Shown: positions 1-8,059 of the stretch, piece by piece | How positions within the stretch are numbered: the first letter of the stretch is position 1 | How the letters are laid out: every line of letters begins with the position of its first letter | Source of the DNA: a virus | Taxonomy: Duplodnaviria; Heunggongvirae; Uroviricota; Caudoviricetes | DNA length: 8,059 bases | Virus record (IMG/VR): IMGVR_UViG_2778261541_000003 | Direction: 5' to 3' (one strand) | Notes under the pieces: generated by a model | What the model was told of the DNA's origin: nothing | The model's database searches: none | What the model saw: the letters and a program-made list of their open reading frames with translations, nothing else | Made by a program: the position numbers and the translations under genes

Positions 1-50
1 GGTCATCGGGCATTATCTGAACATAAAACACTATCAGTAAGTTGGAGTCA

Positions 51-587
51 CTACCAATAATGTAATATTATTGACTTACGTTGTTTTCTTGCTTCGTAGA
101 ATAAACGCTCTTGCGGCGATAATTTGTGAAAACTGCCGGATGCACAATATATGTTTTTTAACTTTTCGCTGGTTGCTTTTATTGTATCTTCTGAGATGTA
201 TTTTAGGTATTTATCCGTATAGATGTTGCTACTATAAGAAATTAATGTTTTGCTGTTGTTGTGATGTGTTGTATTTTTATCGTTGAAGTCTGTATTTTTA
301 TTTACTGTCATTAGGTTTTTAATGATTACATGTAATGCAATAGTCTCCCCATCATCAATTCCATATTTGATGTCATAGTCAGTATATTTATTTGTTATAC
401 CGCTTCCTGATAGCGGCACTATGTACTCTGAGAAAAATGAGTTTGCCGCGTGACCATCAAGAGCAATAGCAGTTTTTTTGTGGTAAAAATAAAACAATAT
501 TGAGAGAGTCAAAATAATAGCGACGCCTAATGCAACCTTTAATATAGATATGGTTTTCAAAATATCGCTCCTTGTTGTAACATACAT
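51..587 (-). CDS. Hypothetical signal-anchored (single N-terminal TM helix) protein, Asn/Lys/Tyr-rich, AT-rich gene
   Basis: ORF track 51..608 (-). Hydrophobic stretch ILKVALGVAIILTLSILFYFY followed by HKK. The track start at 608 is TTG with no SD. In-frame ATG at 587..585 chosen here; an alternative TTG at 560 is preceded by a strong AAGGAG (rc of 568-573) at 7 nt spacing and would give N-terminus MKTISILKV. No family recognised. Confidence 0.55.
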   Translation of the reverse strand: MYVTTRSDILKTISILKVALGVAIILTLSILFYFYHKKTAIALDGHAANSFFSEYIVPLSGSGITNKYTDYDIKYGIDDGETIALHVIIKNLMTVNKNTDFNDKNTTHHNNSKTLISYSSNIYTDKYLKYISEDTIKATSEKLKNIYCASGSFHKLSPQERLFYEARKQRKSIILHYW

Positions 588-650
588 CAGTAATGTGGCG
601 TTTTTCAATTGTATTAAAGACGTGTAATATGTACACGCCTTTTGTTCTTC

Positions 651-1082
651 CTATTCAGGTATTTCAATTCCAAAACCATCTGCATCCCATGAGTTTTCAC
701 AGATGATGTAACCTAGTTCATTGAGCTTATTAAATGTTTTTTCAAAGATGATCTGGTAATCATTATCTGCAAGTGATTCCAGTTCAAGGTCATTAAGGTT
801 TATATAAAAACTTGTATGTCCAAGTGTTATTTTCTTATTGATTTCATTAAAAGTTCTTTTGAAAATAATATTTGATATTTCATGCCGTGCATTGTTTGCA
901 ATAATTTTTGCTTCATAAGCAGAAATTACGTCATCTTCATGAATATCTTTCAGAAAGCTGGTGTCAAGACGTTGTACTATTTCAGCGTTCATTGAGCGCT
1001 TATTGGCTTTTGCAGAAATTTCTATTTTTTCTTTTACTTCAACGGGAAGTCTGATCCTTAGTTGTGGATCTTCTCTGCTCAT
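651..1082 (-). CDS. mnt: Mnt-like ribbon-helix-helix (Arc/MetJ superfamily) repressor with an extra ~95-aa C-terminal domain of unknown function
   Basis: ORF track 651..1112 starts at TTG; in-frame ATG at 1082..1080 preceded by GGTGA. N-terminus MSREDPQLRIRLPVEVKEKIEISAKANKRSMNAEIVQRLD aligns closely with P22 Mnt as I recall it (MARDDPHFNFRMPMEVREKLKFRAEANGRSMNSELLQIV). Divergent from an arc-ant pair as in P22 immI. Confidence 0.8.
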   Translation of the reverse strand: MSREDPQLRIRLPVEVKEKIEISAKANKRSMNAEIVQRLDTSFLKDIHEDDVISAYEAKIIANNARHEISNIIFKRTFNEINKKITLGHTSFYINLNDLELESLADNDYQIIFEKTFNKLNELGYIICENSWDADGFGIEIPE

Positions 1083-1119
1083 GTTCTTCACCAAATATTG
1101 AGTTACTTGCAATGATTGA

Positions 1120-1188
1120 AGTATGCCTCACCGTGTGCTTGACATCAATGACGCACGGTGTGACAATTGTTTTGCCCCACGGTGGGGC
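1120..1188. promoter_or_regulatory. Divergent promoter/operator region between the mnt-like and arc-like genes
   Basis: Plus strand: -35 TTGACA 1139-1144, 17-bp spacer, -10 GACAAT 1162-1167. Minus strand: -35 TTGATG (rc of 1143-1148), 17-bp spacer, -10 CATACT (rc of 1120-1125). 15-bp perfect palindrome GCCCCACGGTGGGGC at 1174-1188 sits at the predicted rightward start site and shares the CCACGGTGG core with the P22 Mnt operator as I recall it. Inverted 7-mers CACCGTG (1129-1135) and CACGGTG (1154-1160) flank the overlapping -35 elements. Confidence 0.5.
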
Positions 1189-1202
1189 TAAGGAGATATG
1201 AA

Positions 1203-1370
1203 ATGCAAAAAGCAAAAGAGATGTGTCAACGACGAGTTCGTTTTCCGGACGATGTGAAGTTAGCTATTGAAAGAAATGGCGAAAAAGAATGCCGAAAGTT
1301 CAATACAGAGATTATCTATCAGCTGAGGAAAGTGTATGGACTCACTGGTGAGAAGAATAGCGTGGCATAA
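1203..1370 (+). CDS. arc: Arc-like ribbon-helix-helix transcriptional repressor (55 aa)
   Basis: ORF track 1167..1370 starts at TTG; in-frame ATG at 1203 has AAGGAG (1190-1195) 7 nt upstream. RRVRFPDDVKLAIERNGEKECRKFNTEIIYQLRK resembles the P22 Arc RHH fold (FNLRWPREV...ENGRSVNSEIYQRV). Size and position (immediately upstream of ant) match arc. Confidence 0.75.
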   Translation: MQKAKEMCQRRVRFPDDVKLAIERNGEKECRKFNTEIIYQLRKVYGLTGEKNSVA

Positions 1371-1442
1371 AACAGCGAAGCCCAACGGTGGCCAGACCGT
1401 CAGGGCTTCAGTATCGTAAAACTACGTATAGGAATTAACGAC
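1367..1442 (-). ncRNA. Candidate sar-like antisense RNA covering the ant ribosome-binding site
   Basis: Minus-strand sigma70-like promoter (-35 TTGATA, 17-bp spacer, -10 TATACT) predicts a start near 1441-1443. The transcript would be antisense to the ant SD (AGGAA 1430-1434) and end at a minus-strand hairpin GAAGCCC...GGGCTTC (1377-1409) followed by GCUGUUUUAU. Predicted length ~75 nt, comparable to P22 sar (~68 nt, from memory). Confidence 0.5.
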
Positions 1443-2387
1443 ATGACGAGTATAGCAACAGCGGTATCTACTATCAACGTGCCATTCCACGGCGCAGAAC
1501 TTTATGTTGTCAATCACAACGGAGAACCGTACACCCCAATGAAACCTATCGTTGAAGGCATGGGTATGGATTGGGCTTCACAGTTTACGAAAATGAAGCA
1601 GCGGTTTAAAACCTGCATTGTGAAAATCACAATGCAGCTTCCTGGGGATGAACAGCGCCGTGAGATTATTTGTTTGGCACTTCGCAAACTTGCTGGCTGG
1701 TTGCAAACCATCAGCCCTAACAAAGTCCGCCCTGAAATCCGCGACAAGGTAATCCAGTATCAGGAAGAGTGTGACGATGTTCTCTACGAGTACTGGACTA
1801 AAGGCCATGTGGTTAACCCACGCAAAGCTAAAAAGGCGTTGCCGGGTAAAATAACCACTGAACAGCAGGAAGCCATTAAACAACTCGTCATGAGTCGCGG
1901 TCAGTCTCTGCCAAAAGAAAAACAGGCTAAGGCGATGATCACCATGTGGTCGTCACTGAAATCTCATTTTGGCTGTTCGTACAAAGAAATTGATGAAGAT
2001 CAATTCGCCGAAGCGTTGTCTCTTGTTGCTCGGGTTCCGCTTGAAGGGGAGCATCTCCCTGCTGGATCTGCATCAGAGAATGATGAAGTGGCAGTCAAGA
2101 TGTTAGATGCGCTTCGTGAGGCAATTAAAACACAGACAAAATGTTATGGTTATCCGCTGAAGCCCGGCTACCGCAGTCTGATTCATTCGCCGTCTGGTGT
2201 TCTCGGCCTGACGGAGAACTCACTGCTGATGAATCTGCTTAACCAGTTACAGGACGACGGGCACGATGTATCGGGCGCGGCGGCGGAGCTGACCACCATG
2301 TTCTGCTACATCGTCGGTGTGAGCAAATGCCTGCGTGATATCCAGACCCACGCGGAGTACATCAACGACAAGGCTGGGTTCTTCTGA
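1443..2387 (+). CDS. ant: Phage antirepressor (Ant; P22-antirepressor-like N-terminal domain plus conserved C-terminal domain)
   Basis: 314-aa ORF; AGGAA 8 nt upstream of ATG. Follows arc as in immI. N-terminal region (...LAGWLQTISPNKVRPEIRDKVIQYQEECDDVLYEYWTKG) resembles the P22 antirepressor N-domain family as I recall it. C-terminal ~80 aa are shared with two other genes in the window. Confidence 0.88.
   Translation: MTSIATAVSTINVPFHGAELYVVNHNGEPYTPMKPIVEGMGMDWASQFTKMKQRFKTCIVKITMQLPGDEQRREIICLALRKLAGWLQTISPNKVRPEIRDKVIQYQEECDDVLYEYWTKGHVVNPRKAKKALPGKITTEQQEAIKQLVMSRGQSLPKEKQAKAMITMWSSLKSHFGCSYKEIDEDQFAEALSLVARVPLEGEHLPAGSASENDEVAVKMLDALREAIKTQTKCYGYPLKPGYRSLIHSPSGVLGLTENSLLMNLLNQLQDDGHDVSGAAAELTTMFCYIVGVSKCLRDIQTHAEYINDKAGFF
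1449..1477 (-). promoter_or_regulatory. Candidate sigma70 promoter for the sar-like antisense RNA
   Basis: -35 TTGATA = rc of 1472-1477; 17-bp spacer; -10 TATACT = rc of 1449-1454. Lies inside the first codons of ant. Confidence 0.5.
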
Positions 2388-2418
2388 CGGGCGGCGGCAC
2401 AGGGATGTGCCTTTAAAT
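2157..2418. repeat. Inverted repeat copy A (~260 bp, ~97% identical to rc of 3882-4141)
   Basis: Direct comparison: 2157-2418 matches the reverse complement of 3882-4141 with a handful of substitutions (e.g. cagtctgattcat vs cagcctgattcac; atcaacgacaaggctggg vs atcagcgacaaagcagga). Covers the last ~77 codons of ant plus its terminator. Confidence 0.9.
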
Positions 2419-2422
2419 AATT
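2396..2422 (+). terminator. Intrinsic terminator downstream of ant
   Basis: Hairpin GGCACA-GGGA-TGTGCC (2396-2411) followed by TTTAAATAATT. Confidence 0.55.
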
Positions 2423-2533
2423 CTGTACAGATTGCAGACTGTGGGTGAATAGCGTACTATTACCTCAAGGGTAAGAAAGCATTTTTAATCTTCCCTTCAA
2501 AACGCGTCCTGTAGCCAAACATGGGAGGACGAA

Positions 2534-3166
2534 ATGAGAACAAATACAACAAGAAAAGCGATGCCATACATTATCCCAGAAGCAGATTTCGATAGAAAAC
2601 TGAACATGTCTGAGAAGAACACTAGTCACACCGAAAGCTACTTAGCGAAAGGTGTGGTTGATTTCGTTCTTCCGGGATTCACAACACCTTATGGTTATCG
2701 CCTTGTAAAATCTTGTAATGGCGATCATTACAGAATGATTACTACCAGCGATACTCCAGAAACGGTGTATGCGGTTAAGTTAATCTTTCGGGAAGATATC
2801 GTCGAAGCCAAAAGAACATGTACGCAGATCATGGTATGGCGTACGCCTAATGTTATTCATGACCGTGCTGTTCATGGTTTGCCTCAGATTTTTTTTCAGT
2901 TCTTCCTAGAGCAATATGCGATCGTTGTATCTGATGAGCAACAAACAATCGATGGGAGGAGATTCTGGGAAAGAATGATTTCTTGGGCTATAAACACCCC
3001 GGGATATAATGTATACGTTTCAGATGGCTCTGAAGAAGATAGACCTCTTAGCTTCATGACATCATGGGATGATTTCTATAGCCAGTGGGCTGATTTCTGT
3101 TGGGGCAGTGATAAAGATGTGCATACCCACAGACTACTGGTTATAAGCAAAGATAAACTGCATTAA
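2534..3166 (+). CDS. Hypothetical protein (210 aa), cassette gene, no recognisable family
   Basis: ATG at 2534 with GGGAGGA SD 5 nt upstream; stop TAA 3164-3166; visibly lower GC than the flanking ant genes. Convergent with the 3187-3630 gene, sharing a bidirectional terminator. Confidence 0.7.
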   Translation: MRTNTTRKAMPYIIPEADFDRKLNMSEKNTSHTESYLAKGVVDFVLPGFTTPYGYRLVKSCNGDHYRMITTSDTPETVYAVKLIFREDIVEAKRTCTQIMVWRTPNVIHDRAVHGLPQIFFQFFLEQYAIVVSDEQQTIDGRRFWERMISWAINTPGYNVYVSDGSEEDRPLSFMTSWDDFYSQWADFCWGSDKDVHTHRLLVISKDKLH

Positions 3167-3169
3167 TAG

Positions 3170-3188
3170 AAGCCCGCGGCGCGGGCTT
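3170..3188. terminator. Bidirectional hairpin terminator between convergent cassette genes
   Basis: AAGCCCGC-ggc-GCGGGCTT perfect 8-bp GC-rich stem at 3170-3188, followed by TTCTTCTTCTTC on the plus strand; overlaps the stop codon of the minus-strand gene. Confidence 0.55.
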
Positions 3189-3630
3189 ATTCTTCTTCTT
3201 CATCATTAAAAAGCGGATTGTTGTTTCCATCTGATGAAAGGAAAGGTATGTGTTCTCTTGAAAATCCAACAATGACAATTTCATTATCATTTTTTGCATA
3301 ATGAATGCATTCATTAGAATGCATTCCGCCAGGGTTGAAATTTAAGTTAATGGTATAATTCTTAAATGTGTTTGGATACCATGTTGGCCCACAATGATAA
3401 TGCCAATAATTCTCTTGCTCATAATTGTCTGAGCCGGGAATTTTATCATGGTTATCATCAACCCACGAGGGCTTGTTTTTTCCAACAAGCGCCCTTCCAT
3501 TGGCAACATCCTCTAAAAACCTTTGTATGATTTTTATTTCATCATCAGTAAGGAAAGGTCCGTCTACAGCGAAAGGGGTGTTGCTTTCCCCATGTAGAAA
3601 ACTATTAGATATTCTAATGTTAAACTTCAA
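3187..3630 (-). CDS. Hypothetical protein (147 aa) with acidic C-terminal tail, no recognisable family; possible toxin or effector partner of the upstream small ORF
   Basis: ORF track 3187..3630. Start is TTG (rc of 3628-3630) with AGGAG SD 6 nt upstream; no in-frame ATG until residue ~103. Ends ...NDEEEE. Contains YWHYHCGPTWYP. Confidence 0.65.
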   Translation of the reverse strand: MKFNIRISNSFLHGESNTPFAVDGPFLTDDEIKIIQRFLEDVANGRALVGKNKPSWVDDNHDKIPGSDNYEQENYWHYHCGPTWYPNTFKNYTINLNFNPGGMHSNECIHYAKNDNEIVIVGFSREHIPFLSSDGNNNPLFNDEEEE

Positions 3631-3650
3631 GGAAAACTCCTGATGTGCTT

Positions 3651-3818
3651 CTATTTGGAGCGAAATGCCGCCTTGAAGTCGCTAAAAGATGTTCCTGTCT
3701 GGTAAACCATATCCTTGTCGCGCTCTTTGCTTGCGCGACCAAGCATAACTTTTCCAATGACATCCCAGCATTGCTTGGCTTGTTCATTGTGCTGAGTACG
3801 ATTTTTCAACGCTGTCAT
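3651..3818 (-). CDS. Small hypothetical protein (55 aa), first gene of a two-gene minus-strand operon; not in the ORF track (below its length cut-off)
   Basis: Hand translation of minus strand from ATG at 3818..3816: MTALKNRTQHNEQAKQCWDVIGKVMLGRASKERDKDMVYQTGTSFSDFKAAFRSK, stop at 3651-3653. Strong AGGAGG SD (rc of 3825-3830) 6 nt upstream. Stop lies 20 nt before the SD/TTG of the next gene. Confidence 0.45.
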   Translation of the reverse strand: MTALKNRTQHNEQAKQCWDVIGKVMLGRASKERDKDMVYQTGTSFSDFKAAFRSK

Positions 3819-3874
3819 ATCGCGCCTCCTTTACCTTTAAGGTAATATTACGCGAATCTACATCACATCGCCAA
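3819..3874 (-). promoter_or_regulatory. Candidate sigma70 promoter with palindromic operator for the 3651-3818 / 3187-3630 operon
   Basis: Minus strand: -35 TTGGCG (rc of 3869-3874), 18-bp spacer, -10 TAATAT (rc of 3845-3850), immediately followed by perfect 15-bp palindrome TTACCTTTAAGGTAA (3831-3845) over the predicted start site, then AGGAGG. Confidence 0.5.
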
Positions 3875-3879
3875 TGATT

Positions 3880-3903
3880 ATTTTAAAGGCACATCCCTGT
3901 GCC
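3880..3903 (-). terminator. Intrinsic terminator downstream of the second antirepressor (inside the repeat)
   Basis: Hairpin at 3888-3903 (GGCACA-loop-TGTGCC) followed on the minus strand by TTTAAAATAAT. Confidence 0.5.
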
Positions 3904-4141
3904 GCCGCCCGTCAGAAGAATCCTGCTTTGTCGCTGATGTACTCCGCGTGCGTCTGGATATCACGCAGGCATTTGCTCACACCGACGATGTAGCAGAACA
4001 TGGTGGTCAGCTCCGCCGCCGCGCCCGATACATCGTGCCCGTCGTCCTGTAACTGGTTAAGCAGATTCATCAGCAGTGAGTTCTCCGTCAGGCCGAGAAC
4101 ACCAGACGGCGAGTGAATCAGGCTGCGGTAGCCGGGCTTCA
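3882..4141. repeat. Inverted repeat copy B (partner of 2157-2418)
   Basis: Reverse complement matches copy A; covers the last ~77 codons of the second antirepressor plus its terminator hairpin. Confidence 0.9.
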
Positions 4142-4568
4142 GTGGGGCGCTGTATTCTTTTTTGTCTTCCAGCTTGATCGCCTCCATAATGGCGGGCATG
4201 AAGCCTGACAAGACCTTCTCCACTTTTGTTTCTTGTTGTCTTAAACGTTTCTCGCATTCAATGAAGTAGCGTCGCACCTGGCGACCTTTTTCGTTACGCT
4301 CGACCATCGCCAGCTCTTTGGCTGTATCAAGGGTGAGGTGGTACTCTTTGCGGTTGTGGCCGCCTCTACCAGATGTTTGCTTTCCCAAATTGGAAAGCAA
4401 AATATAGTCTTGATTTTCAATGAATTCGTATTCTGATATGCGATTTGTAATCCATGCTGCAAACACCTTTTTAACACCTAAAAAAGCGTGCAGATCGCGG
4501 GCATTACAAAGTAGGGCTGTTTCGTTAGATATAGTGCCGTTGAATACGGGGATGAGTTGAGCGTTCAT
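3912..4568 (-). CDS. Phage antirepressor, second copy: different N-terminal domain (Bro-N/ORF6N/Rha-like, tentative) fused to the same C-terminal domain as Ant
   Basis: 218-aa ORF; ATG at 4568..4566 with GGAGA SD (rc of 4576-4580). N-terminal part (...[33 protein letters not shown]...[32 protein letters not shown]) resembles phage antirepressor N-terminal families. C-terminal 77 aa are ~97% identical to Ant (1443-2387). Confidence 0.88.
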
Positions 4569-4596
4569 GATGGCGTCTCCACTTAGCGAATTACAT

Positions 4597-4804
4597 CACC
4601 ACCGCTGAGACCAATCAGATGGTGGTGAACTGAACGGAGTTGGTCTTACCGGCCTAAGTGGTACCGGCGTCCTTTCGGACCCCCATTCAGCCCACCATAA
4701 TTCTGGCATGACTGTGCTATACGCATAAAAAAACCACGTCTGGCGTGGTATGCGCCACTTAGTAATCCGGGAGACCAATCCCGGCACTGGATTTTGCCAG
4801 TGCC
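4597..4804 (-). other. Hairpin-rich untranslated leader upstream of the second antirepressor
   Basis: H1 at 4597-4627: CACCACC-g-CTGA-[gaccaa]-TCAG-at-GGTGGTG. H4 at 4767-4784: CCGGGA-[gaccaa]-TCCCGG, same hexaloop. H5 at 4783-4804: GGCACTGG-attttg-CCAGTGCC. No convincing ORF in this ~400 bp (track ORF 4596..4928 rejected). Confidence 0.45.
4726..4749 (-). terminator. Candidate intrinsic terminator or attenuator within the leader (minus strand)
   Basis: Minus-strand RNA ACCACG-CCAGA-CGUGGU followed by UUUUUUU (plus-strand A-run 4727-4733). Sits ~160 nt upstream of the second antirepressor start codon. Confidence 0.45.
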
Positions 4805-4839
4805 CGATTACTATGGCACAAGAGGAGTGCAATGTAAAT

Positions 4840-4948
4840 TTACCGCAAAGGTAATGATAAACGCGAAGAAATATTAAAATCAACCGTATTTGGTTGATTG
4901 CGTTTAACGCTTGATCACCTGAAAGCAAGATATTACCTTTAAGGTAAT
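4840..4948. promoter_or_regulatory. Two palindromic TTACC-N5-GGTAA operator-like sites
   Basis: Site 1 TTACC-gcaaa-GGTAA at 4840-4854. Site 2 is a perfect 17-bp palindrome ATTACCTTTAAGGTAAT at 4932-4948. Centres are ~94 bp apart. Site 2 lies ~20 bp upstream of the start of ORF 4968-5696 and at the distal end of the minus-strand leader. Confidence 0.5.
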
Positions 4949-4967
4949 GTTATTGTGAGGAAAAGCA

Positions 4968-5696
4968 ATGGAAGTTTTCTGGATAGTTGTTGGTGTGGTT
5001 GCGGTGATTATTTACGTTATCAACCAGAACAAGACTAAGATCTCTGATCGTACGGTCGTTAATCATAACAAAACGATAAAGACCGAAGATGGGGAGATAA
5101 CGATTAATCGTACACAGGTGATAGAACACACCTCTACTCAGTTTCAAAAAACTGGAGGTAATGCGCCTAATATTTCCGCACCTCCTGCTTATGATAGTGC
5201 GGTAATCCAGACATATTATAAACAGCAGGAGTTAGCAAAAGAGAGGCAACTGATTCAGCCAAAGCCGTTTACAGCTGAGCTTCCACCTGGAGTGTCAACG
5301 CGTCCGGCATATCATGGAAGATTCCCTGGTGATGACATATCGTCTCAGTCATCTAAAAAAGCACCTCAGGCAGTATCAGAGCCAGCAAGAATACCTTCTG
5401 TATCGCCGCCAAAAGAAGAATCAGCTAACAGAGTTTCAAGTGGTAGCAAGCAGTGCTTGCGATGCAGAATAAACCTACCATATGAAAAATTCAGGAAATC
5501 GTCAAAAAATCCAGATGGATTGACTAAGTGGTGTGCAAGGTGTCTCGATGGCCCAAAGAATACACGCCATATGAAGTGGTGCCCAATTTGTAATGTCCGC
5601 AGAAAACGAACAAGCTTTTACCCTAATAATCAAAATGCGGATGGCTTAATGGCATGGTGCAAAACGTGCTGGGACGAGCACAAAGCGAAACGATAG
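4968..5696 (+). CDS. Membrane-anchored protein with Pro/Ser-rich linker and C-terminal tandem CxxC-N20-WCxxC (zinc-ribbon-like) motifs; function unknown
   Basis: 242-aa ORF; GAGG 7 nt upstream of ATG. N-terminal TM helix MEVFWIVVGVVAVIIYVI followed by NQNKTK (positive-inside rule suggests a cytoplasmic C-domain). Two Cys motifs: CLRCRINLPYEKFRKSSKNPDGLTKWCARC and CPICNVRRKRTSFYPNNQNADGLMAWCKTC. Terminator follows. Confidence 0.75.
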   Translation: MEVFWIVVGVVAVIIYVINQNKTKISDRTVVNHNKTIKTEDGEITINRTQVIEHTSTQFQKTGGNAPNISAPPAYDSAVIQTYYKQQELAKERQLIQPKPFTAELPPGVSTRPAYHGRFPGDDISSQSSKKAPQAVSEPARIPSVSPPKEESANRVSSGSKQCLRCRINLPYEKFRKSSKNPDGLTKWCARCLDGPKNTRHMKWCPICNVRRKRTSFYPNNQNADGLMAWCKTCWDEHKAKR

Positions 5697-5720
5697 GCCG
5701 CTCTTGCGGCCTTTAAATTT
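5696..5720 (+). terminator. Intrinsic terminator after the Cys-rich membrane protein gene
   Basis: GGCCGC-TCTT-GCGGCC (5696-5711) followed by TTTAAATTT; stem overlaps the stop codon TAG 5694-5696. Confidence 0.6.
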
Positions 5721-5976
5721 ACCGGGTTTGTTTTCGTAATTGTTCGGCACAATAGTCGAGATGTGTTTGCAGATCCCGCATAGACATCTGTGAGCTGGTG
5801 ACGTAGTTAATCAGTGCAGTCAGTTCGGCAAGTGGGCCATCGACATTAAATCCATCCTTATCGAGATCCCGGAGTAATTTCATCAAGTGCGATCCCTCCA
5901 CCAGTGACCTGACGCCTCCCGGCGTGTGAATCCTTTCGGTAAATCCGTCTTCCAGTGGATAGTGATACTGCTGCAT
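5719..5976 (-). CDS. Small stand-alone antirepressor C-terminal-domain protein (85 aa), candidate SOS-inducible mini-antirepressor
   Basis: ORF track 5719..5994 starts at TTG; in-frame ATG at 5976..5974 with GGAGA SD 7 nt upstream. PLEDGFTERIHTPGGVRSLVEGSHLMKLLRDLDKDGFNVDGPLAELTALINYVTSSQMSMRDLQTHLDY aligns over its length with the shared C-terminal domain of the two larger antirepressors ([69 protein letters not shown]). LexA box 20 bp upstream. Confidence 0.8.
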   Translation of the reverse strand: MQQYHYPLEDGFTERIHTPGGVRSLVEGSHLMKLLRDLDKDGFNVDGPLAELTALINYVTSSQMSMRDLQTHLDYCAEQLRKQTR

Positions 5977-5995
5977 CTTATCTTCTCCATGCAAT

Positions 5996-6015
5996 AACTG
6001 TATAAATATACAGTA
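5996..6015. promoter_or_regulatory. LexA (SOS) box
   Basis: AACTGTATAAATATACAGTA at 5996-6015 is CTGT-N8-ACAG with an AT-rich spacer, 18/20 match to the E. coli consensus TACTGTATATATATACAGTA. A TTGATA -35-like hexamer abuts it on the minus-strand upstream side. It lies 20 nt upstream of the 5976 start codon. Confidence 0.8.
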
Positions 6016-6051
6016 TCAAATAATTTGTTTGCTATCCAGCACGTTTTGCGA

Positions 6052-6118
6052 ATCACCTGAAAGGTAATATCTGTTCGTATTTATGGGTTATCTATCCATA
6101 TATGGTTTTTAAGGTAAT
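6052..6118 (+). promoter_or_regulatory. Repeated motifs upstream of the tail-fibre gene (ATCACCTGAAAG plus two AAGGTAAT half-sites)
   Basis: ATCACCTGAAAG-GTAATAT at 6052-6069 (TCACC-tgaaa-GGTAA, imperfect palindrome) and TTTTTAAGGTAATAG at 6106-6120. Same motif family as 3831-3845, 4840-4854 and 4932-4948. Confidence 0.4.
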
Positions 6119-6171
6119 AGAATAACCGGATATGCGGCGCAACGGGTGCTGCTACTATCTGGAGATTTAAC

Positions 6172-7941
6172 ATGACGGTCTCAACCGAAGTTGACCACAA
6201 CGAATACACAGGTAACGGTGTTACAACGGCATTCCCTTATACCTTCAGGATTTTCCAGAAATCTGATTTAGTAGTGCAGGTTGTTGACCTGAACGAGAAC
6301 ATCACAGAGCTGATTCTTGATACTGATTACATAGTCACTGGTGCGGGAGGGTATAACGGCGGCAATGTAATTCTGTCGAAGGCGTTGGCTAACGGTTATC
6401 AGATTTCTATATCAAGAGAGCTACCGGTTACGCAGGATACCGATCTGCGCAACCAGGGTAAGTTCTTCGCTGAGGTGCATGAAGACGCATTCGATAAACT
6501 GACGATGCTGATCCAGCAGGTTCGCAGTTGGTTTGCCTTGGCGCTGCGCAAGCCATCAACCATCGCTAACTGGTACGACGCGCTGGGGAATTACATTCGC
6601 AACCTGCGCGACCCACGAGACCCGCAGGATGCTGCCACTAAAAATTATGTAGACACGATTAGTAACAACAACTATCTGCACACGTTAAGGGTTCCAGAGT
6701 CATTTACGCGGCAACTCCCTCCTGCTGCAGAACGTGCAAATATGATCCATGCATATGATTATGCAGGTGAGTCCATTATGGTCTTGCCTGAGAGCGGTAG
6801 TGCAGCAGATGTTCTGTTATTGCTGGCGCAACCTGACGGGCTTAAGAGGATTGGCACAAAAGTTAATTACGGTATACCGGTTGGATCTACTTTAACCGAT
6901 GGCGTCACTTTTTCTTTTGATAAGGATAAAGGTTGGCTGAGAATTGGTGGTGCCGATCTCCTACCACTTGACGATGAAAAGAACTTCTGGAGAGGCTTGC
7001 CTACACCGAGAAATTCATGGTGTAACCCGGCTCTTATCGGTGATTACTCAGTATCTTTTAACAGAAACGGTGCGTCATTCGCGGTATACGCCACAACTTT
7101 CGGGCATGACTGCGTTACGTACGGCGCGGCATCTATTGCCGGTGGTGCTGGTTCTGCCACTGGGGACCCAGATCATATTACCTCACCAAATGCTGAGGGG
7201 TACTGCTCTTTTGCATTTGGGAAAAATGTCATTGCTCTTGGAGCAAAATCTGCCGCATTCTGTGAAGAAACGGAAGCGCTTTCAAGGGCGGCTTTTGCAA
7301 CAGGTTATTATACACAAGCCAGACCGGGATACACTACAGACCCCGGCGGGGTTGCAAGTGATGGCATTGGTGCGGCGGCCATTGGATATCGAACTCGCGC
7401 GGCAGGAGATGGCTCTTTTGCTGTAGGTAAGAATATTCAGGCTTATGGTGGTTCGATTGCGATCGGGTGCGGCACTGATGAAGATAACCCAGCAGTCAAT
7501 CCACATAAAGACTCAGTGATGCTGTTTGCAAAATCGCTTATTCCAGGTATATCCGTTGTACCTGGTGGCGGTGGGCCGGAGGAACCATCGCGTGTAGGGG
7601 GGCACACAAAATACCCTAAAGAAATAGTGGATGTAGTACTGGAGGGAGGGGGCCGCGCAGCCATCAGAATACCAGGGATAGGAACTGGTACGATCTTGCT
7701 GCAAGGGACAGATAACGACGGCAATGCACTTTCTATCGCGTCGCTTGAATGGACAAGCGGAAACGGAGGTAGTGCTGTTGGTTCGTTGAAAATAAACATG
7801 AACAACGACGCACCATGCATTGAATTTCTGGAAGATGGCAAGGTGGTTTTGAAGAACGTAAAAACGTTTGAGGAGATAAACGGCGCCCCCGCGGGCACCA
7901 TTTATAAGGATGCTTCAAACTTCCTTAAAATTGTTGTTTAA
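6172..7941 (+). CDS. Tail fibre / tail spike protein: T7 gp17-like N-terminal adaptor domain with Gly/Ala-rich repeat-containing C-terminal region
   Basis: 589-aa ORF; GGAGA 7 nt upstream of ATG. N-terminus (EYTGNGVTTAFPYTFRIFQKSDLVVQVVD...YIRNLRDPRDPQDAATKNYVD) resembles the conserved N-terminal domain of T7 gp17-type tail fibres. C-terminal half has repeats such as CSFAFGKNVIALGAKSAAF and GSFAVGKNIQAYGGSIAIG that resemble YadA-head/Hep_Hag-type beta-roll repeats. Confidence 0.88.
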   Translation: MTVSTEVDHNEYTGNGVTTAFPYTFRIFQKSDLVVQVVDLNENITELILDTDYIVTGAGGYNGGNVILSKALANGYQISISRELPVTQDTDLRNQGKFFAEVHEDAFDKLTMLIQQVRSWFALALRKPSTIANWYDALGNYIRNLRDPRDPQDAATKNYVDTISNNNYLHTLRVPESFTRQLPPAAERANMIHAYDYAGESIMVLPESGSAADVLLLLAQPDGLKRIGTKVNYGIPVGSTLTDGVTFSFDKDKGWLRIGGADLLPLDDEKNFWRGLPTPRNSWCNPALIGDYSVSFNRNGASFAVYATTFGHDCVTYGAASIAGGAGSATGDPDHITSPNAEGYCSFAFGKNVIALGAKSAAFCEETEALSRAAFATGYYTQARPGYTTDPGGVASDGIGAAAIGYRTRAAGDGSFAVGKNIQAYGGSIAIGCGTDEDNPAVNPHKDSVMLFAKSLIPGISVVPGGGGPEEPSRVGGHTKYPKEIVDVVLEGGGRAAIRIPGIGTGTILLQGTDNDGNALSIASLEWTSGNGGSAVGSLKINMNNDAPCIEFLEDGKVVLKNVKTFEEINGAPAGTIYKDASNFLKIVV

Positions 7942-8059
7942 GATAAGTCATCACCAAGGAAGGCGGTGAGTAGCGCCTCCGCTATTACTCTGTGACCAAA
8001 ATCAGGTGATGCTGCCAACTTACTGATTTAGTGTATGATGGTGTTTTTGAGGTGCTCCA

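Follow-up and report, generated by a model that had tools for sequence, protein, structure and literature searches.

A long Mnt-type RHH repressor with a predicted globular C-terminal domain in the P22-type immI cassette of a TL-2011b-like prophage

Results

A complete immI cassette with a long repressor in the mnt position

The viral DNA analysed here, 8,059 bp in all (the window), carries mnt, Pmnt/Pant, arc, sar and ant, a complete P22-type immI cassette, and the carrier of this cassette is a TL-2011b-like E. coli prophage. The window is ~95% identical to Escherichia phage TL-2011b across 59% of its length, and the TL-2011b record holds the same mnt-position gene, annotated there as a truncated 113-aa hypothetical protein, beside an ‘Arc-like repressor’ and an ‘anti-repressor Ant’. 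The gene lies divergent from arc-sar-ant across a shared promoter region, as mnt does, and the intergenic region between it and the Arc-like gene measures 120 bp. The coding features, the domains of the long protein and the antisense RNA are as follows.

651..1082, minus strand: coding sequence of the 143-aa long Mnt-type repressor (ATG at 1082, stop codon at 651-653), matched over its full length by phrog_1388 (PHROG 1388, unknown function)
945..1082, minus strand: Arc/Mnt RHH DNA-binding domain, residues 1-46 (Pfam PF03869, 1mnt, AF2, Foldseek)
654..944, minus strand: linker (47-54) and predicted compact acidic alpha/beta domain, together residues 47-143 (AF2, composition, cluster search)
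1203..1370, plus strand: short Arc-like RHH repressor of 55 aa (33% identical to P22 Arc; found at 72 of 74 loci)
1374..1441, minus strand: sar antisense RNA over the ant ribosome-binding site (Rfam RF00262, 45.2 bits against a gathering score of 43, E=7e-7)
1443..2387, plus strand: antirepressor Ant, the target of the circuit (Pfam P22_AR_N, E=1e-44; 40% identity to P22 Ant over 217 aa)

The 143-aa protein opens with MSREDPQLRIRLP..., its two ends reading MSREDPQ... and ...ENSWDADGFGIEIPE. A mechanical list of open reading frames extends it upstream to a TTG at 1112, which would give 153 aa; since MSREDPQ forms the N-terminus in all 33 aligned homologues, we take the ATG at 1082 as the real start. 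The short protein is the counterpart of P22 Arc (53 aa), with the same RHH fold and the same place in the cassette; its identity to the long protein's RHH is 33%, and its predicted contact residues (Q9, R11 and R13) are the same. For the sar element the minus strand offers sites resembling a promoter and a terminator, and the antirepressor cargo differs among loci, being of P22_AR_N, Bro-N or pRha+ANT type.

The repressor gene travels with its operator region and the arc-like gene

The long protein has 262 homologues; among the matches listed, most are 142-154 aa long, with a few fragments and longer calls, and, near-identical copies aside, the listed homologues are 58-69% identical to the window protein. 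Their hosts include Yersinia (Y. pestis among them), Enterobacter, Citrobacter, Salmonella, Klebsiella, Proteus and others, and nearly all of those listed bear the database name ‘Arc family DNA-binding protein’. When residues 47-143 alone were compared with 1.84 billion representative proteins, 18 clusters matched; the full-length clusters with this C-terminal domain hold proteins of ~140 aa (138-177), all with the same N-terminal RHH, and in this cluster search the C-terminal domain was found only fused to that RHH type. One repetitive protein of 758 aa also came up in the cluster search and was taken as a spurious match.

What travels with the repressor gene is the operator region and the arc-like gene: across 80 viral contigs, a divergent neighbour was called at 74 loci, and at 72 of them it belonged to a single Arc-like cluster. 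Prophages of Y. pestis and Enterobacter show the gene amid tail genes, divergent from a 55-aa gene and a Bro-N or P22_AR-type antirepressor, and the order long RHH, short RHH, antirepressor is preserved around three members of only ~30% identity, found in Vibrio navarrensis, in a Pseudomonas and in a metagenome. The opposite, left-hand side is occupied by 23 unrelated clusters in both orientations, often by a tail gene. In the window this side holds an open reading frame at 51-608, and the original prediction described the repressor gene as AT-rich like this neighbour, which is accurate: GC content is 32.4% in the repressor gene (29.6% in its C-terminal part) and 32.6% in the left ORF, against 45.6% in the remaining window, and the repressor gene lies below its surroundings in 14 of 14 other loci checked. 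The further suggestion that the two had been acquired as a pair fails on the comparison of loci, as the left ORF accompanies the repressor only in the TL-2011b-like group (17 loci) and gives way elsewhere to the 23 other neighbours.

The family reaches a different type of phage in the Pf prophages (Inoviridae). ORF7 of the filamentous phage PfAC03 is 40% identical to the long protein, C-terminal domain included, and is divergent from an excisionase gene; in the region shown, neither an Arc-like short gene nor an antirepressor is annotated adjoining it, and a second Arc-like gene, ORF5, lies ~1.1 kb off. Our literature search found no study of the long-repressor family; related Arc/Mnt-domain proteins are mentioned only for Pf prophages, 6.6% of which carry an Arc-family gene variant, not necessarily of the ORF7 type, in place of the Pf4r repressor gene (PMC7549136). 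Like the long-repressor family, these Pf prophage proteins are uncharacterised experimentally.

The N-terminal domain is a Mnt-type RHH

The original prediction confined the RHH to the first ~45 residues of a Mnt-like repressor, and both statements were upheld. Pfam Arc (PF03869) covers residues 2-46 (E=1.1e-14, 54.5 bits against a cut-off of 20.4), PDB 1mnt (P22 Mnt) aligns with residues 3-45 (E=3.5e-7), and the AF2 model places the two helices at 14-26 and 31-41. The beta-strand reads QLRIRLP, with Q7, R9 and R11 as predicted base-contact residues. In Foldseek searches of the PDB the RHH part matches Arc and AmrZ, the latter being the best structural match to the N-terminal part. Likeness to Mnt thus lies in sequence, in the position divergent from arc-sar-ant and in an Omnt-like operator core (below).

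P22 Mnt itself (83 aa) consists of PF03869, the N-terminal domain seen in PDB 1mnt, and a tail modelled by PF11423; the RHH, the divergence from arc-sar-ant, an operator with a CCACGGTGG core and the expected role, maintenance repression of the antirepressor, are common to both proteins, which are 32% identical overall in a pairwise comparison (E=3e-14). An alignment with Mnt had been proposed as the way to confirm where similarity ends. The match to 1mnt stops at residue 45, but BLASTP, PHROG 795 (the Mnt family) and a full-length hhalign profile comparison all run on to residue 75-86; tested without the RHH, this extension is not significant (P=0.007-0.018), two profiles picking different helices. 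With such P values and inconsistent helices, we do not claim that helix 55-86 is homologous to the Mnt tetramerisation helix. The tail model PF11423, which Pfam finds in every listed Mnt homologue, gave no match at E<=1 in the window protein or in 28 C-terminal domains of the family. We therefore do not regard the protein as a member of the Mnt family in the strict sense, despite its agreement with Mnt in RHH, position and operator.

Three related operator-like sites in and around a conserved candidate promoter

Two divergent candidate promoters and three operator-like sites occupy the intergenic region.

1120..1148, minus strand: Pmnt candidate promoter (TTGATG, reverse complement of 1143-1148; 17-nt spacer; CATACT, reverse complement of 1120-1125)
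1125..1139, no strand: O_L, operator-like 15-mer, degenerate here (GCCTCACCGTGTGCT; family consensus GCCCCACSGTGGGGT)
1139..1167, plus strand: Pant candidate promoter (TTGACA at 1139-1144, 17-nt spacer, GACAAT at 1162-1167, TG extension)
1149..1165, no strand: O_M, operator-like site TGACGCACGGTGTGACA, nearly invariant in 47 regulatory regions
1174..1188, no strand: O_R, perfect palindrome GCCCCAC-G-GTGGGGC (GCCCCACGGTGGGGC), at about Pant +1, after the -10

The Pant candidate agrees with the sigma-70 consensus at 10 of 12 positions and is conserved in 47 of 49 distinct regulatory regions. Pmnt, weaker than Pant, is a putative promoter read from the sequence that falls under the scan threshold in the window; its -10 is CATAAT in other loci, and its -35 overlaps that of Pant. 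O_L sits within the candidate Pmnt spacer and abuts the Pant -35, O_M lies inside the Pant spacer and overlaps the -10, where P22 has its arc operator, and O_R corresponds to P22 Omnt (GGTCCACGGTGGACC) in both position and sequence. Read from the P22 genome record, Omnt is AGGTCCACGGTGGACCT and is the sole such site in that P22 region; O_R and Omnt share the CCACGGTGG core, both lie just past the Pant -10, and their centres stand 42 bp (O_R) and 43 bp (P22) from the first base of the -35.

The three 15-bp palindromes of the intergenic region are built on a CAC(C/G)GTG core: the three occurrences of CACSGTG in the 8,059-bp window, where 0.67 would be expected, all fall within 1129-1184, and the 9-mer CCACSGTGG occurs once against 0.01 expected. 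All three sites recur in 47 of 49 distinct regulatory regions of related loci, with diverged flanks. Their centres are 25 bp apart for O_L-O_M (24 in one region) and 24, 26 or 27 bp apart for O_M-O_R, giving O_L-O_R distances of 49, 51 or 52 bp across regions; this last spacing varies in helical phase among regions and so does not point to strict looping between O_L and O_R. Cassettes of the Pseudomonas type carry GGACCAC.GTGGT.. twice and GGATCAC.GTGATCC once, spaced 26 and 25-26 bp, and in the Vibrio cassette a different palindrome, of 19 bp, occurs twice. Near-identical palindromes number two or three in every long-type cassette, against a single Omnt beside a distinct Arc operator in P22.

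The strand residues of the RHH covary with the operator flanks, Q-R-R going with CCCCAC, Q-K-R with GGACCAC or GGATCAC, and H-N-R, as in P22 Mnt, with GGTCCAC. All three predicted contact residues agree between the long and short proteins of the window, and likewise between those of the metagenome cassette (L094); the two proteins of the Pseudomonas cassette (L093) differ in the middle one (Q-N-R in the short, Q-K-R in the long). From the shared contact residues we infer that the long and short repressors probably use one operator set, unlike the two repressors of P22. The same sharing counts against assigning particular sites to one of the two proteins.

The C-terminal domain is predicted to be a compact acidic globule

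Residues 47-143 had been described as rich in Ile, Asn and Glu and as unlike the short tail of Mnt. The composition bears this out (16 Ile, 11 Glu and 11 Asn among 97 residues), and so does the predicted structure. An AF2 model of the full-length protein, made with a 34-sequence alignment, reached a pLDDT of 80, with a poorly defined linker at 47-54 followed by a helix (55-86), a strand (91-95), a second helix (about 106-122) and two further strands (126-133 and 136-140). A separate model of residues 47-143, built from a more diverse 28-sequence alignment, gave the same elements at a pLDDT of 90.7 and a pTM of 0.78. The models thus confidently predict a single compact alpha/beta domain. A coiled-coil tetramerisation element like that of Mnt was the outcome that would have spoken against the original prediction; the structure prediction instead gave a globule, unmatched by PF11423. 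The difference from P22 is plain in the comparison of tails: a single helix forming a tetramerising coiled coil in Mnt, a predicted globular acidic alpha/beta domain of 97 residues in the window protein.

Searches with the sequence of residues 47-143 returned no match in Pfam, NCBIfam, PADLOC or PDB sequences. A search for structural neighbours, also proposed at the outset, was run with both the full-length and the C-terminal-only models: against the PDB, Foldseek found no significant neighbour (best E=0.13, the Stn1 winged helix; TM-scores <=0.55), and against BFVD the full-length model had no match at E<=0.001 (best E 0.0028). The BFVD matches include many uncharacterised, unannotated phage proteins of 85-100 aa, with target-normalised TM-scores of up to 0.76.

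The domain is acidic throughout the family. In the window protein residues 47-143 have a pI of 4.56 and a net charge of -10, and the 31 of 31 members examined range from pI 4.3 to 5.7 and from charge -2 to -13, which argues against DNA binding; a D-L-E-L-E segment belongs to this part. The wide-family alignment has G88, L120 and G124 invariant and A55, A58, L101 and Y125 at least 90% conserved; nearly all other conserved C-terminal positions are hydrophobic, and the alignment contains no conserved polar or His/Cys cluster in this domain. The first half of the long helix bears an Ala-rich a/d stripe (A55, A58, A62, A65, L69, I72).

The alpha-beta-alpha-beta-beta topology does not contain a ferredoxin-like domain of NikR type. 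NikR, which joins an RHH to a ligand-binding tetramerisation domain, resembles in architecture the window protein, whose own globular C-terminal domain may oligomerise and could sense a ligand, but the ferredoxin-like (ACT-like) fold of NikR and its conserved His/Cys nickel ligands are both absent here, and NikR is not among the best 50 matches listed in either Foldseek PDB search. AmrZ of Pseudomonas aeruginosa (PDB 3qoq) likewise joins an Arc-type RHH to a C-terminal tetramerisation domain; it differs in being a chromosomal global regulator, and the two C-terminal parts have no detectable similarity. The C-terminal part of AmrZ is required for oligomerisation and function. A classification of the C-terminal domain as a winged helix was also considered, the order alpha-beta-alpha-alpha-beta-beta being compatible with it; with Foldseek values of E>=0.13 and TM<=0.55, the weak resemblance gives no basis for it, and the acidity of the domain speaks against a winged helix of the DNA-binding kind.

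Discussion

A probable maintenance repressor with a possible self-association module

The 143-aa protein is very probably the Mnt-equivalent maintenance repressor of Pant and ant. Its C-terminal domain can tentatively be read, at a little short of even odds, as a self-association or oligomerisation module, by analogy with Mnt and AmrZ and from the conservation pattern. The explanation as a whole, a Mnt-equivalent repressor that binds the operators and self-associates through its C-terminal domain, has in our judgement a probability of about 0.5. The observations that agree with an oligomerising domain are the globular fold, the exclusive fusion to the RHH, the acidity, the conservation of hydrophobic and Gly positions, the Ala stripe and the presence of multiple palindromes. 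The degenerate O_L of the window counts against the explanation as a whole.

As to which protein binds which site, in what oligomeric state and with what part played by the C-terminal domain, we infer the following course. RHH domains would pair into dimers that read the 15-bp CAC(C/G)GTG palindromes around and within Pant, and occupancy of these sites would block RNA polymerase at Pant, so that no Ant would be made and the main prophage repressor would stay active. Since O_L lies within the spacer of the repressor's own Pmnt, autoregulation would be expected as well. The C-terminal domain, tethered to the RHH by the flexible linker and itself presumably no DNA binder, may hold RHH dimers together, doing the job of the Mnt coiled coil, and probably links repressors on neighbouring operators; such coupling is made probable by the two or three near-identical palindromes of every long-type cassette. 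The long repressor could then fill the operator set cooperatively at the low concentrations of a lysogen, while the Arc-like paralogue, which has the same contact residues but no C-terminal domain, would be active only at the high concentrations that follow infection. P22 Arc, also without a C-terminal domain, tetramerises only on DNA. That Arc achieves operator cooperativity without an extra domain shows that tetramer binding does not strictly depend on one, and the C-terminal domain could thus have some other function.

Other functions of the C-terminal domain

A ligand- or partner-binding domain that makes maintenance repression respond to a signal was the function originally proposed. As a sensor, the domain would weaken DNA binding once a small molecule or peptide had bound to it, so that Ant would be freed and the prophage induced on a cue other than DNA damage. 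RHH repressors under ligand control do exist, NikR and MetJ being two, and an extra, conserved, independently folding globule is more than the helix with which the P22 repressor tetramerises; a domain that has no neighbour among known folds also leaves a binding function conceivable. The wide-family alignment weighs the other way, for its few invariant residues (G88, L120, G124) include no polar or charged one and form no polar cluster, and the folded part beyond the long helix is small (~57 residues), with no similarity to ACT, PAS, GAF or other sensor folds and no pocket-bearing structural neighbour, all of which makes sensing distinctly unlikely. Quite improbable, too, is a more elaborate version in which the long repressor is turned off by a signal, be it a small molecule or a protein, received by its C-terminal domain, and the short Arc-like paralogue acts as a signal-blind competitor for the same operators; were it true, an immI cassette family widespread in prophages of gamma-proteobacteria would couple antirepressor release and induction to an SOS-independent cue. 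Binding of a partner instead, whether the Arc-like paralogue, RNA polymerase (activating Pmnt) or a host factor, is in our view unlikely. The Arc-like gene is the sole protein-coding neighbour that always accompanies the repressor gene, strong acidity would suit a surface that meets a basic partner, and the weak fold resemblances are to winged helices engaged in protein-protein contacts (Stn1 and ScpA). Those Foldseek matches, however, are not significant (E>=0.13), and the Pf-phage homologue has the domain with neither an Arc-like gene nor an antirepressor annotated adjoining it, ORF5 being ~1.1 kb away. As the antirepressor cargo varies among P22_AR_N, Bro-N and pRha+ANT, Ant is not the partner, and with the left neighbour differing between loci too, the idea of a partner encoded nearby is not borne out. 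Positive support emerged for neither ligand sensing nor partner binding.

The remaining two readings are each contradicted by a property of the locus or of the domain. RHH antitoxins carry C-terminal toxin-binding regions, and the AT-rich membrane protein gene at 51-608 adjoins the repressor gene on the same strand with comparable AT content; the long protein could on these grounds be an antitoxin that neutralises a toxin from that gene, and it has a weak match to a FitA-like RHH (22.8 bits). That score is under the cut-off of 27 bits, PADLOC and NCBIfam name no antitoxin, toxin or defence system for either protein, the domain is predicted to fold into a globule, not to form a disordered tail for toxin binding, and above all the left neighbour varies in most loci (23 clusters, both orientations, often a tail gene), so we rejected this role as very improbable. 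A second DNA-binding module of the winged-helix type could draw on the element order given above and on weak Foldseek matches to HSF, MarR and Stn1, but it was likewise rejected and is highly unlikely: no Foldseek match is significant, the helix that would serve for ‘recognition’ is poor in basic residues, and the domain is acidic in 31 of 31 members.

Implications

Antirepressor cassettes govern the silence of many prophages in enteric pathogens, and the common form described here is found in prophages of Yersinia pestis, Enterobacter, Salmonella, Klebsiella and E. coli, in the last case including a TL-2011b-like phage of an EHEC outbreak strain. C-terminal extensions are frequent among RHH repressors; the C-terminal half of this one is an undescribed domain family, absent from Pfam and without a structural neighbour. 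Naming the domain would let annotations such as ‘Arc family DNA-binding protein’ and the truncated ‘hypothetical protein’ be corrected. The circuit departs from the textbook P22 arrangement in its three related operators and in its long and short repressors with the same predicted contact residues, and it offers a system in which one could test how oligomerisation domains tune RHH repressors.

Base composition and the left neighbour

In each of the 14 related loci checked (L002, L006, L026 and others), the gene of the long repressor (the 143-aa Mnt-type RHH protein, in the window at 651-1082, minus strand) has a lower GC content than the sequence around it, with values of 34-43% versus 43-52%. 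Because this depression recurs in all 14 related loci, AT-richness is a family trait and does not point to recent joint acquisition with the left neighbour; the original prediction had suggested from it that the two genes may have been acquired together. The neighbour itself was described as follows:

51-608, minus strand: ORF of 185 aa, 32.6% GC, of which 169 aa match phrog_8033 (unknown function)

This ORF has a hydrophobic stretch close to its N-terminus and lies downstream of the long repressor gene, as sieA lies downstream of mnt in P22; no similarity to SieA was detectable (E=0.12), and a defence-system search returned no match. Its linkage to the long repressor gene is confined to the window's phage lineage.

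Left operator and annotation in the TL-2011b-like lineage

In the lineage resembling phage TL-2011b, the near relative of the window, the left operator O_L (1125-1139, in the spacer of Pmnt, the candidate promoter of the long repressor) is degenerate, reading GCCTCACCGTGTGCT versus the consensus GCCCCACSGTGGGGT (compared with L002, L006 and others), and the -10 element of Pmnt is CATACT, not CATAAT. Together, these sequence differences suggest that autoregulation is altered in this lineage. In TL-2011b (NC_019445, 3596-3937), the long repressor gene corresponds to gp40, publicly annotated as a truncated, 113-aa 'hypothetical protein'; this annotation begins at an internal codon, and thus the RHH domain lacks the beta-strand that reads the DNA.

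Antisense RNAs and a second antirepressor module

Within the P22-type immI cassette, an antisense RNA was matched:

1374-1441, minus strand: sar antisense RNA (Rfam RF00262, score slightly over the gathering score)

It is accompanied on the minus strand by a promoter-like site (1477-1449) and a terminator-like hairpin (1398-1379), and it overlaps the ant ribosome-binding site in the window and in P22 alike. The window also holds another module for antirepressor control, which resembles that of phage P1 in type (4618-4816 and 3912-4568, minus strand); all three of its RNA matches lie upstream of the antirepressor ORF:

4727-4803, minus strand: isrK (67.7 bits)
4618-4702, minus strand: C4 antisense RNA (61.2 bits)
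4764-4816, minus strand: c4-a1b1 target (match below threshold)
3912-4568, minus strand: AntA/AntB-type antirepressor ORF (Pfam PF08346, E=4e-26)

Together with the first cassette, this module gives the window two antirepressor systems, one protein-controlled and one RNA-controlled.

A repeated antirepressor C-terminal module

Three further features were recorded:

2154-2417 and 3882-4145: inverted repeat of 264 nt, its two arms 97% complementary and 1,464 nt apart
4968-5696, plus strand: 242-aa ORF of unknown function
5719-5994, minus strand: 91-aa ORF, stand-alone homologue of the C-terminal domain common to the antirepressors

The 242-aa product has a hydrophobic N-terminus, paired Cys-x-x-Cys motifs in its C-terminal region and a weak Stc1-domain match below the cut-off (E=5e-4). 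Each arm of the repeat is the 3′ end of one of the two convergent antirepressor genes, so the C-terminal domain (~80 aa) is nearly identical in both proteins. The 91-aa ORF, whose product is 43% identical to residues 235-310 of Ant (E=2e-16), brings this module to three copies within 8 kb. Through the inverted repeat, the segment carrying ORFs 2534-3166 (plus strand) and 3187-3630 (minus strand) could undergo inversion or gene conversion.

Follow-up and report, generated by a model that had tools for sequence, protein, structure and literature searches.

A predicted three-operator control region in a variant P22 immI antirepressor module

The window analysed here, a stretch of 8,059 nucleotides of viral DNA from an E. 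coli prophage, contains two divergent regulatory genes followed by an antirepressor gene. The leftward gene (654–1082, minus strand; stop codon 651–653) encodes a ribbon-helix-helix (RHH) repressor of 143 aa, which matches Pfam Arc (PF03869, E 1e-14) and, by BLASTP, P22 Mnt (32% over all 83 aa, E 3e-14). The N-terminus of this Mnt-like protein reads MSREDPQLRIRLP, with a recognition strand of Gln6, Arg8 and Arg10, and the MSRED start is present in 32/32 aligned homologues. In the AF2 model the RHH domain is followed by a long helix (residues 55–87) and a small C-terminal alpha/beta domain, for which a comparison with the PDB gave no convincing match. The rightward gene (1203–1370, plus strand), the first of the ant operon, encodes an Arc-like RHH protein of 55 aa and is preceded by a Shine-Dalgarno sequence recognised from its letters (AAGGAG, 1190–1195, plus strand; 7 nt 5′ of the ATG). 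The Arc-like protein gave no hit against Pfam and a weak BLASTP match to P22 Arc (33%, E 4e-5), and the gene has the size and position of P22 arc; by BLASTP it also matches the N-terminus of the Mnt-like protein (33%). Its own N-terminus is MQKAKEMCQRRVRFP and its recognition strand Gln9, Arg11 and Arg13. The sources name its homologues ‘Arc family DNA binding domain-containing protein’.

Downstream of these genes lie the sar antisense RNA (1374–1441, minus strand; Rfam RF00262, full length, 45.2 bits against a gathering score of 43), which runs across the ant ribosome-binding site, and the ant antirepressor gene itself (1443–2387, plus strand; Pfam P22_AR_N, PF10547, E 1e-44), whose counterpart in phage TL-2011b is annotated as anti-repressor Ant. 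Scanning placed a sar promoter (TTGATA-17-TATACT) at 1477–1449, within the start of ant, and a terminator at 1398–1379. Both the mnt-like and the arc-like reading frames are intact in the window.

The gene order and orientation, with an RHH mnt gene leftward and an RHH arc gene, sar and ant rightward, are those of P22 immI, and the locus is a variant of this known system, no new kind of system. The Pfam, BLASTP and module evidence thus bears out the earlier note on this DNA, which had called the flanking genes Mnt-like and Arc-like. The stretch at 1120–1190 may well control an antirepressor module of the P22 immI type, and the RHH proteins of the module are predicted to bind there. The proteins differ from their P22 relatives in two respects. 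First, the Mnt-like protein is 60 aa longer than P22 Mnt, which closes at ~82 aa with a coiled-coil domain for tetramerisation, and it carries the extra alpha/beta domain. Second, the recognition residues are His6-Asn8-Arg10 in P22 Mnt and Gln9-Asn11-Arg13 in P22 Arc but Gln-Arg-Arg in both proteins here, with only Arg10 shared on the strand between Mnt-like and P22 Mnt. His6, Asn8 and Arg10 of the P22 Mnt beta-strand reportedly make the base contacts, according to work by Knight and Sauer.

The intergenic spacer extends from the Mnt-like ATG (1082, minus strand) to the Arc-like ATG (1203) and measures 120 bp (1083–1202), as had been given earlier. The promoter scan identified a rightward promoter, P(ant), of the form TTGACA-17-GACAAT with an upstream TG: the –35 hexamer TTGACA (1139–1144, plus strand) is invariant in a 10-locus alignment, the TG-extended –10 (TGT-GACAAT, 1159–1167, plus strand) completes a promoter with 10/12 matches, and the start is predicted near 1174. 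This –10 is weak in most homologues (GACACT). The leftward promoter, P(mnt), is assigned from a –35 hexamer TTGATG (1143–1148, minus strand), seen in the sequence and in the scan of the homologous locus L017, and from a predicted –10 CATACT (1120–1125, minus strand), which was recognised by eye in the window and reads CATAAT in homologues. TTGATG-17-CATACT has 8/12 matches in the window, under the scan threshold; at the same position in L017 the scan detects TTGATG-17-CATAAT. Across 81 distinct regions the P(mnt) –10 block is nearly invariant (1.92 bits), and the leftward –35 of homologues keeps its TTG and varies in the final three bases. A P22-like leftward promoter sought by eye, with its –35 near 1167–1162, has a good TTGTCA and no usable –10, and we therefore preferred the conserved TTGATG-17-CATAMT.

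The –35 hexamers of the two predicted sigma-70 promoters (TTGACA at 1139–1144, plus strand; TTGATG at 1148–1143, minus strand) stand back to back with a 2-bp overlap, as the earlier note had observed. Its description of overlapping divergent promoters holds for these shared –35 regions but does not extend to full overlap of the P22 kind. In P22 the promoters overlap completely, the –10 of one lying over the –35 of the other (14793–14821, plus strand; 14826–14798, minus strand), whereas in the window the overlap is confined to the –35 hexamers and ~61 bp separate the predicted starts, that of P(mnt) falling near 1113.

Three related sites are arranged around these promoters. O1 (GCCTCAC-C-GTGTGCT, 1125–1139) takes up the whole spacer of P(mnt) and directly adjoins the –35 of P(ant). 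O2 (GACGCAC-G-GTGTGAC, 1150–1164) lies between the rightward –35 and –10, with its right arm overlapping the TG-extended –10. O3 (GCCCCAC-G-GTGGGGC, GCCCCACGGTGGGGC, 1174–1188) covers the predicted rightward start from +1 to +15 and is the 15-bp palindrome that had been noticed at this place. It is perfect in a 7-1-7 layout, with two 7-nt arms about a central G, and its middle base is for this reason not self-complementary. The family consensus of all three 15–17-bp sites, which are spaced ~25 bp apart with 49 bp between the centres of O1 and O3, is T-GNCNCAC-N-GTGNGNC-A; O2 has 0 mismatches to the consensus, O1 is a degenerate hybrid in the window with 1 mismatch to GNCNCACNGTGNGNC, and the six half-sites of the window match GNCNCAC with one mismatch in total. 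RHH operators typically have two-fold symmetric or tandem half-sites spaced by roughly one turn of the helix, beside the gene of the regulator and conserved together with it; here the half-sites GNCNCAC and GTGNGNC are symmetric about a central base pair and lie in the regulators' own intergenic region.

The motif CACGGTG occurs at 1154–1160 and 1178–1184, and its complement CACCGTG at 1129–1135. The first and last of these positions had been correctly reported and read as a single additional operator covering the –35 region, but they belong to two full-length sites, O2 and O1, that flank the overlapping –35 hexamers. CACSGTG has just three matches in the whole 8-kb window (expected 0.67), all within 56 bp, and none of 1000 dinucleotide shuffles (0/1000) placed three copies within 60 nt. 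A 7-1-7 palindrome turned up within a 120-nt region in 17/1000 shuffles and anywhere in 8 kb in 685/1000, and because of the latter figure the palindrome by itself is unremarkable; what is notable about it is its placement, repetition and conservation. In the entire 44.8-kb genome of the closest phage, only O1, O2 and O3 match the operator consensus.

Comparison with the annotated P22 Mnt operator (NC_002371), AGGTCCAC-G-GTGGACCT, showed that its 9-bp core CCACGGTGG with the central G is identical in O3, so that the core match cited in the earlier note proved right. O3 and the P22 operator agree at 13/17 positions, including ±7. The outer arms, which had been described as diverged, differ by a symmetric change at ±5 and ±6 (GT/AC in P22, CC/GG in O3), and the recognition-strand residues differ too. 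The half-site is GTGGGGC in O3 as against the P22 Mnt consensus GTGGACC, which is bound by a tetramer (PMC2726951). The operator centre lies 14 nt past the –10 hexamer here and 15 nt past it in P22. P22 also has a further operator, Oarc, between the –35 and –10 of the ant promoter, where O2 lies. However, the two P22 operators are unrelated, whereas the three here are related: O2, at the place of P22 Oarc, belongs to the CAC-N-GTG family, and P22 Oarc (ATGATAGAAGCACTCTACTAT, with TAGA-box half-sites) has no match in the window at ≤3 mismatches.

We then compared homologous loci, which were ascertained through the Arc-like protein (10 loci), through the Mnt-like protein (54 distinct regions, from the closest 80 relatives in an alignment-based search, which served as an unbiased sample) and, overall, as 81 distinct regions. 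The three sites are kept in register in >80 distinct Enterobacterales loci while their flanks diverge; the persistence of the palindrome at its place in these loci answers the earlier note, which had made its reading depend on it. In the Mnt-ascertained regions O1 and O2 are 25 bp apart in 53/54, with O3 24–27 bp beyond. O3, which played no part in finding the loci, carries 1.63 bits of information and its flanks 0.41 and 0.56 (81 distinct regions); O1 and O2 partly served as search patterns. The O2 sequence TGACGCACGGTGTGAC is found in 57/62 distinct regions ascertained through O1 only and in 9/10 protein-ascertained loci; since the loci are related, none of these counts is a count of independent events. 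The region is also present in 38/5426 complete E. coli genomes, all at ≥97.8% identity and therefore uninformative on conservation.

Alignment of these loci resolves two classes of site. O1 and O3 have GYCYCAC arms, with C or T at –4 and mostly C at –6 (T in some O3 copies), and O1 reads GCCCCAC-S-GTGGGGT in nearly all homologues. O2 is the near-invariant GACGCAC-G-GTGTGAC, and its left arm lies under no promoter element. Exceptions include L020, in which O2 is GCCTCAC-C-GTGTGAC, with the arm class swapped, and the Xenorhabdus loci, in which O3 is O2-type or hybrid. The suggestion that the second operator might serve the Arc-like protein therefore stands in part: O2 forms a distinct class and is a candidate for such a site, but O1 normally shares the class of O3, which leaves O2 as the only candidate.

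Relatives on viral contigs number at least 551. Clustered at 90% identity, the Mnt-like proteins fall into no fewer than 260 groups, which come from Escherichia, Salmonella, Klebsiella, Enterobacter, Yersinia (including Y. pestis), Proteus and Xenorhabdus. Among deposited phages, a tblastn search with the Arc-like protein matched TL-2011b only. Only three loci turned up with a Mnt-like but without an Arc-like gene: L285 is a decayed remnant, L274 arose by recombinational deletion, and in L198 a perfect GCCCCAC-C-GTGGGGC lies upstream of the gene for an RHH protein that starts MSREDHQFRLRLP, while sites of the O2 type are absent. A DNA-pattern scan of viral contigs for TGCCCCACSGTGGGG returned mostly chance matches in GC-rich contigs, the only hits of interest being L198 and the arrays of L184, L223 and L230.

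Two further groups of phage loci resemble this control region. The ‘ant morons’ of the P22-like phages L, ST64T, ST104, epsilon34, Emek and CUS-3 are variable cassettes before the tailspike gene (PMC2629481). Their palindromes differ from one Mnt type to the next but share an (A/C)AC-N-GT(T/G) centre, as in AGACCAC-C-GTGGTCT in L and TAGTAC-G-GTACTA in Emek. Unlike the present locus they have a single palindrome, some lack arc or ant, and none has GCCCCAC arms or a Gln-Arg-Arg strand. The second group comprises the divergent RHH regions of PfAC03, phiAX1, vB_AbaS_qsb1 and UFJF_PfDIW6, in which three palindromic sites lie ~24–28 bp apart and the first abuts a TTGAC(A) –35 followed by (G/T)CAAT, as here. 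Their hosts are Pseudomonas (Pf inovirus PfAC03 and phage UFJF_PfDIW6), Acetobacter (phiAX1) and Acinetobacter (vB_AbaS_qsb1). The PfAC03 control region aligns with that of the window, and of the proteins in deposited phages that of PfAC03 resembles the full-length Mnt-like protein most closely (40% over 125 aa); this locus has a single RHH protein, and an excisionase gene where arc-ant would stand. All four differ from the present locus in half-sites and recognition residues, and their three sites are alike, unlike here; wherever two RHH proteins occur, the strands of the two match. These regions are known from annotation, and we found no experimental characterisation of them.

Taken together, the layout, repetition and conservation of the sites suggest that O1–O3 are very probably RHH operators controlling both promoters, although the low score of P(mnt) in the window and the weak P(ant) –10 of most homologues speak against this reading. 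Each would be bound by an RHH repressor tetramer (a dimer of dimers), with one beta-ribbon per half-site. Arg8 of the Mnt-like protein and Arg11 of the Arc-like protein, both Asn in P22, would read position ±5, a G:C pair here and A:T in P22; by the correlation seen here, the Asn-to-Arg change fits the A:T-to-G:C change. P(ant) would drive arc-like and ant, and P(mnt) the mnt-like gene. In a lysogen, the Mnt-like protein would occupy the GYCYCAC-class sites, blocking P(ant) from O3 as P22 Mnt does and limiting its own promoter from O1. Following infection or derepression, the Arc-like protein would be the first product of P(ant); it would take O2 and shut P(ant) again, with sar RNA adding translational control of ant. 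Searches of the literature returned no binding, footprint or transcript data on the module. The sequences with their conservation and geometry, the protein homologies and the sar match are observed directly, and we infer from them the transcription starts, the binding and its stoichiometry, and the pairing of protein with site.

Placing the Mnt-like protein at O3 and O1 and the Arc-like protein at O2 is our preferred assignment, though a tentative one that we hold with somewhat less than even confidence. It is consistent with the association of the Mnt lineage with YCAC arms elsewhere (GGTCCAC in P22, AGACCAC in phage L, GGACCAC in the Pf inovirus). Against a clean division of the sites, the arm classes swap in L020 and the Xenorhabdus loci, O1 of the window is itself a hybrid, and the Gln-Arg/Lys-Arg triad is common to both proteins. 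Furthermore, most homologues have their best palindrome at O1, within a promoter spacer, from which self-repression by the Mnt-like protein would be expected to exceed repression of P(ant).

Some of these observations lend weight to the main rival, which we rank lower, namely that a single set of operators is used by both paralogues. The differences between classes would then tune affinity and the order of filling, and the two proteins would differ in timing and oligomerisation (through the extra C-terminal domain of the Mnt-like protein) and not in their targets. The shared triad, the fit of all six half-sites to one pattern with a single mismatch, and the interchange of both arm classes at the same position in some loci all point this way, as do three of the related phages: in Acinetobacter qsb1 both RHH proteins carry DPQINIRVP and the three sites are alike, in Acetobacter phiAX1 both carry Gln-His-Arg over three near-identical TACCA-N3-TGGTA sites in the same layout, and in PfAC03 a single RHH protein accompanies the three-site layout. 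However, the GACGCAC arm on the left of O2 hardly varies, with no promoter element over it, and O1 and O3 always have a pyrimidine at the positions where O2 differs, whereas drift would be expected of a merely weak site. The proteins also differ in their N-terminal arms (SREDP versus QKAKEMC), as in P22, where such N-terminal differences are said to set the distinct specificities of Arc and Mnt, a finding attributed to Knight and Sauer in PNAS in 1989. A related and rather doubtful proposal is that both RHH paralogues converged on or retained one triad (Gln-Arg/Lys-Arg) and compete or cooperate on a three-operator family placed symmetrically on the back-to-back promoters, with positions –4 and –6 of each half-site choosing the winner at each site; hybrids such as O1 of the window might then take one dimer of each protein.

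It is unlikely that the preferred assignment should be turned around, with the invariant O2 as the Mnt-like site and the variable O1 and O3 as Arc-like sites. Binding at O2, from –38 to –52 of P(mnt), would then repress P(ant) and free or stimulate P(mnt), and the Arc-like protein would repress both promoters, as P22 Arc does. Such an arrangement would reproduce the regulatory logic of P22, in which Mnt represses P(ant) and frees or stimulates P(mnt) and Arc represses both promoters. It would also match the rates of change, with the Mnt-like N-terminus and O2 both almost invariant and the Arc-like strand (CQRRV, YQRKV, YQKKI, YQRKI) varying as O1 and O3 do; moreover, the lineage of the window is the only one with Arg11 and Cys8 in the Arc-like protein and the only one with a divergent O1. 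This covariation, however, comes from a single lineage, and the Mnt-lineage operators elsewhere (P22, L, Proteus Brookers and Pf) are all YCAC, like O1 and O3 and unlike O2. L198, too, pairs an MSRED-type RHH protein with a perfect O3-type palindrome, which argues for the preferred assignment.

The position of the palindrome at the predicted +1 to +15 also raises the idea that it works in the RNA and not as a protein site in DNA, with a 5′ stem-loop (GCCCCA-CGG-UGGGGC) affecting how stable the arc-ant mRNA is or how it is translated, and the 46-nt segment does fold at –12.3 kcal/mol. This fold is ordinary (z = –1.46), with 19/200 shuffles folding as well. Among 42 distinct variants of O3, positions –4/+4 read C/G in 13, C/A in 11, T/G in 11 and T/A in 3: the arms vary independently, with a C-A mismatch in a quarter of the variants, and since there is no compensatory variation we reject the hairpin as highly improbable. 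In addition, O1 and O2 carry the same motif upstream of the predicted start, and the motif matches a proven protein operator of P22. Chance, or a relic in which the repeats have no present function in this prophage, is the least probable explanation of all: a lone palindrome is common in shuffled sequence, O1 of the window is degenerate and the mnt-like gene is frameshifted in the closest phage record, TL-2011b, but no shuffle clustered three copies, the positions are conserved across genera with diverged flanks, and the window's frames are intact.

P22 Arc and Mnt are textbook models for RHH DNA recognition and for antirepressor control of lysogeny. The analysis presented here describes a common prophage version of the P22 switch that appears to be wired differently: its three operators are related, its promoters stand back to back, its Mnt is enlarged and its recognition residues are new. 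In the family of loci, operators and recognition strands come in a natural series of matched pairs with which the rules of RHH specificity can be probed, and it points to cis elements whose mutation would derepress Ant and thereby probably induce or destabilise these prophages. If the two paralogues do share one triad and one set of sites, the module would be a two-repressor switch on shared operators, unlike the separate-operator logic of P22, and a simple RHH rule would follow: Asn at residue 8/11 would go with A:T at ±5, and Arg with G:C.

This locus is an immI module of the P22 type. Positions 1000–1450 of the window (451-bp query) are 100% identical to E. coli chromosomal prophages, and 600–2400 is 96% identical to Escherichia phage TL-2011b. 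The earlier note had called the genes flanking the spacer mnt-like and arc-like, and alignments to the P22 proteins agree. For the left gene (654–1082, minus strand), Pfam detects an Arc ribbon-helix-helix (RHH) domain (E = 1e-14), and P22 Mnt is matched over its full 83 residues (32%, E = 3e-14); the right gene (1203–1370, plus strand) encodes a 55-aa protein matching P22 Arc (33%, E = 4e-5) and the N-terminus of the Mnt-like protein (33%). Downstream of the Arc-like gene, sar antisense RNA is matched over its full length with a score above the Rfam gathering threshold; its promoter and terminator were both located by sequence scan, and an ant gene with a P22_AR_N domain follows. The sar terminator stem reads GCCCAACGGTGGCC in the window (1380–1393) and GCCCCACGGTGGCC in TL-2011b (6780–6793 of our comparison locus L001), the latter a half-perfect operator copy; since P22 has GCCCCAACTGCGG there, the likeness is probably a coincidence with a conserved stem. 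The deposited sequence of TL-2011b also has an additional C in the 5′ portion of the mnt-like gene (NC_019445 ~30914; L001 ~6459; window ~1058): where the window reads ATCCTTAG, TL-2011b reads ATCCCTTAG. As a consequence, the CDS annotated in TL-2011b is without an RHH domain, owing either to a genuine frameshift or to an error in sequencing.

Between the start codons of the two genes (ATG at 1082, minus strand, and 1203, plus strand) the spacer is 120 bp long. The 15-bp perfect palindrome claimed for it is present at 1174–1188 (O3, GCCCCAC-G-GTGGGGC, with a central G between 7-nt arms), and the core of its half-site recurs as proposed: CACSGTG occurs three times in the 8,059-bp window (1129–1135, 1154–1160 and 1178–1184; 0.67 expected). 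Three copies inside 60 nt were seen in 0 of 1,000 dinucleotide shuffles, and a 7-1-7 palindrome within a 120-nt region in 17. Such a palindrome anywhere in 8 kb is common (685/1,000), so the case stands on place, repetition and conservation. A repeat finder aligned the copies as a 12-nt direct repeat with spacings of 25 and 24 bp. The three predicted operators, O1 (1125–1139), O2 (1150–1164) and O3, fit GNCNCAC-N-GTGNGNC with one mismatch summed over all three, and they are the only matches to the operator consensus in the 44.8-kb TL-2011b genome. Back-to-back −35 hexamers, also predicted earlier, are found as TTGACA (1139–1144, plus strand) and TTGATG (1148–1143, minus strand). A promoter scan placed the rightward −10 at 1159–1167 (TG-GACAAT, plus strand); the leftward −10 is CATACT (1125–1120, minus strand). 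The leftward promoter scores 8/12 in the window, and its homologue in one related locus, TTGATG-17-CATAAT (L017), was detected by the scan.

In the annotated P22 record, Omnt reads AGGTCCAC-G-GTGGACCT, Oarc reads ATGATAGAAGCACTCTACTAT, and Pant and Pmnt lie on top of each other, one per strand. The window palindrome is identical to Omnt in the 9-bp core and at ±7 and is altered symmetrically at ±5 and ±6, in line with the earlier view of a matching core and differing arms. The half-site is GTGGGGC, compared with the tetramer-bound P22 consensus GTGGACC (PMC2726951), and the palindrome centre lies 14 nt after the −10 hexamer, against 15 nt in P22. A search of the window for the P22 Oarc sequence gave no counterpart, and the −35 elements stand back to back where the P22 promoters are superimposed.

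The layout is strongly conserved. Relatives of the Arc-like protein (67–81% identity) come from Raoultella, Citrobacter, E. coli and metagenomic contigs with differing phage backbones, all with the Mnt-like, Arc-like and antirepressor genes in unchanged order. In an alignment of ten of these regions, the stretch from the mnt start to O1 is unalignable, the block ATTATG-O1-TTGACA-TCAATGAC-O2 is almost invariant, and 8–10 variable bases then precede a conserved O3, with variable sequence up to the ATG. Xenorhabdus loci (58–60% protein identity) keep the same layout. With the Mnt-like N-terminus as sole ascertainment, 80 viral contigs yielded 54 distinct regions; the O1–O2 distance is exactly 25 bp in 53 and 24 bp in one, with O3 24–27 bp beyond O2. 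Across 81 distinct regions, part of them retrieved with O1 and O2 (never O3) as search patterns, the information content rises from 0.54 bits in the upstream flank to 1.85 in O1 and 1.87 in O2, falls to 0.41 in the O2–O3 spacer, and is 1.63 in O3 and 0.56 thereafter. The earlier note had held that its reading would fail if otherwise conserved homologous loci lacked the palindrome; they clearly retain it.

The sites fall into two classes. O1 and O3 have arms of the form G-Y-C-Y-CAC, with C or T at −4 and mostly C at −6, and one to three free central bases (CGG, CCG, CTG, CAT, CAC and CAG seen). O1 is GCCCCAC-S-GTGGGGT in nearly all homologues; GCCTCAC-C-GTGTGCT is confined to the window's lineage. 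O2, GACGCAC-G-GTGTGAC, is unchanged in 57 of 62 distinct regions found via O1 alone, the exceptions each differing by a single base. Its right arm overlaps the TG-extended −10 and its left arm touches no promoter element, so the invariance of the left arm points to specific recognition. The classes are not strict: locus L020 holds GCCTCAC-C-GTGTGAC in the place of O2, and two Xenorhabdus loci hold an O2-type or hybrid sequence in that of O3. Two IMG/VR contigs have lost sites. In L274 the left O1 arm and the right O3 arm are joined by a natural deletion, apparently the product of recombination between the repeated operators, which removes both −35 hexamers and O2; L285 has lost O3, arc and ant, with O1 and O2 mutated but kept.

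At the N-terminus the Mnt-like proteins show almost no variation (MSREDPQ(L/F)R(I/V)RLP); Gln6, Arg8 and Arg10 stand in place of the His6, Asn8 and Arg10 of P22 Mnt. The strand of the Arc-like protein reads CQRRVRFP in the window and YQ(R/K)K(V/I)RFP elsewhere, with Gln9, Arg/Lys11 and Arg13 against Gln9, Asn11 and Arg13 of P22 Arc. Position −5 is C (+5 is G) in every half-site of this operator family, whereas P22 and phage L, both with Asn8, have T or A; the joint change at −5 and residue 8 or 11 would fit the usual Asn–adenine and Arg–guanine pairings. The Mnt-like family comprises at least 260 protein clusters (90% identity) across Enterobacterales, all named only 'Arc family DNA-binding protein'. 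An AF2 model (pLDDT 80) shows an RHH fold, a long helix (55–87) that aligns with the C-terminal helix region of P22 Mnt, and an extra small alpha/beta domain that may serve in oligomerisation or as a signal input.

From sequence comparison we tentatively assign the Mnt-like protein to O3 and O1 and the Arc-like protein to O2. The sites occupy the same places as in P22; YCAC is found in all operators beside Mnt-lineage proteins of P22, L, Proteus Brookers and the Pf inovirus PfAC03; in contig L198 an RHH gene whose product begins MSREDHQFRLRLP is preceded by a perfect GCCCCAC-C-GTGGGGC, with no O2-type site; and O2 is conserved as a class of its own. Shared use of the sites by both proteins is somewhat less likely, and four observations favour it: the recognition triad is identical in the two proteins; in some loci, arms of one class are found at a given site in place of the other; in Acinetobacter qsb1 and Acetobacter phiAX1 the three operators of the layout resemble one another and the strands of the two RHH proteins match; and in PfAC03 the layout aligns with that of the window and goes with a single RHH protein and an excisionase gene. 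The reversed assignment is improbable; in its favour, rates of change match (invariant Mnt-like strand and O2, variable Arc-like strand and O1/O3), and there is one lineage-specific co-change. That the palindrome acts as a 5′ RNA hairpin is unlikely, as the fold is ordinary (z = −1.46), the predicted start is downstream of O1 and O2, and, in 42 distinct O3 variants, the −4 and +4 bases of the two arms change independently of each other (C/G 13, C/A 11, T/G 11, T/A 3). Chance origin of the repeats is excluded by their clustering and conservation.

The window holds a second antirepressor control system, of P1/P7 type, 3 kb from the P22-type one (4618–4816 and 3912–4568, minus strand). Matches to isrK (RF01394, 67.7 bits), C4 antisense RNA (RF01695, 61.2 bits) and, below threshold, its a1/b1 targets (c4-a1b1, RF03163, 39.9 bits; gathering score 46.7) lie upstream of the AntA/AntB-domain gene. 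This leftward module is flanked by one palindrome occurring twice, TTACCTTTAAGGTAA (3831–3845) and ATTACCTTTAAGGTAAT (4932–4948); because an RNA hairpin cannot form with a loop of 1 nt, the pair look like operators for another repressor. The P22_AR_N antirepressor (1443–2387, plus strand) and the AntA-domain protein (3912–4568, minus strand) are nearly identical over their C-terminal ~77 aa, ending ...DKAGFF, and a 91-aa ORF (5719–5994, minus strand) has a related C-terminus; the proteins may thus have in common an exchangeable domain for effector function or target binding.

In components and logic the module is the same as P22 immI, a system with forty years of study behind it (reviewed in PMC2629481). 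A literature search returned no paper describing this version; new relative to P22 are the cis-architecture of three related operators, the back-to-back promoters, the arm sequence, the recognition residues and the enlarged Mnt. Perfect GCCCCAC(C/G)GTGGGGC sites also occur outside Enterobacterales in four GC-rich IMG/VR contigs (L198, L184, L223 and L230), the last three with arrays of two to four copies, that of L230 near an RHH-like ORF containing RLRFRLP. The three-palindrome layout recurs between divergent RHH genes in the unrelated phages phiAX1, qsb1, Pseudomonas UFJF_PfDIW6 and PfAC03, the first palindrome abutting a TTGAC −35 and each phage having its own half-site (e.g. TACCA-N3-TGGTA) and recognition residues. 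This architecture appears to be far older and more widespread than the P22 immI paradigm.

Follow-up and report, generated by a model that had tools for sequence, protein, structure and literature searches.

Does the short spacer between the arc-like and ant genes of a phage unlike P22 encode an antisense RNA that limits antirepressor synthesis, as sar does in P22? In P22, sar is a transcript of about 69 nt that represses ant translation, a function known for that phage only (PMC7968456, PMC13397905). The accepted mechanism is pairing of sar at the ant ribosome-binding site (PMC7968456), and the RNA has been seen when small RNAs from P22 infection were sequenced (PMC13397905). The primary work on P22 sar is that of Liao et al. 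1987, Wu et al. 1987 and Schaefer & McClure 1997, as cited in PMC2629481.

We analyzed this question in an 8,059-nucleotide stretch of viral DNA (Caudoviricetes; IMG/VR record IMGVR_UViG_2778261541_000003), which is called the window throughout. An initial annotation, made from the letters of the DNA, had proposed a sar-like unit across the ant ribosome-binding site. Our analysis makes it very likely that a sar gene occupies the interval, as the cis-antisense RNA unit of an immI cassette of the P22 type, and that it limits antirepressor synthesis. Judged by its sequence, it has diverged from P22 sar but can still be recognised as a copy of that gene; it was unannotated until now and is an ordinary member of a well-known system. 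By analogy with P22, we infer that the RNA is produced at this locus and that it limits the synthesis of Ant.

The immI-type cassette and its carrier

The layout of the locus was read from positions 1000 to 1800 of the window together with the list of open reading frames. Table 1 shows that the genes stand in the order known from P22 immI: a divergent Arc-family mnt-like gene, an arc-like gene and an ant gene encoding a P22_AR_N domain, with a palindromic operator-like site after Pant. In P22, the position of this palindrome is that of the Mnt operator (Omnt). The product of the divergent gene is named 'Arc family DNA-binding protein' by PGAP, and the arc-like gene, which ends in a TAA stop codon at 1368-1370, carries the annotation 'Arc-like repressor' in Escherichia phage TL-2011b. 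BLASTP comparison showed that the arc-like product is 33% identical to P22 Arc and that Ant is 40% identical to P22 Ant, with the latter alignment running from Met1. The arc-ant spacer is 72 bp long. The locus reads as a complete immI cassette of the P22 type, with mnt, Pant, arc, sar and ant.

Table 1. Features of the immI-type locus, in window coordinates
Feature	Position	Strand	Remarks
mnt-like Arc-family repressor gene, 143 aa	651..1082	-	Divergent from Pant; Pfam Arc PF03869, E = 1e-14
Pant-like promoter TTGACA-17-GACAAT	1139..1167	+	Convergent with Psar, ~270 bp apart; aligns with P22 Pant
Mnt-operator-like perfect palindrome GCCCCACGGTGGGGC	1174..1188		P22 counterpart at the same place is GGTCCACGGTGGACC
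arc-like repressor gene, 55 aa	1203..1370	+	PHROG Arc-like repressor, E = 3e-5
U-tract UUUU	1369..1372	-	4 nt past the stem, overlaps the arc stop codon; P22 counterpart CUUU
Predicted sar-like antisense RNA, ~70-74 nt	1370..1442	-	5' end G1442 by P22 homology; 3' end within the U-tract 1372..1369
Predicted sar hairpin II, terminator stem-loop	1377..1409	-	13 pairs, one bulged U, loop CUGGCC
Predicted sar hairpin I, 5-pair stem GUCGU/ACGAU	1413..1442	-	Large loop with anti-Shine-Dalgarno UUCCUA
ant Shine-Dalgarno TAGGAA	1429..1434	+	8 nt upstream of ATG 1443; predicted sar target; read from sequence
ant antirepressor gene, 314 aa	1443..2387	+	P22_AR_N domain, Pfam PF10547, E = 9.6e-45
Psar extended -10, TGC-TATACT	1449..1457	-	Within ant codons 3-5 (S-I-A); TATACT at 1454..1449
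Psar -35 TTGATA (5/6)	1472..1477	-	Within ant codons 10-12 (T-I-N)

The window was 95% identical to phage TL-2011b over 59% of its length, its downstream part matched phiV10-like (epsilon15-like) podoviruses, and the flanking genes included a T7-gp14-family core protein and a phiV10-type tail fibre. The best phage matches were not to P22-like phages (Lederbergvirus) but to TL-2011b, phiV10 and other epsilon15-like podoviruses. By these matches, the carrier is an epsilon15/phiV10-like (TL-2011b-like) E. coli prophage.

A 100%-identical module was found in the chromosome of E. coli OkiPb01683, between the virion-core/ejection-protein genes and the tail-fibre gene, which is the relative slot of the 'ant moron' in P22-like phages (PMC2629481). 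The module was present in 38 of 5,426 complete E. coli genomes (at least 80% coverage). The cassette is a mobile 'moron', not tied to one phage type. No RNA gene was annotated at the locus in the records inspected (TL-2011b and OkiPb01683), and a literature search returned nothing on the immI region of TL-2011b.

The predicted RNA and promoter

The Rfam covariance model for sar (RF00262) matched the minus strand at 1441..1374 over model positions 1-68 of 68, with a score of 45.2 bits and E = 7.2e-7. The gathering score of the model is 43, so that the window clears it by about 2 bits. TL-2011b scored 44.8 bits and CUS-3 84.6 bits; the window falls far below CUS-3 because its distal terminator stem and loop have been replaced. 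Sub-threshold sar-like units with the same architecture, adjoining ant, were found in two further phages, the Stx-converting YYZ-2008 at 29.5 bits and Oslo at 24.2 bits; the cassette is therefore a widely mobile module. All the features of the sar family that can be read from a sequence were found at the locus: a score above threshold, an antisense position over the Shine-Dalgarno, a promoter of its own and two stem-loops.

The initial annotation had placed a near-consensus minus-strand promoter (TTGATA-N17-TATACT) in the first codons of ant, and we located it there. With a 17-bp spacer and a TGC extension of the -10, Psar scored 10/12 against the consensus. It spans ant nucleotides +7 to +35 (codons 3-12) and is directed towards arc, at the offsets of P22 Psar. 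Only two sites in the 8-kb window combine a score of 10/12 with the TGn motif, namely Pant and Psar, which face each other. The promoter scan alone did not rise above chance, with 15 sites compared to 16.5 +/- 4.6 in whole-window shuffles, and scans of a 1-kb region gave 2 promoters versus 1.4 and 2 terminators versus 1.0 in shuffles, which is likewise not above shuffles. Since these counts do not exceed chance, consensus promoter and terminator scans were rejected as stand-alone evidence. Significance comes from the combination of the facing pair of 10/12 sites with TGn, the fold of the minus-strand RNA and the Rfam match.

We also found that PGAP, in the 100%-identical E. coli genome, starts ant at a GTG at window position 1479, 36 nt downstream of ATG 1443. 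If this GTG were the true start, the coding region would begin only after the promoter and would not contain it.

The start of the RNA was predicted at G1442 because the -10 ends at 1449, G1442 is the sole suitably spaced purine, and P22 sar starts at ATG-1. With this start, the RNA would cover the Shine-Dalgarno and the spacer and end one base short of the ATG. The transcript had been proposed to be antisense to both the Shine-Dalgarno and the start codon of ant; the first of these stands, while the start codon probably lies just outside the predicted RNA. Since termination in P22 falls 4-5 nt past the stem, an RNA of 70-74 nt is expected here, slightly shorter than the ~75 nt suggested before. 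The hairpin lies in the arc-ant spacer as claimed; the U-tract does not lie wholly within it, because its four U's overlap the arc stop codon. By rule the terminator is weak, with four U's that begin 4 nt past the stem.

The spacer sequence at 1377-1409 is GAAGCCCAACGGTGGCCAGACCGTCAGGGCTTC (GAAGCCC...GGGCTTC), after which the minus strand reads GCUGUUUUAU. The folding calculation that had been suggested for this hairpin was run and returned its stem, and the 77-nt minus-strand RNA had a folding energy of -23.7 kcal/mol (z = -2.98), a value reached by 2 of 200 shuffled sequences. Both the MFE and the centroid fold of the window RNA contained the two-hairpin architecture. In hairpin I, nucleotides 1-5 pair with 26-30, and the anti-Shine-Dalgarno (sar nucleotides 9-14) lies between the two arms. 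The bulged U of hairpin II is due to A1384; TL-2011b has C at this position.

In the mechanism that we propose, a sigma-70 extended -10 promoter within ant codons 3-12 would fire leftwards, and transcription would start at about G1442 and be terminated by the hairpin with its U-tract, which overlies the arc stop codon, to give an RNA of ~70-74 nt. This RNA, fully complementary to the arc-ant spacer, would show the anti-Shine-Dalgarno in its 5' hairpin loop. As in P22, it would pair with the arc-ant mRNA and occlude the ant ribosome-binding site, so that less antirepressor would be made. The effect would be greatest on transcripts beyond the reach of Arc and Mnt repression, for instance those that read through from the surrounding late virion operon. 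The P22 basis for this mechanism, including the role in late-operon read-through, is found in PMC7968456, PMC2629481 and PMC12111858.

Comparison with P22 sar and conservation among relatives

The annotated P22 record NC_002371 served as the reference (arc 14861-15022, sar 15090..15021, sar terminator 15021-15058, ant from 15091, Psar 15097..15125). In P22, Psar occupies ant nucleotides +7 to +35 and the RNA runs from ATG-1 to the arc stop codon; the offsets in the window are identical. Both RNAs are antisense to the arc-ant spacer, both have the -10 TGC-TATACT, and both form two hairpins with the identical stem base GAAGCCC/GGGCUUC. The mnt-arc-ant gene set is also the same, and in both phages it is set between virion genes. 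In the alignment, GAAGCCC/GGGCTTC, AGTATAGCA and ATGAnnAGTATAGCA were identical to P22, while the arc DNA was only ~42% identical.

On the other hand, the 5' hairpin is only ~45% identical to that of P22, and the two sar RNAs are not cross-complementary, with duplex energies of -6 to -10 kcal/mol compared to -50 to -55 kcal/mol with their own targets. The distal terminator stem and loop of the window have been replaced, and the distal stem differs from that of P22 by compensatory changes. The -35 is TTGATA in the window and GTGTTA in P22 (promoter scores 10/12 and 8/12, respectively), the U-tract is UUUU rather than UUU, and the carrier is an epsilon15/phiV10-like podovirus of E. coli rather than a Lederbergvirus. 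The claim that the locus has the arrangement of P22 sar is nevertheless borne out by the RF00262 match, the annotated P22 geometry, the immI flanking genes and the comparative conservation.

For the latter, 80 viral contigs encoding Ant relatives, together with P22, CUS-3, YYZ-2008 and Oslo, yielded 30 distinct spacer sequences. In all 30 variants, which adjoin ant homologues, the minus strand folded into the same two hairpins. The mean energy was -28.9 kcal/mol for the sar strand and -20.5 kcal/mol for the ant-mRNA strand among the 28 variants folded both ways. G·U pairs accounted for 116 of the 664 predicted pairs (17%) in the 30 variants; on the sense RNA these are A·C mismatches. Each position of the distal stem of hairpin II was occupied by 4-5 canonical pair types, and hairpin I likewise showed this diversity, its stem being kept by compensatory changes. 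At the place of the anti-Shine-Dalgarno of the window, the other variants carried a UUCC/CUCC-type motif. RNAalifold on a plain MAFFT alignment found compensatory double changes in 4 of 11 pairs but recovered hairpin II only. Hairpin I was missed because MAFFT misaligns the 5' hairpin across types, and each variant was instead folded alignment-free. The weakest fold of the 30 was that of the window copy (-23.9 kcal/mol).

The promoter was conserved as well. In all 12 distinct ant 5' ends, a -35, the 17-bp spacer and the motif TGn-TAnnnT were kept, although the protein varies there between I, L and V and between S and T. In these 5' ends, ant codon 4 was ATA, TTA or GTA, with the wobble A constant, and the Ala codon was always GCA. 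Indels were multiples of three, and both hexamers shifted together. The -35 was found as TTGAT[AT] in 10 of the 12, a conservation that is confounded because the T-I-N residues of the P22_AR_N domain are themselves conserved. Psar is a clean natural example of a promoter fixed via wobble positions within a coding region. The conservation of structure and promoter points to selection on the minus-strand RNA and its promoter, and not on the Ant protein alone.

It could be argued that the locus works by transcriptional interference between the convergent Psar and Pant (collision or occlusion, in either direction) and that the RNA product is secondary. Pant (1139-1167, +) and Psar (1477-1449, -) are indeed the two strongest promoter-like sites of the window, facing each other. 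However, interference needs no structured RNA, whereas the hairpins have been kept on the sar strand by compensatory and G·U changes, with the anti-Shine-Dalgarno in the loop, and the mechanism accepted for P22 is pairing at the ribosome-binding site (PMC7968456). We regard interference as a quite improbable explanation of the locus; since it and RNA pairing are not mutually exclusive, it may contribute.

Alternatively, the hairpin could be an element of the plus-strand arc-ant mRNA (an attenuator, a processing site or a stabiliser), and the promoter match a by-product of the Ant N-terminus. The -35 does overlap the conserved T-I-N codons, and the window copy, unlike its relatives, folds equally on both strands (-23.6 kcal/mol on the plus strand and -23.9 kcal/mol on the minus strand). 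In the family, however, the minus strand is ~8 kcal/mol more stable and rich in G·U pairs, the extended -10 has been kept at wobble positions through amino-acid changes, and the strand-specific Rfam model matches the minus strand. Moreover, the plus-strand sequence after the hairpin (AGUAUCGUAAAAC, read from sequence) contains no U-tract, so that arc-ant transcripts should still pass the hairpin. A plus-strand element is therefore very improbable.

That the unit is a decayed sar relic, non-functional in this prophage, is scarcely credible: the low Rfam score, the weakest fold among the relatives and the bulge that A1384 adds relative to TL-2011b would fit decay, but the promoter is nearer to the consensus than that of P22, the flanking genes are all intact, and this allele is found again in several independent contigs and genomes. 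A sar gene acting through its RNA thus remains the preferred explanation.

A functional link between the hairpin and the Mnt operator was also considered. The plus-strand terminator hairpin contains an operator-like copy (GCCCAACGGTGGCCA in the window and GCCCCACGGTGGCCA in TL-2011b, compared to the operator GCCCCACGGTGGGGC), and the window has 3 operator matches with up to 2 mismatches where 0.34 are expected. The link was rejected on three observations. In L068-type loci, this operator occurs with a hairpin of another kind; L026 has the distal stem and loop of the window, but a CACnGTG-type palindrome was looked for in its locus without success; and four of the bases in common fall in the universally conserved stem base.

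Possible specificity classes and other antisense RNAs

Among the nearest known systems is sar of the E. coli phage CUS-3 and of other P22-like prophages. In CUS-3, the promoter is the same as here, and the region of the 5' hairpin and ant leader shows 91% identity to the window. CUS-3 differs in having a P22-type terminator hairpin and in the absence of an upstream arc. The similarity between the two sets in halfway through hairpin II (window position 1396), at a mosaic joint that is the boundary sequence bsq2 in the CUS-3 annotation.

Among the relatives, at least 7 types of 5' hairpin and ant leader were combined with at least 4 types of terminator hairpin, through recombination within the RNA gene. 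Each sar formed a duplex of -50 to -56 kcal/mol with its own target, compared to -6 to -32 kcal/mol with the other types, and cross-pairing between types was found only for the window and CUS-3. Since the 5' halves are mutually non-complementary and have been recombined against different terminators, they might act as trans-acting specificity classes. We consider it unlikely, if somewhat less so than the alternatives above, that the sar family is split into non-complementary classes in which a prophage sar silences in trans only an incoming ant of the same class. If this were true, sar would be a diversifying immunity determinant, like the plasmid incompatibility RNAs, and the window copy would represent one class, which CUS-3 shares, and would act alongside another antirepressor of this prophage that is under C4-type RNA control.

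The C4 antisense RNA/isrK module (Rfam RF01695, RF01394) was found in the window at 4803..4618 (-). C4 RNA of the P1/P7-type immI resembles sar in being a small phage RNA that restrains an antirepressor gene. However, it is processed from the transcript of its own target and pairs with upstream a'/b' sites, so that it is not a convergent cis-antisense RNA, and neither its sequence nor its structure is related to sar. Lambda OOP RNA and IS10 RNA-OUT are, like sar, short structured convergent RNAs that pair with the 5' or ribosome-binding-site region of their targets (PMC5415839, PMC3134472), but they belong to unrelated families: OOP leads to RNase III cleavage of cII mRNA, and RNA-OUT acts on the transposase ribosome-binding site.

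The locus raises no new question on antirepressor control. The main value of the finding lies in annotation, since the prophage-type GenBank/RefSeq records inspected carry no RNA gene at this place and one PGAP ant start lies downstream of the promoter. For the biology of these phages, it means that the full P22 immI control circuit, together with its antisense RNA, is transferred whole into unrelated temperate phages.

Start of ant and motifs around its promoter

In the RefSeq PGAP annotation of the E. coli OkiPb01683 sequence, which is 100% identical, the antirepressor gene ant starts at a GTG at position 1479, 36 nt downstream of 1443; the record of the related Escherichia phage TL-2011b has an ATG start. 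We favor ATG 1443 over GTG 1479 as the probable start codon, since a Shine-Dalgarno sequence lies 8 nt upstream, P22 Ant aligns from Met1, and the indels in relatives are in frame.

Two inverted CACCGTG/CACGGTG motifs (1129-1135 and 1154-1160, within 1125-1165) are found on either side of the -35 element of the ant promoter, Pant. The pair may represent the Arc-type operator of this cassette; its layout differs from that of P22 Oarc.

Mosaic structure and range of the sar family

Mosaic joints were located within the gene of the antisense RNA sar, at about position 1396 in its terminator hairpin (hairpin II) and at 2057-2538 of comparison locus L003. The 92% similarity to E. coli phage CUS-3 starts midway through the terminator hairpin, where the "boundary sequence bsq2" annotated in CUS-3 ends. 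Across loci, 5'-hairpin types are combined differently with terminator-hairpin types, and the conserved stem base GAAGCCC/GGGCTTC may be a crossover point.

The plus strand of the terminator hairpin (1380-1394) reads GCCCAACGGTGGCCA, and its TL-2011b counterpart reads GCCCCACGGTGGCCA. This strand resembles the Mnt-operator-like palindrome GCCCCACGGTGGGGC (1174-1188). Other loci do not maintain this pairing: L068 has an operator identical to that of the window and a different hairpin, while L026 has the distal stem and loop of the window's hairpin, and a search of the L026 locus for such a palindrome found none. The likeness is probably a coincidence or a recombination scar.

Sar-like units were also found in phages YYZ-2008 and Oslo. 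Both score below the Rfam threshold (RF00262, gathering score 43), and both have hairpins as in sar, a GCUGUUUUUA tail and a promoter (TTGATT-17-TAAACT/TATACT). The sar family extends beyond what the Rfam cut-off reveals.

Neighboring cargo and a second antirepressor module

The cargo at 2400-3900 and 4968-5696 is unlike that of TL-2011b, which has a YafO-toxin region in place of the PHROG 1349 and PHROG 5954 ORFs.

Features in the window and sar-like units in two other phages
Feature	Position	Strand	Remarks
PHROG 1349 ORF	2534-3166	+	
Hairpin terminator	3170-3188		Strong, GC-rich
PHROG 5954 ORF	3187-3630	-	
AntA/PHROG-377 antirepressor ORF	4568..3912	-	Directly downstream of isrK and C4 matches
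C4 antisense RNA	4702..4618	-	Rfam, 61.2 bits
isrK terminator	4749..4733		
isrK RNA	4803..4727	-	Rfam, 67.7 bits
Promoter-like site of C4/isrK module	4838..4810		
PHROG 6762 ORF	4968-5696		C-terminal matches: endonuclease VII/Lar-like zinc finger
Sar-like unit, YYZ-2008 (Stx-associated lambdoid phage)	L086 1138-1204	-	29.5 bits; adjoins ant
Sar-like unit, Oslo (Salmonella phage)	L085 1146-1210	-	24.2 bits; adjoins ant

Besides the sar unit, the window contains another antirepressor module under RNA control, which differs from it in type: the minus-strand interval 4803..4618 together with the AntA/PHROG-377 ORF. Since Rfam places isrK and C4 upstream of the AntA/PHROG-377 gene, the prophage has P22-type (sar) and P1/Gifsy-type (C4/isrK) antirepressor control units inside a 3.5-kb stretch, and the same pair is present in TL-2011b.

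Follow-up and report, generated by a model that had tools for sequence, protein, structure and literature searches.

A 264-bp inverted repeat formed by the shared Ant domain of two convergent antirepressor genes in an epsilon15-like E. coli prophage

Two convergent genes of the window (the whole stretch of 8,059 nt analyzed here) encode antirepressors whose N-termini are unrelated and whose C-termini are nearly the same, and their 3' ends form an inverted repeat around a cassette of smaller genes. This arrangement raises the question of why the two ends are alike and whether the repeat serves to exchange, or to invert, what lies between them. The window corresponds to the anti-immunity region of an E. 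coli prophage of the epsilon15/phiV10/TL-2011b type. We favor, with a probability of about 80%, a joint model in which the region carries three copies of an Ant domain, the repeat is a by-product of two of them, cargo is exchanged within limits set by the repeat arms, the enclosed segment is occasionally inverted by homologous recombination, and the cassette of the window is a fusion of two modules.

The inverted repeat and its two antirepressor genes

A repeat search of the window places the arms at 2154-2417 (plus strand) and 3882-4145 (minus strand), within 4 nt of the limits given in the initial annotation (2157-2418 and 3882-4141). The arms are 264 nt long, 97% complementary and spaced 1464 nt apart; they align without gaps and end sharply on both sides. 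Each comprises the last 77 codons and the stop codon of an antirepressor gene, 1443-2387 (+) on the left and 3912-4568 (-) on the right, followed by a hairpin (2396-2411 and 3888-3903, respectively). The initial annotation had read each arm as about 77 residues plus a terminator hairpin; the coding part of this description holds, but the hairpin is weak, with a 6-bp stem, a folding energy of -10.1 kcal/mol, a z-score of about -0.5 and only UUU behind it. All eight mismatches between the arms lie in the coding part, seven of them synonymous and one an N/S change. As had been noted, the segment between the arms is lower in GC (0.36-0.42 versus 0.55-0.58 in the arms), and Pfam bears out that the N-termini are unrelated.

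The left antirepressor (314 aa) combines P22_AR_N (PF10547, E 1e-44, residues 12-123) with a C-terminal domain similar to the Ant protein of phage SPC32H (phrog_450 at residues 232-312), and it belongs to a unit of the P22 immI type. The genes follow the order mnt, arc, sar, ant of P22: a Mnt-like Arc-family repressor gene at 651-1112 (-; PF03869 Arc, E 1e-14), annotated in relatives as “Arc family DNA-binding protein”; a small Arc-like gene at 1167-1370 (+), weakly matching the Arc-like repressor family phrog_228 and labeled “Arc-like repressor” in its TL-2011b counterpart; a full-length sar antisense RNA at 1374-1441 (-; RF00262, 45.2 bits, gathering score 43), which overlaps the antirepressor gene around its start; and the antirepressor itself. 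Two features depart from P22. The backbone is that of an epsilon15-like podovirus, and an SPC32H-type Ant C-terminus takes the place of P22_AR_C, which a Pfam scan of the left protein did not find alongside P22_AR_N.

The right antirepressor (218 aa) joins AntA (PF08346, E 4e-26) to the same kind of C-terminus (phrog_450 at residues 135-216), and its leader at 4618-4854 (-) resembles the immI region of P1/P7 and the IsrK locus of Salmonella Gifsy-1. The leader contains a probable Rep operator (4840-4854) at the promoter (4838-4810), an isrK / c4-a1b1 element (4727-4816) and a C4 antisense RNA (4618-4702); upstream of the AntA-domain gene, C4 and isrK are arranged as expected. Rfam scores are 67.7 bits for isrK (RF01394, threshold 50) and 61.2 bits for C4 (RF01695, threshold 45). 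In contrast to P1/P7, the c4-a1b1 match (RF03163, 39.9 bits) falls below its gathering score of 46.7, an icd-like ORF coupled to ant was not identified (4569-4617 holds no co-directional ORF of at least 40 aa), and the C-terminus of the protein is an Ant domain from another phage lineage.

The shared Ant domain and its conservation

The C-terminus encoded by both arms matches the SPC32H Ant protein (PDB 5D50_E, E 9e-15) over residues 3-79 of 86, that is, over nearly the whole chain. A third copy stands alone as a small ORF at 5719-5994 (-), which adjoins the tail-fiber gene and matches 5D50_E at E 2e-46. This ORF spans 91 aa, of which 85 would be translated from the likely start ATG at 5976, and relatives annotate it as a 258-nt gene. 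Upstream lies a perfect LexA box, CTGTATAAATATACAG (5998-6013), which is also present in epsilon15. All three copies are matched by phrog_450, and the stand-alone protein is 46% identical to the arm-encoded domain. Neither the completeness of the Ant domain within the shared segment nor the third paralogue appears in the initial annotation.

The Ant protein of SPC32H, a Salmonella phage of the epsilon15 type (PDB 5D50 and 5D4Z), is described, in papers known here through later citations, as a tetramer that dismantles Rep tetramers (Kim & Ryu 2013 and Kim et al. 2016, cited in PMC7380047, PMC9638917 and PMC9986798). In the close relative TL-2011b, one gene product is homologous to Rep (5D50_A, E 7e-42); rep itself is located outside the window. 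The C-terminus of the right antirepressor is the same, but for two residues, as in ORF4 of ZX5, an anti-repressor that has been tested by experiment; ORF4 is a Bro-N protein with this Ant-type C-terminus, and its overexpression lowered lysogeny 1000-fold. All three Ant copies in the window probably bind the prophage repressor Rep, a role that homology suggests for the two fused C-termini. The parallel with the SPC32H Ant-Rep pair, close for the stand-alone gene with its LexA box, is looser for the fused copies: these are the C-termini of proteins of 218-314 aa that begin with Bro-N, AntA or P22_AR_N, they share only 46% identity with the stand-alone Ant, and they carry sar or C4/isrK leaders where the stand-alone gene has the LexA box. 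The two large antirepressors would each have arrived with a control circuit of their own, P22-type mnt/arc/sar on the left and P1-type C4/isrK with a Rep operator on the right, and the LexA-controlled Ant would add a third.

Pfam gave no significant match for the shared C-terminus and phrog_450 is labeled “unknown function,” which is why this functional domain has been overlooked in annotation. Many prophage “antirepressors” are named solely from their Bro-N, AntA or P22_AR_N N-termini, and how they recognize a repressor is mostly obscure; in this phage group, what all of them have in common is a Rep-binding protein of solved structure, present as a complete copy. A testable hypothesis follows, namely that the C-terminal 77 residues act as the warhead while N-termini and leaders supply different inputs.

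The likeness of the arms reflects strong purifying selection on the protein: the 94 DNA alleles of the arm encode 10 proteins, with pS at 0.135 and pN/pS at 0.03. The 264-bp inverted repeat is thus a by-product, and no dedicated site, arising because both convergent genes end in the same Ant domain, on which purifying selection is very strong. Alternatively, recent duplication, or gene conversion still going on in this genome, could have copied the 3' end of one antirepressor onto the other, and the window itself lends this some color, since its arms differ at 8 of 264 positions (7 over 243 nt in register) against a mean of 15.3 for two-arm loci; the arms of ETEC4085 differ at only four, which could be a conversion tract. 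Nevertheless, we regard copying as quite improbable. Across 32 distinct arm pairs, arms diverge within a genome (15.3 of 243 nt) about as much as between genomes (13.4-16.5), and those of the window each match a different donor lineage: the right arm is identical to that of UTAK-6 at all diagnostic sites, with a contiguous flank at 99.6%, whereas the left arm bears alleles linked elsewhere to the module of a 210-aa cargo gene. That seven of the eight differences are synonymous is likewise as expected if the alleles were inherited independently and held under purifying selection. Alleles of the arm are mosaics, and a simple single-crossover history therefore cannot be reconstructed.

Cargo modules and their exchange at the arms

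The initial annotation had described the cassette as three genes with their own promoter, operator and terminator. The three genes stand, but they form two convergent units: 2534-3166 (+) on one side, and 3651-3818 (-) followed by 3187-3630 (-) on the other. The left unit starts from a promoter at 2432-2474 (+; TTGCAG-17 nt-TACTAT), read from the sequence and overlapped by a probable Rep operator, TTACCTCAAGGGTAA (2460-2474), and encodes a protein of 210 aa (phrog_1349) with a GNAT-like predicted fold. The right unit starts from a promoter at 3831-3874 (-; TTGGCG-18 nt-TAATAT), likewise overlapped by a probable operator (3831-3845), and encodes proteins of 55 aa (phrog_8607, the same protein as WP_000125783) and 147 aa (phrog_5954, the same protein as WP_000671196 of UTAK-6 and ETEC4085). 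A palindromic bidirectional terminator at 3170-3188 (-14 kcal/mol) is common to both.

The operator assignment draws on homology, annotation and the clustering of sites. The motif TTACC-N5-GGTAA occurs five times in the window against 0.2 expected, the “repressor” site annotated in epsilon15 has the same sequence, and TL-2011b holds 14 copies against 0.7 expected, pairs of which flank the Rep homologue. This palindrome is probably the Rep operator, and both cargo units would consequently be Rep-repressed. An exact match lies beside neither arm in 10 of 46 two-arm loci.

Comparison with relatives indicates how the cassette of the window was assembled. Window positions 56-3191 match SCU-387 and positions 3170-4860 match UTAK-6, the two halves meeting at the bidirectional terminator; by these matches, the cassette consists of two cargo modules fused tail-to-tail at their common palindrome. 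Database comparisons found no other record with this exact configuration. Elsewhere, the 210-aa gene usually stands behind the antirepressor proximal to the tail-fiber gene.

Homology to relatives stops at 2410, the end of the left arm, in 28 of 32 loci and resumes at 3877-3889, the end of the right arm, in 19 of 24. Relatives carry at least 20 types of cargo module 3' of an arm, including a YafO toxin module, and these modules have their own promoter, overlapping probable Rep operator and terminator. The exact 314-aa left antirepressor of the window was found with at least seven different cassettes, and the Ant-type C-terminal module is fused to four N-terminal classes (Bro-N, P22_AR_N, AntA and ORF6N-like) among 128 ORFs. 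Moreover, the large antirepressor genes come and go independently; epsilon15 has neither, phiV10-like loci only the right one, and locus L065 only the left. These comparisons substantiate the modular domain exchange that had been proposed and identify the conserved arm as a mosaic boundary at which cargo and N-terminal domains are swapped between phages. Directly beyond each arm stands a promoter overlapped by TTACC-N5-GGTAA, then interchangeable cargo genes.

The arms thereby recall the mosaic boundaries and moron cargo sites of temperate phages (such as the lambdoid “boundary sequences” annotated in CUS-3), where interchangeable genes adjoin a short stretch of conserved sequence, homology between relatives breaks at that very point, and the cargo is lower in GC with its own promoter and terminator. 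Here, by contrast, what is conserved is a functional protein domain together with a hairpin and not a non-coding linker, the cargo promoters bear a probable prophage repressor operator, and the stretch is doubled in inverted orientation, which makes inversion possible. The result is a precise hotspot for accessory-gene swaps and occasional inversion in widespread E. coli prophages, YafO toxin module included.

Inversion of the cassette

That recombination between the repeats could invert the segment, as initially suggested, agrees with the genomes of relatives. The 992-nt cassette shared by UTAK-6 and ETEC4085 points one way in the former and the other way in the latter, with breakpoints inside the arms. 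Loci L002 and L003 align directly up to 3850, in reverse over 3593-5113, and directly again from 4857, with breakpoints in the arms, and the 210-aa module is found flipped in SCU-387, L094 and L101. Artificial sequences of the flipped junctions find matches over their whole length in real genomes, and cassette-free variants exist in epsilon15 and L065. Related prophages thus show the cassette present, absent and flipped, contrary to what a locus of fixed orientation that never lacks its cassette would give. On the strength of these assemblies, arm-bounded inversions occur in nature.

Assembly error deserves attention at this point, since a 1-kb segment flanked by 264-bp inverted repeats may be placed the wrong way round in short-read assembly, and the flipped arrangements are few and known from public assemblies; orientation would then be fixed, and the repeat would simply be paralogue conservation. 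We find this highly improbable. The flipped cases occur in “complete” RefSeq genomes from several independent projects and involve several cassette types (ETEC4085, ETEC1749, SCU-387, L094, L101). In the double cassettes of the window and ETEC1749, a promoter/operator unit leaves each arm, so that cargo is read from the left arm in either orientation, and the left half of the window matches SCU-387 contiguously through the arm into the 210-aa gene. The repeat is nonetheless a point of care for assemblers and annotators.

Inversion is uncommon. The census of loci counts 29 in the canonical orientation, 5 inverted and 2 with double cassettes, about 1 in 25 being inverted in an unbiased IMG/VR sample, and sets of near-identical genomes keep one orientation (CRKP-1, CREC-U1, CREC-U3 and CREC-36; strains 439, 446, 447 and 463). 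Both the bias and the stability weigh against a programmed, often reversible switch that uses the repeat as its recombination site and toggles cargo expression by phase variation. Such a switch would account for the two orientations with breakpoints in the arms, and the weak hairpin after each antirepressor gene could make read-through into the cassette dependent on orientation. Yet the promoters of both cargo units are part of the invertible segment and travel with their genes, each arm consists of 264 nt of coding sequence under protein-level selection and is no short crossover site, and no recombinase was found among the larger ORFs of the window scanned with Pfam and PHROG (the tail-fiber gene, named from the annotation of relatives, was outside the scan). 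It is hard to credit a programmed switch on this evidence. The locus shares with the Mu G and P1 C segments (Gin/Cin), Hin and shufflons the presence of inverted repeats within coding sequence around a segment found both ways. It differs in having no invertase gene among the scanned ORFs, arms of 264 nt in place of about 26-34 bp, C-termini left the same by inversion, and a strong orientation bias, with orientation constant within clones.

The arms are a recombination-prone junction of ordinary phage mosaicism. General homologous recombination, by RecA or by a phage RecT/exonuclease pair, is the probable agent of inversion: at 264 nt and 97% identity the arms are long and similar enough for either RecA or RecT, and TL-2011b encodes RecT and exonuclease VIII. 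The initial statement that inversion alters no protein holds for the C-termini as such, but a crossover could move the N and S variants of the one differing residue from one protein to the other.

Inversion would keep each promoter paired with its genes, altering only the pairing of antirepressor operon and cargo module in any read-through past the weak hairpin. An extension of this idea, which we consider unlikely, treats Ant arm, leaky hairpin and Rep-operated promoter as a standard “socket,” with sensing modules (LexA, P22-type immI, P1-type immI) upstream and cargo (toxins, the GNAT-like protein) downstream. With a pair of sockets in opposed orientation, inversion by recombination would reconnect induction or anti-immunity signals to different cargo by read-through and, if so, would make lysogens heritably heterogeneous.

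Inverted repeat and the antirepressor domain it encodes

We consider it probable, at roughly 0.8, that this region is a recombination-prone mosaic junction built from two convergent genes that end in the same strongly conserved antirepressor (Ant) domain. The shared ends of the convergent genes form an inverted repeat.

The initial annotation had described inverted copies that give two antirepressors a shared C-terminus. A repeat search of the window recovered them as two arms of 264 nt each (2154-2417 and 3882-4145), 97% complementary and 1464 nt apart, which align without gaps and with abrupt borders at both sides. Each arm spans the 3' end of one of two convergent ORFs, 1443-2387(+) and 3912-4568(-), with its 77 terminal codons, its stop codon and a short hairpin; the N-terminal domains of the two ORFs are unrelated according to Pfam (PF10547, P22_AR_N, versus PF08346, AntA). 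The arms differ at eight positions, all of them coding: seven differences are synonymous and the eighth replaces N with S. The hairpin, with a 6-bp stem (-10.1 kcal/mol, z about -0.5) followed only by UUU, is at best a leaky terminator. The lower GC content attributed to the segment between the arms, here called the cassette, was also recovered (0.36-0.42, against 0.55-0.58 in the arms).

The family phrog_450 (88 residues), labeled "unknown function," matches both C-termini as well as a stand-alone 91-aa ORF at 5719-5994(-). In the PDB, this small ORF matches 5D50 chain E (E 2e-46), which is the antirepressor Ant from SPC32H, an epsilon15-like Salmonella phage. The C-terminus encoded by the arms aligns to the same chain over residues 3-79 of 86 (E 9e-15) and is 46% identical to the small Ant of the window. 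Each arm thus encodes one complete Ant domain, which brings the paralogues in the window to three. The identification of the shared segment as a whole SPC32H-type Ant domain is new. Pfam searches of 5719-5994 and of both arms gave no significant match for this domain, DUF724 appearing only below threshold, and this constitutes an annotation gap in Pfam and PHROG, where phrog_450 is of "unknown function" despite a solved structure.

The domain family has just 33 members among 1.84 billion representative proteins. The majority stand alone, and several are fusions of 183-319 aa in which the domain occupies the extreme C-terminus every time. Across 128 ORFs, its N-terminal partners were Bro-N (82), P22_AR_N (22), AntA (21) and an ORF6N-like domain (1). 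For instance, ORF4 of vB_EcoP_ZX5 has a Bro-N N-terminus, and its final 77 residues are, except at two positions, the same as those of the right antirepressor of the window. Overexpression of ORF4 reduced the lysogen titre from 1e9 to 1e6 (PMC9782041), and by analogy antirepressor activity is likely for the large fused proteins as well.

Mosaic origin of the cassette and its boundaries

The window's kin are E. coli prophages of the epsilon15/phiV10/TL-2011b group, and our comparison of about 110 related loci distinguished four layouts: the small ant gene alone, as in epsilon15; only the large antirepressor proximal to the tail-fibre gene (about 49 of 80 IMG/VR loci); only a P22-type large antirepressor, as in locus L065; and both large antirepressors, hence with the inverted repeat (about 35 loci). 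Since loci with neither, one or both large genes occur, each of the two genes was added independently, and the repeat arises where both are present.

Homology stops at 2410 in 28 of 32 loci that carry the left antirepressor of the window, and it starts at 3877-3889 in 19 of 24 loci with an AntA antirepressor. At least 20 different modules occur behind the arm, including YafO toxin, DUF4760 and DUF2335 modules, and the left antirepressor of the window, in its exact 314-aa form, accompanies at least seven different cassettes and is paired with AntA or Bro-N proteins. Modular domain exchange, one of the two readings first offered for this region, is thus supported by the fusion of one domain to several N-termini and by the varied cassettes behind the arm.

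The three genes described for the cassette are present, but they form two convergent units, each with its own promoter and operator, rather than one set. The left unit leads into a 210-aa gene (2534-3166) and the right unit into a 55-aa gene (3651-3818) followed by a 147-aa gene (3187-3630); they meet at a common palindromic terminator (3170-3188, -14 kcal/mol). Window positions 56-3191 align with SCU-387 and 3170-4860 with UTAK-6 (99.6%), and the two matches overlap precisely in this terminator. Two modules of the kind that lies downstream of the antirepressors have therefore been joined tail to tail in the cassette, at a sequence identical on both strands. In SCU-387 and UTAK-6, the terminator stands between the module and a gene for a small transmembrane protein, which the window lacks. 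The exact configuration of the window was not recovered elsewhere: no record in the phage and E. coli collections covered at least 80% of the window, and none of the 18 contigs with the exact left antirepressor carried its cassette. PADLOC, NCBIfam and Pfam gave no matches for the cargo genes, and a single-sequence AlphaFold model reached a pLDDT of 44 for the 147-aa protein, too low for use. The 55-aa and 147-aa pair (3187-3818(-)) occupies the slot of a small-ORF and YafO-toxin pair in TL-2011b, in a toxin-antitoxin-like layout.

The coding part of the arms is represented by 94 DNA alleles that encode 10 proteins (pS 0.135, pN/pS 0.03). Within a genome, the two arms show a mean of 15.3 differences in 243 positions; between genomes, the figure is 13.4-14.7 for arms at the same position and 16.5 for a left arm against a right arm. 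Divergence within genomes is thus close to that between them, so we rejected strong concerted evolution of the two arms; the pair in the window simply lies at the similar end of the range. Its right arm equals that of UTAK-6 at every diagnostic site, and the alleles of its left arm are ones linked to the 210-aa module in other loci.

Individual loci show further variation. In L065 (6002-6582), the P22-type antirepressor directly abuts the small ant gene, with neither a cassette nor a second large gene, and L104 (8019-10625) contains a 2.7-kb cassette with YafO and DUF2335 modules in tandem. Truncated P22_AR_N gene fragments that lack the C-terminal part adjoin Bro-N or AntA antirepressors in L006 (7220-7606), L007 (2350-2616), L021, L044, L051, L061, L072, L077, L079 and L101; they are inverted relative to the left gene of the window where orientation is readable (L006, L007, L101), and look like scars of past rearrangements at the locus.

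Inversion between the arms

The three cassette proteins of UTAK-6 are also those of ETEC4085, but their order and strand are reversed. Their DNA aligns directly to 3850, in reverse over 3593-5113 and directly again from 4857, and the overlaps are exactly the arms, which bears out the suggestion that recombination between the repeats could invert the cassette. A synthetic flipped left junction, with the 55/147-aa module placed behind the left antirepressor, matched end to end in ETEC4085 and ETEC1749, while the native right junction matched fully in nine genomes and in many more with Bro-N partners. The 210-aa module is rarely found behind a P22-type left gene, as in the window (one complete genome, SCU-387); its synthetic flipped junction matched full-length in 14 genomes at about 99.4%, with dozens more having Bro-N partners, and loci L094 and L101 carry the module behind a distal Bro-N gene. 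Among 46 two-arm loci, the outgoing operator unit (palindrome TTACC-N5-GGTAA) lies at the proximal arm only in 29, at the distal arm only in five, and at both in two, the window and ETEC1749; the remaining 10 have no exact operator match beside the arms.

A programmed inversion switch does not fit these data: sets of near-identical genomes each share one orientation, Pfam and PHROG searches of the window's larger ORFs outside the tail-fibre gene found no recombinase gene, and the inverted form is uncommon, at about 1 in 25 in an unbiased IMG/VR subset. TL-2011b encodes RecT and exonuclease VIII. Together, these observations fit general homologous recombination that acts only occasionally, and there is nothing unusual in the inversion as such. 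Reconstruction of a single crossover point from the arms of UTAK-6 and ETEC4085 was uninformative, since their polymorphisms form mosaic alleles.

The difference between L013 and L024/L051 was considered as a second arm-bounded inversion and rejected. Relative to L024, L013 carries a larger inversion of 3.26 kb (5229-8487) that spans both antirepressor genes and the cassette and is bounded by inverted leader repeats (isrK/C4-like) of about 270 nt. These leader repeats are a second, outer recombining pair where both antirepressors have P1-type leaders.

Control circuits and the putative Rep operator

The left antirepressor is separated from a small arc-like gene by a P22-type sar RNA (Rfam, 1374-1441(-)), and Pfam identifies an Arc-family mnt-like gene at 651-1112(-). 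The upstream leader of the right antirepressor contains Rfam matches to isrK (4727-4803(-)) and the C4 antisense RNA (4618-4702(-)) that, like sar, exceed the threshold, and one to c4-a1b1 (4764-4816(-)) that falls below it, in the same order as in P1/P7 immI. A perfect LexA box, CTGTATAAATATACAG (5998-6013), lies directly upstream of the small ant gene and is conserved in epsilon15. LexA boxes are not enriched across the whole window (4 found, 2.75 expected), and of these the perfect one at 5998 alone carries weight. The small ant gene (5719-5994), which adjoins the tail-fibre gene, is thus the predicted SOS-inducible antirepressor of the prophage. The region therefore brings together an Ant under LexA control with immI units of the P22 and P1 styles, and the same kind of domain ends all three; three Ant paralogues and three distinct control circuits together within 8 kb are new.

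The window contains five copies of the palindrome TTACC-N5-GGTAA, with 0.2 expected. Copies just inside the arms (2460 and 3831) each overlap the -10 element of a plausible cargo promoter (left, TTGCAG-17 nt-TACTAT; right, TTGGCG-18 nt-TAATAT); two others lie in the right leader region (4840 and 4933) and one near the small ant gene (6053). The same sequence, ATTACCTGTAAGGTAAT, carries a "repressor" binding-site label in the epsilon15 record. The complete TL-2011b genome contains 14 copies (0.7 expected), with pairs flanking on either side gp10, a homologue of SPC32H Rep (5D50_A, E 7e-42), the prophage repressor that Ant binds. Enrichment, the epsilon15 annotation and the flanking pairs suggest that the palindrome is probably the Rep operator, and the presence of this probable operator in the cargo promoters is new; if so, the cargo genes would belong to the Rep regulon.

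Motif sites in TL-2011b include 5172-5994. At 4968-5696, the window encodes a 242-aa protein with a hydrophobic N-terminus and a cysteine-rich C-terminal part that weakly matches endonuclease VII/HNH-like and Stc1 domains; a putative Rep-type operator precedes the gene, which is present in some relatives and absent from others, such as UTAK-6. The tail-fibre gene (6172-7941) is conserved among relatives (72-100%) in its N-terminal ~480 nt, and the remainder encodes different receptor-binding domains among them, as is typical of tailspike modularity.

Follow-up and report, generated by a model that had tools for sequence, protein, structure and literature searches.

What is one protein module doing three times in a short stretch of phage DNA, twice behind different N-terminal domains and once as an entire protein? 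The stretch analysed here, 8,059 nucleotides long and hereafter the window, belongs to an E. coli prophage from the epsilon15 / phiV10 / TL-2011b group (genus Uetakevirus) and makes up its accessory immunity region, with virion genes on one side and the tailspike gene on the other. An earlier note, made from the DNA letters, had described three open reading frames (ORFs) joined by this module, and all three are present as it gave them (ant1, ant2 and ant3, Table 1). The observation is real and largely explained. As each ant gene has a different off-switch, the locus represents known parts newly combined and not a new kind of system. Two features are new here: a 264-nt inverted repeat of module DNA, recombination across which inverts and exchanges cargo genes among E. 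coli genomes, and repressor-operator palindromes that flank ant2, ant3 and the cargo.

Table 1. Features of the window, in order of position
Feature	Position	Strand	Basis or remark
Mnt-like repressor gene	651-1112	-	Pfam Arc PF03869, E=1.2e-14, aa 12-56
Pant-like sigma-70 promoter, TTGACA-17-GACAAT	1139-1167	+	promoter scan, 10/12 matches, with TG
Arc-like small repressor ORF, 55 aa	1203-1370	+	translation; directly 5' of ant1
sar-type antisense RNA	1374-1441	-	Rfam RF00262 sar, 45.2 bits (gathering score 43), full-length 1-68/68
sar terminator	1398-1379	-	terminator scan
ant1, 314 aa	1443-2387	+	P22_AR_N aa 12-123, middle region, module aa ~235-314 (nt 2145-2387)
Psar-like promoter	1477-1449	-	promoter scan
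Inverted repeat, left arm, 264 nt	2154-2417		97% complementary to 3882-4145
Repressor-operator-type palindrome TTACCTCAAGGGTAA	2460-2474		head of cargo gene A
Cargo gene A, 210 aa	2534-3166	+	PHROG 1349, E=3e-113, annotated unknown function
Two-way terminator hairpin	3170-3188		terminator scan; between convergent cargo genes
Cargo gene B, 147 aa	3187-3630	-	PHROG 5954, E=6.5e-74, annotated unknown function (B/C stretch)
Cargo gene C, 55 aa	3620-3787	-	with B, downstream of ant2 and co-directional with it
Repressor-operator-type palindrome TTACCTTTAAGGTAA	3831-3845		head of cargo genes C and B, inside invertible segment
Inverted repeat, right arm, 264 nt	3882-4145		repeat search
ant2, 218 aa	3912-4568	-	AntA aa 22-92, linker, module aa ~137-218 (nt 3912-4160)
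b2-like target CTAAGTGG	4579-4586	-	four 8-mer/complement occurrences vs 0.20 expected
Structured ant2 leader	4618-4816	-	Rfam and promoter/terminator scan
C4 antisense RNA	4618-4702	-	Rfam C4, 61.2 bits (gathering score 45)
IsrK-like RNA	4727-4803	-	Rfam isrK, 67.7 bits (gathering score 50)
IsrK terminator	4749-4733	-	terminator scan
b1, second target copy	4755-4762	-	8-mer count
a1/b1 targets	4764-4816	-	Rfam c4-a1b1, 39.9 bits, below gathering score 46.7
Promoter-like site of ant2 leader	4838-4810	-	promoter scan
Two repressor-operator-type palindromes	4840-4854 and 4933-4947		flank ant2 leader promoter
ant3, stand-alone 85-aa module	5719-5976	-	phmmer vs PDB 5D50_E, E=1.9e-46, 83 aa
LexA box CTGTATAAATATACAG	5998-6013		sole CTGT-N8-ACAG in window vs 0.07 expected
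Repressor-operator-type palindrome, one mismatch	6053-6067		between ant3 and tailspike gene

A module related to SPC32H Ant

The C-terminal modules of ant1 and ant2, about 80 aa each, are almost identical, and this large-type module matches the whole ant3 product at 40-43% identity, a little below the ~45% first estimated (ant3 against ant1 in BLASTP: 43% over 76 aa, E=1e-16). The proposal of one conserved module in three ORFs holds: the three segments align without internal gaps and have 32 invariant residues in common, every motif listed earlier included. The copies in ant1 and ant2 form one inverted DNA repeat and are hence not independent observations. Searches of Pfam and NCBIfam gave no model for the module; PHROG 450 matches ant1 aa 232-312 (E=2.5e-35) and ant3 (E=7e-48). 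The identity of the module comes instead from a solved structure. PDB 5D50 is Ant of Salmonella phage SPC32H crystallised bound to the phage repressor Rep, and ant3 is a homologue of this Ant, ~87% identical (86.7% to the ant gene in tblastn); the C-terminus of ant2 also matches the structure (5D50 chain E, phmmer, E=4.2e-14). In this Rep-Ant antirepression system of the epsilon15 group (Kim & Ryu 2013; Kim et al. 2016; PDB 5D50 and 5D4Z), the Rep tetramer is broken up by tetrameric Ant, which binds two Rep dimers (PMC9638917) and contacts the C-terminal tetramerisation domain of Rep (PMC9986798).

There is no rep gene in the window; relatives of this prophage encode a Rep homologue (TL-2011b gp10 against 5D50_A Rep, E=6.6e-42), which suggests that the prophage has one as well. 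Among 50,697 phage records searched, the SPC32H-type Rep family occurs in just 36, and it is co-encoded in 32/32 of those with the large-type module. Together with the homology to Ant, this bears out the suggested role of the module as a shared effector or target-binding unit. Sites for a repressor are also present: TTACC-N5-GGTAA occurs five times in the window against 0.20 expected, and 14 times against 0.73 in TL-2011b, its rep/cro intergenic region included. The epsilon15 record annotates the motif as a repressor binding site and places one in its gp19-gp20 intergenic region, the counterpart of the last palindrome in Table 1. The pair flanking the ant2 leader promoter also lies 5' of a divergent ORF (4968-5696).

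Three genes, three control systems

The simplest unit is ant3. Its start is likely ATG 5976, in agreement with the earlier note, and a mechanical ORF call begins further upstream at TTG 5994. The LexA control proposed for it finds a perfect CTGT-N8-ACAG box, 22 nt 5' of the ATG and overlapping the likely promoter; epsilon15 gp19 has a matching box upstream. Size, position beside the tailspike gene and LexA box are all as in SPC32H, and ant3 is 83-87% identical across the Salmonella phages. However, the Salmonella phage records searched have a single match to the module, the small Ant, whereas the window also has it behind P22_AR_N and AntA, with two further control systems, and identity between the fused module and the solved Ant is only ~40%. 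Small LexA-controlled proteins that bind and inactivate a non-cleavable repressor are also known from 186 (Tum), N15 (AntC) and Gifsy (GfoA/GfhA; PMC3121763), a likeness to ant3 of logic only.

For ant1, the proposed Arc, Mnt and antisense controls are all recognisable. The Mnt-like gene, which runs divergently from the arc/ant1 operon, encodes an Arc-family ribbon-helix-helix at the N-terminus, and RefSeq names its orthologue 'Arc family DNA-binding protein'. The TL-2011b orthologue of the small Arc-like ORF is annotated 'Arc-like repressor'; a Pfam search of its product gave no Arc match, so this identity comes from position and annotation. The sar-type RNA spans the arc-ant1 spacer and the ant1 ribosome-binding site. 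The inverted repeat CACCGTG...CACGGTG encloses the Pant-like promoter and, as judged from its sequence, may be an operator; promoter-like matches in the window are no commoner than in shuffled sequence. Divergent Mnt-like and small Arc-like genes, a sar RNA over the ant ribosome-binding site and P22_AR_N at the start of Ant (E=9.6e-45 for ant1 in Pfam) all recall P22 immI (mnt, arc, ant and sar RNA). In contrast to P22, the SPC32H-type module takes the place of P22_AR_C, which a Pfam search of ant1 did not find, and the phage carrying ant1 is not P22-like.

The structured leader ascribed to ant2 is likewise there, with Rfam matches to C4, isrK and, below the gathering score, a1b1. The C4 loop CCACTTAG (4654-4661) is complementary to the b2-like target, which is continuous with the GGAG Shine-Dalgarno of ant2. 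In P1/P7 immI (c4 RNA, icd, ant) and Gifsy-1 isrK-orf45-anrP (PMC4825925), too, C4 and IsrK elements precede an antirepressor gene, and the C4 loop is complementary to repeated targets, one of which covers a ribosome-binding site. Unlike these loci, ant2 has no intervening icd- or orf45-type ORF in its leader, the C4 target sits directly on its own Shine-Dalgarno, 50 nt 3' of C4, and its C-terminus is the SPC32H-type module.

The N-terminal domains had been taken for sensors or regulators feeding the module, a role that did not stand. They are known domain-swapping domains: P22_AR_N, AntA, Bro-N, pRha and ORF6N belong to the 'Bro network' and are thought to bind DNA (PMC10111431; PMC9043618, citing Iyer et al. 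2002). Control is exerted on the genes, by way of promoters, antisense RNAs and LexA, and does not run through these domains. Listeria AriS and the 'Bro network' likewise have a constant C-terminal domain behind alternating AntA, Bro-N or pRha, and in satellites such genes are associated with C4/IsrK immunity RNAs (PMC9043618; PMC10111431). The constant domain of AriS, however, is ANT/KilAC and inhibits the SOS response, while here it is the SPC32H-type Ant, which lies outside the ten Pfam families that define the network (PMC10111431). The earlier note had passed over the solved and named protein behind the module, the recombining inverted repeat, the repressor operators and the missing icd/orf45-type ORF of ant2.

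Exchange of DNA at the inverted repeat

Since ant1 and ant2 run towards each other, their module DNA makes up an inverted repeat, each arm consisting of module-coding DNA and 30 nt past the stop codon. Between the arms lie the cargo genes. Cargo gene A is 3' of ant1 and co-directional with it, and has no match in Pfam, NCBIfam or PADLOC; in genome L008 it follows a Bro-N ant gene in the opposite orientation. The two-way hairpin doubles as the junction of two mosaic cargo halves: window 2154-3191 corresponds to L008 reversed (98.7%) and 3170-4854 to L002 direct (99.7%), where the B/C stretch matches (99.7% in DNA) a region carrying WP_000671196 and WP_000125783. L002 4593-6113 is in turn L006 5112-3593 reversed, 98.5% identical. 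Similarity to genomes with other N-terminal domains starts at the module boundary (2154, left arm), and module DNA without a single difference over 253 nt stands behind P22_AR_N in two genomes and behind Bro-N in another, which upholds the claim of domain shuffling. A survey of relatives, proposed as a check, found the module behind Bro-N, Phage_pRha and ORF6N.

What the fused modules would do

Given the demonstrated homology, domain architectures, RNA and operator motifs, co-occurrence with Rep and inversions, we consider it probable that one effector, an antirepressor of Rep, is encoded three times behind different locks and reshuffled by recombination in the module DNA. The helical module would be the antirepressor effector of the epsilon15-type group, and ant3, the bare module, its induction trigger, which the LexA box would let DNA damage switch on. 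The AntA fusion in ant2 would be held by its P1-type leader, the C4 loop pairing with the ribosome-binding site, and by the Rep-type operators in its promoter region, and could reinforce induction once Rep is removed. The P22_AR_N fusion in ant1 would be held by its P22-type immI unit of Mnt, Arc and sar antisense RNA, and both fusions would probably serve as anti-immunity functions of an incoming phage, like Ant of P22 and P1. The N-terminal domains would be interchangeable and their activity separate from that of the module, with homologous recombination in the conserved module DNA giving new combinations and, across the inverted repeat, also inverting and exchanging the cargo between ant1 and ant2.

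That the fused modules bind Rep is a prediction; the large-type module, only 40% identical to the small Ant, could differ in specificity or merely oligomerise. If it merely oligomerised, the module of the large proteins would be kept as a tetramerisation scaffold, the N-terminal and middle domains would do the real work (DNA binding, antirepression or other regulation) and Rep would not be the target. We regard this as unlikely. The small Ant is a tetramer (PMC9638917) and so could lend oligomerisation; the N-terminal domains are widespread with other C-termini (PHROG 524 and 5817 match N-terminal parts only), and the AntA of Listeria AriS has its own phage-specific activity (PMC9043618). However, tetramerisation and Rep binding lie within the same 86 residues of the small Ant, and purifying selection is strong over the entire module, not just its helical core (pN/pS = 0.048 over 18 E. 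coli copies). The large-type module is, moreover, confined to phages encoding the SPC32H-type Rep (32/32 records), while the N-terminal domains are far more widespread (over 100 Stx phage records, for example, match other parts of the window).

Slightly less likely still is that the large-type module targets a different repressor than the small Ant, the Rep of a relative or the repressor of another resident prophage, making ant1 and ant2 tools of prophage cross-talk or weapons against rivals instead of own-phage control. Gifsy/Fels prophages and P22 Ant provide documented cases of antirepression across prophages (PMC3121763), two module types only 40% identical share one genome, and in a Klebsiella island that lacks phage structural genes a 95-aa large-type module stands alone beside an AlpA gene. 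The small Ant is also out of step with its Rep: between E. coli and Salmonella phages it is 83-87% conserved, against only ~42% identity of their Reps, so simple one-to-one co-evolution is no explanation. The large-type module and Rep, in contrast, fall together in identity over the three comparable phage groups (96-98%/98-100%, 78%/78% and 54%/45%), which fits a cognate pair. Moreover, the phage on which ZX5 ORF4 acted was its own. By sequence comparison this protein joins Bro-N to the same module; overexpressed at full length it had a partial effect, with about 100-fold fewer lysogens and 75% less repressor transcription (PMC9782041).

A recent functionless duplication or an assembly artefact with decaying copies is very improbable, and already largely refuted. 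The copies in ant1 and ant2 are indeed 97% identical in DNA, and in none of the complete E. coli genomes searched is 80% or more of the window covered at a single place. In the viable phage phiV10 the Bro-N/module gene is frameshifted, indicating that the large form is dispensable. However, all copies examined in the module comparison are intact and under purifying selection, the layout with two convergent ant genes recurs in many independent complete genomes, a query containing the module is matched by ~930-980 of 5,426 E. coli genomes, and the AntA-module protein is present on several hundred contigs.

Three predicted antirepressor genes with a common C-terminal domain

Phages very commonly encode large antirepressors of the P22 Ant, P1 Ant or Bro-N/AntA type, and to our knowledge it is mostly not known which part of them disables the repressor. 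The window, which is assigned by sequence to an E. coli prophage of the epsilon15/phiV10/TL-2011b group, between the virion genes and the tailspike, encodes a P22_AR_N protein (ant1), an AntA protein (ant2) and a small protein (ant3); their positions were verified and are listed with the other features in the table. The C-termini of ant1 and ant2, and likewise ant3, matched no Pfam family, nor did the module that they share match any NCBIfam. The earlier note had claimed this module for all three genes, and alignment bears it out: the three segments have 32 invariant residues and no internal gaps, and copy 3 matches copy 1 with 43% identity (E=1e-16). The three-fold occurrence is real and far above chance. 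As copies 1 and 2 differ by a single residue across the module, two types are present, a large type found twice and a small type found once, which are only 40% identical to each other. At the DNA level, copies 1 and 2 form a 264-nt inverted repeat that is 97% identical and reaches 30 nt beyond each stop codon. With a pN/pS of 0.048, the module is under strong purifying selection. A weak ORF6C match (E=0.036) falls in the middle region of ant1, outside the module, and an AlphaFold model of full-length ant2 from a 20-sequence alignment was of low confidence (mean pLDDT 43).

The identity of the module comes from a solved structure. Over 83 residues, ant3 matches the "Anti-repressor protein" chain of the Ant-Rep complex (PDB 5D50 chain E, E=1.9e-46), and its identity to ant of Salmonella phage SPC32H is 86.7%. 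The ant2 C-terminus also matches this chain (E=4.2e-14), and PHROG 450 is matched by all three copies (E=7e-48 to 1e-35), each of which is similar to SPC32H Ant over the whole domain of ~80 aa. In PHROGs, phrog_450 is labelled "unknown function", and most of the records looked at from E. coli phages and RefSeq call the small ant gene "hypothetical". [quoted passage not shown]

The window stops short of the rep gene. Judged on TL-2011b, in which gp10 is a Rep homologue (5D50 chain A, E=6.6e-42), and on the module-bearing phage records, an SPC32H-type Rep is probably encoded by the same phage. Counts over 50,697 phage records are 32 for the large-type module, 35 for the small Ant and 36 for the Rep family, and Rep is encoded in all 32 of those with a large-type module. 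That the two occur together so strictly is the chief reason for predicting that the fused, large-type module acts on Rep as well, in line with the proposal that the module is a common effector or target-binding unit. Experiments on phage ZX5, whose "anti-repressor" ORF4 consists of Bro-N and the same module, support this independently. Overexpression of ORF4 lowered lysogens ~100-fold and cut transcription of the repressor by 75% (PMC9782041), a paper in which ORF4 is described by its Bro N-terminal domain only; in the ZX5 record, the small ant gene is listed as hypothetical.

Two further ideas were considered. One was that Stx phages, where the window has many matches, carry the module. These matches fall in parts of the window outside the module; among the 50,697 records, Stx and other lambdoid phages have such parts in common with the window and lack the module, and we reject this idea. 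The other, that the small Ant and its Rep simply co-evolve, is unsupported. Between E. coli and Salmonella phages, the small Ant is 83-87% identical and the Reps only ~42%; in Klebsiella phages whose Reps stand at a similar distance (45%), the Ants are only 60-64% identical. By these comparisons, the divergence of Ant and that of Rep are uncoupled.

The module family is small. When 1.84 billion representatives were searched exhaustively by profile, only 62 proteins matched at E<=1e-3; a word-indexed search with the bare module had found none of the fusions and just 21 proteins, all short. The family belongs to Enterobacterales (Escherichia, Salmonella, Klebsiella, Raoultella, Enterobacter, Yersinia, Rahnella and Sodalis). 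In longer family members, the module is preceded by Bro-N, AntA, Phage_pRha or ORF6N, which with P22_AR_N of the window makes five families. Bro-N, AntA, P22_AR_N, pRha and ORF6N belong to the "Bro network" of domain-swapping phage regulators, as outlined in PMC10111431 and PMC9043618, each with reference to Iyer et al. (2002). The N-domains of the ant genes are drawn from the N-terminal set of the network (Bro-N, AntA, P22_AR_N, pRha, ORF6N, KilA-N). As to C-terminal partners described for the network (ANT/KilAC, P22_AR_C, ORF11CD3 and others), none was found, the module being without Pfam or NCBIfam match. In architecture, the nearest precedent is the Listeria AriS family, where AntA, Bro-N or pRha is joined to a constant KilAC C-domain and the two halves have separate activities (PMC9043618). 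Given this precedent, a constant C-domain with swapped N-domains is a known principle; what is new is the SPC32H-type C-domain as a member of the network. The earlier interpretation is largely right, apart from the "sensor" role that it gave to the N-domains.

Two side observations touch on the family. In Klebsiella chromosomes (L011-L013, 6001-6288), a 95-aa large-type module stands alone, starting within the stretch that forms the linker in the fused proteins; an AlpA-like gene is immediately 5' of it, HicA-toxin and DUF1902 genes are its neighbours, phage structural genes are not in view, and it may belong to a satellite or prophage remnant. In phiV10 (L003, 3012-3691), the Bro-N/module gene is broken by a frameshift within the module; as this phage is viable, the large antirepressor is dispensable there.

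Features of the window by position
Feature	Position	Strand	Remarks
185-aa ORF	51-608	-	GC 33%; hydrophobic N-terminal segment
Mnt-like Arc-family gene	651-1112		divergent from ant1; Pfam Arc, E=1.2e-14
Inverted repeat CACCGTG...CACGGTG and nearby palindrome	1128-1190		repeat across Pant-like promoter
Arc-like ORF	1203-1370		55 aa, before ant1; no Pfam match; position and TL-2011b annotation
sar antisense RNA	1374-1441	-	Rfam 45.2 bits (gathering score 43)
ant1 (copy 1)	1443-2387	+	314 aa; P22_AR_N, E=9.6e-45 (Pfam)
Psar-like promoter	1477-1449		promoter scan
Module repeat arms	2154-2417, 3882-4145		
TTACC-N5-GGTAA sites	2460-2474, 3831-3845, 4840-4854, 4933-4947, 6053-6067		
Two-way terminator	3170-3188		junction of cargo halves
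ant2 (copy 2)	3912-4568	-	218 aa; AntA, E=4.2e-26 (Pfam)
242-aa ORF	4968-5696	+	hydrophobic N-terminus; two C-terminal Cys-rich repeats
ant3 (copy 3)	5719-5976	-	
LexA box	5998-6013		CTGTATAAATATACAG
Tailspike gene	6172-7941	+	

Control of the three copies

The three controls that had been proposed, Arc/Mnt and antisense RNA for copy 1, a structured leader for copy 2 and LexA for copy 3, are each matched by recognisable elements. The ant1 unit shares with P22 immI a divergent Mnt-like ribbon-helix-helix repressor, an Arc-like gene before ant, the P22_AR_N domain and a sar RNA. This RNA spans the ant1 ribosome-binding site, ends 1 nt short of the ant1 ATG and has a predicted promoter and terminator of its own; a Pant-like promoter is present in the unit as well. 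P22 Ant consists of P22_AR_N and P22_AR_C, whereas ant1 ends in the SPC32H-type module instead, with no P22_AR_C at E<=0.1 (Pfam). The inverted repeat across the Pant-like promoter, and the palindrome CCCCACGGTGGGG just 3' of it, are candidate Mnt/Arc operators.

Copy 2 is preceded by Rfam C4 (61.2 bits) and isrK (67.7 bits) elements. The ant2 leader transcript carries CTAAGTGG twice, its complement lies within C4 in the loop CCACTTAG, and one copy of CTAAGTGG continues into the ant2 Shine-Dalgarno sequence. The locus shares with the P1-type immI/IsrK system a C4-family antisense RNA with complementary targets upstream and downstream, ahead of an antirepressor gene. Unlike P1 and Gifsy-1, where a small ORF intervenes upstream of ant (PMC4825925), no coupled small ORF of the icd/orf45 type was found in the 50 nt from the end of C4 (4618) to the ant2 ATG (4568).

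Copy 3 has a perfect LexA box 22 nt upstream of its ATG, the sole CTGT-N8-ACAG in the window, and an equivalent box lies ahead of epsilon15 gp19; ant1 and ant2 have none. The palindrome TTACC-N5-GGTAA is annotated in the epsilon15 record as the repressor binding site, with one between gp19 and gp20. It occurs five times in the window (0.2 expected) and 14 times in TL-2011b (0.73 expected), the rep/cro intergenic region included. In the window, the sites flank the ant2 leader promoter and lie upstream of ant3 and at the head of both halves of the cargo, the genes between the convergent ant1 and ant2; the ant1 unit has none.

Three genes of one locus encode a domain homologous, by sequence, to a solved Rep-binding antirepressor, each behind a different recognised control element. 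By analogy with SPC32H, ant3 would be the SOS trigger. Rep and the C4 RNA would both hold off ant2, which would add antirepressor as Rep begins to fail. As described for P22 and P1, a phage that enters a cell lacking Mnt/Arc/sar or C4 immunity would also make ant1 and ant2 and could thereby defeat a resident Rep. Three points weigh against this reading, namely the identity of only 40% between the large and small types, the frameshift in the large form of phiV10 and the conservation of the small Ant across phages with divergent Reps. All of this can be drawn into one scheme: DNA damage would act via LexA on ant3, ant2 would be released when either Rep or the C4 immunity RNA is lost, and loss of Mnt/Arc/sar immunity would release ant1, with all three feeding into a single Rep-binding domain; Rep operators on ant2 and the cargo would provide positive feedback and make induction irreversible; and phages would use the module DNA as a portable recombination site, swapping N-domain and regulatory cassettes through it and flipping or exchanging the cargo, which would be read through from either ant operon. 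That these parts hold jointly is a tentative proposal, and one we regard as rather unlikely in its entirety.

Each component was already known singly, namely SPC32H Ant, P22 immI, P1 immI/IsrK, the LexA box and Bro-network shuffling. Novel are the way they are joined, the sharing of an effector by three genes of the same locus, and recombination by way of the inverted repeat. The layout shows how a prophage can place a single switch under three different signals, and for large antirepressors the homology of the C-terminal ~80 aa gives a concrete assignment, in which the C-domain is predicted to bind Rep and the N-domain to do something else. About one sixth of complete E. coli genomes match a query containing the module.

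Module DNA as a crossover site

Nine related loci were compared. At the copy 1 position, the module shows 0 of 253 nt different among the loci L002 and L008 (both after P22_AR_N) and L010 (E. coli UTME-12, after Bro-N), as the earlier suggestion of domain shuffling would have it. With ant1, module and cargo as query, similarity ends exactly at the module 5' edge where module and cargo follow AntA or Bro-N. Between flanks that are collinear, 4593-6113 of L002 equals 5112-3593 of L006 reversed (98.5% identical), and three cargo proteins common to both loci are found in opposite order and strand. The segment between the repeat arms (window 2154-4145) occurs in either orientation among complete E. 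coli genomes, with one ant1-module-cargo junction in 25 of them and its inverted counterpart in 2. In the window itself, the cargo has a mosaic structure, with a left half of the reversed L008 type (98.7%) and a right half of the direct L002 type (99.7%). Because of these identical modules behind different N-domains, the sharp edge of similarity, the inversions and the mosaic cargo, the module DNA is where crossovers occur, whether they swap the N-domain or invert or exchange the cargo. Conserved domain-coding DNA can in this way serve domain shuffling and accessory-gene turnover alike. An invertase gene is absent, from which we infer that inversion proceeds by ordinary homologous recombination.

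The similarity of the two large-type copies might be thought to reflect systematic gene conversion within each genome. Exchange between them was seen in two cases, the inverted L006 and L009, and in the latter both copies carry a rare Thr-to-Ala change (ELATMF), absent from the other eight loci, which suggests occasional conversion between the repeat arms. As a general rule it is rejected, with a mean of 10.9 of 253 nt different within a genome versus 9.0 at the same position across genomes.

The content of the cargo is variable, comprising the YafO toxin, DUF4760 or proteins without known function. Known defence systems were considered for the cargo genes and rejected, as PADLOC, Pfam and NCBIfam gave no match. 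In L010 (1850-5090), the two convergent ant genes are both of the Bro-N type, the left one is preceded by a second C4/IsrK-like leader (80% similar) and the P22_AR_N gene is reduced to an inverted fragment; the left regulatory unit has been replaced and the layout of two convergent ant genes kept.

Neighbouring genes

The Cys-rich repeats of the 242-aa ORF weakly match endonuclease VII/HNH-type families (PHROG 6762), and an operator palindrome lies ~20 nt upstream. L002 and L009, two loci that are nearly identical otherwise, lack this ORF, which hence marks an insertion or deletion of ~0.86 kb. The 185-aa ORF at the end of the virion block has no family match and looks like an acquired accessory gene. 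In the tailspike gene, the first ~180 to ~480 nt are common with epsilon15-group phages before the sequences diverge, the shared part ending at ~6347 or ~6650 by the phage compared, a pattern that would fit an N-terminus that binds the particle and is conserved, followed by a receptor-binding part that can be exchanged.

Follow-up and report, generated by a model that had tools for sequence, protein, structure and literature searches.

Organization of the locus

An operon of two genes is located on the minus strand of the window, by which we mean the whole stretch of 8,059 nucleotides of phage DNA that was analysed. All elements that an earlier sequence-only reading had described for this operon are present if read from the sequence, and we regard the operon as real. 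Its features, in the direction of transcription and starting with a hairpin upstream of the promoter, are:

3888..3903, minus strand: hairpin GGCACAgggaTGTGCC, directly after the stop codon of antA, inside an inverted repeat
3869..3874, minus strand: −35-like hexamer TTGGCG, four of six consensus positions, read from the sequence
3845..3850, minus strand: −10-like hexamer TAATAT, 18-nt spacer to the −35 hexamer, read from the sequence
3831..3845: perfect 15-nt palindrome TTACCTTAAAGGTAA (TTACC-N5-GGTAA), which abuts the −10 hexamer and covers the predicted start site
3825..3830, minus strand: Shine-Dalgarno sequence AGGAGG, 6 nt ahead of the ATG of the small gene, read from the sequence
3651..3818, minus strand: gene of the 55-aa protein, a predicted helical partner (antitoxin-like), PHROG 8607
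3637..3641, minus strand: Shine-Dalgarno sequence AGGAG, 6 nt ahead of the TTG of the large gene, within the spacer 3650-3631
3187..3630, minus strand: gene of the 147-aa protein with predicted RelE/ParE fold (toxin-like), PHROG 5954, TTG start, C-terminal acidic tail NDEEEE
3170..3188: GC-rich hairpin AAGCCCGCGCCGCGGGCTT, terminator common to the operon and the convergent 210-aa gene, scored on the plus strand

The ribosome binding sites and start codons occur as previously described, AGGAGG-ATG for the 55-aa protein followed by AGGAG-TTG for the 147-aa protein with a 20-nt spacer between the two genes, and the palindrome near the start site is indeed perfect (TTACCTT-A-AAGGTAA, 3845-3831). 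The promoter had been called strong. With eight of twelve consensus positions and an 18-nt spacer we consider it to be moderate, and it was not reported by a consensus promoter scan with a threshold of 9/12. In the phage phiv142-3 the −10 position is kept in a promoter-like form (TACTAT); the −35 hexamer and the spacer have diverged.

The GC-rich terminator of the earlier description is present as a hairpin, AAGCCCGCGCCGCGGGCTT, but in this window a T-run is missing behind it on the operon strand. Copies of this hairpin in other genomes do have TTTTTTG directly behind them on that strand, and in the window the convergent 210-aa gene is joined directly past the hairpin and uses it as well. This hairpin forms the left boundary of the conserved module (approximately 3170). 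On the other side, hairpin GGCACAgggaTGTGCC is a weak terminator-like element between antA and the operon promoter. Two genes are all that lies between promoter and terminator, and the operon contains no gene of an HTH regulator.

Conservation and co-inheritance of the gene pair

Judged from sequence comparison, both open reading frames are genuine genes under protein-level selection. This is concluded from the excess of changes at the third codon position between genera and from the matches to the PHROG families 8607 and 5954. Between E. coli and Serratia the changes at the three codon positions amount to 14/13/32 in the small gene and to 44/27/93 in the large gene. The small open reading frame, regarded as unannotated in the sequence-only reading, is carried in RefSeq as a hypothetical protein (WP_000125783.1). 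The large gene has kept a TTG or GTG start in four enterobacterial genera. A disrupted toxin gene in phiv142-3, as suggested by the annotation, was rejected, as the reading frame is complete and its TTG start had been overlooked in the annotation.

A partner is located directly upstream of the large gene in all loci examined, which cover three bacterial orders. In E. coli, Serratia, Erwinia, Pectobacterium, Proteus, Klebsiella, Aeromonas and eight Pasteurellaceae loci this partner is either encoded by a homologue of the small gene or is a larger protein that has the same ~45-aa module at its C-terminus. Thirteen such pairs were collected into a paired alignment. The possibility raised beforehand that the 55-aa frame lacks conservation can be dismissed, the small gene being kept and co-inherited with the large gene across three orders. 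The pair was found in Enterobacterales, Pasteurellaceae and Aeromonas, and in Erwinia persicina it stands alone on the chromosome between accA and mtnA. The family of the 147-aa protein as a whole comprises about 119 clusters at 50% identity from gamma-proteobacterial prophages and chromosomes. The observation that the pair is real, under selection and travels together is an argument for a toxin-antitoxin (TA)-like reading.

Fold and conserved residues of the 147-aa protein

The earlier statement that neither protein belongs to a recognisable family is in agreement with our scans of Pfam, NCBIfam and PADLOC, in which neither matched a curated sequence family. The 147-aa protein has no Pfam or NCBIfam match to the curated models of the RelE clan (RelE/ParE, YafQ, YoeB, HigB, YafO, Gp49, BrnT), and none was obtained from these libraries with 31 family members (E up to 10) and with 20 distant relatives. 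Searches of the PDB with two sequence profiles yielded chance matches only and no toxin, and the viral structure library BFVD yielded nothing significant. Nothing was found in the literature under the accessions, PHROG ids and sequence motifs of the pair.

Structure prediction, which had been suggested as a check, places the 147-aa protein with the RelE/ParE toxin fold. The AF2 model has a pLDDT of 90.3 and a pTM of 0.85, and the top matches of a Foldseek search against the PDB are YafQ, RelK, YoeB and RelE, with probabilities up to 0.89 and weak E-values of 0.1 or higher. The model shows the compact alpha/beta fold of microbial-RNase type that characterises the superfamily, in which beta1 is followed by two helices and an antiparallel sheet. 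On the basis of this model we assign the protein to the RelE/ParE structural superfamily as a divergent member. As modelled it resembles most the ribosome-dependent mRNA endonucleases RelE, YafQ, YoeB and HigB, and it appears closer to this RNase branch than to ParE. A ParE-like toxin that poisons gyrase rather than acting as an RNase is highly improbable in our opinion.

Three histidines (H77, H79, H127) are invariant across 84 diverse members of the family, and G50, N52, K53, S55, Y78, G81, H110 and Y111 are conserved in at least 90% of the same members. The conserved residues are placed on the predicted strands beta2 and beta3 and directly past the last strand, which is where the catalytic residues of the RelE family sit. 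The local motifs are parallel to those around the catalytic residues of YafQ, i.e. H50, H63, H87 and F91 (PMC4652777). Sequence homology to YafQ was dropped, with an hhalign value of 0.2% and a pairwise score no better than that of shuffled sequences (z = 0.5), and only the motif parallel was retained. The catalytic mapping onto YafQ is therefore one of motifs and secondary-structure position.

Membership in the YafO family had been suspected from the motif pattern (G-R-D / H-I-H-L / T-S-D-x-H-L-V-Y). There is no match to the Pfam YafO model, and hhalign gave 0.7% against the genuine K-12 YafO sequence, 3.3% against a profile of 14 YafO sequences and 0.2% against gp44 of phage TL-2011b, so that this candidate was rejected.

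The protein possesses approximately 60 residues beyond the minimal RelE core, arranged as two insertions (~55-74 and ~83-105) and a tail, which is conserved in the family and ends in acidic residues. These additions count in favor of a different use of the fold, namely an early phage factor which does not arrest growth; it could, for instance, bind the ribosome or RNA in order to take over the host or to regulate phage genes. In that case the small protein would act as a cofactor, a chaperone or a timing inhibitor and not as an antidote. That defence and TA libraries hold no match also fits such a factor. We consider it possible, though clearly the lesser possibility compared to a TA-like pair.

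The small partner

The AF2 model of the 55-aa protein is all-helical, with helices at 2-42 and 45-53, and is of modest confidence (pLDDT 71, pTM 0.33; shallow alignment). No DNA-binding fold (RHH, HTH or other) is predicted in it. Across the family the conservation of the small protein is confined to the C-terminal ~45 aa. Its N-terminal segment KxR..RN is common to three genera that bear the palindrome, and differs in Erwinia, where the palindrome is missing.

In Pasteurellaceae the partner occurs as a fusion with large N-terminal domains, and the long extension has a hydrophobic, signal-like start. As such a start is unusual for a cytoplasmic antitoxin it counts against the antitoxin reading; the fusion itself is a further point for a factor that does not arrest growth.

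The palindrome as a probable phage-wide operator

Besides the palindrome at 3831-3845 the window contains four more copies of this putative operator:

2460..2474: second copy, TTACCTCAAGGGTAA, at the opposite end of the cassette, where the promoter of the 210-aa gene points inward
4840..4854: copy heading the isrK/C4-antA transcription unit
4933..4947: copy upstream of the 242-aa gene, 15-mer identical to 3831-3845
6053..6067: imperfect copy (one mismatch), TCACCTGAAAGGTAA, in the interval from the 91-aa open reading frame to the tail-spike gene

TTACC-N5-GGTAA thus occurs five times in the window, compared to 0.2 expected. The deviance is also prominent in complete phage genomes, with 14 occurrences in TL-2011b (0.8 expected) and 15 in phiv142-3 (0.5 expected), and sites equivalent to 6053..6067 are present in both. 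In these two phages paired copies of the motif flank the gene of an HTH repressor, in the repressor/cro-like intergenic region as well as in the P_L-like region. In TL-2011b and EC.W1-9, two phages without the module, unrelated cassettes have the motif at the same place in their promoter.

From these positions TTACC-N5-GGTAA is most likely the operator of the primary repressor of the phage, an HTH immunity repressor of the phiV10 type; the candidate is a 194-aa HTH_3 protein. The repressor of the phiV10/ZX5 type, Orf43 in phiv142-3, has been shown experimentally to shut off lytic transcription, in the one experimental paper found on it, which defines no operator (PMC9782041). Since the palindrome is most likely the operator of the primary repressor, we predict that lysogens keep the operon repressed. 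Such wiring predicts that the operon is expressed along with the early genes once these are derepressed, but not in the lysogen, which would also suit the early factor without growth arrest. Binding of a host factor to the palindrome is a less parsimonious explanation than the phage repressor, given that the motif is paired on either side of the repressor gene.

The sequence-only reading had taken the palindrome as the operon's own operator. This would correspond to a classical autoregulated type II TA module, in which the palindrome is bound by the 55-aa protein, either by itself or jointly with the toxin, and the operon is repressed by its own product. There are observations in line with it: the palindrome directly abuts the −10 hexamer, it is kept ahead of the small-gene orthologues of Serratia and Pectobacterium despite flanks that cannot be aligned, and its sole copy in 8.4 kb of Klebsiella lambdoid prophages is located just upstream of the module. 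The KxR..RN segment, moreover, tracks the palindrome (three genera with it, Erwinia without it). The conservation in Serratia and Pectobacterium was the reason why an operator specific for the module was favored at first. Both this operator and autoregulation are opposed by the copies at four other promoters of the window and at 14-15 sites genome-wide, by those on both sides of the repressor gene, and by those that take this place ahead of unrelated cassettes in phages without the module. The small protein itself, modelled as plain helices with no DNA-binding fold and conserved only in its C-terminal ~45 aa, is a further argument against autoregulation. We therefore abandon the module-specific operator, and regard an autoregulated module as very unlikely.

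An exchangeable slot between antirepressor genes

The operon is part of a cassette (2418-3881) which is bracketed by two arms of an inverted repeat:

2154..2417: left arm of the inverted repeat (264 bp), made up of the 3' end of the P22_AR_N-type ant gene and ~30 nt
3882..4145: right arm of the inverted repeat (264 bp), made up of the 3' end of antA and ~30 nt, 97% complementary to 2154-2417

The orientation of the cassette is opposite between ETEC4085 and UTAK-6. The best explanation for the arrangement is that the repeat arms let the cassette flip and be swapped between the antirepressor genes. In TL-2011b the same slot contains a 59-aa gene and the gene of a YafO_toxin protein (PF13957, E 8e-6), with the same promoter and operator. 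The presence of a YafO-family toxin pair in exactly this slot of a related phage strengthens the TA-like reading.

A slot with interchangeable pairs of toxic effectors could also point to anti-phage defence by abortive infection, active in the lysogen. RelE-superfamily TA modules in accessory slots of prophages are frequent defence candidates. This alternative concerns the role of the pair and is compatible with a TA-like mechanism. It is opposed by the search of PADLOC-DB 2.0, in which both proteins and three neighbours remained without a match at E up to 1, and by the apparent operator of the prophage repressor over the promoter, which predicts low expression where defence would be needed. 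On balance we consider a defence role to be unlikely.

A wider proposal, which we put forward as speculation, concerns the slot of phiV10/epsilon15-like prophages in general. It could be an invertible, recombination-driven exchange site that collects pairs of a toxic effector and its neutraliser (RelE-fold, YafO-type, DUF2335 membrane-protein), all under the repressor operator, silent in the lysogen and firing on collapse of immunity or on fresh infection. The putative RelE-like RNase would then be an early phage weapon timed by a small inhibitor, and neither an addiction module nor a module protecting the lysogen. If true, its use might be the shut-off of host translation or conflict with co-resident phages and host defences.

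Proposed mechanism

We propose, with a probability of roughly 60%, that the operon encodes a TA-like pair of an undescribed family, consisting of a putative RNase with RelE fold and a helical partner, with transcription under a phage-wide operator. Of the type II TA layout recognised earlier, the gene order, the spacing, the co-inheritance and the toxin fold hold, while a DNA-binding, autoregulating antitoxin with its own operator does not. From the models the pair looks like a new TA-like family of the RelE superfamily with non-classical regulation.

Transcription would start from the moderate sigma-70 promoter, the −10/+1 region of which is covered by TTACC-N5-GGTAA. Binding of the phiV10-type HTH immunity repressor to this operator could keep the operon repressed in the stable lysogen. 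Upon infection, or upon inactivation of the repressor, the operon may be turned on at the same time as other early units, among them the antirepressor genes. As the large gene has a weak TTG/GTG start, the partner might be kept in excess. The 147-aa protein would cleave ribosome-bound mRNA by acid-base catalysis involving H77, H79 and H127, possibly helped by K53 and Y111. By analogy to the C-terminal helices of RelB and DinJ, or to the short antitoxin PaaA2, the 55-aa partner may bind and mask the toxin. One must keep in mind that a TA pair which is silent in lysogens is a poor fit to the usual logic of addiction or abortive infection, and this counts against the TA reading.

Comparison with known systems

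The toxins of YafQ-DinJ, RelE-RelB, YoeB-YefM and HigB-HigA possess approximately 85-95 aa compared to 147 aa here, and a sequence relationship is undetectable. In pairs of the RelE/YoeB family the antitoxin has an RHH, Phd/YefM or HTH domain and the operator belongs to the antitoxin, whereas the partner described here has none of these domains and the promoter palindrome is a phage-wide motif. In YafO-YafN the toxin is likewise a larger-than-usual RelE-type ribosome-dependent toxin, according to the K-12 annotation. The pair gp45-gp44 of TL-2011b (59 aa and 181 aa) shares slot, orientation, promoter and operator with the pair analysed here, but its small partner is unrelated to the 55-aa protein. 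The two pairs are analogous alleles of the slot and represent separate families.

PaaR2-PaaA2-ParE2 is located in the cryptic prophage CP-933P of E. coli O157:H7; PaaA2 is short, helical and without a DNA-binding domain, and a CI-like repressor network controls transcription (PMC8630535). Our pair is similar to it in its prophage location, a toxin of the RelE/ParE superfamily, a short helical partner lacking a DNA-binding domain and, as predicted here, control by a phage repressor. The 147-aa protein differs from ParE2 in its apparent closeness to the RNase branch. PaaR2 is encoded within the TA operon and the TA genes are co-expressed with it in the immune state, whereas here a distant immunity repressor would act with opposite polarity.

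If toxicity and rescue are confirmed, an unnamed toxin family would join the RelE superfamily together with a new family of short antitoxins. If the proposed wiring is true, this would be a TA pair with its transcription handed to the prophage immunity repressor, in a polarity opposite to that of PaaR2-PaaA2-ParE2, and the role of phage-borne TA modules in induction versus lysogeny becomes directly testable. As by-products the analysis provides a proposed operator (TTACC-N5-GGTAA) and regulon for the phiV10/ZX5-type repressor, and an inverted-repeat-flanked slot that appears to shuffle accessory genes between antirepressor genes.

The proposed regulon has a counterpart in phage P1. There the single repressor C1 acts on many scattered operators, including the promoter of the antirepressor operon controlled by an antisense RNA (c4-icd-ant, immI). 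The likeness consists in the 14-15 motif sites heading many transcription units and in a C4-type RNA with isrK which precedes antA in the window. The difference is that the putative operator here is symmetric (TTACC-N5-GGTAA), and that the candidate repressor is the 194-aa HTH_3 protein.

Organization of the operon and its slot

The sequence-only reading had described a promoter, a palindrome, a 55-aa gene, a spacer, a 147-aa gene and a GC-rich terminator in this order, and we found every one of these elements on the minus strand:

3874-3869, minus: −35-like TTGGCG, 18 nt from the −10 element, read from the sequence
3850-3845, minus: −10-like TAATAT, read from the sequence
3845-3831: perfect 15-nt palindrome TTACCTT-A-AAGGTAA, abutting the −10 element
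3830-3825, minus: Shine-Dalgarno AGGAGG, 6 nt before the ATG of the 55-aa ORF
3818-3651, minus: 55-aa ORF, ATG start
3641-3637, minus: AGGAG in the 20-nt spacer between both ORFs
3630-3187, minus: 147-aa ORF, TTG start, C-terminal end NDEEEE
3188-3170: hairpin AAGCCCGCGCCGCGGGCTT at the 3' end of the operon

The description of the promoter as strong was overstated, as it matches 8 out of 12 consensus positions and is absent from the output of a consensus promoter scan. In the window the hairpin has a T-run on the plus strand only, where it terminates the convergent 210-aa gene; in other genomes TTTTTTG follows directly after the same hairpin on the operon strand.

The operon lies in a 1.46-kb cassette (2418-3881) bracketed by inverted repeats (2154-2417 and 3882-4145) of 264 bp that are 97% complementary. 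Two convergent antirepressor (ant) genes have their 3' ends in common, and each repeat is made up of such an end and some 30 nt more. Just inside each repeat lies a palindrome-bearing promoter directed inward. The inter-ant segment has opposite orientations in E. coli ETEC4085 and UTAK-6, and the ant gene adjoining the operon is of at least four N-terminal types across genomes (P22_AR_N, BRO-N, AntA/AntB, ORF6N), so that the C-terminal Ant module they share serves as a handle for recombination. The left neighbour past the hairpin is the 210-aa gene in the window and a 54-aa ORF elsewhere. Given the inversion and the varying ant types and neighbours, the slot is invertible and prone to recombination, and the two-gene module is a portable unit within it.

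The 210-aa gene (2534-3166, plus strand; PHROG 1349) fills the other half of the cassette and possesses its own inward-facing, palindrome-bearing promoter, sharing the terminator hairpin with the operon. Its product gave no Pfam, NCBIfam or PADLOC match. As the gene is missing from other module-bearing genomes it appears to be independent of the module.

Conservation of the gene pair

The 55-aa protein matches PHROG 8607 and the 147-aa protein PHROG 5954, both families of unknown function. The 147-aa protein has homologues in Enterobacterales and Pasteurellaceae that fall into 36 clusters at 90% identity; a profile search yields 119 representative clusters at 50% identity. A homologous partner gene lies directly upstream at all inspected loci; one Pasteurellaceae locus (L022) is unclear, as the large gene there appears interrupted. 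The partner comprises 57 aa in Serratia, 56 aa in Pectobacterium, 58 aa in Erwinia persicina, 62 aa in Proteus and 71 aa in Aeromonas, while in Klebsiella it forms the C-terminal half of a 102-aa protein and at eight Pasteurellaceae loci it corresponds to the terminal module, about 45 aa long, of proteins of 159-211 aa. Its residue R28 is invariant (13 out of 13 paired sequences), and in both genes the third codon position is where substitutions between genera concentrate. Both ORFs are thus real genes, and the small one is conserved across genera, so that the lack of conservation that would have spoken against the sequence-only reading is not observed. In four genera the start codon of the large gene is TTG or GTG. 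In the phiv142-3 deposit (L001 6017-6461, MN187550.1) this large gene is intact and unannotated, being missed because of its TTG start, and a spurious 52-aa ORF (Orf10) was called on the opposite strand.

In Serratia and Pectobacterium the module occurs in podovirus-like prophages, within their antirepressor regions, in Klebsiella in the nin region of lambdoid prophages, and in Pasteurellaceae in a phage with a polyvalent MuF protein. In Erwinia persicina (L009-L011, 3793-4441) the pair (58 aa and 146 aa) stands alone, flanked by the housekeeping genes accA and mtnA; neither phage genes nor the motif TTACC-N5-GGTAA are found nearby. Another inverted repeat, GCGATG-N14-CATCGC, is found upstream of this pair and might represent its own operator. 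Klebsiella quasipneumoniae prophages (L006-L008, 3391-4486) contain a three-gene unit of a 95-aa protein, the 102-aa partner and a toxin homologue of about 147-161 aa, with one TTACC-N5-GGTAA copy ahead. In the Pasteurellaceae partners (L017-L024, about 2345-2999) homology to the 55-aa protein is confined to the last 45 or so residues, and the N-terminus is hydrophobic and resembles a signal peptide or membrane anchor, which is unexpected for a cytoplasmic antitoxin.

Predicted folds

Neither protein had been assigned to a recognisable family by the sequence-only reading, and scans of Pfam, NCBIfam and PADLOC bear this out. The same holds for 31 family members at E-values up to 10 and for 20 distant relatives; profile searches against PDB sequences returned nothing relevant. 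Membership of the 147-aa protein in the YafO family, an initial guess, failed when tested.

For the 147-aa protein AlphaFold2 gave a confident model (pLDDT 90.3, pTM 0.85) that runs through a strand, a short helix, a long helix and strands at 52-54, 75-79, 103-105, 108-113 and 117-124. Foldseek against the PDB ranked YafQ, RelK, YoeB, RelE, HP0894, HigB and ParE on top, with weak statistics (best E-value 0.1, probability 0.89). By its model and these matches the protein has a core of RelE fold, to which about 60 residues are added. Among 84 diverse family members H77, H79 and H127 are invariant and G50, N52, K53, S55, Y78, G81, H110, Y111 and F130 are at least 90% conserved; in the model the conserved residues map to the second and third strands and just past the last strand. 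The published catalytic residues of YafQ are H50, H63, H87 and F91, and its motifs K-D-H50-P, H63-V-E-P-D-W and H87...F91 find parallels in K-N-K53-P, H79-C-G-P-T-W and H127-I-P-F130. This likeness is no more than suggestive of a catalytic mapping, as hhalign gave 0.2% between the family and YafQ and the pairwise score equals that of shuffled sequences. The 55-aa partner is modelled as a long helix (2-42) and a short helix (45-53), with a pLDDT of 71 from a shallow alignment, and shows no DNA-binding fold.

The palindrome as a probable phage-wide operator

Serratia and Pectobacterium keep the motif TTACC-N5-GGTAA ahead of the small gene, which first suggested a cognate operator of the module, in line with the sequence-only reading. 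Three results overturned this assignment. Firstly, the window contains five copies (four perfect) compared to 0.2 expected, all intergenic and each heading a different unit:

2460-2474: 210-aa gene
3831-3845: two-gene operon
4840-4854: isrK/C4-antA unit
4933-4947: 242-aa gene
6053-6067: tail-spike side

Secondly, phages of the same backbone without the module carry the palindrome at the same slot promoter before unrelated pairs, namely a 59-aa gene with a 181-aa YafO_toxin protein (PF13957, E-value 8e-6, above the gathering score) in TL-2011b (L026 6188-6887), and a 108-aa gene with a 167-aa DUF2335 membrane protein in EC.W1-9 (L027 6103-6904). The slot thus also takes other effector/partner pairs. 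Thirdly, there are 14 copies in the whole genome of TL-2011b (0.8 expected) and 15 in that of the module carrier phiv142-3 (0.5 expected). In both genomes paired copies lie between an HTH_3 repressor gene and a divergent cro-like gene, and a further pair lies just past the repressor gene, ahead of a leftward operon; other copies precede int, terminase genes and further units.

The HTH_3 repressor is identical to ORF21 of ZX5, overexpression of which abolishes lytic transcription in a study that defines no operator for it (PMC9782041). Most economically, the palindrome is read as the hitherto undefined operator of this primary immunity repressor of phiV10/ZX5 type, which probably binds it; Cro possibly binds it as well. 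About ten units would then be under the control of the repressor, the two-gene operon among them, and the motif marks out a probable regulon that comprises int, both early operons (left and right), the region of the terminase, ant units, the accessory cassettes and the side of the tail spike.

The repressor (L029 32364-32948, L028 5306-5890, both complete phage genomes) has 194 aa with HTH_3 and YdaS-like HTH regions, and it does not match any self-cleavage domain of LexA/S24 type. This domain content fits induction through antirepressors, which may be the reason why these phages carry several ant genes.

Potential mechanism and novelty

Based on the predicted fold and the invariant histidine triad, the 147-aa protein may be a ribosome-dependent mRNA endonuclease that the 55-aa partner would bind and thereby neutralise. 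The immunity repressor is predicted to hold the operon low in lysogens, with expression switched on early after infection or induction. The start codon of the large gene is weak, and the promoter is overlapped by the phage-wide palindrome. The closest regulatory precedent is PaaR2-PaaA2-ParE2, in which a ParE toxin and an antitoxin without DNA-binding domain sit inside a CI-like network (PMC8630535); the predicted regulatory polarity of the operon is opposite to it. Host shut-off, inter-phage conflict, abortive infection and simple selfish persistence are candidate roles.

New RelE-fold toxin-antitoxin families turn up regularly, and the module, with its predicted toxicity, is a new family of this well-known kind in an unusual regulatory arrangement. 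Both proteins are labelled hypothetical in RefSeq, and a literature search returned no paper mentioning these accessions, PHROGs or motifs. With its predicted wiring to the repressor and a slot that can be exchanged and inverted, the module is a good handle on the roles of phage-borne toxin-antitoxin modules.

Source phage and neighbouring genes

The window comes from a Uetakevirus (epsilon15/phiV10-like) prophage of E. coli and represents its immI-like accessory region, with an Arc-family gene, a small Arc-like gene, a P22_AR_N-type ant, an AntA-type ant and a tail spike. Rfam places these antisense RNAs:

1374-1441, minus: sar, between the Arc-like gene and the first ant gene (P22-type immI)
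4618-4702 and 4727-4803, minus: isrK and C4 pair, upstream of antA (P1/P7-type immI)

Two unlike antirepressor control systems are thus adjacent in one prophage. Copies of the module (about 3170 to 3950) with 96-99.9% identity are present in the phages HEMP4 and phiv142-3 as well as in 77 complete genomes of E. coli.

The 242-aa protein (4968-5696, plus strand; PHROG 6762), whose gene is preceded by a palindrome copy, starts with a hydrophobic segment at the N-terminus and contains, towards the C-terminus, two zinc-ribbon-like repeats with weak matches to endonuclease VII, HNH and Lar-like PHROGs and to Pfam Stc1. A 91-aa ORF (5719-5994, minus strand) consists of the Ant C-terminal domain alone (PHROG 450/15539) and thereby adds, at the protein level, a third copy of the module underlying the inverted repeats, in this case a free-standing one.

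Follow-up and report, generated by a model that had tools for sequence, protein, structure and literature searches.

Which protein reads the palindrome TTACC-N5-GGTAA that recurs along this fragment of viral DNA, and which genes would it control? The window (the whole stretch of 8,059 nucleotides analyzed here) covers the part of an epsilon15/phiV10-type (Uetakevirus) prophage that encodes antirepressors and the tail fibre, with IS1 ends on both sides. It contains four perfect copies of the palindrome, against 0.01 expected over its whole length, and all four are non-coding (2460–2474, 3831–3845, 4840–4854, and 4933–4947). The original prediction had described three full inverted repeats, all of which exist, but it overlooked the one at 2460–2474 and placed another at 4934–4948, one base off, although the 17-bp palindrome enclosing it (4932–4948) was correct. 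A degenerate copy that it had proposed at 6053–6067 is indeed found there as a one-mismatch match, TCACCTGAAAGGTAA. These five sites are referred to below, in order of position, as operators A to E. The octamer AAGGTAAT had been taken to occur five times, always on the plus strand and always between genes, with less than one copy expected by chance. The expectation is certainly low (0.26, with none of 200 shuffles reaching the observed number), but we counted seven copies, six on the plus strand (starting at 1746, 3839, 4848, 4941, 6061, and 6111) and one on the minus strand (4932–4939), where it makes up the other arm of the 17-bp palindrome. The placement between genes is not strictly true either, because the copy at 1746–1753 falls within the coding sequence of ant1 (1443–2387), where the left arm is absent.

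If such a motif were equally frequent in coding regions, a regulatory role would be difficult to defend, and this was checked in the complete genomes of relatives, where it turned out to be almost exclusively non-coding. Allowing up to one mismatch and taking dinucleotide shuffles as the expectation, there are 15 copies in epsilon15 (0.52 expected), 14 in TL-2011b (0.73), 14 in phiV10 (0.72), 18 in SPC32H (0.67), and 15 in Tyrion (0.52), a 20- to 30-fold enrichment across these five complete phages, with nearly all copies outside genes. When only perfect sites are considered, 11/11 are non-coding in epsilon15 (non-coding fraction 0.066, P = 1e-13) and 10/10 in TL-2011b (P = 2e-8). Every Uetakevirus examined, Tyrion included, has the same motif, and SPC32H has it at the same genome positions. 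Site E has an ortholog in epsilon15, and orthologous sites from 80 further loci retain the arms and differ in the spacers. The copies cluster on either side of the repressor gene rep, over divergent promoters, in a manner comparable to OL/OR arrangements, and the commonest arrangement is that of pairs at a fixed spacing of 62 bp (10 pairs), which fits a tetramer gripping two sites.

A text search of the literature for the motif returned nothing relevant. The GenBank record of epsilon15 contains seven features labeled "protein_bind, repressor, lysogeny," and all seven are perfect TTACC-N5-GGTAA palindromes, so that 7 of the 11 perfect sites of this phage are annotated. One of them, ATTACCTGTAAGGTAAT, lies between gp19 and the tailspike gene and is orthologous to site E. 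The consensus derived from 52 perfect sites, ATTACC-(A/T-rich N5)-GGTAAT, agrees with the annotated ones. The sites in the window are best explained as further copies of a known operator, the motif being already annotated in epsilon15.

Escherichia coli UTAK-6 contains a near-identical prophage with the same cassette and with a Rep that shares 98% identity with the TL-2011b protein. All its motif copies are located inside the prophage or at the int-proximal end, bar one in the pdeF gene (locus position 354, with one mismatch), which is the sole clearly host copy. The motif is thus essentially absent from the host flanks, which argues against binding sites for a host transcription factor such as MqsA. 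The MqsA palindrome is ACCT-N(2-4)-AGGT, and ACCT-TTA-AGGT is present within sites B and D. However, the T that follows ACC is seen in only 25 of the 52 perfect sites and the A that precedes GG in only 28, a level at which the MqsA core cannot be called conserved, and we consider this explanation extremely improbable.

The palindromes are very probably operators of Rep, the master lysogeny repressor of epsilon15/phiV10-type (Uetakevirus) prophages. The pattern seems best explained by a regulator of the epsilon15 gp38/SPC32H Rep family encoded outside the window. There is no rep gene within the window; in complete relatives rep lies ~25 kb away, and in the close relatives TL-2011b and UTAK-6 it is flanked by operator clusters. 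An exact-match scan of genome contigs for the left junction of the window with IS1 gave no hit, and none of the complete E. coli genomes covers 80% or more of the window. The Rep of TL-2011b matches PDB 5d50_A, "Repressor" (E = 7e-42). Salmonella and E. coli Reps are 42–43% identical overall, which also applies to the E. coli-lineage Rep and the studied SPC32H Rep, and the stretch NLVNRW in the N-terminal helix-turn-helix region is invariant between both groups. Second-hand accounts of SPC32H (PMC9638917, PMC9986798) describe Rep as binding palindromic sites as a tetramer, which Ant breaks up. The idea that the palindromes are operators tying genes into one regulon is supported by the epsilon15 annotation, the enrichment, and the clustering around rep, with the correction that the binder is reported to be a tetramer and not a simple dimer. 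The regulon envisaged for the cassette, the membrane protein, and the tail fibre has to be redrawn as well, there being no special link among these three genes, which would be part of all Rep-controlled promoters of the prophage. We infer that Rep binds these sites in the E. coli lineage, as well as the positions of the promoters and repression as the direction of control.

Two other phage-encoded binders were weighed. A regulator encoded in the window itself could run a local regulon, the candidates being the 55-aa protein put forward in the original prediction and the Arc-like and Mnt-like proteins. Site B is directly upstream of the 55-aa gene, the usual layout of an autoregulated small repressor or antitoxin. 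However, none of the 55-aa, 147-aa, and 210-aa proteins is present in epsilon15, phiV10, SPC32H, Tyrion, or TL-2011b, phages that all have 14–18 motifs, and among these five reference phages the Arc-like and Mnt-like proteins are found only in TL-2011b. No DNA-binding domain could be recognised in the 55-aa protein with Pfam or NCBIfam, and the Mnt/Arc module has palindromes of another kind around its own promoter (1129–1160 and 1175–1187). Their distribution among motif-bearing phages excludes the 55-aa, Arc-like, and Mnt-like proteins as the general regulator, and a local regulon run from within the window appears very improbable. The second is a Cro-like protein of 76–77 aa (epsilon15 gp39, TL-2011b gp11), whose gene lies directly opposite rep in 5/5 reference phages with the operator cluster between them. 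In lambdoid switches operators are generally shared, and this protein could be the main binder or share the sites with Rep, as lambda Cro does with CI, and would turn the promoters down in lytic growth. Nevertheless, it matches no Pfam DNA-binding family, the epsilon15 record credits the sites to the repressor, and Rep binding would not be excluded by it, the Cro-like protein being merely a second ligand. We regard this as possible but rather unlikely.

Assuming Rep as the reader, the genes next to each site indicate what it would control. Operator A (TTACCTCAAGGGTAA, 2460–2474) is a perfect match upstream of its predicted target, the 210-aa cassette gene (2534–3166, plus strand; phrog_1349, function unknown), and in 12 related loci its arms are constant and its spacer variable. 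It adjoins a putative −10 element, TACTAT, at 2455–2460, belonging to a putative "type 1" cassette promoter at 2432–2460 on the plus strand (TTGCAG-17-TACTAT), and the final T of this −10 is the initial T of the operator. Operator B (TTACCTTTAAGGTAA, 3831–3845), also a perfect match, is upstream of a leftward operon with the 55-aa gene (3651–3818, minus strand; phrog_8607) and the 147-aa gene (3187–3630, minus strand; phrog_5954), both of function unknown and both predicted targets of this site. A Shine-Dalgarno sequence, AGGAGG, and then the ATG at 3818 follow directly after the operator on the minus strand. Here the putative promoter is of "type 2" (3845–3874, minus strand; TTGGCG-18-TAATAT), again with the final T of the −10 as the initial T of the operator, and the two types of unit form inverted repeat I2, type 2 being a diverged copy of type 1. 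Both promoter types were read by eye and are under the threshold of the consensus scan. A toxin-antitoxin or defence role for the 55-aa/147-aa pair was considered and rejected, with zero matches for these proteins in Pfam, NCBIfam, and PADLOC. In TL-2011b a different cassette, with YafO, has the same promoter-operator in front.

The comparison of these units in related loci raises another possibility, namely that the palindrome serves mainly as a structural boundary, or as a recombination sequence in cassette swapping, and not in regulation. The 30 nt located 5' of the operator are 91% identical across 44 type 1 units from related loci, and the upstream flanks of the type 2 units are 93% identical (n = 15); in these 59 promoter-operator units homology falls to 32% directly after GGTAA. 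Nine classes of cassette are found downstream, four of them behind both promoter variants. However, in complete phages most copies are fixed, flanking rep and preceding head, tail-fibre, lysis, and replication operons, without cassette exchange seen, and a junction just 3' of a conserved promoter-operator is also expected from ordinary selection for a working promoter. A mainly structural role is therefore improbable in our view. It is also unlikely that the palindrome is both an operator and the point at which accessory-gene cassettes are exchanged. In this scheme a conserved platform, made up of the antirepressor C-terminal domain, a hairpin, the promoter, and the operator, precedes at least nine unrelated cassettes, and the palindrome, by itself or with tetrameric Rep on it, might favour their exchange. 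As the source of the promoter and cassette combinations, inversion was rejected, whether between the palindromes or between the 264-nt ant repeats, there being no evidence for it because most relatives hold a single unit.

Returning to Rep as the reader, operator C (TTACCGCAAAGGTAA, 4840–4854) is a perfect match in the promoter region of the isrK-C4-ant2 operon (3912–4803). In 72 related loci its arms never change, and the sequences listed include seven variants of the spacer. Two leftward promoters predicted by the consensus scan flank it. The −10 of the upstream one (4883–4854, minus strand; TTGATT-18-TATCAT) abuts the operator, and the −35 of the second (4838–4810, minus strand; TTTACA-17-CATAGT) is one base away from it, with a start at ~4803 that agrees with the isrK model, which begins at 4803. 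The operon includes an isrK-like RNA (4727–4803, minus strand; Rfam match, 67.7 bits), a C4 antisense RNA (4618–4702, minus strand; Rfam match, 61.2 bits), and ant2 (3912–4568, minus strand), which joins an AntA/AntB N-terminus (Pfam AntA) to a C-terminus like that of the SPC32H Ant, 39% identical to the small Ant of the window. Operator D (TTACCTTTAAGGTAA, 4933–4947), the perfect match within the 17-bp palindrome, is identical in 26 related loci and lies upstream of its predicted target, the gene of a Cys-rich membrane protein (4968–5696, plus strand; phrog_6762) with a C-terminal zinc-finger region resembling Lar-like and endonuclease VII families. TTGATC at 4911–4916 is 17 bp before TACCTT, inside the left arm of the operator, and this distance is kept in a variant with another spacer. 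At sites A to D, the palindrome is thus predicted to overlap the core promoter, that of accessory cassettes in the case of A, B, and D and that of the isrK-C4-ant2 operon in the case of C.

A different arrangement was found for operator E (TCACCTGAAAGGTAA, 6053–6067), the one-mismatch site between the small ant and tail-fibre genes and the ortholog of the annotated epsilon15 repressor site at 19895–19911, between the small ant and tailspike genes. In 83 related loci the perfect TTACC arm is seen in ~58 of the 83 listed copies and the TCACC of the window in 25. The site is ~70 bp upstream of two predicted divergent promoters, those of the small ant and the tail fibre, and it overlaps neither core promoter, so simple occlusion fails to explain it. 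The small antirepressor gene (5719–5976, minus strand; 85 aa) has a LexA box in its promoter spacer (5998–6013, CTGTATAAATATACAG), and its product is 85% identical to the SPC32H Ant and matches PDB 5d50_E, "Anti-repressor protein" (E = 1.4e-46). On the other side, the tail-fibre gene (6172–7941, plus strand) is predicted to be Rep-controlled through operator E, and epsilon15 has the orthologous arrangement annotated. The copy at 6111–6118 had been counted as a degenerate operator, but it consists of the right arm alone, the would-be left arm at 6103–6107 being TGGTT; across 82 loci GGTAATAGA is near-invariant and the left arm is TTACC in none. The conserved block around it, TATGTGGTTT-N4-GGTAATAGA, is an element separate from the operator, and TATGTGGTTT recurs ahead of head, tail-fibre, lysis, and gp43 operons in four phages. 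The conserved promoter-like element that contains the "half-site" (6099–6123, plus strand; TATATGGTTT-TTAA-GGTAATAGAAT) is probably the tail-fibre promoter region, and the "half-site" itself is probably not an operator.

A working model can be proposed in which Rep, with an N-terminal helix-turn-helix and a C-terminal oligomerisation domain, would read each arm with one DNA-binding domain, the tetramer, reported to be the active form of the SPC32H homolog, being able to hold two palindromes together. In the lysogen, Rep on A, B, and D would cover core promoters, those of the accessory cassettes and the Cys-rich gene, keeping them off, and on C it would sit over the more upstream of the two promoters of isrK-C4-ant2, the antirepressor operon. 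For the small ant promoter under LexA control and for that of the tail fibre, site E would serve in an upstream or auxiliary role. DNA damage would lead to the production of small Ant, whose C-terminal domain is shared by Ant1 and Ant2, and when any of the three removes Rep from the DNA, all these promoters would fire together.

This design has several relatives among phage switches. The C1 repressor of phage P1 has many scattered operators, each an asymmetric 17-mer, including Op51 at the c4-icd-ant (immI) operon, which has two tandem promoters. The window resembles P1 in its dispersed operators, one of them at the promoter of an operon of C4 RNA followed by antirepressor, and in the predicted tandem promoters, but C1 is unrelated and the site in the window is a symmetric palindrome with a proposed XRE-type HTH reader. 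With lambda CI it has in common that palindromic operators cluster to either side of the repressor gene, over divergent promoters, and the fixed 62-bp pair spacing suggests cooperativity. It differs in that the Uetakevirus motif has many extra single operators far from the immunity region and in that Rep is reported to be inactivated by antirepressors and not by RecA-stimulated self-cleavage. The closest cases are epsilon15 and SPC32H. In epsilon15 (GenBank AY150271.2; Kropinski et al. 2007, Virology 369:234) there is the same 15- to 17-bp palindrome, ATTACC-N5-GGTAAT, at scattered, strictly intergenic sites, one of them between small ant and the tailspike/tail-fibre gene. However, the prophage of the window belongs to the E. 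coli lineage, with a Rep of just ~42% identity, and epsilon15 is devoid of its accessory cassettes and of the isrK-C4-ant2 module, where sites A–D lie. The SPC32H Rep-Ant switch (PDB 5D50, 5D4Z; Kim and Ryu 2013; Kim et al. 2016) has a homologous Rep, a small Ant 85% identical, and a LexA box as in the window. To these the window adds two larger antirepressors ending in the same domain, one under an Arc/Mnt/sar layer of control and the other under isrK/C4. No description of Rep binding at cassette promoters was found in the literature.

The finding leaves the current understanding of phage switches unchanged, and it provides a rule for annotation: wherever TTACC-N5-GGTAA is found in a Uetakevirus prophage of E. 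coli, Salmonella, or Enterobacter, it points to a promoter probably controlled by the master repressor. The isrK-C4-ant2 operon is predicted to be wired to the main switch. If the IS1-bracketed fragment has lost rep, its promoters would answer to the Rep of a related co-resident prophage, and if the palindrome does act as an exchange point, each newly gained gene would automatically come under master-repressor control. The accessory cassettes and the Cys-rich gene are predicted to be silent in the stable lysogen and on at infection or induction, a timing that would be more in keeping with anti-defence or early takeover functions than with lysogenic conversion.

The octamer AAGGTAAT is present seven times in the window, compared to 0.26 copies expected, and none of 200 shuffles reached seven. 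The original prediction was right in placing it beyond chance (fewer than one copy expected), but it had counted five copies, all intergenic and on the plus strand. Six of the seven are indeed on the plus strand (1746, 3839, 4848, 4941, 6061, and 6111), while the remaining one (4932-4939) is on the minus strand, forming the other arm of a 17-bp palindrome, and the one at 1746, which lacks a left arm, is within the coding sequence of ant1. Perfect TTACC-N5-GGTAA palindromes are found four times against 0.01 expected, all in non-coding DNA: site A (2460-2474), site B (3831-3845), site C (4840-4854), and site D (4933-4947). Three full inverted repeats had been recognized before and all are real, although site D had been placed one base off (4934-4948) and site A had been overlooked. 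The degenerate copy at 6053-6067 (site E, TCACCTGAAAGGTAA) was correctly described and has one mismatch. We also noted TCACCTGAAAG at 4916-4930, a repeat of the left half of site E located 17 bp ahead of site D; it could be a degenerate operator in tandem or have arisen by chance. Across 52 perfect sites the consensus reads A-TTACC-(A/T-rich N5)-GGTAA-T, with a centre base that is nearly always A or T, which accounts for the earlier recognition of AAGGTAAT.

The phages whose records come closest to the window, TL-2011b, phiV10, and at a greater distance epsilon15, are all short-tailed; two of them, phiV10 and epsilon15, are assigned to the genus Uetakevirus. The GenBank entry for epsilon15 contains seven protein_bind features with the label 'repressor' and the note 'lysogeny', and all seven coincide with perfect TTACC-N5-GGTAA palindromes. 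One of these, 19895-19911 (ATTACCTGTAAGGTAAT), between gp19 and the tailspike gene, has exactly the position of site E. Allowing up to one mismatch, and with expectations derived from dinucleotide shuffles, the motif was counted 15 times in epsilon15 (0.52 expected), 14 in TL-2011b (0.73), 14 in phiV10 (0.72), 18 in SPC32H (0.67), and 15 in Tyrion (0.52). Equal frequency in coding regions, the refuting condition set beforehand, would speak against operators, and the motif withstood this check: in the two genomes examined the perfect copies were all non-coding, 11 of 11 in epsilon15 (non-coding fraction 0.066; P=1e-13) and 10 of 10 in TL-2011b (P=2e-8). In each phage, clusters of the motif flank the repressor gene on both sides (32479/32555/32617 and 33341/33358/33388 in epsilon15), one of those in TL-2011b overlapping a readable rightward promoter, TTGATT-17-GAATAT, and more copies are located directly before the terminase, head, tail-fibre, lysis, and replication-region operons. 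A near-identical prophage with the same 55-aa/147-aa cassette was found at guaA of Escherichia coli UTAK-6. Motif copies there are confined to the prophage or its int-proximal end, apart from a one-mismatch copy within pdeF (locus position 354), the sole one clearly in host DNA. Immediately ahead of the small terminase gene, tandem operator pairs spaced 17-18 bp recur and stop within a few bases of its start codon. In phiV10 two copies (87-101 and 105-119) fall within the annotated terS (41-715); TL-2011b and epsilon15 have this pair upstream of the small terminase start, so the start given for phiV10 is probably too far upstream.

The view of these palindromes as operators of a DNA-binding regulator was therefore broadly correct, the motif being the one annotated for the epsilon15 repressor, and they are very probably operators of Rep, the master lysogeny repressor of these prophages. 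The TL-2011b repressor (194 aa) matches chain A of PDB 5d50, 'Repressor' (E=7e-42), and Reps of the E. coli lineage are 42-43% identical to those of epsilon15 and SPC32H. The NLVNRW stretch in the N-terminal helix-turn-helix region is invariant across the Reps compared, which fits a common half-site, and we infer that Rep binds the E. coli-lineage sites as well. The operators may also be shared by a Cro-like protein of 76 aa, whose gene lies opposite rep. Other candidates were discarded. The products of the accessory cassettes, a 55-aa and 147-aa gene pair (3818-3187, minus strand) and a convergent 210-aa gene (2534-3166, plus strand), are absent from all five reference phages, all of which bear the motif; the 55-aa protein, formerly proposed as a candidate, has no recognizable DNA-binding domain either. 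The Mnt-like (651-1082, minus strand) and Arc-like (1203-1370, plus strand) proteins occur, among these five phages, only in TL-2011b, and the palindromes of their own promoter region are different. A host MqsA-like reading was rejected, as the ACCT/AGGT cores are not conserved.

Each site of the window was aligned to 80 related IMG/VR loci and the reference phages. Both arms of site C are kept in 72 of 72 aligning loci, and the sequences listed show seven versions of the spacer. Across 26 loci site D does not vary, and sites A and B are present in the 11-12 loci bearing those cassettes. Site E aligns in 83 loci, with a perfect TTACC arm in about 58 of the 83 listed copies, making the TCACC arm of the window a minority variant. 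Constrained arms and a free spacer are what a protein-binding palindrome should show.

A different picture was obtained for 6111-6118, earlier regarded as a degenerate half-site. The block GGTAATAGA is near-invariant in 82 loci, and its left-arm positions read TGGTT, never TTACC, so we rejected it as an operator. It belongs to a second conserved element, TATGTGGTTT (window 6099-6108; 2990, 24753, and 35955 in the related phage L003; 3310, 20923, 24741, and 35118 in phiV10). In four phages, this element stands ahead of the head, tail-fibre, lysis, and gp43 operons, with GGTAAT or a complete operator four bases further on. The 6111 block can be read as part of the tail-fibre promoter and TATGTGGTTT looks like a promoter element of some further factor.

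At sites A, B, and C the palindrome shares its first T with the end of a −10-like hexamer. A consensus scan predicted the promoter at C (TTGATT-18-TATCAT, 4883-4854, minus strand); those at A (TTGCAG-17-TACTAT, 2432-2460, plus strand) and B (TTGGCG-18-TAATAT, 3874-3845, minus strand) are putative, our own reading below the scan threshold. Rep bound there would cover the start-site region, a repressing position. The scan predicted a second promoter near C (TTTACA-17-CATAGT, 4838-4810), with its −35 one base from the site and a start near 4803, matching the 5′ end of the isrK model. The c4-icd-ant operon of P1 has two tandem promoters, one of them repressor-controlled, the same pattern as predicted here at isrK-C4-ant2. 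Site D, before the gene of a Cys-rich membrane protein (4968-5696, plus strand), overlaps a putative TTGATC-17-TACCTT promoter, whose 17-bp spacing is kept in a variant with another spacer sequence. Site E differs: the LexA-controlled promoter of the small ant has its predicted start about 76 bp downstream of it, and in the other direction the likely promoter of the tail-fibre gene (6172-7941, plus strand), the last of the window, follows after about 70 bp. In epsilon15, the operators of the head and lysis operons occupy the same upstream position, and an IHF site is annotated directly beside the epsilon15 counterpart of site E. The commonest arrangement is a pair of operators 62 bp apart (10 pairs in loci L003, L004, L005, L006, and L087, e.g., 5172/5234 and 8227/8289 in L004), and sites C and D are 93 bp apart. 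Both spacings approximate an integral number of helical turns, as would suit one tetramer gripping two sites. Secondary sources (PMC9638917, PMC9986798) describe SPC32H Rep as a tetramer on palindromic sites, each DNA-binding pair consisting of domains from different dimers, that is split by a tetrameric Ant.

Three antirepressor modules are found in this single 8-kb stretch (651-2387, 3912-4816, and 5719-6013), with three layers of control. The first is P22-like, comprising the mnt and arc homologs, sar RNA (1374-1441, minus strand), and ant1 (1443-2387, plus strand). Its divergent Mnt/Arc promoter region (1129-1187) has palindromes of its own, CACCGTG/CACGGTG (1129-1160), flanking a predicted TTGACA-17-GACAAT promoter, and CCCCACGGTGGGG (1175-1187), which is similar to the P22 Mnt operator core. 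The second is P1-like, with an isrK-like RNA (4727-4803), C4 antisense RNA (4618-4702), and ant2 (3912-4568), all on the minus strand. The third is a LexA-controlled small ant of SPC32H type (5719-5976, minus strand; LexA box at 5998-6013), whose 85-aa product shares 85% identity with SPC32H Ant and matches PDB 5d50 chain E, 'Anti-repressor protein' (E=1.4e-46). The C-terminal domain of Ant1 and Ant2 is 39-40% identical to this small Ant, and all three may therefore act on the same Rep. The ends of the window (1-55 and 8003-8059) are directly oriented IS1 termini, with the right end of one copy at the start and the left end of another at the finish. Being IS1-bracketed, the 8-kb prophage segment resembles a composite transposon, and the remainder of the prophage, rep among it, may have been lost or relocated.

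The palindrome is also the boundary of variable cassettes. In 59 promoter-operator units of the A/B type, the 30 nt upstream are 91-93% identical, while the sequences after GGTAA fall into nine unrelated classes with 32% identity between classes, four of them found behind both promoter variants. Each unit directly follows the 3′ end of an antirepressor gene, and the platform of ant 3′ end, hairpin, promoter, and operator loses homology directly after GGTAA (window 2432-2474 and 3831-3874; loci L007-L086). The two units of the window go with the arms of a 264-nt, 97% inverted repeat (2154-2417 and 3882-4145) that spans the 3′ portions of ant1 and ant2 together with the hairpin and brackets the two convergent cassettes. 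This pattern may reflect mere selection for a working promoter; it is also possible that the palindrome takes part in cassette exchange. The motif itself is already annotated in epsilon15; what seems to be new is its additional presence at the promoters of the accessory cassettes and at the isrK-C4-ant2 operon, together with the cassette-boundary pattern.

Follow-up and report, generated by a model that had tools for sequence, protein, structure and literature searches.

The window analysed here, meaning the whole stretch of 8,059 nt, carries on its minus strand ant, a gene whose product has the RefSeq name ‘phage antirepressor Ant’. An initial annotation had described a structured leader of some 400 nt ahead of this second antirepressor gene, with a membrane-protein gene as the upstream neighbour of the leader. 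That neighbour (4968-5696), however, is on the plus strand and is transcribed away from ant; since the two genes are divergent, only about 235 nt (4803 to 4569) count as transcribed leader, and the rest (4804-4967) is a divergent promoter/operator region. When the minus strand of 4540-4970 was read, the hairpins, the terminator and the alternative pairing reported earlier were all present where they had been placed. The features of the locus are collected in Table 1.

Table 1. Features of the ant leader region, numbered as in the window.
Feature	Position	Strand	Basis
Candidate operator, palindrome TTACC-N5-GGTAA	4840..4854		Abuts the -35 box
Predicted sigma-70 promoter of the leader/c4/ant operon	4810..4838	-	Promoter scan; geometry as at P1c4/P51b and other loci
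IsrK-like leader RNA (c4 a1b1 leader plus terminator)	4727..4803	-	Rfam isrK; covariation of hairpin 1
a1 target box UUGGUCU	4772..4778	-	Loop of hairpin 2; complementary to a'
b1 target box CUAAGUGG	4755..4762	-	Linker before the terminator; complementary to b' loop
Intrinsic terminator, stem ACCACG/CGUGGU, loop CCAGA, U7	4727..4749	-	Terminator prediction
c4 antisense RNA	4618..4702	-	Rfam C4; minimum free energy (MFE); covariation
b' recognition loop CCACUUAG	4654..4661	-	Loop of c4 hairpin; pairs with b1 and b2
a' recognition segment AGACCAA	4640..4646	-	Single-stranded junction of c4; pairs with a1 and a2
a2 hairpin, with a2 UUGGUCU (4614-4608) in the loop	4597..4627	-	Conservation of outer and inner helix
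b2 target box CUAAGUGG (4586-4579) overlapping the ant Shine-Dalgarno GGAG (4580-4577)	4577..4586	-	Complementary to b'
ant, 218-aa AntA/AntB-type antirepressor, ATG at 4568	3912..4568	-	Pfam AntA, 4.2e-26

The predicted promoter consists of a -35 box TTTACA (4838-4833), a 17-nt spacer and a TG-extended -10 box CATAGT (4815-4810) that ends 7 nt ahead of the first hairpin of the leader, which would place the start of transcription near 4803. The spacing between promoter and hairpin is the same at the annotated promoter P1c4 (P51b) of phage P1 and in the TTGAC-17-TATAnT boxes of other loci. The palindrome next to the -35 box may act as an operator; a second copy (4933-4947) lies in front of the divergent plus strand gene, and the window contains five copies where 0.2 would be expected.

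Two hairpins of the leader carry an identical UUGGUC loop, as had been noticed before: CCGGGA-UUGGUC-UCCCGG (4784-4767) and CACCACC-AU-CUGA-UUGGUC-UCAG-C-GGUGGUG (the a2 hairpin). They are identical beyond the loop as well, sharing the 10-nt sequence GAGACCAATC as an exact direct repeat (4607-4616 and 4771-4780); the sequence CTAAGTGG is present four times in the window against 0.2 expected, a count seen in none of 200 shuffles. The terminator between the two hairpins is likewise real, about 160 nt ahead of the start codon of ant; its hairpin ACCACG-CCAGA-CGUGGU occupies 4749-4733 and its U7 tract 4733-4727, the first U closing the stem. Folding of the 251-nt stretch confirmed that it is more stable than its shuffles (z = -4.9, with 0 of 200 equally stable), and a tRNA/tmRNA scan gave no match.

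The leader belongs to known RNA families and is not a novel structured element. The upstream part matches isrK (RF01394) with 67.7 bits, where 50 is the gathering score; in it hairpin 1 (4803-4784) and hairpin 2 (4784-4767) precede a linker and the terminator. This part has the two 5' hairpins, the Rho-independent terminator and the hairpin covariation of the family, as well as the context of the type locus, with a C4-like RNA and then an antirepressor gene following directly, in a layout identical to that of Gifsy-1. The related model c4-a1b1 (RF03163) gave 39.9 bits at 4816-4764, below its gathering score of 46.7, though both hairpins and the a1 loop are present; at the orthologous positions of P1 (51.0 bits), Gifsy-1 (48.1), CP-1639 (50.5) and the homologous locus L065 (48.4) it passes.

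The downstream part matches C4 (RF01695) over its full length (1-87) with 61.2 bits, the gathering score being 45. This c4 RNA has a closing stem, a hairpin with a GAAA tetraloop, the b' hairpin and the a' junction, and has a tRNA-like stem with a CCA-containing 3' tail. Its MFE structure (-41.2 kcal/mol, z = -5.5) is the Rfam consensus, and all of its helices covary over 20 loci. As in other members of the C4 family, a' and b' are complementary to downstream a2 and b2 sites, one of which lies on a ribosome-binding site, and a further copy, a1/b1, lies upstream in the same transcript. The 8-nt b box and the 7-nt a box each occur three times in the window, exactly and in the correct orientations. 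A search of the window for extra c4 targets found only a lone b box at 5524-5531 on the plus strand, with no a box nearby, and this is taken as a chance occurrence. Where a single small RNA of about 200 nt had been offered as an alternative, small RNAs are indeed encoded, but they are predicted to be two, the IsrK-like RNA and c4, of about 80 nt each. The c4 RNA and the second box pair, CUAAGUGG/CCACUUAG, which overlaps the ribosome-binding site of ant, had been missed by the initial annotation.

In the MFE fold of the full-length leader, a1 and b1 are paired in cis with a' and b'. Because the 5' arm of the a2 hairpin is also the 3' arm of c4 (CACCACC), the a2 hairpin competes with the closing stem of c4. 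When c4 was cofolded with the leader or the IsrK-like RNA (RNAcofold), no net gain was predicted, because loop-loop contacts of the pseudoknot type fall outside the nearest-neighbour model; the local duplex energies, from -10.6 to -12.8 kcal/mol per box, are therefore the only usable values from cofolding. A further pairing, of GUCUC in a2 with GAGAC in the Shine-Dalgarno region, was dropped, being allele-specific and absent in the homologue L006.

Homologous loci were collected from phage genomes and IMG/VR contigs encoding relatives of Ant, isrK and C4 were located in them with Rfam, and 20 distinct modules, P1 included, were aligned with MAFFT. In every C4-type locus where isrK reaches its gathering score it lies 20-27 nt upstream of C4. 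The hairpins are conserved over the 20 loci and show compensatory changes, as was asked of homologues in the earlier work; covariation is seen in hairpin 1, the outer helix of the a2 hairpin is paired in 97% of cases and carries a compensatory change in P1, and the inner helix of this hairpin covaries at three of four pairs.

The boxes themselves vary. Six different a-box sequences occur among the 20 loci, and in every locus a1 and a' change in concert, as does a2 wherever it is correctly aligned; MAFFT misaligned the a' and a2 of P1 and the a2 of APSE, which accounts for the few ‘unpaired’ cells in the a-box counts, and the a2 sequences of P1 and APSE-7, although shifted in the alignment, still match a1. 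Pairing of a1 with a' is retained in 96.4% of cases over the 20 loci, with compensatory changes at five of the seven pairs and a covariation score of 0.517; shuffles gave 0.148 and slid controls no more than 0.153. For a' with a2 the corresponding values are 94.2%, four of six pairs and 0.398 against 0.116. The b boxes vary in length and were also misaligned, and cognate and non-cognate run lengths were therefore compared in place of pair counts. With G-U pairs allowed, the cognate runs average 8.25 nt for b':b1 and 8.75 nt for b':b2, as against 4.62 and 5.74 nt for the non-cognate ones. In 16 of the 20 loci the b2 box lies at the Shine-Dalgarno sequence and ends 8-10 nt ahead of the ATG; in another three it falls on the start codon, and in one homologue, IdasGreatGrand, no recognisable b2 was found.

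A natural allele swap is provided by L006, where a1, a' and a2 read UUGGCGU, ACGCCAA and UUGGCGU and the b boxes are the same as in the window; its Ant is the same protein as that of the window (100% identity over the best tblastn segment), so that such pairs, here UUGGUCU versus UUGGCGU, are natural material for tests of RNA-RNA specificity. The three a boxes co-vary with one another across the loci, and this pattern of substitution, as far as sequence comparison can show, makes recognition an RNA-RNA matter, carried out by an RNA encoded between the two hairpins, and rules out a protein reading a fixed loop sequence.

With a probability of about 0.92, the minus strand of this region carries a cassette of the P1/P7 immI type (the IsrK-C4 immunity system), in which c4 RNA would block the translation of ant. 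This agrees with the earlier view that the minus strand bears a non-coding leader regulating the second antirepressor.

Transcription attenuation, which the initial annotation had put forward, is the alternative that survives best. In the isolated 77-nt RNA the alternative GGCG/CGCC pairing that it had pointed out is predicted as the MFE form, at -29.4 kcal/mol for the form with the UGGCG:CGCCA helix versus -26.5 kcal/mol for the terminator form. This helix overlaps b1 and competes with the terminator stem, and in this allele the predicted probability of the terminator, calculated separately with the correct stem, rises from 0.016 in the free RNA to 0.84 when b1 is blocked. As the main control, attenuation in the style of P4 and N15 would mean that c4 acts on nascent a1/b1 to promote termination at 4749-4727 and that read-through decides the expression of ant. 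The CI RNA of P4 terminates transcription prematurely by pairing with seqA and seqC, as quoted in PMC4825925, and N15 and P4 are considered to have structurally homologous systems (PMC3632133). In the 11 homologues with a cleanly defined stem, however, the terminator is already dominant in the free RNA (0.53-0.97) and blocking of b1 has little effect; this comparison leaves out 9 of the 20 loci, including the window, L006, L056, yong2 and P1, and the alignment is too gappy in that stretch for terminator/antiterminator pairs to be counted from it. Furthermore, the near-identical leader of L006 folds to the terminator form, the energy gap in the window is only about 3 kcal/mol, and the fixed position of b2 on the Shine-Dalgarno sequence or the start codon argues for translational control. 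Since the terminator dominates in most homologues when free, regulated attenuation finds no support as the core mechanism conserved among them, and is unlikely to be the main control.

It is a little less unlikely, though still doubtful, that attenuation is an added layer in this allele rather than an alternative, and not a conserved mechanism. A tentative model of such a layer can be drawn from the predicted folds, with somewhat better but still poor odds: the leader of this allele may be a c4-sensing RNA switch, in which the b1 helix masks the 5' arm of the terminator and binding of c4 to the nascent leader forces termination. If this were so, c4 binding would yield more of the short IsrK-like decoy and less c4 and ant, and low c4 would permit read-through; the switch and the decoy together would make up a circuit that needs no protein, regulates itself, is possibly bistable and fixes the threshold at which the antirepressor is released, and E. 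coli prophages would fall into heteroimmunity classes according to their box alleles.

The identical loops had also been read as sites for one RNA-binding protein. They are indeed identical and sit on stable stems, and the Rfam family name records that IsrK was first found as an Hfq-associated RNA, but the loop is not conserved: its six a-box versions each change together with the complementary a' in c4, whereas the site of a protein should stay constant, or vary in step with the protein rather than with an RNA segment. This reading is very improbable; what stands of the claim is the single trans-acting factor, which would be the c4 antisense RNA encoded between the hairpins. Least probable of all is that the region codes for protein, either as a 110-aa ORF with a TTG start (4596-4928) or through an ‘Ash family’ extension at the N-terminal end of the downstream gene. 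ORFs are annotated here in several deposited genomes, and the Pfam family Phage_ASH matches such ORFs in yong2, phiP27, Stx2_14040 and 2H10; yet the 110-aa ORF of the window has no Pfam match, the Ash frame, that of the downstream ATG, is stopped in 15 of 20 loci (the window and P1 among them), the leaders range from 229 to 247 nt with length differences that are not multiples of three, and substitutions follow RNA pairing. No coding frame is conserved, in agreement with the original remark that the region has no credible ORF.

The element of the window, an immI-type cassette, is thus an ordinary, already described phage immunity cassette with box alleles of its own and no new kind of regulator. 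The IsrK-C4 system has been described for P1, P7, P4, N15, Gifsy-1 and APSE, and bears the single name ‘IsrK-C4 immunity system’ in the literature (PMC3632133; PMC4825925); Barquist 2013 is among the earlier descriptions of the element. The c4 RNA and its a and b sites go back to Citron & Schuster 1990, as reported in PMC12197685, and the C4 and c4-a1b1 motifs to Weinberg 2010, a passage of which also cites the proposal that a1/b1 competes with a2/b2.

The immI region of P1 and P7 has the same order of parts as the window: promoter, hairpin 1, hairpin with a1 in the loop, b1, U-tailed hairpin, c4, a2, b2 on the Shine-Dalgarno sequence, and gene. The P1 record annotates P1c4 (P51b), a1, b1, c4, a2, b2 and icd in the same order and with the same spacing. 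Shared as well are the c4 fold, the pairing of the a boxes with the a' junction and of the b boxes with the b' hairpin loop, the antirepressor as target, and the setting of specificity by box sequences, as in P1/P7 heteroimmunity. In P1 the a1 and a2 boxes are UUGACAG (a1 in a hairpin loop) and b1 and b2 are GUUAGUG (b2 on the icd Shine-Dalgarno sequence), with CUGUCAA (a', junction) and CACUAAC (b', hairpin loop) in c4, as compared to UUGGUCU and CUAAGUGG in the window. The P1 leader matches both c4-a1b1 (51 bits) and isrK (35 bits), which indicates that ‘IsrK’ is the a1b1 leader plus a U-tailed hairpin. The two loci also differ in the antirepressor (Ant1/2 in P1, an AntA-type Ant in the window), in the site near the promoter (a C1 site in P1, a different palindrome adjoining the promoter in the window) and in the prophage, P1 being a plasmid prophage and that of the window resembling phiV10 and TL-2011b.

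In the strict P1 arrangement icd lies between c4 and ant and acts by polarity, and in this the window departs from it: no icd-type ORF is present between c4 and ant, and b2 lies directly on the ribosome-binding site of ant, whose ATG follows. Nor is there an upstream ORF of the orf45 type, the equivalent frame (AUG GUG GGC UGA) being closed after three codons. Therefore repression at this locus must act directly on ant, and neither the P1 step, in which a block to icd translation is followed by Rho termination, nor the translational coupling through orf45 of Gifsy-1 can apply literally.

The isrK-orf45(STnc1160)-anrP locus of Gifsy-1, which was dissected by Hershko-Shalev 2016 (PMC4825925), shares with the window the layout of isrK, terminator, C4 and antirepressor gene; by analogy, the antirepressor mRNA of the window would also be carried on a read-through transcript and the short RNA could act in trans. 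In that phage isrK lies at 34316-34240 (79.3 bits; c4-a1b1 48.1 bits) and C4 at 34214-34131 (69 bits), where it coincides with ‘orf45’/STnc1160, and anrP begins at 34076. The compensatory mutants published for it, G28A/C162U and G31A/C159U (PMC4825925), map to the a1 loop and a', and the a1:a' pairing has thus been verified experimentally in a homologue. The ‘structure A’ of Gifsy-1, with a1 and a' paired in cis, is also the MFE fold of the window leader. The differences lie in the a and b boxes and in the surroundings, as the window has no antQ upstream and no isrJ match downstream within its limits.

The comparison extends to further phages. The CI RNA of P4 (seqA/seqC) and the CB RNA of N15 (antC) are described, like c4, as processed small RNAs encoded between two copies of their target, with a leader homologous to IsrK (PMC3632133; PMC4825925), but their output is premature termination of transcription, whereas the downstream target in the window covers a ribosome-binding site. 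In the APSE phages of Hamiltonella isrK, C4, a' and b' are annotated directly upstream of a Bro-N antirepressor-like gene (APSE-7 GenBank record; Rouil 2020, PMC7313666); the boxes (UUGAGAC/CUAACAAGG), the host and the family of the downstream protein differ. The sar RNA of P22 (RF00262) is also a small RNA that controls the ribosome-binding site of an antirepressor, ant, but it is a true cis-antisense RNA from the opposite strand, whereas c4 shares the strand of its target and works by way of short complementary boxes; a sar match is found elsewhere in the window, at 1374-1441.

From these parts the following course of events may be proposed. Transcription would start near 4803 from a promoter of the constitutive type, and most transcripts would stop at the terminator to give a 77-nt IsrK-like RNA bearing a1 and b1, while read-through RNA would comprise the c4 precursor, both downstream boxes (a2 and b2) and the ant mRNA. 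Once c4 is mature, its b' loop would pair with b2 and its a' segment with a2, which is displayed in a hairpin loop; the ribosome-binding site would be occluded, no antirepressor would be made, and lysogeny and immunity would be kept. The a1/b1 copy would compete for c4, in cis when part of the read-through RNA and in trans when carried by the short IsrK-like RNA, and such a decoy could relieve repression.

Two steps of this course, translational repression by c4 and processing of its precursor by RNase P, are proposed by analogy with P1. In P1 and P7 the synthesis of antirepressor is repressed by c4 RNA, which pairs around the ribosome-binding site and also sets heteroimmunity (Citron & Schuster 1990, as given in PMC12197685 and Weinberg 2010), and the c4 precursor is cut by RNase P (Hartmann 1995, as cited in PMC11143913). 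Read-through of the terminator and activation in trans by the short RNA are likewise suggested by Gifsy-1. There, a fraction of transcripts was found experimentally to read through the IsrK terminator into the antirepressor gene, the stable RNA STnc1160 is processed from the read-through transcript, over-expression of short IsrK raises antirepressor translation more than 100-fold, and both the binding of Hfq to Salmonella IsrK and its activation of the read-through mRNA in trans are experimental findings (PMC4825925).

The value of the result lies in annotation: several phage records, and apparently the Pfam family Phage_ASH, translate the cassette as protein, whereas the second antirepressor of this prophage would be held off by an RNA, and homo- or hetero-immunity between prophages at this locus should be predictable from the alleles of their a and b boxes. 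Each of the 77 retrieved ant loci of the AntA type has an RNA directly upstream, of the c4 type in 31 and of the sRNA-Xcc1 type in 46. The cassette is present in 465 of 5426 complete E. coli genomes, where it carries no ncRNA annotation in RefSeq.

The element of the published IsrK locus known as 'orf45' or STnc1160, which lies between isrK and the antirepressor in Gifsy-1 (34131-34214), is the C4 antisense RNA, as identified by its Rfam match of 69 bits. IsrK and c4 are given as separate systems in the paper describing IsrK (Hershko-Shalev 2016, PMC4825925) and in a 2025 review; the connection between them had already been made by Barquist 2013. In the annotated ORFs of four loci (Table), the match to the Pfam family Phage_ASH (PF10554, 'Ash protein family') is confined to the stretch that results from translating the isrK-c4 leader RNA in frame, and no match to it was found in the protein translated from the real start codon of the ORFs concerned. 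Furthermore, the Ash frame is closed in 15 of the 20 loci. PF10554 is probably a model of an over-extended ORF spanning a non-coding RNA.

Downstream of c4, RNAalifold proposes a conserved helix (window 4569-4603) in which GGUGGU (4603-4598) is paired with GCCAUC (4574-4569), the loop holding the b2 box and the Shine-Dalgarno sequence of ant. Alternatively, the GGUGGUG upstream of b2 can form a helix with the 3' arm of c4, and it therefore has two conserved partners that are mutually exclusive.

The C4 RNA is not the only one found at this position; in 46 of 77 AntA-type ant loci it is replaced by sRNA-Xcc1 (Rfam RF02221). The design of these loci is as in the C4 loci, with a leader hairpin and terminator followed by an RNA of ~87 nt with a closing stem, and with boxes of 6-9 nt that are repeated both upstream and on the Shine-Dalgarno sequence. 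These boxes co-vary: one locus, for example, has CUUCAAAG/CUUUGAAG where another has ACAAACAG/CUGUUUGU. In Rfam, sRNA-Xcc1 and C4 are not linked by a clan.

In phage IdasGreatGrand (666-715) the a1, a', a2 and b1 boxes all match, and a b2 box was not found near the start codon, where the longest run is 4 nt; the copy at this locus may have decayed or be wired differently. In the window, a fourth copy of CTAAGTGG is present at 5524-5531 (+), within the plus-strand ORF 4968-5696; a search of the window found no a box close to it and the copy is probably due to chance.

The DNA upstream of the c4 promoter contains a second promoter-like site and an inverted repeat (Table). Transcripts from the promoter-like site would contain 4813-4803, which is able to pair with 4770-4760, a pairing that is the counterpart of the optional 'third stem' described by Weinberg 2010. 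At the position of the inverted repeat the sequence differs in other loci and an inverted repeat is still formed; the repeat may act as an insulating terminator or serve as a binding site.

The palindrome TTACC-N5-GGTAA is present in five copies in the 8 kb of the window, compared to 0.2 expected (0 of 200 shuffles). Four of the five are intergenic, in gaps separating likely genes, and the fifth, at 3831-3845, runs into the end of a small unassigned ORF (3645-3845). The copy that adjoins the c4 promoter's -35 box is also located at the predicted start site of the promoter-like site, and another copy is 28 nt ahead of the divergent gene, whose ATG is at 4968. The set looks like a candidate dispersed operator for a single DNA-binding protein, an idea similar to the C1 operators of P1, which include one at the P1 c4 promoter. 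The promoter-like site together with the c4 promoter resembles the tandem promoters of P1, P51a (operator-controlled) and P51b.

Features of the window and of the comparison loci (L-numbers)
Feature	Locus	Coordinates	Strand	Detail
Promoter-like site TTGATT-18-TATCAT	window	4854-4883	-	44 nt upstream of c4 promoter
8-bp inverted repeat AATCAACC-N6-GGTTGATT	window	4878-4899		then U-rich run on minus strand
TTACC-N5-GGTAA	window	2460-2474, 3831-3845, 4840-4854, 4933-4947, 6053-6067
sar RNA match	window	1374-1441	-	45.2 bits (gathering score 43)
Antirepressor, P22_AR_N domain	window	1443-2387	+
Arc-like repressor	window	651-1112	-
sRNA-Xcc1	L024, L034, L039, L058, L063, L066, L067, L072, L078 and others			about 40-130 nt upstream of ant start
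ORF matching Phage_ASH	L088	288-971		homologous to window 4569-4810
ORF matching Phage_ASH	L092	431-1090		homologous to window 4569-4810
ORF matching Phage_ASH	L093	257-1090		homologous to window 4569-4810
ORF matching Phage_ASH	L095	331-876		homologous to window 4569-4810

A second immI, of the P22 type and made up of the sar RNA match, the antirepressor with the P22_AR_N domain and the Arc-like repressor (Table), is present in the same window as the c4 cassette; the prophage thus has two antirepressors, each with a different small-RNA control. On one IMG/VR contig (L077), Rfam domains D1-D4 of a group II intron (135 bits) were observed at 1946-2232, about 300 nt beyond the end of the tblastn match to the ant homologue.

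Follow-up and report, generated by a model that had tools for sequence, protein, structure and literature searches.

Is the 12-mer ATCACCTGAAAG, which occurs exactly at 4914-4925 and again at 6052-6063 on the plus strand of the window (the whole 8,059-nucleotide stretch analysed here), a repeated element in its own right? The original prediction proposed that it is, with a further copy, the 9-mer ATCACCTGA, on the minus strand at 8002-8010, and assigned to it a role either as a junction or linker where phage modules are exchanged or as part of the same operator system as the neighboring GGTAAT motifs. All three occurrences are present, and a GGTAAT does lie downstream of both plus-strand copies (at 4943-4948 and 6063-6068). 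Our preferred reading, to which we assign a probability of roughly 0.8, is that there is no independent second element and that the repeated 12-mer is three different things. The evidence for this reading comprises sequence identity, positional homology, the pattern of conservation, promoter geometry across lineages and an IS1 junction; binding by Rep, activity of the promoters and the sense of regulation at 6052 are inferred. The 12-mer is best read as no functional motif shared by copies 1 and 2, and the repeat is an ordinary finding in the setting of an operator family that is already known.

A probable prophage fragment with a family of putative 17-bp operators

The window is very probably a fragment of an epsilon15/phiV10/TL-2011b-like (Uetakevirus-type) prophage lying between two copies of IS1, and there is good reason to think that it carries five 17-bp palindromic operators, ATTACC-N5-GGTAAT, of an SPC32H/epsilon15-type Rep repressor:

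2459-2475, no strand: putative Rep operator ATTACCTCAAGGGTAAG, upstream of ORF-210, 19.0 bits
3830-3846, no strand: putative Rep operator TTTACCTTTAAGGTAAT, at the head of leftward cargo genes, 23.0 bits
4839-4855, no strand: putative Rep operator TTTACCGCAAAGGTAAT, heading the isrK-C4-antA unit, which reads leftward, 20.6 bits
4932-4948, no strand: putative Rep operator ATTACCTTTAAGGTAAT, perfect, overlapping the -10 of the ORF-242 promoter
6052-6068, no strand: putative Rep operator ATCACCTGAAAGGTAAT, a 17-bp palindrome between the LexA-controlled ant and the tailspike gene

Five window sites with at most one mismatch to ATTACC-N5-GGTAAT compare with 0.015 expected, and all five score 19-25 bits on an operator PWM trained on other genomes only, with the site at 4932-4948 (0 mismatches, 25.4 bits) giving the top score of the window. 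The isolated hexamers ATYACC/GGTRAT are found 22 times in the window, many of them within CDS. In TL-2011b, all 12 sites are intergenic, including those on both sides of the repressor gene, whose product is homologous to SPC32H Rep over the full length (5D50_A, E = 6.6e-42). The rep gene is absent from the window itself, and binding of Rep to the operator sites is predicted from GenBank annotation and comparative patterns.

Copy 2 is the left part of a conserved, probable operator upstream of the tailspike gene

The features surrounding copy 2 are as follows:

5719-5976, minus strand: ant, encoding a small antirepressor of SPC32H type (85 aa, with the ATG at 5976)
5998-6013, no strand: presumed LexA (SOS) box CTGTATAAATATACAG, upstream of ant, read in the sequence
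6172-7941, plus strand: tailspike / tail-fibre gene, with a conserved N-terminal head-binding domain

The ant product matches PDB 5D50 chain E, 'Anti-repressor protein' (E = 1.9e-46), and the CTGT and ACAG halves of the 5998-6013 site, which we take to be a LexA box from its consensus and established knowledge, are conserved across 71 sequences. Copy 2 consists of the left half-site ATCACC, the 5-bp spacer and the first G of the operator at 6052-6068, which has one mismatch to ATTACC-N5-GGTAAT and scores 20.4 bits on the PWM, within the training range of 12.8-25.4. Column for column, this operator matches a protein_bind 'repressor' site upstream of the epsilon15 tailspike, ATTACCTGTAAGGTAAT, from which it differs by a C at position 3 (ATCACC) and by the spacer TGAAA instead of TGTAA. 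No relative departs from collinearity in the ant-tailspike intergenic region around 6052. Of 70 distinct relatives, 69 possess an ATTACC-N5-GGTAAT site at about -120 relative to the start of the tailspike gene; its half-sites hardly vary, and its spacer exists in 13 different versions. The ATCACC found at 6052 is a one-base (T-to-C) variant of ATTACC and a common allele: the left half of the site reads ATTACC in 45 and ATCACC in 24 of the 70 distinct relatives, while the right half is GGTAAT in 67/69.

Because the 17-bp operator is conserved at this place in epsilon15, phiV10, TL-2011b and nearly all of these relatives, the 'fused' form upstream of the tail-fibre gene did not arise by deletion. 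The proposed loss of ~17 bp relative to the 4914 copy had the polarity wrong, the compact form being the ancestral operator. The idea that the 12-mer belongs to the operator system holds for the copy at 6052, which supplies the left 12 nt of a repressor operator; the copy at 4914 is at most a lone operator half-site (ATCACC) that stands 18 bp away from the main operator.

Copy 1 lies within the probable promoter of an inserted cargo gene

Copy 1 is probably promoter sequence of the inserted cargo gene ORF-242 and not a separate element. The relevant features are:

4911-4939, plus strand: predicted ORF-242 sigma-70 promoter, with -35 TTGATC (4911-4916), 17 bp and -10 TACCTT (4934-4939)
4914-4925, plus strand: copy 1 of the 12-mer, formed by the last 3 nt of the -35 and the first 9 nt of the 17-bp ORF-242-promoter spacer
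4968-5696, plus strand: ORF-242, cargo gene of an inserted module spanning about 4856-5718
5695-5712: ORF-242 terminator

A consensus promoter scanner missed this promoter because its -10 matches at only 3/6 positions, but homologues that are 50-63% identical (L141-146, L151, L148/150 and L149) show the arrangement TTGAnn-17 bp-TAnnnT again, ~60 nt ahead of the start codon. The diverged homologues retain the -35, the 17-bp spacing, the -10 and an operator, the last at -33 to -40, and the 12-mer is absent from them. The palindrome over the -10 varies by lineage (ATTACC..GGTAAT or ATTAACC..GGTTAAT), and the spacer differs in each lineage. The copy 1 12-mer is invariant only in the lineage of at least 92% identity, like the rest of the module; within 43 close relatives, the block 4909-4942 is invariant and the linkers on its left are variable, with the CDS start equally invariant.

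The ORF-242 product has an apparently hydrophobic N-terminus, as judged by eye from the start-codon sequences, and a Cys-rich C-terminus. Its sole profile match, to Stc1, is weak and below the cutoff, and its 33 homologue clusters are all annotated 'hypothetical'. The gene is absent from phiV10, epsilon15 and UTAK-6.

The third copy is an IS1 end

At the right edge of the window, the 9-mer was taken as a phage element downstream of the tail-fibre gene. Six of its nine bases belong to IS1, and the third copy as phage sequence is rejected; it marks the point where phage DNA meets the inverted repeat of IS1 (GGTGAT...).

8002-8010, minus strand: the 9-mer 'third copy', in which 3 nt (TCA) come from the phage flank and GGTGAT is the terminal hexamer of IS1
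8005-8059, plus strand: IS1 left end (IRL + leader, to the insA start), by identity to the IS1 copy in CP136018
1-55, plus strand: probable right end of another IS1 copy

Identity to the IS1 copy in CP136018, which is an unrelated insertion, begins exactly at GGTGATGCTGCC, and an IS1 family transposase CDS begins there at the base right after the 8005-8059 match. The same sequence has about 72,000 matches across 4,959 E. coli genomes; it is identical to the left terminal inverted repeat end of IS1, with the transposase gene next to it in other genomes. At the opposite edge, all phage/prophage homology begins at 56, where TL-2011b reads ...atcagcat/aataatgtaat (slash at the junction). Positions 1-55 are presumably an IS1 end as well, with IS1 identity confirmed by comparison for the 8005-8059 end. 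An operator-like match at 50-66 was discarded as an IS/phage chimera. The other terminal hexamer of IS1 is GGTAAT, and the equivalence of IS1 terminal hexamers with operator half-sites is a coincidence.

Module junctions fall at operator edges

The proposed role in module exchange can be set against the distribution of homology breakpoints. At the left edge of the ORF-242 module and to the left of it lie:

3912-4568, minus strand: AntA-type antirepressor gene (AntA Pfam match)
4618-4816, minus strand: isrK, c4-a1b1 and C4 antisense RNA genes, ahead of that antirepressor gene
4883-4854, minus strand: leftward promoter-like site TTGATT-18-TATCAT, adjoining the operator at 4839-4855

The Rfam scores are 67.7 bits for isrK, 61.2 bits for C4 and 39.9 bits for c4-a1b1, the last below its gathering score of 46.7 bits. 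Among 149 unique related loci, breakpoints cluster at ~4570-4599, 4860-4869, 5690-5729, 6510 and 6650, the last two (~6510 and ~6650) being swap points of the tailspike receptor domain, and no cluster occurs at 4914-4925 or 6052-6063. Cargo-swap junctions instead adjoin 17-bp operators, at 2474, 3830 and about 4856-4869: homology to TL-2011b and L156 begins exactly at 3830, and homology to L003, L005, L158 and L159 stops at 2472-2474. On its left side, the ORF-242 insertion has its junction just right of the operator at 4839-4855 and ~50-60 bp left of copy 1, and the insertion is flanked by the 11-mer TAAATTTACCG. In phiV10 and in 'empty-site' relatives, that operator is kept and is followed after ~25-41 bp by the 3' end of ant. 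In another relative, different cargo of 1,068 bp fills this slot. Since the junctions abut 17-bp operators, the module-exchange idea fits the GGTAAT operator sites and not the 12-mer.

Chance, history or function

How surprising is the 12/12 identity? A zero expectation is valid only for this specific word, picked post hoc; in shuffles of the whole window, exact 12-mer direct repeats arise with a mean of 2.05 and P(>=1) = 0.89, and an unrelated 12-mer, CGCTCTTGCGGC, is indeed repeated at 106 and 5699. The pair is unusual only in being intergenic (expectation 0.05 in 1155 nt) and operator-adjacent. Local alignment of the two contexts gives P ~0.006, with no similarity beyond the 12 nt. Copies 1 and 2 do not co-vary among relatives and are independent: the 12-mer is found at both sites in only 11/44 distinct relatives, and in most relatives the identity is just 10-11/12 because the operator there has ATTACC. 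The 12-mer was found nowhere else in the TL-2011b or phiV10 genomes. ACCTGAAAG also lies within a third real operator, CTTACCTGAAAGGTAAT (TL-2011b 14818 and phiV10 3251), and the bare 9-mer has further scattered positions in the TL-2011b, phiV10 and epsilon15 genomes. The most plausible source of the identity is an operator-like half, which may be a relic, or else a chance resemblance that a single polymorphism has sharpened.

A less probable but still serious reading to set beside this one is that an operator and the spacer of an unrelated promoter match by chance alone, neither history nor function linking them: the chance expectation of two such repeats per window, the imperfect identity in most relatives and the differing spacers of homologous promoters all favor it, whereas the proximity of both copies to operators is improbable for a random repeat (P ~0.006), the half-site stands in a tandem register and ACCTGAAAG recurs in a third operator, three points that also count against the best explanation. 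That register invites a functional account, which we regard as improbable, in which copy 1 (4914-4930) is an auxiliary 'half-operator' beside the operator at 4932-4948. Bound to the main site, a tetrameric Rep would then touch the -35 region as well, creating a 1.5-site operator; ORF-242 would be more tightly repressed, and the 12-mer repeat would represent operator-type sequence at both places. The ATCACC at 4914 lies exactly 18 bp from the perfect operator, the register of the true tandem operators that precede the terminase gene of phiV10, TL-2011b and epsilon15; full tandem operators at 17-18-bp offsets occur at epsilon15 11/29 and 33340/33357, TL-2011b 11589/11607 and phiV10 86/104. ATCACC is moreover an accepted half-site allele (24/69 relatives at the tailspike site, UTAK-6 ATCACCTTTAAGGTAAT and phiV10 24691), the 12 nt of copy 1 are the same as a real operator's half-site and spacer, and SPC32H Rep is tetrameric on DNA according to a second-hand report (PMC9638917). 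However, the right half, GCAAGA, agrees with GGTAAT at 2/6 positions and the 17-mer scores -1.4 bits on the PWM; no half-operator exists at that place in the diverged ORF-242 homologues; orphan half-sites accompany ~3 of ~20 distinct operators against a 5% null per operator, an enrichment that is not significant; and the abundance of the hexamers, many inside CDS, weighs against it. The invariance of 4909-4942 in close relatives favors the half-operator, but it extends to the start of the adjacent CDS and may simply reflect recent ancestry.

Far less probable than either, and already largely refuted, is a recombination linker. Both copies are intergenic within a highly mosaic region, comparison with phiV10, epsilon15 and UTAK-6 shows the ORF-242 module to be inserted, and cargo junctions do fall at the edges of related operators, but the missing breakpoint clusters, the displaced left junction, the collinear ant-tailspike region, the lack of any other occurrence of the 12-mer in TL-2011b or phiV10 and the confinement of the similarity to 12 nt all contradict it.

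Relationship to known regulatory systems

The preferred reading, of a known operator family and an unrelated promoter and IS1 end, has close precedents. Salmonella phage epsilon15 (GenBank AY150271.2) carries the same palindrome at seven annotated 'repressor' sites, which seem to be computational annotations; they are scattered, heading transcription units and flanking the repressor gene on either side, the tailspike-upstream site is positionally homologous to 6052-6068, and the window differs in lacking the repressor gene. The epsilon15 genome paper is reportedly that of Kropinski et al. 2007. The Rep/Ant/LexA switch of SPC32H, an antirepression system said to have been described by Kim & Ryu 2013 and Kim et al. 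2016 (PDB 5D50), is matched by the close Ant homologue after a LexA box in the window and by the Rep homologue flanked by the same operators in the close relative TL-2011b, although the window is an IS1-bounded fragment without rep. By this model, Rep would bind the 17-bp palindromes and occlude promoters at the heads of transcription units; upon DNA damage, LexA would be inactivated, Ant made and Rep disassembled, opening the operator-covered promoters, including that of ORF-242.

The arrangement also resembles that of phage P1. The P1 C1 repressor acts at many 17-bp operators genome-wide, one of which heads the c4-ant (immI) operon, much as the operator at 4839-4855 lies upstream of isrK-C4-antA. 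The P1 operators are asymmetric and unrelated in sequence, and C1 is not known to be related to the HTH protein Rep; the window system would work similarly but is not a family member. Classic phage morons are expressed from the prophage. Morons are reportedly autonomous promoter-gene-terminator insertions, as attributed to Juhala et al. 2000; ORF-242 likewise has its own predicted promoter and a terminator; one pair of flanking features encloses it in some relatives and lacks it in others, and another cargo can occupy that slot. Unlike classic morons, ORF-242 has its -10 inside a perfect prophage-repressor operator, from which the prediction follows that it is silent in the lysogen.

Resolution of the repeated 12-mer

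The 12-mer ATCACCTGAAAG occurs exactly at 4914-4925 (copy 1) and 6052-6063 (copy 2), both on the plus strand, as originally predicted, and the third copy in that prediction, the 9-mer ATCACCTGA, is likewise present on the minus strand at 8002-8010 (copy 3), where it represents an IS1 end plus its flank rather than a phage element. As a separate repeated element, ATCACCTGAAAG is not real. The features underlying it are of known kinds, and the supposed new repeat becomes three ordinary features, namely a known repressor operator, a promoter -35/spacer and an IS1 end, with little consequence beyond annotation. The window itself comes from an epsilon15/phiV10/TL-2011b-like podovirus prophage, in which phage or prophage homology extends from 56 to ~7970, and its features are the following.

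651-1112, minus strand: gene for an Arc-domain protein
1203-2387: small ORF (Arc-like according to the TL-2011b annotation), then sar RNA and the P22-type Ant gene
Between the P22-type Ant gene and the AntA-type gene: variable cargo segment
3912-4816, minus strand: AntA-type antirepressor gene, preceded by isrK, c4-a1b1 and C4 RNAs
~4856-5718: ORF-242 module, with a hairpin (4878-4899), the 12-mer, an operator (4932-4948), ORF-242 and a terminator (5695-5712)
4968-5696, plus strand: ORF-242, the cargo gene of this module
5719-5976, minus strand: small gene ant, with an SOS box (5998-6013)
6172-7941: tailspike gene
Starts at 2459, 3830, 4839, 4932 and 6052: operators of the repressor Rep, from a palindrome search allowing at most 1 mismatch together with a position weight matrix (PWM)

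The window contains four maximal exact direct repeats 12 nt or longer, against a shuffle mean of 2.05 and P(>=1) = 0.89; a second of these, CGCTCTTGCGGC (106 and 5699), is clearly without meaning, and the expectation of 0.00 for ATCACCTGAAAG applies to that one word, picked post hoc. Copies 1 and 2 are unusual in location only, both being intergenic and both adjoining GGTAAT sites, with 0.05 shared 12-mers expected in 1155 nt of intergenic DNA. Smith-Waterman alignment of 4856-4967 with 6014-6171 recovered the 12-mer alone (P ~0.006 vs shuffles), and a duplication or gene-conversion tract joining the contexts of the two copies was rejected on that result. Nor do the copies co-vary: the 12-mer is found at both sites in 11 of the 44 distinct ORF-242-bearing relatives that have both sites on the locus, and in the remaining 33 the tailspike operator reads ATTACC, as ATTACCTGAAAG (18 relatives), ATTACCCGAAAG (13) or a variant seen only once (two cases). 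Because most relatives have ATTACC at this position, the exact 12/12 match in the window hangs on one polymorphism. Phage phiV10 carries the 12-mer at its tailspike operator, yet is without ORF-242.

Copy 2 and the Rep operator family

The GenBank record of epsilon15 holds seven annotated 'repressor' binding sites, all of the form ATTACC-N5-GGTAAT, and the site upstream of the tailspike gene, ATTACCTGTAAGGTAAT (19895-19911), aligns column for column with window positions 6052-6068, ATCACCTGAAAGGTAAT. This window site has both half-sites, 5 bp apart, with 1 mismatch, and scores 20.4 bits under a PWM trained on epsilon15, phiV10 and TL-2011b only (training range 12.8-25.4). Among 80 loci fetched via the tailspike N-terminal domain, which yielded 70 distinct upstream regions, an operator-type site lies ~120 nt ahead of the tailspike start codon in 69. 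Of these 69 sites, 45 begin with ATTACC and 24 with ATCACC, 67 end in GGTAAT, and the spacer takes 13 different forms. Column by column, the halves are conserved around a variable middle, and conservation is also seen in the SOS box and two further blocks. The consensus at position 6054 is T, the C of the window being a minority allele. Given the alignment, the conservation and the PWM evidence, copy 2 is one half-site, the spacer and one G of a Rep operator, and 6052-6068 is best described as such an operator, with Rep binding predicted from the GenBank annotation and comparative evidence. The suggestion that copy 2 belongs to the GGTAAT operator system thus holds, the 12-mer forming the left part of the 17-bp site, and its apparent fusion with GTAAT, formerly read as the product of a deletion, is simply an intact operator.

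Sites within one mismatch of the palindrome number five in the window versus 0.015 expected; they score 19.0-25.4 bits, and the next-best position, at 10.3 bits, is an IS1/phage chimera. Together they provide a usable operator map of this prophage fragment. The 12 sites of this type in TL-2011b all fall between genes: they head transcription units and lie to either side of gp10, whose product is a full-length homolog of SPC32H Rep (5D50_A, E = 6.6e-42), and operators flank the 5D50_A-like repressor gene in TL-2011b, phiV10 and epsilon15 alike. The 8-kb window, an IS1-bounded fragment, is without a rep gene, and its operators may therefore be orphaned in this host. Annotation of this operator family already exists for epsilon15, and the window contributes new instances only; the ZX5 paper is without operator data.

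Rep would bind these palindromes and block the promoters that they overlap. At ORF-242 the operator would lie over the -10, and the leftward isrK-C4-antA unit would be governed by the operator at 4839-4855, which sits at a promoter-like site: a promoter scanner places TTGATT-18-TATCAT abutting it, and 'empty-site' relatives (those without cargo in the ORF-242 slot) have, by reading of the sequence, TTGCAA-17-TATATT in the same place. Upon DNA damage, LexA would leave the SOS box and the antirepressor Ant would be made. In SPC32H, Ant breaks the Rep tetramer, as summarized in a later paper (PMC9638917), and the Rep/Ant/LexA switch has already been described for that phage. The product encoded at 5719-5976 is a close homolog of the SPC32H antirepressor crystallized with its repressor (PDB 5D50 chain E, E = 1.9e-46).

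Around the 6052 operator, a consensus promoter scan and hand inspection of both strands found no convincing flanking -35/-10 pair; in epsilon15, an annotated IHF site lies beside the corresponding operator upstream of the tailspike gene. At 6096-6123, 71 relatives, epsilon15 among them, share a strongly conserved block, TCCATAT..GGTTTTTAAGGTAATAGAAT. A solitary GGTAAT half-site lies in it, as does a TAGAAT hexamer located 49 nt ahead of the tailspike start, and the block may be a tailspike promoter or activator site. A second conserved block is CTATCCAGCA (6033-6042). Rep operators also occur in pairs exactly 62 bp start to start (~six helical turns) in three genomes, at 32554/32616 and 35906/35968 in epsilon15, 5171/5233 and 8226/8288 in TL-2011b, and 31952/32014 in phiV10, which suggests one Rep tetramer bridging two operators on the same DNA face. 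By comparison, the only close pair in the window, 4839/4932, is 93 bp apart.

Copy 1 and the predicted promoter of ORF-242

Copy 1 is a half-site only: 4914-4930, ATCACCTGAAAGCAAGA, has 5 mismatches overall and scores -1.4 bits, and its right half, GCAAGA, matches GGTAAT at 2/6 positions. The predicted ORF-242 promoter at this location comprises TTGATC (4911-4916; 4/6 consensus matches), a spacer of exactly 17 bp, and TACCTT (4934-4939; 3/6, namely T1, A2 and T6), the latter lying inside the left half of the operator 4932-4948; in the consensus promoter scan it fell below threshold and was not called. Across 66 loci fetched via ORF-242, close relatives (>=92% amino acid identity) have the whole promoter/operator block unchanged in all cases, and the 12-mer is no more conserved than the remaining promoter and the first 40 nt of the coding sequence. 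Extra purifying selection on the 12-mer was considered and is not discriminated by these relatives, the entire stretch being equally invariant. Homologs of intermediate divergence were absent from the collections searched, with a gap from 97% to 63% in a search of 5.8 billion proteins, and species-representative genomes gave one ORF-242 match, at 63%.

Homologs of 50-63% identity have a TTGAnn-17 bp-TAnnnT pair ~60 nt before the start codon, with a palindrome over the -10 in most. The geometry expected of a sigma-70 promoter (-35-like and -10-like hexamers 16-18 bp apart, upstream of the gene) is kept in the fetched loci L141-146, L151, L148/150 and L149. The palindrome is ATTACC..GGTAAT in L141-146 and GTTACC..GGTGAT in L151; that of L148/L150 (~30-50 nt before the homolog start), ATTAACCTACTGGGTTAAT, differs from ATTACC..GGTAAT, and L149 has the hexamers with no palindrome scored. 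L140 and L153 have kept the operator with no recognizable -35. The 17-bp spacer, home of nine of the twelve bases of the 12-mer, is different in each lineage. This combination of conserved geometry and lineage-variable spacer supports a Rep-occluded promoter and not a conserved 12-mer, copy 1 being part of a predicted promoter whose -10 Rep would cover. The cargo promoter of ORF-242 would accordingly have its -10 matched to the operator of the resident phage.

Copy 1 could instead serve as an auxiliary half-site: in a '1.5-site' operator it would be the outer half that survives, with an orphan ATCACC over the -35, where a tetrameric, non-canonically binding Rep clamps both promoter hexamers of the cargo gene. 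ATCACC at 4914 is exactly 18 bp from the perfect operator 4932-4948; complete tandem operators upstream of the terminase gene are likewise 18 bp apart (TL-2011b 11589/11607, phiV10 86/104, epsilon15 11/29), a 17-bp register occurs at epsilon15 33340/33357, and ACCTGAAAG recurs in a third real operator, CTTACCTGAAAGGTAAT. Orphan half-sites, however, adjoin ~3 of ~20 distinct operators against a null of 5% per operator, and ATYACC/GGTRAT hexamers number 22 in the window, many of them inside coding sequences. With the register and the third-operator recurrence weighed against this half-site frequency, copy 1 was rated an operator-like half, either relic or coincidence; a working half-site is unlikely, and the clamping of both hexamers is improbable to the same degree. 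If true, this would make the operator asymmetric in a way that has not been described for this family of repressors, and a functional half-site at 4914 would add a small detail on how tetrameric Rep engages promoters.

Several observations concern the cargo gene and its homologs. The cargo promoter of the distant homologs in L148/L150 appears re-tuned to a different resident repressor, and a separate perfect palindrome, TGTGACATGTCACA, lies upstream of the -35 in L140-146 and L153. In L142 and L068 the homolog is located elsewhere in the prophage, on the strand opposite to the tailspike gene (contig coordinates), still with its own operator-overlapped promoter. As read from its sequence, ORF-242 seems to be hydrophobic at the N-terminus, and its C-terminal region is rich in Cys; no significant Pfam family was found, and its 33 homolog clusters in Enterobacterales are all annotated 'hypothetical'.

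Copy 3 and the IS1 ends

Six of the nine bases of copy 3 (GGTGAT) are the IS1 terminal hexamer and the other three (TCA) are flank. Identity to an unrelated IS1 copy begins exactly at GGTGATGCTGCC, position 8005, and the transposase coding sequence of that copy begins at the base right after the equivalent of 8059; the segment 8005-8059, the IS1 left end, has ~72,000 matching places in 4,959 E. coli genomes. The GGTGAT of copy 3 is thus, as judged from these matches, part of an IS1 terminal inverted repeat. The bare 9-mer is also scattered elsewhere through TL-2011b, phiV10 and epsilon15. In the uninterrupted relative UTAK-6, a genuine operator, ATCACCTTTAAGGTAAT, carries this half-site allele; it lies ahead of the holin genes, a different place from that of copy 3. 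An IS1 end left of 8005 was rejected, as alignment to the unrelated copy and a second search identified the high-coverage matches there as chance in an A-rich flank.

Window positions 1-55 are presumably the right end of another IS1, and their junction with phage DNA was confirmed by comparison with TL-2011b. On this reading, a 7.95-kb prophage fragment lies between two IS1 ends in direct orientation, the right end at left and the left end at right. Neither complete E. coli genomes nor PLSDB plasmids contain the window in full.

Module boundaries

The 12-mer had also been proposed as a linker at which phage modules are exchanged. Breakpoints were mapped from where BLAST alignments of the window with 149 unique loci stop, excluding those within 15 nt of a locus end, and they cluster elsewhere: at ~4570-4599 (antirepressor gene exchange), at 4860-4869 and 5690-5729 (the ORF-242 slot), and at 6510 and 6650 (the junction of the tailspike head-binding and receptor domains). 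No cluster falls at 4914-4925 or 6052-6063 among the 149 loci, and the linker reading is not upheld. Homology to relatives stops at 2472-2474 and begins at 3830, the edges of operators 2459-2475 and 3830-3846, and the left-hand ORF-242 junction falls immediately to the right of operator 4839-4855; conserved operator/promoter heads thus mark cargo boundaries. It is the 17-bp operator, rather than ATCACCTGAAAG, that has this property, and in epsilon15-like prophages cargo cassettes are swapped at Rep operator edges.

In phiV10, the operator equivalent to 4839-4855 is kept and is followed 41 bp on by the 3' end of its ant gene. The same empty site is found in at least 26 other relatives, and in one relative the slot is filled by another cargo, of 1,068 bp, from which we conclude that ~4856-5718 is an inserted module. 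An 11-mer direct repeat, TAAATTTACCG, flanks this module at 4835-4845 and 5714-5724, the left copy being part of operator 4839-4855 and the right one lying just 3' of ant, past the terminator; it may be a trace of an insertion or recombination event.

Antirepressor systems

Three antirepressor systems lie side by side in the window, at 1126-2387, 3912-4816 and 5719-6013. A P22 immI-like unit consists of the Arc-domain gene, the small Arc-like ORF, sar RNA (1374-1441) and Ant; a P1 immI-like unit consists of isrK, c4-a1b1, C4 RNA and the AntA-type gene; and the third is an SPC32H-type LexA-controlled Ant. A 264-nt inverted repeat with 97% complementarity (2154-2417 and 3882-4145) has as its arms the shared C-terminal parts of the P22_AR_N-type gene (1443-2387) and the AntA-type gene (3912-4568). 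In relatives, the cargo carried between the arms varies, with YafO toxin and DUF4760 among the examples. E. coli ETEC4085 (L157) has this segment in the opposite orientation to the window; it looks like a recombination-driven invertible or exchangeable cassette.

Follow-up and report, generated by a model that had tools for sequence, protein, structure and literature searches.

The window, as we refer to the whole 8,059-nucleotide stretch of caudovirus DNA that was analyzed, includes an open reading frame on the plus strand at 4968 to 5696 that starts with ATG, ends in a stop codon at 5694 to 5696, and encodes a protein of 242 amino acids. A Shine-Dalgarno sequence, GAGGA, can be read on the same strand at 4957 to 4961, 6 nt upstream of the ATG. 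A previous sequence-only reading had placed the gene between an antirepressor gene and a tail-fiber gene, and its neighbors are an AntA antirepressor gene (3912 to 4568, minus strand) and a tail-fiber gene (6172 to 7941, plus strand). Two elements missing from that reading are also located within this interval: a small gp19-like gene (5719 to 5994, minus strand), convergent with the gene at 4968 to 5696, and a c4/isrK antisense-RNA module (4618 to 4816, minus strand; Rfam c4-a1b1/isrK/C4 matches). The gene does have its own terminator, as had been claimed, in the form of a GC-rich hairpin at 5695 to 5712 (7-bp stem, 6 GC, z = -2.3) that overlaps the stop codon and is accompanied by a weak T-tract (TTTAAATTT). 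This hairpin is probably bidirectional because it lies between convergent genes.

Comparisons with related phages showed that the gene is accessory. In BLASTN searches against phiV10, window positions 4595 to 4844 and 5719 to 6653 matched, and positions 4845 to 5718 stood in place of 41 bp (L002 4232 to 4272). This plus-strand cassette (4845 to 5718), which is comprised of the upstream control region, the open reading frame, and the terminator, is present in TL-2011b too and is missing from phiV10. In most related phages the flanks of the cassette matched but the cassette itself did not. The gene was found in 129 E. coli genomes, about 2.4% of the complete ones, whereas the phage backbone was found in 261 to 534. 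The backbones that carry the gene represent at least four unrelated podophage types as well as lambdoid phages. The sequence comparisons thus establish accessory status and suggest an autonomous prophage unit that spreads horizontally (a moron). Inside the cassette, a hairpin on the minus strand (4878 to 4899), detected by a terminator scan and as an inverted repeat, is terminator-like and might insulate the c4 operon against antisense read-through.

An operator-like palindrome had been noticed upstream of the gene. The palindrome is real and perfect, spanning 17 bp at 4932 to 4948 (ATTACCTT-T-AAGGTAAT; ATTACCTTTAAGGTAAT) and ending 19 nt ahead of the ATG, but rather than being private to the gene it is a copy of a dispersed, phage-wide immunity operator of the CI/Cro type. 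Five near-copies are present in the window (8 strand-matches versus 0.04 expected by chance). TL-2011b has 10 operator sites and phiV10 has 7, every one of them intergenic and ahead of a transcription unit. The divergent repressor/cro region of TL-2011b contains three sites of the TTACC-N5-GGTAA type, and at the early-left promoter an operator site comes directly after the -10 element. The alternative that the palindrome serves the window's own Mnt/Arc-type regulators was rejected because the mnt-arc intergenic region has no copy and the TL-2011b repressor/cro region does.

A sigma-70 promoter was tentatively located on the plus strand at 4911 to 4939, with a -35 element (TTGATC, 4911 to 4916), a 17-nt spacer, and a -10 element (TACCTT, 4934 to 4939) that falls inside the palindrome at 4932 to 4948. 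A consensus scan did not report this promoter because its -10 element matches at just 3 of 6 positions, and the promoter is likely to be weak. The TTGAYC-N14-TATTACC geometry is kept in homologues from Citrobacter, Enterobacter, and Salmonella, with spacer sequences that differ. Because the operator overlaps the likely -10 element, the accessory gene in the E. coli lineage may be repressed in the lysogen and made on infection or induction. A second operator copy (4839 to 4855), 93 bp from the first measured start to start, abuts the -35 element of the divergent c4/isrK-antirepressor promoter, which corresponds to a minus-strand promoter-like site at 4838 to 4810 in the promoter scan. Together the two copies appear to form a divergent control region shared by the accessory gene and the c4-antirepressor operon, and we propose that expression of the accessory gene is wired to the phage immunity switch.

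The 242-residue protein is predicted to have four parts. A transmembrane helix at the N terminus would be followed by a juxtamembrane segment that is conserved and a linker that is variable and disordered, and the C-terminal part would consist of two zinc ribbons in tandem. The single N-terminal transmembrane helix (residues 1 to 21; 4968 to 5030, plus strand, as for all protein parts) agreed with the earlier proposal, with an AF2 helix at residues 3 to 20 (pLDDT, ~90), and in the alignment this region was unusually conserved (E2, F4, W5, G9, Q20, N21). The juxtamembrane segment (residues 22 to 55; 5031 to 5132) has the conserved pattern T.KT.DGE..I.RT.V, and AF2 strands at 27 to 39 and 42 to 54 suggest a beta-hairpin with low confidence (pLDDT, 44 to 50). 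The linker (residues 56 to 158; 5133 to 5441) is rich in S (13.6%), P (13.6%), A (10.7%), and Q (8.7%), and its pLDDT is mostly <50. Both its length and its sequence vary, the first ribbon is located at residue 66 to 162 across the family, and the E. coli version has the longest linker. The sequence-only reading had described ~130 residues of Pro/Ser/Gln-rich low-complexity linker; this description holds for residues 56 to 158, which are variable and disordered, but not for residues 22 to 55, which are conserved and not of low complexity.

The C-terminal domain contains two tandem copies of a Cys4 motif with matching spacing, as had been noticed. Ribbon 1 (residues 159 to 200; 5442 to 5567; C163/C166...W188-C189/C192) is modeled as a beta4-alpha repeat, and ribbon 2 (residues 201 to 242; 5568 to 5693; C205/C208...W230-C231/C234) as the same repeat followed by a basic C-terminal helix, with pLDDT >90 across residues 160 to 242. 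The element DGL-x2-WC-x2-C is present in both copies, and the spacing previously given as CxxC-N20-WCxxC should be corrected to CxxC-N21-WCxxC in both. Among the relatives surveyed, the ribbon domain has a net charge of +7 to +19 and a pI of 9.1 to 10.3. The domain is expected to bind zinc and may also bind nucleic acid.

The distribution of charge is informative about topology. In 46 relatives there are 0 to 1 K/R residues before the transmembrane helix and 1 to 6 after it, nearly all relatives have an acidic residue at position 2, and there is no positive n-region. Under the positive-inside rule, we infer a bitopic inner-membrane protein oriented N-out/C-in, with the two N-terminal residues exposed to the periplasm and the C-terminal domain on the cytoplasmic side. 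It could be argued that the helix is instead a signal-anchor and that the C-terminal domain is periplasmic, with its Cys pairs as disulfides, acting on incoming virions or ejection proteins. The helix is at the extreme N terminus, like a signal sequence, and many superinfection-exclusion proteins work in the periplasm. However, in addition to the charge pattern, on which a periplasmic C-terminal domain was rejected, the zinc modules to which the ribbons are homologous belong to nucleases and helicases and are cytoplasmic, and the soluble relatives of the ribbon domain have no signal peptides, making this reverse orientation very unlikely. Cys4 zinc sites require a reducing compartment.

The sequence-only reading had made its interpretation depend on conservation of the Cys motifs among homologues. 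All 8 Cys were invariant in 46 homologous sequences, as were W188 and W230, at identities down to 20 to 25%; the only other invariant positions were K161 and D225. Ratios of dN/dS were 0.06 for the ribbons, 0.30 for residues 1 to 55, and 0.71 for the linker (0.26 overall), and all 54 E. coli alleles (54/54) were intact. There are 33 homologues in Enterobacterales, within which alignment showed the ribbon surface to be very strongly conserved, and the wider family extends to Acinetobacter, Aeromonas, Pasteurellaceae, and marine gammaproteobacteria. At the level of sequence, these results confirm that the gene is real and conserved and that it is under modular selection.

The protein had been thought to match no standard phage structural or lysis family, and the searches agreed. 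The sole full-length match was to PHROG 6762, a family of unknown function (E value, 1.1e-150; residues 1 to 242 versus profile positions 1 to 242/242), and scans of the protein with PADLOC and NCBIfam gave no match. None of the four resources searched (Pfam, PHROG, NCBIfam, and PADLOC) connected it to a characterized family with an unrelated function. The ribbon domain is nevertheless recognizable as a relative of Stc1-type ribbons and HNH-accessory zinc repeats. The Pfam Stc1 profile (PF12898) matched residues 161 to 193 only, with 21.0 bits (E value, 5e-4), below its 24.8-bit gathering threshold, and three relatives scored above that cutoff (P0182, 26.6; P0034, 33.9; P0072, 39.2). The tandem zinc fingers with eight conserved cysteines that typify Stc1 are present (C163, C166, C189, C192, C205, C208, C231, and C234). 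The N-terminal Cys4 ribbon of PacI aligned with ribbon 1 (PDB profile search; E value, 0.067), and a PDB sequence search with the single ribbon domain yielded RING noise only. Structure matches in BFVD were to HNH, beta-beta-alpha-Me, EndoVII, and Stc1 proteins, with E values down to 7e-7, and partial PHROG matches at residues 197 to 242 were endonuclease VII/HNH/Lar-like. Relatives include fusion proteins that combine arrays of the ribbon with HNH, Bro-N+T5orf172, Vsr-like, and SF1/SF2 helicase domains. When the domain profile was used in a second word-indexed search for homologues, only two proteins were recovered; one of them has PF27269, a faint YonG_N match that is uninformative. Literature searches on the RefSeq accession of the protein, on the Stc1 domain together with phage, and on PF27269 found nothing, and the DefensePredictor text does not mention the protein.

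The structural zinc site of beta-beta-alpha-Me proteins, formed by two CxxC in a beta-hairpin/helix repeat, is also found in the ribbons. [quoted passage not shown] In Hpy99I just one of the two repeats is catalytic, requiring D148/H149/N165, and the other, the noncatalytic first repeat, serves to read the major groove of the DNA (PMC2699513). [quoted passage not shown] An active membrane-bound nuclease of the HNH/EndoVII type, cutting incoming DNA, is hardly credible. Among the 46 homologues neither repeat has a conserved His or Asp-His pair between its CxxC pairs, the near-conserved H201 is in the connector between the repeats and is missing in the wider family, and the PHROG, PacI, and Pfam matches are to accessory N-terminal ribbons, not to catalytic cores. 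An active nuclease was rejected on account of this absence of conserved catalytic residues.

The position of the gene follows a pattern across phages. In 28 divergent podophage loci it is found between the last ejection or internal-virion gene and a tailspike, fiber, or terminase gene, beside antirepressors. In six loci of other gammaproteobacterial phages (L093, L094, L095, L100, L106 [phiARM81mr], and L107), it follows a CI-type HTH+S24 repressor gene immediately and on the same strand, with a gap of 15 to 54 bp in four of the six and a small intervening open reading frame in the other two. In two further loci the gene abuts the repressor gene convergently. As judged from these gene maps, the family always lies within immunity regions of gammaproteobacterial prophages. 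Neighboring genes differ between lineages, with no partner that is consistently co-inherited, and the possibility of an obligatory partner gene was dropped for that reason. A holin or lysis role was also discarded, as a lysis cassette adjoins the gene in one lineage only (L081 to L086).

Such locations are typical of exclusion genes, resembling the P22 sieA/immI locus in podophages and the position of lambda rexAB elsewhere. P22 SieA blocks DNA injection of related phages, and escape maps to ejection proteins. Its gene, like the gene described here, is a prophage accessory gene whose region is bounded by the last ejection-protein gene and the tailspike gene, with the immI antirepressor module as its neighbor. 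SieA has 162 to 164 amino acids, three predicted transmembrane helices, and no zinc domain (PMC10883804), whereas the accessory protein has 242 amino acids, one transmembrane helix, and a large cytoplasmic part and is found in lambdoid phages as well. No SieA-annotated PHROG was among the PHROG matches of the protein. Set apart by these published features, SieA would be an analogue in position and function only and would not be homologous. The six relatives encoded right after a CI-type repressor gene in the same orientation, a placement that would allow co-transcription, recall lambda RexAB and other defense genes found next to cI on its downstream side. RexAB is not homologous and is a pair, a sensor and a polytopic channel, rather than the product of a single gene. 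Furthermore, the gene in the window is not beside cI but in an immI-type antirepressor region under an immunity operator.

We propose, with a probability of roughly 45%, that the gene encodes a single-gene superinfection-exclusion or abortive-infection factor that acts in phage-versus-phage conflict. The disordered tether of ~100 residues would keep the compact, strongly basic double ribbon domain at the membrane, on its cytoplasmic side. There the ribbons could bind nucleic acid, or a partner associated with nucleic acid, that arrives or replicates at the inner membrane. The conserved transmembrane/juxtamembrane module would be the membrane-side effector, either blocking a DNA-entry conduit or oligomerizing to disturb the membrane. 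As points against the proposal, PADLOC and NCBIfam gave no match, the strong conservation of the ribbon surface in Enterobacterales suggests a specific partner over nonspecific DNA binding, and a target particular to podophage ejection proteins could not be general, because members of the family are carried by podophages and lambdoid phages alike. The sequence-only reading had offered lysogenic conversion along with superinfection exclusion, and we found no support for lysogenic conversion.

AbiP and PdpSau, of the AbiC/P group of abortive-infection proteins, have a similar design. Both are single-gene systems in which an N-terminal membrane anchor is joined to a positively charged cytoplasmic nucleic-acid-binding domain (PMC13064643, PMC10127798). 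The gene for PdpSau is accessory and prophage-borne (PMC13064643, PMC10127798), and its product, with a membrane helix and a positively charged cytoplasmic C terminus, causes abortive infection with membrane depolarization (PMC10127798). A single N-terminal transmembrane anchor and a basic cytoplasmic domain are likewise predicted for the accessory protein. In contrast, PdpSau has by description an OB-like fold instead of tandem Cys4 zinc ribbons, and AbiP and PdpSau come from Gram-positive (lactococcal/staphylococcal) hosts and are without a long disordered tether. PADLOC found no AbiP/PdpSau sequence match to the accessory protein, which may be considered a design analogue.

A more specific and rather doubtful version of the exclusion or abortive-infection proposal is that the protein represents an unrecognized class, common among gammaproteobacterial prophages, in which a catalytically dead HNH-type double ribbon serves as a tethered DNA sensor. 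The ribbons would detect DNA, its ends, or intermediates of replication where the entry site opens into the cytoplasm, and clustering on foreign DNA would lead the transmembrane/juxtamembrane module to plug the delivery conduit or permeabilize the membrane. Such a sensor would occupy a sieA-like or rexAB-like slot, according to the phage backbone. We know of no earlier link between a catalytically dead HNH-type zinc ribbon and defense.

The operator over the probable -10 element in the E. coli/Citrobacter lineage predicts repression in the lysogen, which is a poor fit with exclusion expressed from a prophage. Early-lytic exclusion genes do exist, for example, T4 imm.

Derepression of the operator-covered promoter, with expression in early lytic growth, would also suit a helper of the phage's own life cycle, an early protein that anchors the phage's DNA or its replication or packaging intermediates to the inner membrane and is dispensable but improves efficiency. 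In favor of such a helper, the ribbon domain is basic, its class is one associated with DNA, and the design is that of phi29 p16.7, an N-terminally anchored, DNA-binding integral membrane protein whose cytoplasmic part recruits DNA and replication intermediates to the membrane (PMC4974454). Nonetheless, p16.7 is unrelated in sequence and in DNA-binding fold, and it belongs to the core early genes of a lytic phage, whereas the gene described here is a mobile accessory one found in immunity regions. Presence or absence among near-identical phages and transfer across backbones are more typical of conflict genes, the gene never adjoins replication genes in enterobacterial loci, and the six same-strand loci downstream of CI predict expression in the lysogen, when phage DNA is not replicating. 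We therefore consider a helper role unlikely.

A role in the switch itself, or in the host, is improbable to about the same degree. In this case the protein would act as a tether that holds a particular protein at the membrane, possibly the repressor, an antirepressor, a host factor (for instance, a membrane protease), or a divisome component, and would thereby skew either the choice between lysis and lysogeny or the physiology of the host. The systematic adjacency to repressor or antirepressor genes, and the divergent control region and operators held in common with the c4-antirepressor operon, are as such a role would predict. The extreme conservation of the ribbon surface and the transmembrane helix suggests specific protein partners, and Stc1-type ribbons can be protein-interaction modules, as exemplified by S. 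pombe Stc1, which binds protein. The arrangement of a transmembrane helix, a P/Q/S-rich linker, and a C-terminal binding domain resembles that of E. coli ZipA, which has an N-out/C-in bitopic anchor at its extreme N terminus, a long P/Q-rich linker, and a C-terminal globular binding domain. However, the layout alone is alike, as ZipA is not homologous and has an FtsZ-binding alpha/beta fold in place of zinc ribbons. Evidence against such a modulator is the absence of a consistently co-inherited partner gene and the DNA-acting enzymes that are the nearest structural relatives and fusion partners of the ribbon domain. In addition, searches of Pfam, PHROG, and NCBIfam revealed no resemblance to known antirepressors or proteins of the CIII/Kil/Icd type.

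If exclusion or defense is the true function, then the gene would be a compact, single-gene addition to the known prophage-borne defenses. It could help to account for failures of phage host range in strains with phiV10/epsilon15-like prophages, including Shiga-toxin-associated and ETEC lineages, and it would provide the first function for a very widespread Stc1-like ribbon repeat of bacteria and viruses (>3,000 cluster representatives). Should the function prove to be another, the strict link to immunity regions would offer a handle on how accessory functions are coupled to the temperate-phage switch.

The ORF at 4968-5696 (+) comprises 242 codons and has a Shine-Dalgarno sequence, GAGGA, 6 nt 5' of its ATG. 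A single N-terminal transmembrane (TM) helix, as the sequence-only reading had proposed, was found in the AF2 model (residues 3 to 20, pLDDT ~90, within hydrophobic residues 1 to 21). The low-complexity linker of ~130 residues proposed there proved shorter. Residues 56 to 158 (13.6% S, 13.6% P, 10.7% A, and 8.7% Q) were disordered in the model and differed in length and sequence among homologues, but the ~35 residues that immediately follow the helix were conserved rather than low in complexity; within residues 22 to 55, the alignment retained the segment T.KT.DGE..I.RT.V, modeled with low confidence as a beta-hairpin. Residues 159 to 242 formed a compact domain (pLDDT >90) of two zinc ribbon repeats, C163-x2-C166-N21-W188-C189-x2-C192 and C205-x2-C208-N21-W230-C231-x2-C234. 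The tandem Cys4 duplication and the shared DGL-x2-WC-x2-C were as previously described, but the spacing is N21 in both copies, not N20.

A homology search recovered 33 homologues, all named "hypothetical protein," in Escherichia, Superficieibacter, Enterobacter, Citrobacter, Salmonella, Serratia, Providencia, Pectobacterium, and Buttiauxella. An exhaustive profile search yielded 3,121 cluster representatives with the ribbon domain, dozens of which share the layout of helix, spacer, and two C-terminal ribbons. Hosts of these same-layout relatives were Edwardsiella, Acinetobacter, Aeromonas, Yersinia, Pasteurellaceae, Marinobacterium, Oceanobacter, Pseudoalteromonas, and Neptunomonas. Nonconservation of the Cys motifs, which had been named as a refutation of the earlier proposal, is clearly not the case: all eight Cys, along with W188, W230, K161, and D225, were invariant across 46 aligned proteins with identities down to 20 to 25%. 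The gene was intact in 54/54 E. coli alleles, and among 37 distinct E. coli alleles dN/dS was 0.06 for the ribbon domain, 0.30 for residues 1 to 55, and 0.71 for the linker; the ORF is evidently a real gene under selection. The family is uncharacterized, with unknown function in PHROGs (full-length match to phrog_6762) and "hypothetical protein" in RefSeq, and we found no literature on it. Minimal relatives were a 118-residue protein with a TM helix, Pro-rich linker, and one ribbon (Neisseria MAG L101, 5791-6147) and two proteins of 134 to 140 residues with an amphipathic N terminus, QP-repeat linker, and two ribbons (P0182 and P0183). These relatives suggest a modular tether-plus-ribbon design that evolution has repeatedly rebuilt.

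The sole Pfam match was to Stc1, below threshold (21.0 versus 24.8 bits), although relatives passed that threshold. Each ribbon partially matched N-terminal parts of endonuclease VII, HNH endonuclease, Lar-like, and primase families in PHROGs, and ribbon 1 aligned with the N-terminal Cys4 motif of PacI (residues 2 to 41, E 0.067) in a profile search of PDB sequences. Foldseek against viral models retrieved HNH, beta-beta-alpha-Me, endonuclease VII, "Stc1 domain," and Zn-finger proteins of phages and giant viruses, with E values down to 7e-7. The tandem ribbon design is also that of Hpy99I, in which two beta4-alpha2 repeats each hold a structural zinc via two CxxC motifs, the first repeat reading the DNA major groove and only the second being catalytic through Asp148, His149, and Asn165 (PMC2699513). 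Unlike Hpy99I, neither repeat here has a conserved His or Asp-His between the CxxC pairs, as judged from homologue alignments including the 46 proteins. Therefore, an active nuclease appears to be ruled out, and we give that possibility a negligible probability. Soluble relatives carry arrays of 3 to 12 ribbons fused to HNH, Bro-N+T5orf172, or Vsr-like nuclease domains, SF1 and SF2 helicase domains, or HEAT repeats, and accessory zinc ribbons modulate the activity and sequence selectivity of phage HNH nickases (PMC3592412). The ribbon domain is strongly basic throughout (net charge +7 to +19, pI 9.1 to 10.3). We infer that it is a nucleic-acid-binding module; its surface conservation within Enterobacterales is strong enough to suggest a specific partner.

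Among the 46 relatives, 0 to 1 Lys/Arg precede the helix, residue 2 is usually acidic, and the 15 residues past the helix hold 1 to 6 Lys/Arg. By the positive-inside rule, this charge distribution predicts an N-out/C-in protein, whose zinc domain would sit in the cytoplasm, a reducing compartment. The reverse topology, with a periplasmic C-terminal domain, runs contrary to this pattern and is very unlikely. The helix is itself unusually conserved (E2, F4, W5, G9, Q20, and N21), which argues for a probable role beyond anchoring.

The window is a segment of a phiV10/epsilon15-like (Uetakevirus-type) prophage in which 4845-5718, comprising the upstream region, the ORF, and its terminator, stands in place of 41 bp of phiV10. 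The terminator previously attributed to the gene was located as a GC-rich hairpin (5695-5712) overlapping the stop codon, and a terminator-like hairpin on the other strand (4899-4878, -) insulates the neighboring operon. TL-2011b is the only isolated phage of this type with the gene, which is unannotated there. Of 5,426 complete E. coli genomes, 129 carry the gene, always on the chromosome; the backbone flank is found in 261 at ≥80% coverage and in 534 with any match. Comparison with an IS1B copy in E. coli TW10722 showed that the window termini (2-55 and 8005-8059) correspond to both ends of an IS1 element; the window is a contig that breaks off at IS1 repeats or else a prophage fragment with IS1 on both sides.

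In 28/28 divergent enterobacterial podophage prophage loci, the gene lies in an accessory region past the last large ejection/internal-virion protein gene and is bounded on the other side by a tailspike or tail-fiber gene or, in one type, a terminase gene. At least four backbones are represented (Uetakevirus-like, a Providencia type with Tail_spike_N, T7-like temperate Serratia, and a type whose internal proteins contain SLT). In most cases the gene and the ejection genes converge, and the neighbors of the gene are antirepressors (Ant and AntA), the phrog_450 module, phrog_5954, or small two-TM proteins. Yersinia phages YeP4-6 and an Acinetobacter prophage have the same placement, and in P22 sieA and immI occupy the equivalent locus. 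In the window, the gene does lie between antirepressor and tail-fiber genes, as had been noted, but a small gene and the antisense-RNA module also intervene. More distant members neighbor a CI-type repressor gene (HTH_3 plus Peptidase_S24). At six loci (Marinobacterium, Neptunomonas, two Acinetobacter, Aeromonas phage phiARM81mr, and a metagenomic contig) the gene comes directly after the repressor gene and runs in the same direction, with a gap of 15 to 54 bp in 4/6 and a small ORF intervening in L094 and L107; in phiARM81mr the annotated order is Cro <- / -> CI -> homologue. The gene abuts a convergent repressor gene in Oceanobacter and Pseudoalteromonas, and Haemophilus, Acinetobacter, and Edwardsiella neighbors are antirepressor-type genes (Bro-N/P22_AR_C, KilA-N, and Rha). 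The general rule is that the gene is tied to immunity regions (immC or immI), not to one virion type.

The palindrome ATTACCTTTAAGGTAAT (4932-4948) upstream of the gene is real, but it is not the private operator that the sequence-only reading implied. Near-copies lie at 2459-2475, 3830-3846, 4839-4855, and 6052-6068 (8 strand-matches versus 0.04 expected in the window). The TL-2011b genome contains 10 such sites and that of phiV10 contains 7; every one is intergenic, and they precede the integrase gene, early-left operon, replication genes, head operon, antirepressor, and tail-fiber gene. The two sites ahead of the early-left operon adjoin the repressor gene, at the early-left promoter the site comes straight after TTGACA...CATAAT, and the TL-2011b repressor/cro divergent region has three TTACC-N5-GGTAA-type sites. 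The near-copies, intergenic sites, and these placements identify ATTACCTTTAAGGTAAT as the phage's immunity (CI/Cro-type) operator, in dispersed use. The scattered C1 operators of P1 are a resembling case. This 17-bp palindromic operator, present at the five window sites and genome-wide in L088 and L089, has the consensus ATTACCTTnAAGGTAAT; it stands ahead of most transcription units in phiV10/TL-2011b-type phages, and we found no description of a dispersed operator for this group.

The operator overlaps the tentative promoter of the gene (TTGATC, 17 nt, TACCTT). Citrobacter, Enterobacter, and Salmonella homologues keep the TTGAYC-N14-TATTACC...GGTAAT geometry with a terminator ahead and differing spacers, and Providencia-type homologues have another 17-bp palindrome, TTAACCTACTGGGTTAA. 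A second perfect palindrome, TGTGACATGTCACA, which is missing from the window, occurs in loci L062 to L068 about 60 to 75 nt 5' of the homologue's ATG, between the upstream terminator and a -35-like hexamer in the Citrobacter, Enterobacter, and Salmonella versions. A further operator, 93 bp from the 4932-4948 copy, abuts the -35 of a divergent promoter that would drive the P1-like c4/isrK antisense RNA and AntA antirepressor. Operator placement and this shared control region therefore indicate that the gene is wired into the immunity circuit. If the operator position is read literally, the gene should be repressed in the lysogen.

Several other window features were observed. C4 (4618-4702, -; Rfam, 61 bits), isrK (4727-4803, -; Rfam, 68 bits), and the c4 a1/b1 target (4764-4816, -; Rfam), upstream of an AntA-type antirepressor gene (3912-4568, -), form a P1-type immI module; ORF 4596-4928 (-), which covers these RNAs, is probably spurious. 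A complete P22-type immI module (651-2387) comprises a Mnt-like Arc-domain protein (651-1112, -), an Arc-like protein (1167-1370, +), sar antisense RNA (1374-1441, -; 45 bits), and a P22_AR_N antirepressor (1443-2387, +). Thus, the prophage has two different antirepressor systems. The two antirepressor genes share a near-identical C-terminal module of ~80 residues (phrog_450), seen as a 264-nt, 97% complementary inverted repeat (2154-2417 and 3882-4145). This repeat encloses 1,464 bp with phrog_1349 (2534-3166) and phrog_5954 (3187-3630), both of unknown function, and is likely to serve as a substrate for inversion or for shuffling by recombination; a gp19-like gene (5719-5994) is a third, stand-alone, diverged copy of the module (43% identity). 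A 55-residue ORF (3651-3818, -) with a strong GGAGG Shine-Dalgarno, directly downstream of operator 3830-3846 and a -10-like hexamer (TAATAT), may be a small gene under operator control, at the head of the phrog_5954 transcription unit. ORF 51-608 (-; 185 residues, phrog_8033, unknown function) has a hydrophobic segment at its N terminus and weakly matches TIR-like/ThsB in PADLOC (E 0.015); its TL-2011b counterpart directly follows the last ejection-protein gene, and it is a candidate further accessory or defense gene.

We are highly confident that the protein is a membrane-tethered, cytoplasmic double zinc ribbon that is accessory and immunity linked. The best-supported functional reading, with a probability of roughly 45%, is a single-gene phage-conflict factor for superinfection exclusion or abortive infection. 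Such a protein would work at the inner membrane, on its cytoplasmic side: the basic ribbon domain on its tether would capture either nucleic acid or a protein associated with it, and the effect itself would come from the conserved TM/juxtamembrane module. An experimentally characterized design analogue, not a homologue, is PdpSau of a staphylococcal prophage, which has a membrane helix and a positively charged cytoplasmic C terminus and causes abortive infection with membrane depolarization (PMC10127798). P22 SieA and lambda RexAB are positional analogues, neither homologous, and PADLOC gave no match to the protein. The main tension is regulatory: the operator over the promoter suggests expression on derepression in this lineage, whereas the position downstream of cI suggests expression in lysogens in others.

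It is also conceivable, though unlikely, that the protein anchors the phage's own DNA to the membrane, for which phi29 p16.7 is the model (PMC4974454). A tether with a ZipA-like layout that captures a protein and tunes either the lysis-lysogeny switch or some host membrane process is likewise doubtful. The remaining probability falls to other functions.

If the protein is an exclusion or defense factor, then it would represent a known type, membrane-anchored single-protein prophage defense, built on a sensor fold with no earlier link to defense. The family is a well-defined, testable candidate that would not surprise specialists.

Follow-up and report, generated by a model that had tools for sequence, protein, structure and literature searches.

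The closest described relative of the locus analysed here is the Ant/Rep switch of phage SPC32H, whose host is Salmonella. Its antirepressor Ant is reportedly repressed by LexA and acts on the repressor Rep, which it inactivates by direct binding. PMC7380047 (citing Kim & Ryu 2013) outlines the general route: with SOS induction and self-cleavage of LexA, an antirepressor is made, and the repressor is then inhibited by protein-protein interaction. On the structural side, PMC9638917 describes an Ant tetramer that binds two Rep dimers and breaks up the Rep tetramer. PDB entry 5D50 has the SPC32H 'Anti-repressor protein' as chain E and a 'Repressor' as chain A, the latter according to a note in the epsilon15 record.

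Other temperate phages offer functional parallels. Tum of coliphage 186 is a small LexA-repressed antirepressor that couples the SOS response to the induction of a prophage with a non-cleavable repressor; it comes from a P2-like myovirus and targets an unrelated CI protein. [quoted passage not shown] 2011, PMC3121763). Their complexes appear to be A2B2, whereas that of SPC32H consists of an Ant tetramer with two Rep dimers. A different kind of control is found in P22 immI (mnt-arc-ant-sar) and in P1 immI (c4-icd-ant) or Gifsy-1 isrK-anrP. These serve as models for two larger antirepressor genes described below, and the small gene that is our main subject carries neither the P22 immI nor the P1/Gifsy-1 type of control.

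We analysed an 8,059-nt stretch of viral DNA (IMG/VR record IMGVR_UViG_2778261541_000003), referred to as the window, with features listed in Table 1. Judged by its likeness to SPC32H, the 85-aa gene is with high confidence the ant gene of an epsilon15/phiV10-like podovirus, predicted to be repressed by LexA, induced by the SOS response and able to inactivate Rep, leading to lytic derepression. The original prediction, which read the gene as a LexA-controlled small antirepressor coupling induction to SOS, is supported by a strong predicted box and by orthology to SPC32H Ant. It is not novel, the SPC32H Ant/Rep system being already published (Kim & Ryu 2013, J Virol 87:11775; Kim et al. 2016, PNAS 113:E2480). 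Since a LexA-repressed Ant acting on Rep has been both published and crystallised for SPC32H, the locus makes no mechanistic addition. Such prophages occur in EHEC and O157-associated strains (TL-2011b, phiV10), and it is important to know what actually sets them off under SOS if their response to DNA-damaging antibiotics is to be predicted.

Table 1. Features of the window discussed in the text (positions count from the first nucleotide of the window)
Feature	Position	Strand	Details
sar antisense RNA	1374-1441	-	Rfam RF00262; upstream of the 314-aa gene
Ant-like C-domain of the 314-aa antirepressor (1443-2387)	2145-2387	+	phrog_450 on residues 232-312
Ant-like C-domain of the 218-aa antirepressor (3912-4568)	3912-4160	-	homology to small Ant
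C4 antisense RNA	4618-4702	-	RF01695; upstream of the 218-aa gene, same strand
isrK RNA	4727-4803	-	RF01394; upstream of the 218-aa gene, same strand
GC-rich hairpin	5695-5712		between the convergent 242-aa gene and ant; 7-bp stem with 6 GC pairs, T-rich tail on + strand
ant, stand-alone 85-aa antirepressor, SPC32H Ant orthologue	5719-5976	-	ATG at 5976, stop at 5719-5721
Shine-Dalgarno GGAG	5985-5988	-	8 nt before the ant ATG; invariant in 10 of 10 orthologues
Predicted LexA (SOS) box	5996-6015	-	TACTGTATATTTATACAGTT on minus strand, AACTGTATAAATATACAGTA on + strand; CTGT-N8-ACAG core 5998-6013
Putative ant promoter	6010-6038	-	-35 TGGATA 6033-6038, 17-nt spacer, -10 TACTGT 6010-6015
Rep-operator-like palindrome	6052-6068		ATTACCTTTCAGGTGAT, ATTACC-N5-GGTAAT type; between ant and tailspike, 36 nt upstream of the LexA box

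The small ant gene and its genomic setting

On its sequence, the window is assigned to a temperate podovirus prophage of the epsilon15/phiV10 type, genus Uetakevirus, to which SPC32H also belongs; the window phage is one of E. coli. The DNA between positions 5600 and 6200 is 95-98% identical to Escherichia phages TL-2011b, phiV10, HEMP4, ZX5 and others, and approximately 77% identical to relatives from Salmonella and Enterobacter. In SPC32H, epsilon15, phiV10, Tyrion, BUCT554 and several Klebsiella phages, the small ant gene comes immediately after the injection-protein genes, and it is transcribed divergently from the tailspike gene. The window ant has the same epsilon15-like location, divergent from the tailspike gene, with extra cassettes inserted distal to it. 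These cassettes, about 5.5 kb between the injection-protein genes and ant, carry two additional Ant-domain genes, whereas SPC32H has neither cassettes nor such genes at this place. No full-length copy of the window was found in the complete E. coli genomes searched (best coverage 78%), and no tRNA genes were found in the window. The hairpin that separates ant from the convergent 242-aa gene is probably a bidirectional terminator, ending both genes, and the epsilon15 record labels its equivalent a rho-independent terminator.

The 85-aa protein aligns over its full length with the product of SPC32H ant (SPC32H_020, 86 aa) at 86.7% identity (tblastn), the two differing by 11 substitutions. A phmmer search matched residues 2-84 to PDB 5D50 chain E with an E-value of 1.4e-46, and phrog_450 matched the protein with an E-value of 7e-48. 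No Pfam or NCBIfam model matches it, and the Pfam scan detected no P22_AR_N, AntA or Bro-N domain in it. An in-frame TTG at 5994, which would extend the product to 91 aa, was rejected as the start codon: it has no ribosome-binding site, and all orthologues begin at the ATG.

In a search of 1.8 billion representative proteins, 45 families related to small Ant were recovered, either as stand-alone proteins of 82-95 aa or as C-terminal fusions of 130-319 aa. The SPC32H-type Ant is the correct family for the 85-aa protein, which displays the testable features by which this family is defined at the sequence level. PHROGs lists phrog_450 as 'unknown function', and nearly all public copies of small Ant from E. 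coli, Klebsiella and Enterobacter are labelled 'hypothetical protein'; together with the missing Pfam and NCBIfam models, this is probably why the gene looked new. The practical value of the assignment lies in annotation of these copies. E. coli phage ZX5, with a small Ant that shares 98.8% identity with that of the window, illustrates the point: the 2022 study of this Uetakevirus tested only a large Bro-N protein, ORF4, to which it gave the antirepressor role, and left the small gene unconsidered (PMC9782041). In the same work, mitomycin C treatment of a ZX5 lysogen raised the titer 100-fold, from 1e7 to 1e9 PFU/mL.

We also weighed whether the protein could belong to the families of 186 Tum or of Gifsy GfoA/GftA. 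The regulatory logic of these systems is the same as that of small Ant, and epsilon15 ant is preceded by a box that matches the LexA box of the 186 promoter p95, TACTGTATGTTTATACAGTA, letter for letter. Kinship with either family is nevertheless extremely improbable. A single pairwise BLASTP between the 85-aa protein and Tum (146 aa) gave a non-significant E-value of 0.056, and the C-terminal DinI domain of Tum is missing from the window protein; given the lack of detectable sequence similarity, the resemblance is functional only. The Gifsy antirepressors are set apart by their description: they belong to lambdoid siphoviruses and are encoded by the second gene of a LexA-controlled dinI-ant-irsA operon, close to the replication genes (PMC3121763). 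The window, by comparison, contains neither dinI nor irsA, and its small ant stands alone between the terminator hairpin and the tailspike gene. The coliphage 186 and Gifsy comparators named in the original prediction are apt as functional analogues, but they are probably not relatives of the window protein.

A predicted LexA site over the likely ant promoter

The sequence at 5996-6015 differs from the 20-nt LexA consensus TACTGTATATATATACAGTA by two mismatches and is the only match in the window at three mismatches or fewer; among 200 dinucleotide shuffles, not one contained such a site. The bare CTGT-N8-ACAG pattern, allowing one mismatch, occurs four times in the window against 2.75 expected; since this pattern is not rare, the significance is carried by the full 20-mer. 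A set of 20 E. coli SOS boxes was turned into a weight matrix that gives approximate scores. With this matrix, the box reached 24.8 bits, as compared to 13.7-26.7 bits (a median of 20.9) for the training sites, 7.1 bits for the next best site in the window and 20.1 bits for the best of 200 shuffles. Its heterology index is about 1.5. No LexA box was found in the window scan ahead of the two larger antirepressor genes. The proposal of a near-consensus box upstream of the ATG of the 85-aa gene therefore holds, with one correction to the spacing, which is 19 nt rather than 20. Taken as a whole, the sequence supports 5996-6015 as a strong predicted LexA site over the likely ant promoter.

A strict sigma-70 scan found no promoter for ant. 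The TGGATA-17-TACTGT placement given in Table 1 follows the analogy with 186 p95, whose annotated -10 hexamer is also TACTGT and sits at the left end of the LexA box, just as the proposed -10 hexamer does in the window. By this analogy, the LexA box likely overlaps both the -10 hexamer and the transcription start site. Another candidate promoter, TTGATA-17-TATTGC, was set aside, as transcription from it would begin inside or after the conserved GGAG.

The intergenic region between ant and the tailspike gene was aligned for ten phages of E. coli, Salmonella, Enterobacter and Klebsiella. Both LexA half-sites (TGT...ATACAGT) and the ant ATG are invariant or nearly so, while the 8-nt spacer and the flanks of the box vary; retention of the half-sites with a variable spacer across genera is what is expected of a LexA site. 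The window box aligns with the SPC32H box, TACTGTATGTTTATACAGTG, and the two are equally far from their ATG. The Klebsiella phages have ATGT instead of CTGT as their left half-site, and their boxes still score approximately 17 bits. A CTGGA core within the putative ant promoter block is kept in all ten phages, as CTGGATAG (TGCTGGATAG) in seven phages of E. coli, Salmonella and Enterobacter and as CTGGAAAA (TTCTGGAAAA) in three Klebsiella phages. The 17-bp palindrome ATTACC-N5-GGTAAT is conserved in 10 of 10 orthologous regions, including that of SPC32H, where it likewise lies upstream of the LexA box.

The presence of this second conserved palindrome (6052-6068 in the window) in an AT-rich region raises the question of whether the box is bound by a phage-encoded regulator rather than by host LexA, or whether it is a chance AT-rich palindrome without function. 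We regard either possibility as very remote. The shuffled sequences produced no match, the score lies above the median of genuine SOS boxes, and the combination of conserved CTGT/ACAG half-sites with a variable spacer across genera is a LexA signature. The box also bears little resemblance to ATTACC-N5-GGTAAT, the operator motif of the phage itself.

More distant relatives were collected in three single-protein scans of viral contigs, using queries 36-44% identical to the window protein. Four of the six distant stand-alone loci have a LexA-like box of 15.6-17 bits located 20-40 nt upstream of the ATG, and a fifth (L016) has a look-alike with a 7-nt spacer and a poor score. All five of these loci have an ATTACC-N5-GGTAAT-like palindrome further upstream. 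No LexA-like box was found at L020, and L021 showed a weak partial match.

Rep as the likely target of small Ant

LexA binding, SOS induction and Rep disassembly in the window phage are inferred from the work on SPC32H. In the lysogen, host LexA bound at 5996-6015 would keep ant silent, this site overlapping what are likely the -10 hexamer and the start of transcription. Upon DNA damage, RecA-stimulated self-cleavage of LexA would allow ant to be transcribed, and small Ant, a tetramer in SPC32H, would bind the main repressor Rep and break up its DNA-bound tetramer, so that the lytic operons become derepressed. The Rep of TL-2011b contains HTH domains only and no S24 peptidase, and the lack of this self-cleavage domain explains the need for an antirepressor.

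Since rep lies outside the 8-kb window, Rep is proposed as the target on the basis of relatives and of operator-like sites. The ATTACC-N5-GGTAAT motif clusters around rep in SPC32H, epsilon15 and TL-2011b, and the epsilon15 record annotates the equivalent of 6052-6068 as a 'repressor' binding site. Rep-operator-like palindromes are present in every intergenic region of the window (2459-2475, 3830-3846, 4839-4855, 4932-4948 and 6052-6068), and a further weak one is located at 50-66, giving five to six sites against 0.4 expected. The cognate Rep of the window subgroup, represented by that of TL-2011b, can be aligned with SPC32H Rep along the entire length at 42% identity (E-value 5e-53).

The two partners have diverged to different degrees. 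When the phiV10 group is compared with SPC32H, identity is 87% for Ant and 42% for Rep; for Tyrion and SPC32H the values are 85% and 45%, respectively. The operator motif is shared by the phiV10 group and SPC32H although Rep has diverged. With Rep at 42% and Ant at 87% identity, small Ant may plausibly bind the 194-aa Rep of the phiV10 group. One possibility is that Ant binds to a surface that Rep has conserved; the other is that alleles of ant and rep, being far apart on a mosaic genome, reassort. Reassortment would require a broadly specific Ant, as in the case of the Gifsy antirepressors.

The same disparity, in suggesting broad Ant specificity, bears on a different reading of the locus, according to which LexA control is real while small Ant acts mainly in trans on the repressors of co-resident prophages, or duplicates what the two larger antirepressors do, and does not itself set off the induction of its own prophage. 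This reading would fit the action of Gifsy antirepressors on heteroimmune repressors (PMC3121763) and the presence of two more Ant-domain proteins encoded within 4 kb. We nonetheless consider it unlikely. The phage groups that have small Ant also hold a Rep homologue (35 Ant and 36 Rep records), and the operator motif has been kept despite the divergence of Rep. SPC32H ant is reported to induce its own prophage (PMC7380047), and any crosstalk would come on top of self-induction, not in its place. SOS-dependent inactivation of the phage's own Rep stays the preferred reading of the small ant gene.

Two larger antirepressors with Ant-like C-terminal domains

The original prediction held that the 85-aa protein is homologous over its whole length to a C-terminal domain shared by two larger antirepressors of the window. 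The homology is borne out over residues 2-79 of 85. Small Ant is 43% identical over 76 aa to residues 235-310 of the 314-aa protein (E-value 1e-16) and 41% identical over 78 aa to residues 137-214 of the 218-aa protein (E-value 6e-17). The N-termini of the large proteins differ in type: that of the 314-aa protein is a P22_AR_N domain (E-value 1e-44), and that of the 218-aa protein is an AntA/AntB domain (AntA, E-value 4e-26). Both proteins carry the SPC32H-Ant-like C-terminus in place of a P22_AR_C domain. It had also been suggested that the C-domain by itself targets the repressor, and the crystal structure of the orthologous SPC32H Ant (87% identical) with Rep, PDB 5D50, argues that the window protein would do so as well.

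Each of the two larger genes is embedded in a recognisable regulatory layout, as far as its sequence surroundings tell. Upstream of the 314-aa gene, a divergent pair encodes a 153-aa protein with a Pfam Arc match and a 67-aa protein whose only Arc-like matches are weak ones to PHROGs; together with the sar RNA, this corresponds to the P22 immI layout. The surroundings of the 218-aa gene, with its C4 and isrK RNAs, correspond to the layout of P1 immI and Gifsy-1 isrK-anrP. One Ant-like domain thus appears three times in the window under three predicted controls: LexA, an Arc pair with sar RNA, and C4 with isrK RNAs. We know of no description of such an arrangement of Ant domains under three controls. 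It is a recombination of known parts. Three Ant-domain genes with three kinds of control make a tractable system, which could reveal through which of their domains the large antirepressors contact the repressor.

As a tentative proposal, for which the odds are somewhat unfavorable, the SPC32H-type Ant fold may be a portable Rep-disabling module that has been wired to three independent inputs: LexA/SOS, a P22 immI-type input and a P1/Gifsy-type input. If true, the lysis-lysogeny switch of this phage works like an OR gate with three inputs. Alternatively, the two fused copies, with Ant domains 41-43% identical to small Ant, may be aimed at the Reps of competing heteroimmune Uetakevirus prophages. 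If the C-terminal domain disables Rep as proposed, it would be the repressor-binding part of many proteins annotated as 'anti-repressor Ant', and the P22_AR_N, AntA and Bro-N domains would do something else.

The C-domains of the two large proteins are far closer to each other than to small Ant, their last 77 residues differing at one position. In the DNA, they correspond to an inverted repeat of 264 bp with 97% identity between 2154-2417 and 3882-4145. This repeat brackets two genes of unknown function.

Antirepressor modules and a possible invertible segment

We found that positions 651–2387 form a complete P22 immI-like module, in which an Arc-family (Mnt-like) gene lies divergent to an Arc-like gene and an antirepressor gene with a P22_AR_N domain. 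The sar antisense RNA of this module (Rfam RF00262; 45.2 bits, gathering score 43) is located exactly between the arc-like stop codon on one side and the ATG of the P22_AR_N antirepressor gene on the other. The leader located 5' of the AntA-type antirepressor gene holds both a C4 antisense RNA (RF01695, 61 bits) and an isrK Hfq-binding RNA (RF01394, 68 bits), an RNA control of the P1 immI/Gifsy-1 isrK-anrP type.

The two large antirepressor genes are convergent, and their C-domain coding ends, together with ~30 bp downstream, constitute the arms of a 264-bp inverted repeat (97% identity) enclosing a segment of 1.46 kb that contains two genes of unknown function. This repeat suggests recent gene conversion, and inversion of the segment by homologous recombination could occur. 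In phiV10, the match of PhiV10p23, a Bro-N "anti-immunity protein", to the Ant-like domain is confined to the first ~31 residues of that domain, and an ORF of 30 codons comes next; in this phage the C-domain therefore looks frameshifted or truncated.

Coordinates and strands of the features discussed (window positions unless another phage is named)
Feature	Position	Strand	Remark
Arc-family (Mnt-like) gene	651–1112	-	153 aa
Arc-like gene	1167–1370	+	67 aa
sar RNA	1374–1441	-	
P22_AR_N antirepressor gene	1443–2387	+	
Inverted repeat arms	2154–2417, 3882–4145		
Gene between repeat arms	2534–3166	+	phrog_1349
Gene between repeat arms	3187–3630	-	phrog_5954
AntA-type antirepressor gene	3912–4568	-	
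C4 RNA	4618–4702	-	
isrK RNA	4727–4803	-	
242-aa protein gene	4968–5696	+	phrog_6762, unknown function
Tailspike or tail-fibre gene	6172–7941	+	
ATTACC-N5-GGTAAT sites	2459–2475, 3830–3846, 4839–4855, 4932–4948, 6052–6068		
ATTACC-N5-GGTAAT site, weak	50–66		
PhiV10p23 region	2071–2750 (phiV10, L009)		
LexA box, p95 promoter	9045–9064 (coliphage 186, L014)		

LexA boxes, repressor sites and Ant conservation

The p95 (tum) promoter of coliphage 186 and the region upstream of gp19 (ant) in epsilon15 (L003) carry one and the same LexA box, TACTGTATGTTTATACAGTA, whereas the antirepressor proteins, Tum and Ant, are unrelated in sequence.

The 17-bp palindrome ATTACC-N5-GGTAAT was present in every intergenic region of the window, with six sites against 0.4 expected (≤2 mismatches). 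In the epsilon15 record, this motif carries the annotation of a "repressor" binding site, and clusters of it flank rep on both sides in SPC32H, epsilon15 and TL-2011b. Given this placement, annotation and clustering, control by the prophage repressor probably extends to the ant/tailspike region as well as to the inserted cassettes.

Among relatives, Rep, the presumed target, is far less conserved than Ant. Identity between the phiV10 group and SPC32H reaches 87% for Ant but only 42% for Rep, and the corresponding values for Tyrion are 85% and 45%; despite the Rep divergence, the phiV10 group and SPC32H have a common operator motif. The gap in conservation points either to a Rep surface that has stayed conserved or to an Ant of broad specificity encoded on a mosaic genome.

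Genes flanking ant

The ant gene is convergent with that of the 242-aa protein, and a probable terminator hairpin is common to both. The protein has a hydrophobic N-terminus and, at its C-terminal end, two Cys-rich repeats weakly resembling Stc1, endonuclease VII and Lar-like zinc fingers. The 5' end of the tailspike or tail-fibre gene matches epsilon15-group phages as far as the query reached (position 6200); the rest of the gene gave only a weak YadA-head-like repeat match. Its receptor-binding part has probably been swapped among relatives. In the best-matching E. coli genome, the tailspike gene is truncated.
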